Shown: positions 1 through 20,000 of the stretch, piece after piece
Layout of the letters: each line of letters begins with the position of its first letter
Position numbering within the stretch: position 1 is the first letter of the stretch
From: Rhizaria sp. SCN 62-66
Lineage: Eukaryota
NCBI GenBank assembly: GCA_001724265.1
Contig: MEDY01000318.1
Location: 46,025 to 66,024, forward strand
Direction of reading: 5' to 3'
Length of the DNA stretch: 20,000 nt
Position numbers and translations under genes: made by a program
The notes under the pieces: model-generated
The model's database searches: none
Told to the model about the DNA's origin: nothing
The model's input: only the letters and a program-made list of their open reading frames with translations

Positions 1-694
1 CGTTGTAGCAAGTCAGAGTCGCGCAAGCACCGGTGTCAACAGCCTCGTTACACAGCGCGCCCTTGAAGAGCGCAGTCGTGCCGTCGGTACCGGTGCGGCA
101 GTTGCACTTAGCCTGGTCGTCCTCGACCGTGCAGCTTGCGGTGTTGACGCTGTTGCACGCGGCGCCCGCGCACGGTGAGACGGAGCAGTCAGAACCGGAC
201 CACGCACCCTTGCACATACACTGGCCCGAAGTATTGTCGCACGTGCCGCCGTTGGCGCACGAGTGCGACAGACCTTCCGCGGGGTCACAAAGCGAGTAAA
301 CCGTGACGGAGGCCGACAATGTCACGGATGTCGAGTAGAACACAGCCACGGTGTACGTGCCGGGAGAGAGACTGTGCGTGGCGGCGCTGATTGAAGTGGA
401 GAGAGCGCCGATGGCGATCTCTTCAATGAGAGAAGGAATCGAGTATCCAGGCAGTGTGAGGAGCACGGAAACCTTAGCGCCAGCGACGGCGGCCGCGTTA
501 GTGGCCCAAGCAACGTCAATGGCGCGAGTGGTCTTGTTCCATGCGACAGTGAGCTCTGAAAGCTTGATGGAGCTGCTACACATTGCGCCAAAGTAACCGG
601 CATTGCAAACGCACGTGGCGAGCACGTTGTCGTACGTCGTGTCGCCCACCTTGAACGACTGGTTGCCAGTACATGTACCACCGTTAGTGGCGCA
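1..694 (-). other. EGF-like modules flanking an FN3/Ig-like module (downstream of the internal TAG)
   Basis: CATNGGTC...CVCNAGYFGAMC (694-578); beta module with VAW..., LSPGTYTVAVFY (~570-296); CANGGTCDNTSGQCMCKGAWSGSDC (259-185); a further C.C....F.G.LC unit (172-50) and another starting CATLTCYN at the edge. Confidence 0.8.
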
Positions 695-3600
695 AGTCGC
701 CTCAGGCGTGTCGCAAGTAACGTAGGCAGGAGGCTTGCTTGCTGTGTCACAGAGGTACGCCGCCGCAGCCACCTTGCTTCCAGACGCGTTCACGAAGGCG
801 CAGTCCGAGGTCTGCGTGCGGATCGACTTGCACAGCGGCGCAGTCGAGGTGGCGCACGTGGCCGACTGCGTGATCCTCCAGCTTGCGGGCTTGGTGCAGT
901 CAGTTGGGACATTGGCGCACGCTTGGGTGAGTGATAGCGAAGCATCCGTGCACAGAGCACTGTCAACAGTGGCGCTCGACGCGGTATCGTAACATACACC
1001 AGTGCGTGTGGCGGCACCGCACGTGACAACCTGGTTGTTGATGTAGCACTGGTCCTCAGTGTTGAACTTCATAGCGCACGTCTCGGTGTTTGATCCACAC
1101 GCCTTCTTCAGCACAGGCGGGTTCTAAGAGACTAAAGAAGGGCAGAGGGCCCCGATGTCAGTGGTGCTCGTCGAGTCGGCAACGCACACAGCAATGCGCT
1201 CCACCGATGGGTTGGTGTGGCAACCGGAGGAGCTGGCGCAGGCGCTATACCCACCGTTGTTGACACAATCAACCGCGGTGTTTGTGGTGCCGGCTGCGTA
1301 GCACTTCCACATAGCATTCGGGCACGAATTGTCGGTGCAAGACAGCGTAAGCGTCGGCTTGGCAGTGGCGCACTTGGCAGTATCAGCGGTGGCCTTGTAC
1401 GCGTTGTTGTTAAGACGCGAGCAGTAAGGTGCATTCAGGGGGCGAGTGCCTGTGCCGCAGTTGTTGCTGCAGGTAGTGCTGAACTGCGTGGCGTCTGAAG
1501 TCGAGCACACAAGGCCTTCGGCAGCAGCGCCGTTGGAAATGCCCGTGCAGCGCCAGTCGTAAATGCAGGCGAGGCCGGGGGTCTCGAGCGAGGAAAAGCC
1601 CGCAGCAAGATCCATTGTGATGGTGCCAACCTTGGCAGGCACAAGTGTGGCAGAGCGGTCGCAGTCGTCTGTCACAGCAAGCGTCAGCGAGAACTGCAGC
1701 GAGCCCTCGGCAGTGGGCAGCTTGTCACTCAGCGGGATCGTGATCACGCCACTCGCAATATGGCCGGTGATCGTAATCGCGGTAAAGCTATGAGAACTCG
1801 CGGTGACACTGATGGGCAGCTCGGAGTTGTCGCTGTAAAGGGCAGCAATAGAGCTGGTAAGCGTAATCTTGCCTTCAGCCGCGCCTTGCTGGAAGGTGAA
1901 GTAAGAAAGCGCAAGAGTGAGGGCCGAAGTGGTGACAGAACTCTTGGTAACCTTAACGCCAGTCACTACAGTGCACACAGCCATGTTGAAATCGGCAGTG
2001 AACGCGCCATGCGAGGTCGCAGTCACCAGTGCAGCATTGGTGGAGAGCGCGAACGAGCTCACGGTCTCGCAAGCCACGGCCGAGTCAAGCGTGGGTCGTA
2101 CAACGAAGGAGCCTTCGGTAGGGAGCTCGGCGTTGCCCGAAAAGGTAAAAGACACGGTTATGGCACCAGTGGCATTATTATACGCGAGGCCCGCAGTGAC
2201 GCCGTCAACAATAGCGTAGTGTTCGTTCAATACTTGCACTTTGGTGATGGACAAGCCAGTGAAAGGGTTTGCGTGGCTCGTGTTGGCGCGCTCAATGGTG
2301 AAGACATTAGTGAGGGCCACCTTGTCCTTGTTAGAGTAGGTAAGCCAGGAGACGACAAAGCCGGAGTTGCCAGTGAGCTTCATTTCGTCGCTCTCAATCG
2401 CAAGCCCAGTGAAGACGGCAGGGCACTGCTTGGAAGTGTACGACGCCGACATCGAGCCCGCTGAAGCAGCGTGCAAAATCACCGACGAGTCGGAACCCGA
2501 AGAGAGAAGGAAGTGGGATGTGACACCGCAGGTTGCACCGGTGCTGAGCTTGAGAGACAGCGTAAGAAGGCCATTGACGGGCATTGGGCTATCCGTCGTG
2601 GGGGCAAATGAAACGATGTAAGCACCGTCGTCGACAATGACGGTGGCAATGCCAGCAACAGAAGCGCCAGCGCTAGTGAGTGTGACAGTGGCGGGAGCTT
2701 CGAGATTGAAGGCGTCACTGCTGCCGTCCGAGGATGCAAAGGAGAAGCTCGACTTGAGCGATACACTCATCTTGTTAATAAACCCGGTCCATGTGAAGAT
2801 GGCGTTGTAGTTATCGCCGTCAATCTCGCTCGTGACGCTGACGCCGCGAAACTCAGCAGGATCGGGGCATACTTCAGTGGACGCAGAGACGGTCAGATCA
2901 GAGCCGGAGAACCCGGAAACGTTGCTCTCATCGACACCAAGAGTGTACTCGCTCGCGAGGCCGCACTTCTGAGATTGAACGGCGTCGAACGAGAAGAAGC
3001 CCGGAGCGGGGATAGTGTTGGTTCCAGTGCCGCTGAACGCAAAGTGGAAGCCAGCGTTGCTAAACGTGACCGCGACATCAACGTTCGCACCGACATTAAT
3101 GGGGGCTGTAGATCCAGAAAGCGCATTGAAAACTGCGGCAGTGCTGCCACTGAACAAGATCGAATAGTCGGAGAAGTCCTCCATGGGAATATTGTCAGTA
3201 TTCTCAAAATCGGTCCAGGAAACGGTAAACGTACTCTCGACAAGCGTAAGTGACATACCGCTAACACTGGGACACGCCGCGGCGCGCGCCTCAGTGGCCA
3301 CCAGAGTCGTATCAATCGAGTTGCTCACAGTGGCGATTGCAGTATTGGCCGAAGAAATGATATAAGAGCCCGTAAAGGTCTGACTGCACGAGTGAGCGGT
3401 TTCGTTGATCTTGGGGACGAAGACAAAATCAGCATCAGCAGGCATCGTGGCGCCGTTAACAATACTAAAGGTGATCGTAATCACACCGGCGATACTCTTG
3501 GCAGTGGCGCGAACGTCGCTGTTCAGCACCACAGTTTCGGGCCCCCACTCGCTGTCGTACACCTGGGTACCAGACTCGAGATTGATCTGCAGAGTCGGAG

Positions 3601-6600
3601 AGGCGGTGTTAAACGTGCTCACGGTGACGCCAGTCCAGCTCACGGCAAGCTTTGCCTTGCCTGCGTCCACAAACGCACTGAGAGCCATGGTGTCAAACGA
3701 GATCGGGCAGTTGGCCCAGACGTACGTGGAGACAAGCGCGTCGTTGTCGCCGTCAATGGGCGCAAACGACGACGAGTCCATCTCGGCGACGAGGAACACT
3801 TCAGACGCGTCGCAGCTATGTGACTGCTGAGAGCGCGGGGGCTCGACGTCGACGTAAGCCGCAGTAGGGAACACAGCAGTTGCGTCAGCGCCGATGTAGA
3901 CAAACGACAGCGTGATGGTAGAGTCAGCGACAACGGCAGTCACGGCCCAGTCGGCGTTGACCGTGCCCGTGGGGTTGTACAGCGCGGCGAGCGCAGAGGC
4001 CGCGTCATCAATGAGCGAGGAACTCATTGTGGCCACGTCAGCATAGGAGATCTTGACCATATTCTCAAATATGGTTGCGTCCGACTTAAAGCCGGTCCAC
4101 GAGAAGCGGAAGCCGACGGAACCTTCGATTGCAGCCAGCGTGTTGTTGACGTCGTCATCGTAGGGCGCGGTGAGGCGCACGCCGGAAAACGCACTGATGC
4201 AGCGGGGTGTGCTGGCAATGAAGTTGACAGCGCCAGACACGACCGGATTGCTGTTATCGACGATGTACATGCCAAGGCCGGTGGTGTCCTCGGGGCTTAG
4301 CTTCTGTGCGGCATTGACAATGTCGCACTTTGCAACGAGCACTGTGTCAAATGAAACAGAGCCCGACGTCGGGAAGGAATCCTGGGTGCCCGTCTGACTA
4401 AACGTAATGTAAAGACCATTGTTGTCATGCGTCAGGTATGCGGCGAACGTGAGCTTGTTTTCTTCAATCAGCACATAAGTTTCGGGGAACTTGGCAGCCT
4501 CGAAAACGACGACCCCCGTAGTTGTGGCAGGGGCAATCCTAAGACTCACCATGGTCTCCTTCAGGGTCAACGAGTCATCGTTACGGTATCCCTGCCACTC
4601 AAGCCTGACGCCTGTGCTCGTCTGCGTGACCGTGACACCCGTCATTGTGGGGCAGGCAGGCGTGCGCACGTCAACCGACAGCAGGGCCATGTTAGTGTTG
4701 ATGATCGTCGCAAAGTCAGTGTTACTCGACTCAAGCGTGATGCTTCCAGTGGAAACCGACGCGCACGTAATCAGAGAGTCGATGAATTCAAGGTTAAAAA
4801 CCATGGTACCCGATAAAGGAAGCGCCGTGCCAGGGGCAGTTGAAAAGGATAGTGTCATAGGGCCGCCGTCGGTAACGATTTTAGCAGTGGCAGGGTAGCT
4901 GGCGTTCGCATTAACAGTCAGATGGAGCGCTTGAGCCTTGAAGAGGCCATTGTTCATCGTCAAGACCAGCTCCGGCGACAGCGGGCTTTCGCTGGCCATC
5001 GTAAGTGACTCCCAACTCACAGTAACTGACGCCGCGCCATTGCTGTCAAGCTCAAACTCCACCTCGGCATTCTTAAAAGTGATAGGGCACCATGACCACA
5101 CGAATTCCACTGAGAGTGACTCGGCAGACTTCTTCAACAAGAGATTGCTTGAGTCCGCGCTGGAAACATTGTGCATGGCAAACGTGTTGCAGGGCATCTC
5201 CTGGGCATCAATACCCGTGATGCGCGTGGGGAAAATGTCAAAATAGCCAGACGCGGGAAAAGTGGCGCCCATTGACTTGGTGACGCTTACAACAAAATTG
5301 CCGGAGTTAGAGTCAAAGCTTGCGGCTGCGGTGATCCCGGCGGCAGGAGTTTTGTCACTTGCGAAGATTGTCACGATGTTGTCAACACCCGTAAAAAAAC
5401 CGGGGTTATCCTCACCGGGAGAAATGACCATGACGTCGTCCCCGTTGAAACCAATGTTATCCTTGAAATTGAGCCATTGTACGCGCAGAGACGCAGTGCC
5501 GGCAGCCGGATTAACGGTATCAGCGTTGACACTGAGCGAAACGGATGAAAATGTGTTGTACTGGCACATCTCCGCCTCGTAGACCGCGGAGGCACCGGCA
5601 TTGTTGTTGGCGTCGGTCACAGAAAGGAACAAAGGATCGGCAGCCTCAAGGCGGTAGTTCGAAGTGGAATCGCAAGCCATTTCCTCCGCATAGCTGGCAA
5701 ATGAGAAGCTACCGGATGTGGGAAAGGCGCCCACCTGAAGTTGTGTGAACGTGAGAATATACTCGCCATCGTCGTACTCAAGCTTGACCACAGTATTTTG
5801 GTCGCCGTCAACTGTCTGATTTGGCGGATTATTCAGGATACCATACAGGGCCGCGTACTCACTCTCAGACGCAGTCTTAATCTTGAGCGGCGAAAGCCGC
5901 GTTACGGGCACGTTACTAGGATTGCTAAAGCCAGTCCACGCGACTGCAATAGAGAGGCCTTCGCCCATCTTAGCGCTGAAGCTCACGCCAGTGATTTGGG
6001 GGCACTCTGCGAGAGTGACAGTGACAGTGGGCTCGCTTGAGACGGCGGTAACATCTGAGTCGGACTCCAGCTTATAGTCACCAACAGTGCTCTTGGAGCA
6101 CATGCCAATCGCTTTCACGGGAACGATGAAGGAGCCCGCTGTGGTGGTGGAGAGCGACTTGTCTTCAGGAATGTCGAACTCAATCATGATATTGTCATCG
6201 GAGATCTCCGCCCAAACGGTGACTCCATCGGAGCCGGTAACATCGGTAGACTCGCCCGTATCAGAATCAAAAATCTTGGCGCCGCCAGTGTTCTTGAGGA
6301 TCAGCATCGGATTAAAGACCTTGTGTGTGTGCACTGACATTGACACGCCGGACCACCCGACGGTGACCTGAGGCACGCCCTGCACCAACGCGGATGTCAA
6401 CGTCACGTCAGCAAAGCTCACCGGGCACAGCTTACCGTGGAACGTAACAGACGAGGAATACAGAACGTCACCTTCACCGCCCGAAACCGTGTACTGTGCG
6501 ACGGTGTCGCAGGGCACGTCCTTGTTGAGCGTCATAACGAGGGTCACATAATTGGAGTCGCTCGGAAAAACCTCGCTACATTGGAAGGAAAGCGTGATTC

Positions 6601-6949
6601 CGCGGTCGCTACTGTCGAATTGCGCCGTAAATGTGCAGTCTTCGGAGGAGAAAGTGGCAGAGGTGATCCCGGTGATCAAGAGAGGATCGTTGTGCGCGTC
6701 CCCAGTGTAGTCAAGGAAGAGTGAGTATTCAAAGTCGGAGCTACTGGTAGGGTCTGAGGTGGCGTCCCAACCGAGAATGAATTTAGAAGAACCGGAAATG
6801 CTTCCGTCGTAATCGTCGGCGAAAGAGAATTCCTCGTATGTCAGACCTGCAGTGGCCGATACGAGACTTGAGAGCGAAAGAAGGACGCTTAACAGCACCA
6901 CAAGGAGACCCAACGAGCACGCCCGCTGAGGACCCCGCCGTGAAGTCAT
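1..6949 (-). CDS. Giant secreted/cell-surface multidomain protein (signal peptide + 12 beta-sandwich-like repeats + TSP1-like + EGF-like + FN3/Ig-like), at least 2316 codons, 3'-truncated by the window, with one internal in-frame TAG at 1124-1126
   Basis: 1941-aa ORF from ATG 6949. Manual codon-by-codon translation past the TAG shows no further stop from 1123 to 2 (NPPVLKKACGSNTETC...CATNGGTC...CVCNAGYFGAMC...CANGGTCDNTSGQCMCKGAWSGSDC...CATLTCYN). The Cys spacing is typical of extracellular domains. Confidence 0.88.
713..1564 (-). repeat. About four thrombospondin type-1 (ADAMTS-like) Cys-rich repeats
   Basis: Pattern W...CS..CG.G.R....C...C...KP....C: YDWRC...CSNNCGTGTR...C...AKCATAKPTLTLSC; MWKC...YSAC...ERIAVC...ALC...*NPPVLKKAC; TCGAATRTGVC...SALC...TQAC; SWRITQSATC...IRTQTSDC...YLCDTASKPPAYVTC. 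Confidence 0.65.
1565..6847 (-). repeat. Twelve diverged tandem protein repeats of ~140-160 aa (beta-rich, two Cys each)
   Basis: Each unit has an early hydrophobic strand ending in W (GWDA, GWSG, AWTG, QWLN, SWES, EWQG, SWTG, SWTG, SWTD, TWTG, SWLT; Y in unit 12). Most have a (F/L/M/I)P-x-x-G-x-hydrophobic motif (FPTSGSFSF, FPASGYFDI, LPLSGTMVF, FPTSGSVSF, IPAPGFFSF, MPVNGLLTL, LPTEGSFVV). Each has one internal Cys and a terminal C(P). Confidence 0.8.
6848..6949 (-). other. Predicted N-terminal signal peptide
   Basis: MTSRRGPQRACSLGLLVVLLSVLLSLSSLVSATA: basic N-region, long hydrophobic core and small-residue cleavage region (SATA). Confidence 0.85.
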
Positions 6950-7029
6950 CTATTATGTGGAGTAAGAAGGCAGTAGGAAAGAAAAGTGGCATAGGAAAAA
7001 CGGAATAGCGTTTGTGGCATGTGTTAGCA
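6950..7029 (-). promoter_or_regulatory. Putative 3' splice acceptor (branch point + polypyrimidine tract + AG) immediately before the start codon
   Basis: Minus strand reads TGCTAAC (7029-7023), then acatgccacaaacgctattccgtttttcctatgccacttttctttcctactgccttcttactccacataatAG|ATG. There is no other AG between the branch motif and the terminal AG. Confidence 0.55.
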
Positions 7030-7145
7030 AAGTGATGAAGTGCGGTTGAGAACAAAACTAAAGGCGCCCGAGCAAGTGAGGTGTGGGGCTGATGTTAGGA
7101 AGGTCATCTCTGAAGAGTCTCGACCAGAATTTGTGTTTTTGACGC

Positions 7146-7153
7146 CTTTTATA
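7146..7153 (-). promoter_or_regulatory. Candidate TATA box
   Basis: TATAAAAG on the minus strand, ~200 bp upstream of ATG 6949, in an AT-rich patch. Confidence 0.35.
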
Positions 7154-8332
7154 TTATGCTGGAAAAAATATCGTTTTTGATTAATATTTTTACGCCCTTG
7201 ATCTACACAAAGAAAAACAGATAAAAATCATTGGATCTCGGCAAACTAGCAACAATACCTCAAGAAGAAATCGGACTCTTCGAAAACCCCTCGCCGACCG
7301 CTGGCCAGCCAGAGCTGCTTGACCAGCAATTGGGCCGCCTGTTCGCCTAAGTCGCCAGGCAGGTCAGCTTGGTTGACTTGGTGTCCAATATAGTGTAGTG
7401 TATATTCATATAAAACAGTGACTTTGAAATATATTATTTAAACAGTTTGGATACACTTGAAAATATGTTGCTTGGAGCTACAACTCCTCATTCTCTGGAA
7501 ATATCTGTCTTAATATGATGAACATCAAGGATATGGGTCGTAAGCCTAGGTAAATGCAAGCGTAATCAGAAGAAGATGGCGGCTAATAGGACTGAGAGTG
7601 TGGCTTTAAGTTGTATTACAGTCTGTTCCTACCTGTGTGATACGTTTGACTCGGATCAATTGTAATCATTTGCGCGTTTTCACCGCAAAGAGCGCAACAT
7701 CGACAGTACGAAACTCTCTTAACGGTGGATAACGGAGTGCAAATTGTTTAAATGTCAGCAACTGTATAGTATGTCATTAATAATGCGTGTTGTCTCTTTT
7801 AAAATTGCGTTTATTTGCAAAGCGCTGTAGATCACACCTGCAATACGTGTGATCTTGCAATTCGAGACCACAAAAAACGTTTGTGGCTGGCAGGGTTGCG
7901 GCAGCAGCTCCTGTCAGTGAAAAATCTGCGTTGCACGGTCAACAGAAACGTTGGGGCTACCTCAACCAGTTAACACGCTCGCTGTTTTTGTGCGTATGCC
8001 TGACGCATATTATGACTTGTACGCTTAGATCTCTTTTAGTATTCGGCCACGCTCTTGTTCTGCGCCGGTATCATGTCATTCTCACAGAGACGGGAGAGGA
8101 TTGGATATAACACGAGCCTCTTCACAAAGCCACATCTAGCGAGCACACACAGCCTTCAAGAAGTCCACCCTCTTATATTTTACCCTGTTTCATATTGCTC
8201 CCAACTCATATTTGCTTAACTTCCTTCCTTGAAGTGTGAAAACCCTTCAGACCGGTTCGAACTGCATACTGCACGTGACTCGCCCCCTCCTCTCTTCGGT
8301 TCTTTCCTGTGCGCCCCCGTCGCTCCCGCTCA

Positions 8333-9709
8333 ATGTCCTTTACCGCAGCGGGAGCCTCCCCGCACTCTGGCTCCGATCGACTACCGCGCCAAGCCTTGGG
8401 GCCTTCGGTGCCGCCTCCAACAGCTTCCAGAACTGCGGTGAACGTCGAGCCCTCCACAACCACGTCATCCCGCGGCAACACCACCGCCGCCAAGAAAGAC
8501 ATCGGGCGCCACAGTGAGCATCACGACGATGACGATGACGACGACGACGACGACCATGATCACGACGACGACAATGACCACGATGCAGCCCACGGCGGTG
8601 GCTTCAAGCGTCGCTCCAGCATGCTTTCCAACTGCTACACCATCACCACTGCTGCCTTTCTCACCACCCTCGTCGCCTTCGCGGTCCTCATCCTCGCCAC
8701 CCTCGCGCCCTCGTCGGCAGACGACGCGCTCTCCGGCGCCGCCGCTACGTCCGCCTTGCCCGATATGGCCACCGCCTCTCTGACAGACGTTCTCTCCGCC
8801 TTCGCCGCACGCTTCGCCTCCACAGCCTCGGCCTCGCTGCCGGCGCCCGCCGCGCACGACCTTGCCGCGCTGGCGCTGCTGACTCACCTCGCCGTCGTCC
8901 CGCTGACGCACCTCATTGTCGGCCGCCGCCGCTACCGCTCTGCCTGGTCGTTCTGGCAACCGTTCGCCGGCGGTGCGCGTTTCGTGCTGCTGCAGGCGCT
9001 CGCGTGGACCGCCTACGGGCTGGTGTTCGCCGCCGTGCTGTTGGGGCTGTACCGCGGCGTCCAGACCGTGACCGTGGCCGCACTGCGCTCGCTGGGACTG
9101 GGCGGGGTGATTGCGCAGACGCTCGTGCTCGTGTCGATCCACTACTGGTACAATAAGGGCGAGCGGCACTTGTCGGACTTCACGCAGAGGCAAACGGCCG
9201 CCGCGGTCAAGACGCGCGCCGTCGCCAGCAACGACCTCGTTAAGGGCAATCTCGCAAAGAGCAAGACCACTGCCAGCAGCAAGAGCACCGACTCCAGTCG
9301 GAGTGAGAGTGCCGCTCTCGGCAGCGGCGACCGCGCTCACGACAGCAAGCTCTCTGTCGGCGTCGCCGCTGCCGCTGTCCCTGAAGACGAGGGCGAGTCC
9401 GAGGGCCCGGTGACTGGTCGGGCACGTGGGGATAGCAAGGCCAAACGGCTACGTCGCCGCGCGCGCCGCGCCGCTGCTGTGGCCGCCGCCGCCGCACAGG
9501 CCGCCGACGCCGCCGCCGCCGCCGCGGCCACGCTCGCCGCTGTGGCCGAGGCTGGGACCGACGTCGCAGTTAGCAACGACGCTGCCGAGTCTGGCGGTCA
9601 GACAGGCAAGAGCAGCAGCTTTGGCTCGCAAAGCATCATCACAAACGCCACTGACGCTCCCCACGCTGTGACTGCCGGTGCAGCCAGTGCTGCGAAAGCT
9701 GCTATTCCG

Positions 9710-9741
<32 letters not shown>

Positions 9742-12700
9742 GACGACACCGGCTGCGACGACACCGGCTGCGATGTGTGCGCGCCACAGCCTCGTCCGCT
9801 CACAGTCGCTCGTGCGCTCGCAGTCGCTCGCGCTCGGGCTCGCGCCGGCACAGCTGCGGTCAACAGGCTCCGGCGCTCGGATTGCTGCCGTGCAGCAAGG
9901 CGACGCCTCCGCCGCCGCCGCCGCAGCTGGTGAAGGCGGCGTTGCCCCGCCGACTGTGGCCGTGACCGTGGCCGGCGCCACCGCACGTGTCAGCGCCCGC
10001 CTCTCCCAGTCAGTCCACGCCGCAGCTGAGGCGGTACACGACGTCACCGAACGTATTCGCCGCGTAGTCGCGCACGCCAGCGCTGAAGGCGCTCTCGCGC
10101 GCTCACGGTCGCGCTCGCGCTCGCGCAACGATGCGGCACGGAGTGCGTCGCGCAGTGCGTCACGCACTTCGGAAGGTGCGTCACGCAGATCTGCCGCAGC
10201 TGGTGGTGGCGGCGTCGATAGCAAAGCACGCAAGGCCGCTTCTGCGGAGGACGATAAGGACGGGTTTACTACTGCAGCGAGACTAGTTGCTGCCGACGGC
10301 GACAGCGGCATCAACGAATACGACGCCGATGCAGACGCTGACGCCAATGATGATGATGAAACTGACGCTCAAGTCAAGGGAGACAAGTACTGTGACAACG
10401 CAGGTTGCCTGAGTCCCGACACCTCCAACGTCACACCCACCGGCCCTGATTCCGTGTCTGACGCTGCGCCTGCGACTGGGACTGTGAGCCCTGTTGTCGC
10501 GACTGTTGGTGGTGTCCGCTCAGGCCGCAGCGCCCGTGGCAGCGACCCCAGCCGCGGCCACAGCCGCGGCCGCAGCCACGATCCCAGCCACAACGATGTC
10601 AACACACGACACACCACTCAGCACGGCGACACACACGCTCACGCGGGCAGTGCTGGGACTGGCGCTTATGTGACTGCGAGCAGCAAGCGTCGTCCGCCGT
10701 CCCCGCTTTACTCCCTCCGCTCAGCCCTCGAGCGCTCTGCCTCTGCGACCGCGTCGGCGTCGGCGTCCTCGTTCACGTTCGCCACGATCGCACCAGCGTC
10801 TGCCGCTCTCGCCGCTGACGGCTTTGCTGCCACTAGCGGGGCCGAGCCGTGTAGCTCGTGCCCTGACTGTGTGGCCGAAGACAAGGCTCGTCTCGCGTCC
10901 AAGGCTGCCGCTGCGGCCGCCGCGGCCACCGCCGAAGCTGTAGCCGCCGCCGCTGCTAGCTCCCCTAGCTCCGGCAGCTCAGGCTCAGGCTGCGCGACGC
11001 CAACCTCTGCGAGCGCTGCAGCCAGTGCTGCGGATGCCCCGCTGCTGGGCTGGCGCGGCGTTGGCTGGGTCGGCACCGCGCTCACCGTGCTATCCCTCGC
11101 CATTTCATCCGTGCTCGAGTCCATCCTGCTCTCCCCTGCGTCCGCCAGCCTCACCGTCACCGCGACTGCCGGCGCGGCCACCACCGCGCGCACTGCGGCG
11201 CCGCTCACGGTCGTTCTCGCGCTCATCGCGCTGGGCTCGGTGCTCGTGGCAGTACCGCTGACCCACGCGCTCGCCGGACACCGCCTCCACAATATCAACG
11301 GCGGCCGCGGCGGTCACCGTGTTATTCTCCCGGCCGCGCTCCCCGCCGCCGTCGCGGCCGCCGGCACGGACGCAGACGCAGACGCGGCCGCTGCCGCTGC
11401 CGCCGCCGCCGCTGCCGTCGGCGGCGGATGGCGTGTGTTCCAGCCGTTCCGCGGTGGCCGCCGCTTCGTCCTCCTGCAGGCGCTGGGCTGGATGCTCTGG
11501 TCGTGCACGCTCGTCGCCGCAGTCTACCTGCTCTGCTTCGCTGACTTACCATCACTGCGCGCGATGGGTGCCGGTGTGGTGACCGTGCCCGGGCTGCTGG
11601 CCGTGATGTCGCAGGTCGCCGTCCTCGCGTCGCTGCGGCACTTCGACAAGTCGGTTGGCAACGTGCTGTGCCAGACTGGACACCCCGGACACAGCAGCAA
11701 CAGACACTATTACCGGAACGCCGGTGGCAGCGGTGCCTCCACGAGTGCGGCTGACTCTTGTGCTGCTGCTGCGACGACTAAGATCGGGTTTTTGCTTCCG
11801 GCAGCGTCTAAGCTCCCGCATCTTCCTAAGCTGGGCAAGCTGCCACCGTTGCCAAAGGACAAGGATGTTTCGAGCCGGCTCGTGTCGTCGGTCGAGGTGT
11901 ACTTGCGCCCGACGCGCTTCCAGCAGCACTTAGATCTGTTGTCGCCGTCGCCGTCGCCGCTGCCGTCGCCGTCACCGGGTGTTTCGCCTTCGCCGTCGTC
12001 GATGCAGAGCGAAAGCAAAGAGGCCACTCTGGCATCGCCTGAGAAGATCCGTGCTCACGGTCACTCCGCCCATGGTCACCACCATCATCATCACAGGTCC
12101 GTGGGCGACGATGAGGAGTCCGGTCATGACGACGGCTTCGACTCGGACTCCGGCTCCGGTTCAGACTCTGACAGCGACAGTGACGATAACAAGACGGAGG
12201 CTTCTTCGCCGACTGCTGCGACGACTGCTGATGGCGGTGATGACACCGCGATCATCGGTGTGAGCCCGAGCCCCACCCCATCCGTCTCCGAGCTTGCCCG
12301 ATACCTGGTCGCGAGTGTCCGTACCTTTGACTGGCGTGTCATGCGTGAGCAACTCCAAGACATTGTTCTGCTCATGCTTATGTACCACACACCCGTTTTT
12401 GGTGCGTTCTTCACGTTCGCGCCCATCGCTGCTGGCTACATCTACGGCACGGCCTCTTGGCCCTTTATCGCCGTCATCGTGATCCAGCTGTACTACTTCT
12501 CGGGCCACTTTTCCAACGCGCACCGCGACGGCTCGCGTGCGCGCGACTGGGCCCGCCAGCACAACGCCGTCTGGCAGGCATTTTATCGGTACTTCAACGC
12601 CACGCTTGTGCTGCCTAGTCGCGAAGAGCTCCAGGCCGCGTGGGATCTGCGCTATTTCGAGCCCGCTCACACGCTCCCCCACAGTGCTGACTCCAACGGC

Positions 12701-13564
12701 AACAACGGCGACGGCGGAGGCAATGGCGACGAGAGCAGTGAGAGCAAAAACCCGAGCAGCACTTCCGCGATCGAGTCCAGTCCCAGCTCCACTGAGTCAG
12801 GGTCTTCTCCTTCTCTGCCGCTGCCCAATACTGAGGCGGCCGCCGACCCTTCCCTGCTGCTGCCGTGGCGCTCTTACCCCGGTGCGACTCTGGACCCCGG
12901 TCAGCCGTATCTCTTCTGCTTCCACCCGCACGGCATCTACCCGATGACGTCATTCTGGGCTACACGCCACGAAGTCTTCCGCTCTGCCGCGCCGGGCGTT
13001 GAGGTCGACGTGCTGGGCGCCAGTGTGCTCGCCTTCTCGCCCGGTTTGCGTGATGTTTTCCTCGCCACCGGCGGCCGGGACGTTAGCCGGGCGTCGATCC
13101 TCAACTGTTTCGCATCGCGACGCAGCTGCTTACTCATCCCCGGTGGCCAGCGCGAGATGAAGTACGCGGACTACTACGACCGCAACTTCACGCTGTACGC
13201 ACGCCACATGGGGTTTGTCCGGCTTGCGCTGCAGGCAGGTGTTCCACTGGTTCCCGTCTTCTCGTTCGGTGAGAACCAGATCTTGCATAACCTGCGGCTG
13301 CCGCGCGTGCAGCTGCTGATTTACCGGCTACTGGGCGTCTTTGTGCCGATGTACCCACACGGGCGCTGGTTCTCGCTCATGCCGAACGCGACCAAGGTCA
13401 CCGTGGTCTTTGGCGCACCGGTGTTTTTGCCGAAGATCGACAACCCCACGGCAGATGAAGTGGCTGCGTTCCACTTTGAGTACTACGGACGCGTGCACGA
13501 GCTGTTTGAGAAGCACAAGGCTGCCGCTGGCTTTGCGGACTCCACGCTCACGCTCGAGCTGTAA
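8333..13564 (+). CDS. DGAT2: Diacylglycerol O-acyltransferase 2 family (DGAT2/MOGAT, DAGAT domain) with a very long N-terminal membrane/low-complexity extension, ~1743 aa
   Basis: C-terminal DGAT2 motifs in canonical order: RYFN (YFP-like), FCFHPHG (HPHG at 12923-12934), PGGQRE, RHMGFVRLALQAGVPLVPVFSFGEN, VVFGAPV...PTADEVAAFHFEYYGRVHELFEKHK; ends TAA. The first in-frame ATG is at 8333 (the ORF track starts at a GTG, 8309). Confidence 0.9.
8510..8584 (+). repeat. GAC/GAT/CAC trinucleotide-derived His/Asp tract
   Basis: Encodes HSEHHDDDDDDDDDDHDHDDDNDHD. Confidence 0.85.
9713..9739 (+). repeat. (GCT)9 microsatellite encoding poly-Ala
   Basis: Perfect GCT run within the DGAT2 frame, followed by a 15-bp tandem duplication acgacaccggctgcg x2 (9743-9772). 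Confidence 0.9.
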
Positions 13565-13679
13565 TGGAGTCCCTGTTCTCACGTGCACGAGCGACAGTTC
13601 ACGTGATACGATCCGTCAACTTTGCTGACTTAATACGATTGTGAATACTCTATATTCGATGTGTTCACGTTGAAGTGAC

Positions 13680-13810
13680 ATTTTACGACTTTGATTCGAG
13701 TCGTTTTCTCTTGTTTACATGTTTTTTTCTTGTGATTTTTTTCTTTTGTTCTATGAGTGAGCACCAAGTAGTTGTTTTTTTCCAACGTCAACGTCAGAAA
13801 TGTTTGTTTG
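13680..13810 (+). terminator. T/GT-rich 3' flank of DGAT2 (probable 3' UTR / cleavage-polyadenylation region)
   Basis: Runs such as gtttttttcttgtgatttttttcttttgtt 120-250 bp after the stop. A mirror A-rich (T-rich on minus) tract follows the minus-strand gene ending at 16762. Confidence 0.4.
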
Positions 13811-14539
13811 ATGCCCTTTATCATCACGCTCTCACCTCAACACATAATGAGTTGTTCTCATGCAAAGGAGTGCAGTGTATTTTAAAAAAATGTCGTGTAT
13901 ATTATAGTGTAGATGTACTATGTAAATTTTTTTTTCGCATGTTTAATTTGACGAAGTTACTGGACATGTGACAGAACTGCTGTCACAGGCCGCGTTACCG
14001 TGTATGTTGTTTGTTTCTTCGTTTCGAATTCAAATTACATCTTCTTTGAATGCGTATTGATATGCATACTGAAATAAAATGCCTATTAACTAACTCTCGT
14101 TAAGCTTGCAACAAAATGTTTCTCATCGTCACCGAGAACACTCAGCTTCTGTAAGTCACAGCTGTAAACTCGACAAAGCAACTGGATGGCAAATATGCCC
14201 CAAGTGTTTCGGGACTTTTAATCACCTACCGGGGCCTAGACAGTAGTCGGGACATACGGTCAACAACAACAATCTTTTCGTCGCACTTAGAACTGATGTG
14301 TAATCTCAAGATAAGCTTATTTTATTGGATTGCTTTTAGCTGTCAACGTGTGAAATAGCAGCAACAGTCACGGACACAACTTTGGGGAAGAATCAACCAG
14401 CAAGGAAAGCGTCACAAACCACCGCAGAATTGAACTGACGCTGCGGCATGAACATGAAAATAAGGTGTTGCTGTAGGGGAATTCACAAACAAGAAATCAG
14501 TGACTCTCGTCGTATCGAAATCCTACAATAAGTATCGAG

Positions 14540-14554
14540 AAAAAAAAAAAAAAA
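14540..14554 (+). repeat. A15 homopolymer
   Basis: 15 consecutive A in the intergenic spacer. Confidence 0.9.
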
Positions 14555-14993
14555 GTTTGCGCATGCAACAACAGTGCGATACATAACTGTTGCAGTCAAA
14601 CCACGCGCAGGCAATCGTTAAGAATGTCATGACAGCACATAAGATTCAGAGTTGCAAGATGATGTAGTCATCACCAAGTTGAAACGCGTCATTCAATTTG
14701 ACTCAGCGTTGGGTTGTGAGCAAGCATGAAAACATTACGACGGTGCAATAAAAACAAATAAATAATCAGAAGCTAGGGCGAAACTAGTCGCAAGACGTTG
14801 CAACAACGCATACTATTGAAGTCAGAAATTAAAAGCCGACAACTTGGGCAATCAGCTAAGCAGGACACCTGTTGTAGAATCCCACGATGCGAGTAACATC
14901 ACCCTCAAACTCAACAACCGGCCGCACGCGCGTGGATATGCTAAACCGCATCCTAATTGGCCCTTGAACAAGACCCATGGCGGCCCTCACTGC

Positions 14994-16216
14994 ATGCCTG
15001 CTGTCAAATGCTGTTTCTGTCAATACTCATCGACCTATAACAGCTCGTCATGTCGCTTCTGCAACGGTCCCCCTACCCTCGTCGATTTCTATCCTTTCCG
15101 CGCTTGTGCTGCCGCGTCTTTTGTGCTTCGTGCCACGTGTTTGATTGTAAGGCATTCGCTACCCCGCTCCGCAGCCAGGACCATTCACCGGGCGAGATGC
15201 ATAGCCACGCCGCCAGCGCTATGTTCACGATGGCTAATGGCGAGCGCGCGCCCAGGGGTTACCTCGCGCAGTGTCCGCTGTGCTGCTCTACCGCGCCCGT
15301 GCTGCGTTCGACGGATCCGCAGCACTACAGCGCGCTCAACGACGGCAGCTACTTCGCCGACCACGACAGCGCGAGCTACTTTGCCGGCCACGACAGCGCG
15401 AGCGCGCGCGCTGACAATGGCGACGCGCAGCGCAACGCCAAGGCGGACAAGGCGCGCGAGAAGCGCTGGCCGCGTGCACGCGCGCAGATTAACGAGTAAA
15501 CGCTTGGTGGCGACTATATGTGCGCGGCCAGCACGGTGATCCGCTTCCCAGTGACATCGGCGACGTCGCACCGCGGCGACTCAGATAACAGCGCTGCGGA
15601 CGAGACCTTGCGCACAGTTACGGCTGAAAAGGCCGCCGCTGCGGTGGCAATATTAGGTCAGCTGTGCAAGCGCAAGCTGACACATTTCAGTCCTCAGTGC
15701 GCGTACTTAGACGCAGTAGACATCGTACCGTGTTCGTTTGTGTCAACCGAGGCTGGGTTTATGATGAGGATGCTGGGTTCTGCGAATATTACCCAAGAAG
15801 CCGGAATTGATACATATATCTCGTCTCGAGCGGCGGTGTTGAGTGGGAAATTTGGTAATAAGATTACCAAGTTTGACCTTATGATGCGCCAAGGTTTTGA
15901 GTCACCAGACGCACTGACGGAAGGTGACGTTGTGGCCACAGATGCGAAGGCTGCAGGACGCACAAACAAGATGAGTTTCAAGACGCTGGCCAACGATCCA
16001 TATCGCGACCATGAAGCCTCAAATCGCATATTGGCAACGATTTTGGTTGCAGCTAAAGCCGCTAAGACCGCAACAATCAAAAACAAGGACTTGTCAATCA
16101 TGCATGCGAAATCTGCCAGTACTGCCTCGCTCAATGTTGAGCAGAACAAAATTGACAAGAATCTAGCTGCACAATGGGCCTGCCGCACGATGCGCATGCC
16201 AGGTCTCAAAAGCTGA
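14994..16216 (+). pseudogene. Probable disrupted gene for a Cys-rich (zinc-binding-like) unknown protein
   Basis: ATG 14994 frame gives MPAVKCCFCQ...CRFCNG. The Cys pattern continues in another frame from ~15096 (LCCRVFCASCH..CK...QCPLCC). ORFs 15050-15499 and 15518-16216 are in the same frame, separated by a single TAA (15497-15499). Confidence 0.5.
15347..15400 (+). repeat. 27-bp tandem duplication (25/27 identical)
   Basis: agctacttcgccgaccacgacagcgcg / agctactttgccggccacgacagcgcg, encoding SYFADHDSA SYFAGHDSA and preserving frame. Confidence 0.9.
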
Positions 16217-16761
16217 ATGACCTGCTTCACTTCAAAATCGTATGCAACAAGGTCAACCGCCACATGAGTGTCGATCCAGAATTAAACTCAATCAGATAAA
16301 TTGTGATGTACATGTATTAAAGCAACAAAATACAAGCTGTGAATGTCGCTCTCGTCAATTAACTGCAAAACGTATGATGGTGGTGGTCGTAAGTTTGTTC
16401 ACGCATTTGTCTGGGTGAATCTGATTAATTTGTAGTGCTCTGATCAGCGGAGTCACGCCACTGCGGCATACATTACGAGACAAACATAGACGTTTGTGCA
16501 TGCTTAGTCAAAGATAAATCCTTTCGGGTGATTCGAGACCTAAGTGGCTGAAAGATAGCCCTAAGACCATGTCGGTGTTGCCAAATTGCAACAACAATAC
16601 CATATTAGCATCAAAGAAGGCCATTAAGAAAACAAAGACAAAAACGTATGATAAAGCTTAATGTGAAAAAGTAAAAGAACACCAATAATAAAAGCATAAT
16701 AATGTGAGGTGAAATGTTAAATGGTTCGAACAGACACAGCTGCACTGTCATGTTATGCAAG

Positions 16762-19542
16762 TTAGATAACATCAGAAATTGTGTCAAGCTGCTTGATGAG
16801 CTGCTTGAGAGTCGTATTATAATCTTCCCAGTTCTCCTCGATAACCTCCATGATCGGGCCGAATTTGCATAGTGTCTGCACTGGCTCCACAATGAAGTCC
16901 AGCAGCCACAGCTTCTGAAACTGGTTGAGCCCCGTAGCGCTCTTCTTCGGCAGCCAGGCAGACAGCGTCGGCGCCAGCATCGCCACCAACTTGCCGATCT
17001 CGCCCAGCGCTTCGACGTGCGTCACCAACGGCGCCAGCGCCGCAAGCGCCTGCAGCAGCCCCGCGCGCACGGCGACACCGCGCAGCTCCCACCCGGGCGC
17101 CATGAAGTCATTGGTGTCGCATTCGAACAGAATCTTGATGATGTACACTGTCCACGGCAGCGGGGTCGTCTTGTCATTTGCACCGACGGCCTGCAGAAGC
17201 GCAAAGAGCGAACCAAGATGCGACTTGGACAAGTCAACACGTGCCTGCTCGCGCGTCGCCGGTATGGGGAACTTGTTGACGTCGCGCGGCGCGAAGACAT
17301 CCTTCCACGCGGCGCCGGTGCGGTTCTGCTCCCACAATGTGCCGCGCAAGCAGCTGGAGATAATCGGGGAGTTGGCCAGATACGTCATATCTTCCAGCAC
17401 AAGGCGTGCGCAGCGGTGGCCCGCGTCCCACAGCGTCGGTGACAACAGGTGGAGATAGGCGTTAGCGGCACCGCGGCGCACAAGAGGGTAGAGCAGCTCA
17501 AACGGCGGTGAACCACTGGTCTCATTGGGCGCTGCAAGTCGAGATAGCAGGTCAGACCACGTCCTGAAAGTCCTAGACTCGAAAAAGAGTGAAGGCATGT
17601 ATCGCACCAGGGGAAGCATGGAGAAGATGTTGGCTGCAAGTGCGTCACACATTAGCCAGACGATAGGCAGCCGCGGCATGTCAGCGTCGGCTTCAAGCTC
17701 ATAAGTCTCGTCAGACTTCTTATCCTTCTTGTACGCCGCCACAGCCGCAACAAAAGAGCGAAGGTTTTTCTCTTCTGTTAGTGCAACAGCTGCAATTTGC
17801 GCAGCGACTTCGGGAACGACCGATTCGCGCACCGCCGCAATCGCGCGGTCCGCGGCGCTTTGCCAGGCGGCGGCCGCAACGCCGCCGTTCCGGTCCCAGA
17901 GCGCTGTGTCGAACTCCGTGGCCTTGAGAGATCCGTCCTCACGGGGGTCCTCGCACGGCAGCGTAAGGCCGAGATCGAAGGAGTCGTTGGAGAACGCAAC
18001 CATAAGGTTGTCGCACATCTTCGCCACAGCCATCAGACGAGCAAGATCGGGGCTAGGCGCAGCAAACTTGTCTGCAGCGCTGACATTCTTTGTCGCAGCT
18101 GCAGCTGCAGCAGCTTTGGCAGAGGCAGCAGCAAGCTTTGCTGCCAGGACTGTTGGCACGCCGAGTAAAGAGCTGCAGATAAGGGCAGGGACGTGGGCGA
18201 CGGCCAACATGTGAGCTCCAATGCGCGCAACCGCGTAGTGTTTAGTCACACGATGTTGGTCAAGTAAGGCCGTGACAATCCATGAATCACCGTGATCCGT
18301 CTCGATTACGCTTGAAGACAGTACCACAAGCGCCACAAGCATGTCCAAGTAAACGTTGTCTTTGCAATCCAGAGTCCGCAGAGCTCGCTCGATTAAACGC
18401 AACATCTTGAACTCAACGCAGCCATCGAATGAGGCCGGCACCAAATCAACCGAGTCGTCGCACGCGCCCACAAGCGGCTTCTCGTCGTCAGCGGGCTCGG
18501 TCGGAAGCGCGATCGGCACAGGACTGTTCTCAGCCCACGCCGCGAGGCCGACATACTTGCTGTAATGAAACGCGCTGCTGGCCGCACCGCAGATCGCCTC
18601 CACCAGCGGTGGGTTTGACAGCGGCGCCACCCACAGCGCGCTGAGCAGCGACGGCGCCAGTCCGCGCGCAAACCGGGCGCGGTAGCGGCGCGGGGCGGTG
18701 GACGCGAGCCCGCGCAGTGCAATTGCCGCCAGCGCGGCGTCGGTGCCCATGGGCGAATAGAGCAGTGGCACCAACGCGGCGCGAGTGGCGGCCACGGCGG
18801 CGGGCGTGTCGTAAAAGTGCGCGACGCGGCGGCGCAGAAAGCGCAGCACGCGCTTGACGAGGCAGGCGTGCGTGATGCTCTCGGCGCCGGCGCGCACGCG
18901 GTCTGCAGTCGCGCCGGTGAGCTCTTCGTCCTCGGCGTCCTCGCCAAGCTCCTCCAGAGTCAAGTCCTCGCGGTCACCGAGGCGCTCATTGTACTTTTCG
19001 TCATCATCGTCGCCCTCGTCGCCCTCGTCGCCTTCATCACCTTCGTCGCCCTCGTCGCCCTCGTCGACCTCGTCGACCTCGTCGACCTCGACGACCTCAT
19101 TGGAGTCGCTTTCGTTGGAGCTGAGGCCATCCTCATCCTGGTCCTGGTCCTCGTCCTCGTCTTCATCCTGAGTCTCCGCATTGCTGCGACGGTGACCTAC
19201 GACGGAGAACACAGCGCCGACGTAGACTTTGAGGTGATTCAGCATGTCTGCGAATGACGCGAGCCGCAGCAAAGCGGGTCGGCGGGTGCCTGTGTTGCTC
19301 GAGTGAAGTTCAGCAACTGCCGGGATAGCCTGAAAGTGGGCATCGAGAACGGCAAGCACATCCTCTGGGGTAAGAGGAAAGTCGTTGCGCTCGTTGTAGA
19401 ACCTCGTGCGCATAAGGCGAGTGCCACGACAAAGCTTGGCAATGTAGGATCGGACTGAGGTTGTTAGTTCACGCCCAAGCATAAGCTTAACATCGCGCGC
19501 AACCGTTCGCGCAAAGGTATACTCATCTGACGTGTTTGTCAT
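16762..19542 (-). CDS. Hypothetical protein, ~926 aa, acidic tract followed by a Leu/Ala-rich helical (ARM/HEAT-like) region
   Basis: Long ORF ending TAA; first ATG at 19542 (MTNTSDEY; the track starts at TTG 19557). Amphipathic helical segments such as GLAPSLLSALW...PLVEAICGAASSAF and AVRAGLLQALAALAP...EALGEIGKLVAML. No diagnostic motif recognised. Confidence 0.8.
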   Translation of the reverse strand: MTNTSDEYTFARTVARDVKLMLGRELTTSVRSYIAKLCRGTRLMRTRFYNERNDFPLTPEDVLAVLDAHFQAIPAVAELHSSNTGTRRPALLRLASFADMLNHLKVYVGAVFSVVGHRRSNAETQDEDEDEDQDQDEDGLSSNESDSNEVVEVDEVDEVDEGDEGDEGDEGDEGDEGDDDDEKYNERLGDREDLTLEELGEDAEDEELTGATADRVRAGAESITHACLVKRVLRFLRRRVAHFYDTPAAVAATRAALVPLLYSPMGTDAALAAIALRGLASTAPRRYRARFARGLAPSLLSALWVAPLSNPPLVEAICGAASSAFHYSKYVGLAAWAENSPVPIALPTEPADDEKPLVGACDDSVDLVPASFDGCVEFKMLRLIERALRTLDCKDNVYLDMLVALVVLSSSVIETDHGDSWIVTALLDQHRVTKHYAVARIGAHMLAVAHVPALICSSLLGVPTVLAAKLAAASAKAAAAAAATKNVSAADKFAAPSPDLARLMAVAKMCDNLMVAFSNDSFDLGLTLPCEDPREDGSLKATEFDTALWDRNGGVAAAAWQSAADRAIAAVRESVVPEVAAQIAAVALTEEKNLRSFVAAVAAYKKDKKSDETYELEADADMPRLPIVWLMCDALAANIFSMLPLVRYMPSLFFESRTFRTWSDLLSRLAAPNETSGSPPFELLYPLVRRGAANAYLHLLSPTLWDAGHRCARLVLEDMTYLANSPIISSCLRGTLWEQNRTGAAWKDVFAPRDVNKFPIPATREQARVDLSKSHLGSLFALLQAVGANDKTTPLPWTVYIIKILFECDTNDFMAPGWELRGVAVRAGLLQALAALAPLVTHVEALGEIGKLVAMLAPTLSAWLPKKSATGLNQFQKLWLLDFIVEPVQTLCKFGPIMEVIEENWEDYNTTLKQLIKQLDTISDVI
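19007..19096 (-). repeat. Ten-unit 9-bp minisatellite encoding (V/G)DE repeats
   Basis: Plus-strand units tcgtcgccc-type x6 (including variants tcgtcgcct and tcatcacct), tcgtcgacc x3, tcgacgacc; protein EVVEVDEVDEVDEGDEGDEGDEGDEGDEGDD. Confidence 0.9.
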
Positions 19543-19687
19543 CGTCAATTTCGGCAAAAATTGTGCTATATGATCTCTTCAAATCGTCGTCTATGGCAAA
19601 TTAACGAACGCAAAAGCAGACGACGTTTGCGTGCAAAACGACATAGAAGGCAGATAGTTCGAGTGGTTAGTCATTCGCACAAATGTA

Positions 19688-20000
19688 CTAAACACTGCAA
19701 TGCTTATTAAGTAGTGGCATAACAAATTCATACATATCAACGATGGTCCTTGGAGCTCCAGGCACCTTAAACGATTGTACGTTCGGATCCTTCGCGCCAT
19801 CAGCTCGGCAAATTTTGATTGTGGTGGGAGACACTCTCAACACTCCAATCAAATAGTTGCGTCTAAGATTTTTGGAATAGTGGACAACGTTTTTGTACAG
19901 TTTTTGTGACGCACGACATTTTACATAAAAAAGCATGTGAGACGGTGACGAAGACGGCCCACGGTGTATTCCCCTCGCTGTGTCCAAAGGTGGTGTTTCT
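19688..20000 (-). CDS. Possible 3' end of an upstream minus-strand gene (partial)
   Basis: Frame is open from the window edge (ETPPLDTARGIHRG...VMPLLNKHCSV) to TAG at 19688-19690. Composition is protein-like but there is no recognisable motif. Confidence 0.4.
   Translation of the reverse strand, partial: ETPPLDTARGIHRGPSSSPSHMLFYVKCRASQKLYKNVVHYSKNLRRNYLIGVLRVSPTTIKICRADGAKDPNVQSFKVPGAPRTIVDMYEFVMPLLNKHCSV

What the first reader, a model, noticed from the sequence alone, without database searches (positions are those of the whole stretch)
1124..1126. Lone in-frame TAG in the middle of a >2300-codon surface-protein gene: possible UAG reassignment or readthrough
Seen: ...GCC CTC TGC CCT TCT TTA GTC TCT TAG AAC CCG CCT GTG CTG AAG AAG GCG TGT... 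The stop falls in the linker between two Cys of a TSP1-like repeat (ALCPSLVS*NPPVLKKAC, compare AKCATAKPTLTLSC and YLCDTASKPPAYVTC). 374 further codons of intact TSP1/EGF/FN3-like sequence follow with no stop or frameshift. The two confident complete genes in the window end in TAA. Established: UAG-only reassignments exist in protists (UAG=Leu in a sainouroid rhizarian, UAG=Gln in the fornicate Iotanema), as does programmed readthrough. Inference: either a variant code with UAG as a rare sense codon, or leaky termination giving a short secreted form and a long, possibly anchored form. Caveats: this is one TAG in roughly 5000 codons of the three long genes, and the 3' context (TAG AAC) is not the classic leaky CAR-YYA motif. 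A recent nonsense mutation or sequencing error is therefore equally possible.
Basis: partly seen in the sequence, partly recalled or inferred. Interest (0 to 1): 0.8.

Follow-up and report, generated by a model that had tools for sequence, protein, structure and literature searches.

The report
Protist reads UAG as amino acid
An uncultured wastewater protist seems to have stopped using UAG as a stop signal and reads it, rarely, as an amino acid with a tRNA derived from a glutamate tRNA; if the amino acid is glutamate, this would be a version of the genetic code we could not find in print.

Summary
The TAG at 1124-1126 (minus strand) is real. It is codon 1942 of a 2629-codon surface-protein gene whose transmembrane anchor lies after it. 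The cause is genome-wide. In about 860 kb of this genome, coding sequence runs on after 23 of 51 TAGs but after only 2 of 162 TAA/TGA. All 92 clean gene ends are TAA or TGA. In-frame TAGs sit in kinases, a ubiquitin-conjugating enzyme and the only eRF1 gene found. The genome has one intact tRNA with a CUA anticodon and a tRNA-Glu body (21 of 24 acceptor and T-stem positions match tRNA-Glu(CUC), 7-8 match tRNA-Gln), and no UUA tRNA was found. eRF1 carries T32S at the residue reported to read the G of UAG. UAG is therefore very probably a rare sense codon (about 0.92), while UAA and UGA stop. The amino acid is unresolved. Glu (about 0.5) is favoured by the tRNA and the two best-conserved columns. 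Gln (about 0.3) is favoured by nearest homologues, polyQ sites and a CAG allele at this very codon. Leu, Tyr and Trp fit poorly. Probably a rhizarian. UAG-only reassignment to Glu was not found in the papers searched.

The parts
1124..1126 (-). In-frame TAG, codon 1942 of a 2629-codon surface-protein gene; read here as a sense codon (Glu or Gln)
   Evidence: CAG in run X4; S/A in four paralogues
1127..6949 (-). First 1941 codons of the gene: hydrophobic N-terminal signal-like segment (residues about 10-34), long Ser/Thr-rich extracellular region, start of the Cys-rich region
   Evidence: no Pfam family over cut-off
1..1123 (-). Continuation after the TAG: Cys-rich repeats and EGF-like domains. 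It goes on 940 bases beyond the window start to a transmembrane segment, a short tail and TAA
   Evidence: about 47-54% identical to paralogues across the site
185..265 (-). EGF-like domain (Pfam EGF_2) downstream of the TAG
   Evidence: E 1.2e-5, over cut-off

Best explanation
The nuclear code of this organism treats UAG as a rare sense codon and UAA/UGA as the stops. A duplicate of tRNA-Glu(CUC) changed its anticodon to CUA. It pairs with UAG but not UAA, and it kept the Glu-type acceptor stem, T stem and D-arm core, so glutamyl-tRNA synthetase most likely charges it and Glu is inserted. eRF1 has lost part of its grip on UAG (T32S in the GTS motif, with further changes at G57S/T58K). Because there is one such tRNA gene and decoding is probably slow or leaky, UAG is strongly selected against: about 30 sites in about 169,000 codons, 40-80 times under a neutral expectation. 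The sites that persist arose by point mutation from CAG, GAG, AAG and others at tolerant positions. The window's TAG is one such site, probably a recent CAG-to-TAG change, so the gene makes the full-length membrane-anchored protein. Shown: sequences, counts, tRNA gene, eRF1 substitutions. Inferred: translation through UAG (about 0.92), charging with Glu (about 0.5), causal role of T32S, selection against UAG.
For: Continuing coding after 23 of 51 TAG against 1 of 71 TGA and 1 of 91 TAA (Fisher p 1e-14). A stricter two-sided test gave TAG 20, TGA 3, TAA 3. Gene-end-like stops were 53 TAA, 39 TGA and 6 TAG. Of those 6, three run on in coding sequence, two are followed by TAA within 0-1 codons and one is a doubtful frame. 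There is a TAG inside the N domain of the only eRF1 match, which must be translated. One CUA tRNA and no UUA tRNA in three pattern searches; it sits on a nuclear contig followed by a T run. Acceptor plus T stem match Glu(CUC) 21/24, Glu(UUC) 18/24, Gln 7-8/24. It has U11-A24, U13-G22, A46 and no base 47, the E. coli GluRS determinants listed in PMC9976931 (passages). eRF1 position 107 is E in 106, D in 10 and Q in 0 of 117 homologues; T32 is T in 117 of 117. The UBC-J1 column has D33, S11, E7, G6 and Q0 of 61 parsable of 72. Pfam bits summed over six sites: E 736.1, K 734.5, Q 734.2, D 732.8, S 731.2, Y 726.6, L 724.0, W 722.6 (my addition). Context mixture over 30 curated sites is best at 50% Gln-derived (lnL -54.3) against -57.0 for all Gln-derived.
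Against: Nearest homologues favour Gln at most sites that have one. The CAMK-like kinase has Q in the 81% relative and Q17/K14/E3 in the top 50. NEK1 has Q; DDX5 and DDX17 have Q and DDX46 has H. The ubiquitin-fusion site is CAG in the organism's own ubiquitins. The nearest paralogues have CAG at two more sites, several TAGs lie in polyQ runs, and the window codon is CAG in X4. The closest eRF1 relative has V at 107, so that column is relaxed in this lineage. The Pfam lead of E over Q is only 1.9 bits and includes a site from a probable pseudogene. GluRS uses C36 as a determinant, and amber tRNAs of other identity are often charged with Gln in E. coli. The D-stem pairs are shared with the organism's tRNA-Gln(CUG). 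The assembly is fragmented (714 contigs), so a Gln-type CUA tRNA could be missing. No RNA or peptide evidence spans any TAG.
Confidence: 0.5

Rival explanations
1. UAG is a rare Gln codon (as NCBI table 15). Either the Glu-derived CUA tRNA is charged by GlnRS, or a Gln-type CUA tRNA is missing from the assembly.
For: 7 of the 11 curated sites that have an informative homologue have Gln in it or in the allele, 3 have Glu/Asp and 1 has Lys (my tally). 6 of 34 sites have strongly Gln-like surroundings. Gln is the commonest outcome in print (PMC11687900 discussion).
Against: The only CUA tRNA matches tRNA-Gln at 7-8 of 24 stem positions. Q never occurs in the eRF1-107 or UBC-J1 columns. An all-Gln origin is 2.8 log units worse than a half-and-half mixture. 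C-to-T transitions would supply CAG-derived TAGs under either code, and the window gene is weakly constrained (10 synonymous and 10 non-synonymous differences to X4), so the allele does not prove synonymy.
Confidence: 0.3
2. UAG is ambiguous. The single Glu-type CUA tRNA, near-cognate tRNA-Gln(CUG) (several copies) and a weakened eRF1 compete, giving Glu, Gln and some termination.
For: Mixed origin of the sites, extreme rarity, lower GC3 around TAGs (median 0.68 vs 0.82, p 0.013), and a conservative T32S change. Near-cognate Gln insertion at stops flanked by Gln codons is reported in yeast (PMC13192750, abstract only).
Against: No gene end uses TAG, and the base after sense TAGs is not depleted of G relative to CAG context (p 0.67). 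A cognate tRNA normally outcompetes a near-cognate one (own knowledge).
Confidence: 0.12
3. Standard code: the window's TAG is a nonsense allele or a pseudogene mark, and the other TAGs are pseudogenes or introns.
For: The TAG is strain-variable in a redundant gene family. Paralogue C486 also has a frameshift. One TAG-rich kinase gene (L115) has an internal TAA and looks decayed. Five domain-edge TAGs were intron acceptors.
Against: Nonsense mutation would give TAA and TGA too, yet only TAG runs on. It would not explain eRF1 with a TAG, the CUA tRNA, T32S or the lack of TAG gene ends. The genome has UPF1.
Confidence: 0.05
4. Programmed readthrough or RNA editing specific to this gene, giving a short secreted and a long anchored form.
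For: The anchor lies after the TAG.
Against: The position is not shared by any of four paralogues or by strain X4, and TAG read-through is genome-wide. RNA contigs did not cover the codon, so editing is untested.
Confidence: 0.03

Closest known systems
UAG-only reassignments in nuclei: Iotanema spirale (Gln), rhizarian exLh (Leu) (PMC5304391, passages); Hartmannula, Trochilia, Protocruzia (Gln), TARA phyllopharyngean MAGs (Leu), Scotinosphaera (Ser) (PMC11687900, passages and discussion)
   Same: UAG sense, UAA and UGA stop; CUA tRNA; like Iotanema (T32G) a change at Thr32 of the eRF1 GTS motif (also PMC9161772, passages)
   Different: The tRNA is of Glu type, Leu fits poorly, and T32 is changed to Ser. 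UAG is very rare here (about 1 in 5,600 codons), whereas 78-91% of genes use it in the ciliates.
Oligohymenophorea sp. PL0344 (UAA=Lys, UAG=Glu; PMC10553269, passages)
   Same: CUA tRNA most similar to tRNA-Glu; UAG read as Glu
   Different: There UAA is also reassigned and only UGA stops, with ten CUA genes; here UAA is the commonest stop, with one CUA gene and no UUA gene; not a ciliate (inferred).
Blastocrithidia (UAR=Glu, UGA=Trp; PMC12153298, passages) and peritrich ciliates (UAR=Glu)
   Same: tRNA-Glu(CUA) from a duplicated tRNA-Glu; reassigned codons avoided as a translational burden
   Different: Those reassign UAA too and need a UUA tRNA; Blastocrithidia is driven by AT bias, whereas coding DNA here is GC-rich (GC3 about 0.8).
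Natural amber suppressor tRNAs and leaky readthrough in standard-code organisms (own knowledge)
   Same: One low-copy CUA tRNA; rare in-frame UAG
   Different: UAG has vanished from gene ends in the sample and stands in an essential gene.

Membership tests
Nuclear code with UAG-only stop-to-sense reassignment | In-frame UAG in conserved, intact genes | tested here: met
   eRF1, UBC-J1, CAMK-like and NEK-like kinases, DDX46-like, Ski2-like helicase; rare: 0 of 149 WD40, 0 of 22 AAA, 0 exonic of 43 DEAD matches
Nuclear code with UAG-only stop-to-sense reassignment | UAG absent from gene ends; UAA and UGA terminate | tested here: met
   53 TAA, 39 TGA, no clean TAG end in about 860 kb, 2.5% of the genome
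Nuclear code with UAG-only stop-to-sense reassignment | tRNA with CUA anticodon, none with UUA | tested here: met
   pattern searches in a fragmented assembly
Nuclear code with UAG-only stop-to-sense reassignment | Altered eRF1 stop-recognition motifs | tested here: met
   T32S (117/117 T), G57S (117/117 G), T58K (116/117 T; shared with the closest relative); function untested
Nuclear code with UAG-only stop-to-sense reassignment | Amino acid shown in protein | not testable with these tools
   needs mass spectrometry
UAG=Gln code (table 15 type, Iotanema) | UAG at conserved Gln columns | tested here: inconclusive
   Gln in nearest homologues at 7 of 11 sites, but all are variable columns; never Gln at two conserved columns
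UAG=Gln code (table 15 type, Iotanema) | CUA tRNA derived from tRNA-Gln | tested here: not met
   7-8 of 24 stem positions against 21 of 24 for Glu(CUC)
UAG=Leu code (rhizarian exLh, table 16 type) | UAG at Leu columns; long-arm tRNA-Leu(CUA) | tested here: not met
   12 bits below Glu over six sites; 4-base variable loop
UAR=Glu codes (peritrichs, Blastocrithidia; PL0344) | UAA also read as sense, UUA tRNA present | tested here: not met
UAR=Glu codes (peritrichs, Blastocrithidia; PL0344) | Glu-type CUA tRNA | tested here: met
Pyrrolysine system | PylRS and pyl biosynthesis genes; tRNA-Pyl fold | not tested
   ARAGORN's 'Pyl' label follows the anticodon only; the fold is an ordinary Glu-type cloverleaf; PylRS was not searched
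Rhizaria (lineage of the organism) | Phylogenomic placement; amino acid insertion at polyubiquitin junctions | tested here: inconclusive
   best named hit of one kinase is Plasmodiophora brassicae, 58%; ubiquitins begin with two extra residues, junction not seen; insertion described in PMC6133090 (passages); no tree built

The most novel reading that the evidence does not exclude
A long-lived ambiguous intermediate in a free-living rhizarian. One old Glu-type amber tRNA competes at UAG with near-cognate tRNA-Gln and a half-blind eRF1 (T32S). The UAG in the eRF1 gene itself (Glu107, followed by a rare AAA codon) acts as a feedback switch: more eRF1 means more termination in its own mRNA, in the manner of bacterial RF2 autoregulation. 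The chance that eRF1 holds a TAG at the genome rate is about 7.5%, so this is suggestive only. The simpler novel case, a clean UAG=Glu code with UAA/UGA stops, has probability about 0.5 and would deserve about 0.85.
Probability: 0.12. Interest if true: 0.92.

Novelty: new variant of a known kind. Interest (0 to 1): 0.8.

Why it matters
Nuclear codes in which UAG and UAA differ are few. The lists read here give Leu, Gln or Ser for UAG-only changes, and Glu only where UAA is reassigned too. A UAG-only Glu code would add a new table. It would also show the missing step on the way to the UAR=Glu and Lys/Glu codes: a CUA tRNA-Glu first, UAA later. If the residue is Gln, a Glu-bodied tRNA has switched identity, which is itself unusual. 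The codon is barely used although the tRNA is old, so the organism lets the codon-capture and ambiguous-intermediate models be tested directly. A second, independent change at eRF1 Thr32 tests the proposal that this residue separates UAG from UAA. The organism recurs in wastewater and bioreactor datasets, so material is within reach. Practically, its genes are truncated by standard annotation.

Tried and rejected
Intron or editing at the window TAG: paralogues are collinear; RNA-labelled runs X5 and X7 did not cover the codon, so no verdict on editing. Domain-edge TAGs in kinases C6, C77, C9, C68 and in eIF4A (C40) were intron acceptors and were dropped. The three TAGs of L115 were dropped from the curated set because the gene has an internal TAA; six doubtful-frame sites (L039, L129 x2, L130, L026, L009+4168) were dropped too. 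A first codon-only scan was swamped by antisense frames and was replaced. The idea that sense TAGs avoid a following G failed against the CAG background. My first reading of the CAMK site as Glu from paralogues was overturned by orthologues. The Ski2-like helicase column was uninformative (N22, E21, K15, Q15, D14 of 150). Candidate UUA tRNAs were Pro, Thr and Lys genes. A metagenome scan with the relative's eRF1 gave four loci, one identical to ours and three distant. 74 kb of long frames held no internal TAG, but they were chosen for being open and say nothing on rate. The ESM Atlas gave only a weak EGF/FN3 lead (0.75). Minimum-energy folding of the tRNA was not significant against shuffles (z -1.5). 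The lineage could not be fixed from eRF1 hits or the divergent 18S. Literature: nine searches found no UAG-only Glu nuclear code and no report of this organism's code. The library lacks most subscription papers, and supplements were not read.

Full report
Observation. The minus strand reads ...TTA GTC TCT TAG AAC CCG... with the TAG at 1124-1126. The frame is open for 1941 codons from the ATG at 6949 and for 374 codons after the TAG to the window edge. The window is the end of contig C318 of a 34.9 Mb, 714-contig eukaryotic assembly. With the adjoining stretch the gene runs 687 codons past the TAG to a transmembrane segment and TAA at codon 2630. Four paralogues exist. Three are intact (2334-2616 codons) and end in TAA; the fourth has its own TAG at another place and a frameshift. 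They align over our TAG without a gap, with Ser or Ala opposite it. The sequence is found in bioreactor and wastewater runs. Of four runs laid, X3 (possibly the source) has TAG, X4 (another study) has CAG in one contig of depth 3.6, and X5 and X7 do not cover the codon.

The TAG is one of a class. A search for eRF1 returned a gene with a TAG inside its N domain, opposite human Glu107; the other two of three matches were pelota. A separate public assembly has the identical gene (L184), though it may come from the same sample. Of 142 kinase matches, 9 had a lone TAG, 1 a lone TAA, none a lone TGA and 4 mixed stops. I fetched or held 13 of these 14. Four lone TAGs were intron acceptors and five exonic; the TAA/TGA cases lay in unaligned, intron-like inserts. 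No exonic TAG occurred in 43 DEAD, 22 AAA or 149 WD40 matches; 1 of 23 ubiquitin matches had one. With a coding model trained on this genome and applied to about 860 kb of fetched loci plus the window, coding sequence continued after 23 of 51 TAG, 1 of 71 TGA and 1 of 91 TAA (p 1e-14). Gene-end-like stops were 53 TAA, 39 TGA and 6 TAG. Of the six, three continue in coding sequence, two have TAA at once or one codon later, and one is a doubtful frame. A two-sided test gave 20 TAG, 3 TGA and 3 TAA. After dropping three sites in a decayed gene and six in doubtful frames, 30 sites remain in about 169,000 coding codons (overlapping loci partly double-counted). Neutral synonymous use would give about 1,300 (as Gln) or 2,400 (as Glu). 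The sample is 2.5% of the genome and is enriched for kinase, helicase and tRNA neighbourhoods.

Machinery. Pattern searches of the whole assembly found one tRNA gene with a CUA anticodon, on contig C84, and none with UUA. It is a fully paired 73-base cloverleaf followed by a T run. Its acceptor and T stems match the organism's tRNA-Glu(CUC) at 21 of 24 positions, Glu(UUC) at 18, Lys(CUU) at 16 and Gln at 7-8. It has U11-A24, U13-G22, A46 and no base 47, named as major GluRS determinants for E. coli in PMC9976931 (passages). The same review notes that C36 is a Glu determinant and that amber tRNAs of other identity are often charged with Gln. CUC to CUA is one change. The anticodon arm has diverged from Glu(CUC) while staying paired, so the gene looks old and maintained (inference). 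eRF1 has Ser for Thr32 and Ser for Gly57, each invariant in 117 homologues (117 of 120 listed; three long multi-copy proteins left out), and Lys for Thr58. PMC5304391 and PMC9161772 (passages) report that Thr32 contacts the G of UAG, is Gly in Iotanema (UAG=Gln) and is intact in its standard-code relatives. The closest relative of our eRF1 (P0005, 84%) keeps Thr32.

Which amino acid. Summed Pfam scores over six sites rank E 736.1, K 734.5, Q 734.2, D 732.8, S 731.2, Y 726.6, L 724.0, W 722.6 (eight residues tested at all six sites, one site from the decayed gene). Leu, Trp and Tyr are disfavoured; Glu leads Gln by only 1.9 bits. For Glu: eRF1-107 is E106/D10/V1 of 117, UBC-J1 is D33/S11/E7/G6/N2/T2 of 61 parsable of 72 with no Gln, and a kinase site has Asp in both paralogues. 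For Gln: the CAMK-like site is Gln in the 81% relative and Q17/K14/E3 in the top 50 of 120 hits; NEK1 has Gln; DDX5 and DDX17 have Gln and DDX46 His; the ubiquitin-fusion site is CAG in the parent ubiquitin; two nearest paralogues and the X4 allele have CAG. Sequence context puts about half of the 30 sites in Gln-type surroundings (best mixture 0.5; all-Gln 2.8 and no-Gln 8.6 log units worse). These sites show where TAGs came from more than what they encode. C-to-T transitions from CAG will feed TAG under either code, and in the window gene 10 of 20 other differences to X4 change the protein. I weigh the tRNA body as the strongest single clue, since in PL0344 and Blastocrithidia a Glu-type CUA tRNA goes with Glu (PMC10553269, PMC12153298, passages). 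My estimate: Glu 0.5, Gln 0.3, both 0.12, not sense or gene-specific 0.08.

Mechanism. Shown: the genes, counts and substitutions above. Inferred: UAG was lost from gene ends and eRF1 lost affinity for it. A tRNA-Glu copy captured it, and a CUA anticodon cannot read UAA, so UAA stayed a stop. One tRNA gene, GC-biased codon use and perhaps residual termination keep UAG rare and in less biased regions (GC3 0.68 against 0.82, p 0.013). The window gene then yields its full-length anchored protein. The TAG in eRF1 could be chance (7.5%) or feedback; autoregulation of plant eRF1 by readthrough exists by another route (PMC5397192, search listing only).

Organism. It has spliceosomal introns of about 150-250 bases, alternative oxidase, PEX1 and UPF1 (76 of 93 frames from 300 kb scanned), so it is unlikely to be a metamonad (inference). 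The best named hit of one kinase is Plasmodiophora, and its ubiquitins start with two extra residues, which may reflect the rhizarian insertion (PMC6133090, passages; junction not seen). The 18S is very divergent, with four group I introns. Rhizaria is likely (about 0.65) but no tree was built.

Comparison and novelty. It works like the UAG-only codes of Iotanema, the rhizarian exLh and phyllopharyngean ciliates, and meets their genomic criteria. It fails the Leu and UAR=Glu membership tests and the Gln-type tRNA test. The discussion of PMC11687900 (section read in full) lists Leu, Gln and Ser for UAG-only cases. Nine searches found no UAG-only Glu nuclear code; subscription papers and supplements were not seen. 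Verdict: a real and very probably genome-wide stop-to-sense reassignment, a new variant of a known kind, with the residue open between Glu and Gln. Interest 0.8.

Noticed in passing
L049 1501-5945 (G000:C706): Very divergent 18S rRNA gene with four Rfam group I intron matches. The first insertion is about 1.5 kb and, read by eye, includes an open frame with a His-Cys-box-like motif, as in twin-ribozyme homing-endonuclease introns (recalled).
   Followed up: partly
L046 1594-1596 (-), eRF1 gene, G000:C63: The eRF1 gene carries an in-frame TAG followed by the rare codon AAA in an otherwise strongly biased gene; possible self-regulation.
   Followed up: partly
window 15041-16216 (+), TAA at 15497-15499: Two coding-like frames (152 and 238 codons) in one frame separated by a single TAA; no Pfam hit for the second. 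The only TAA of this kind outside a decayed gene.
   Followed up: no
window 8279-13564 (+): Intronless 1761-codon frame with a C-terminal DGAT2-type acyltransferase domain behind long low-complexity and hydrophobic segments; ends TAA.
   Followed up: no
window 16762-19578 (-): 938-codon frame with an acidic repeat and no Pfam family; ends TAA.
   Followed up: no
L185 (G000:C3:10811-14026), L188: Unusually divergent ubiquitin, starting with two extra residues and ending in a three-residue tail, in tandem separate copies; part of the region looks mis-assembled.
   Followed up: partly
L187 (G000:C681:1512-4727): Repeat-containing protein fused to a recent ubiquitin copy (with a TAG for Gln28) and a C-terminal segment that looks like a phage tail-fibre chaperone domain (recalled, not searched).
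   Followed up: no
L115, L116, L117: Family of kinase plus SEL1-like repeat genes rich in TAGs (3, 2, 1); L115 also has an internal TAA, and one of its TAGs sits where paralogues have TGG.
   Followed up: partly
L097 1100 (+), L027 350 (+): Coding frames that end TAG TAA and TAG AGA TAA, as if former TAG stops gained a backup.
   Followed up: no
gene ends in all loci: The base after the stop is G in 36 of 53 TAA and 21 of 39 TGA ends.
   Followed up: no
L010/L011 (G000:C486): Paralogue of the window gene with its own TAG and a frameshift close to the position of the window's TAG.
   Followed up: partly
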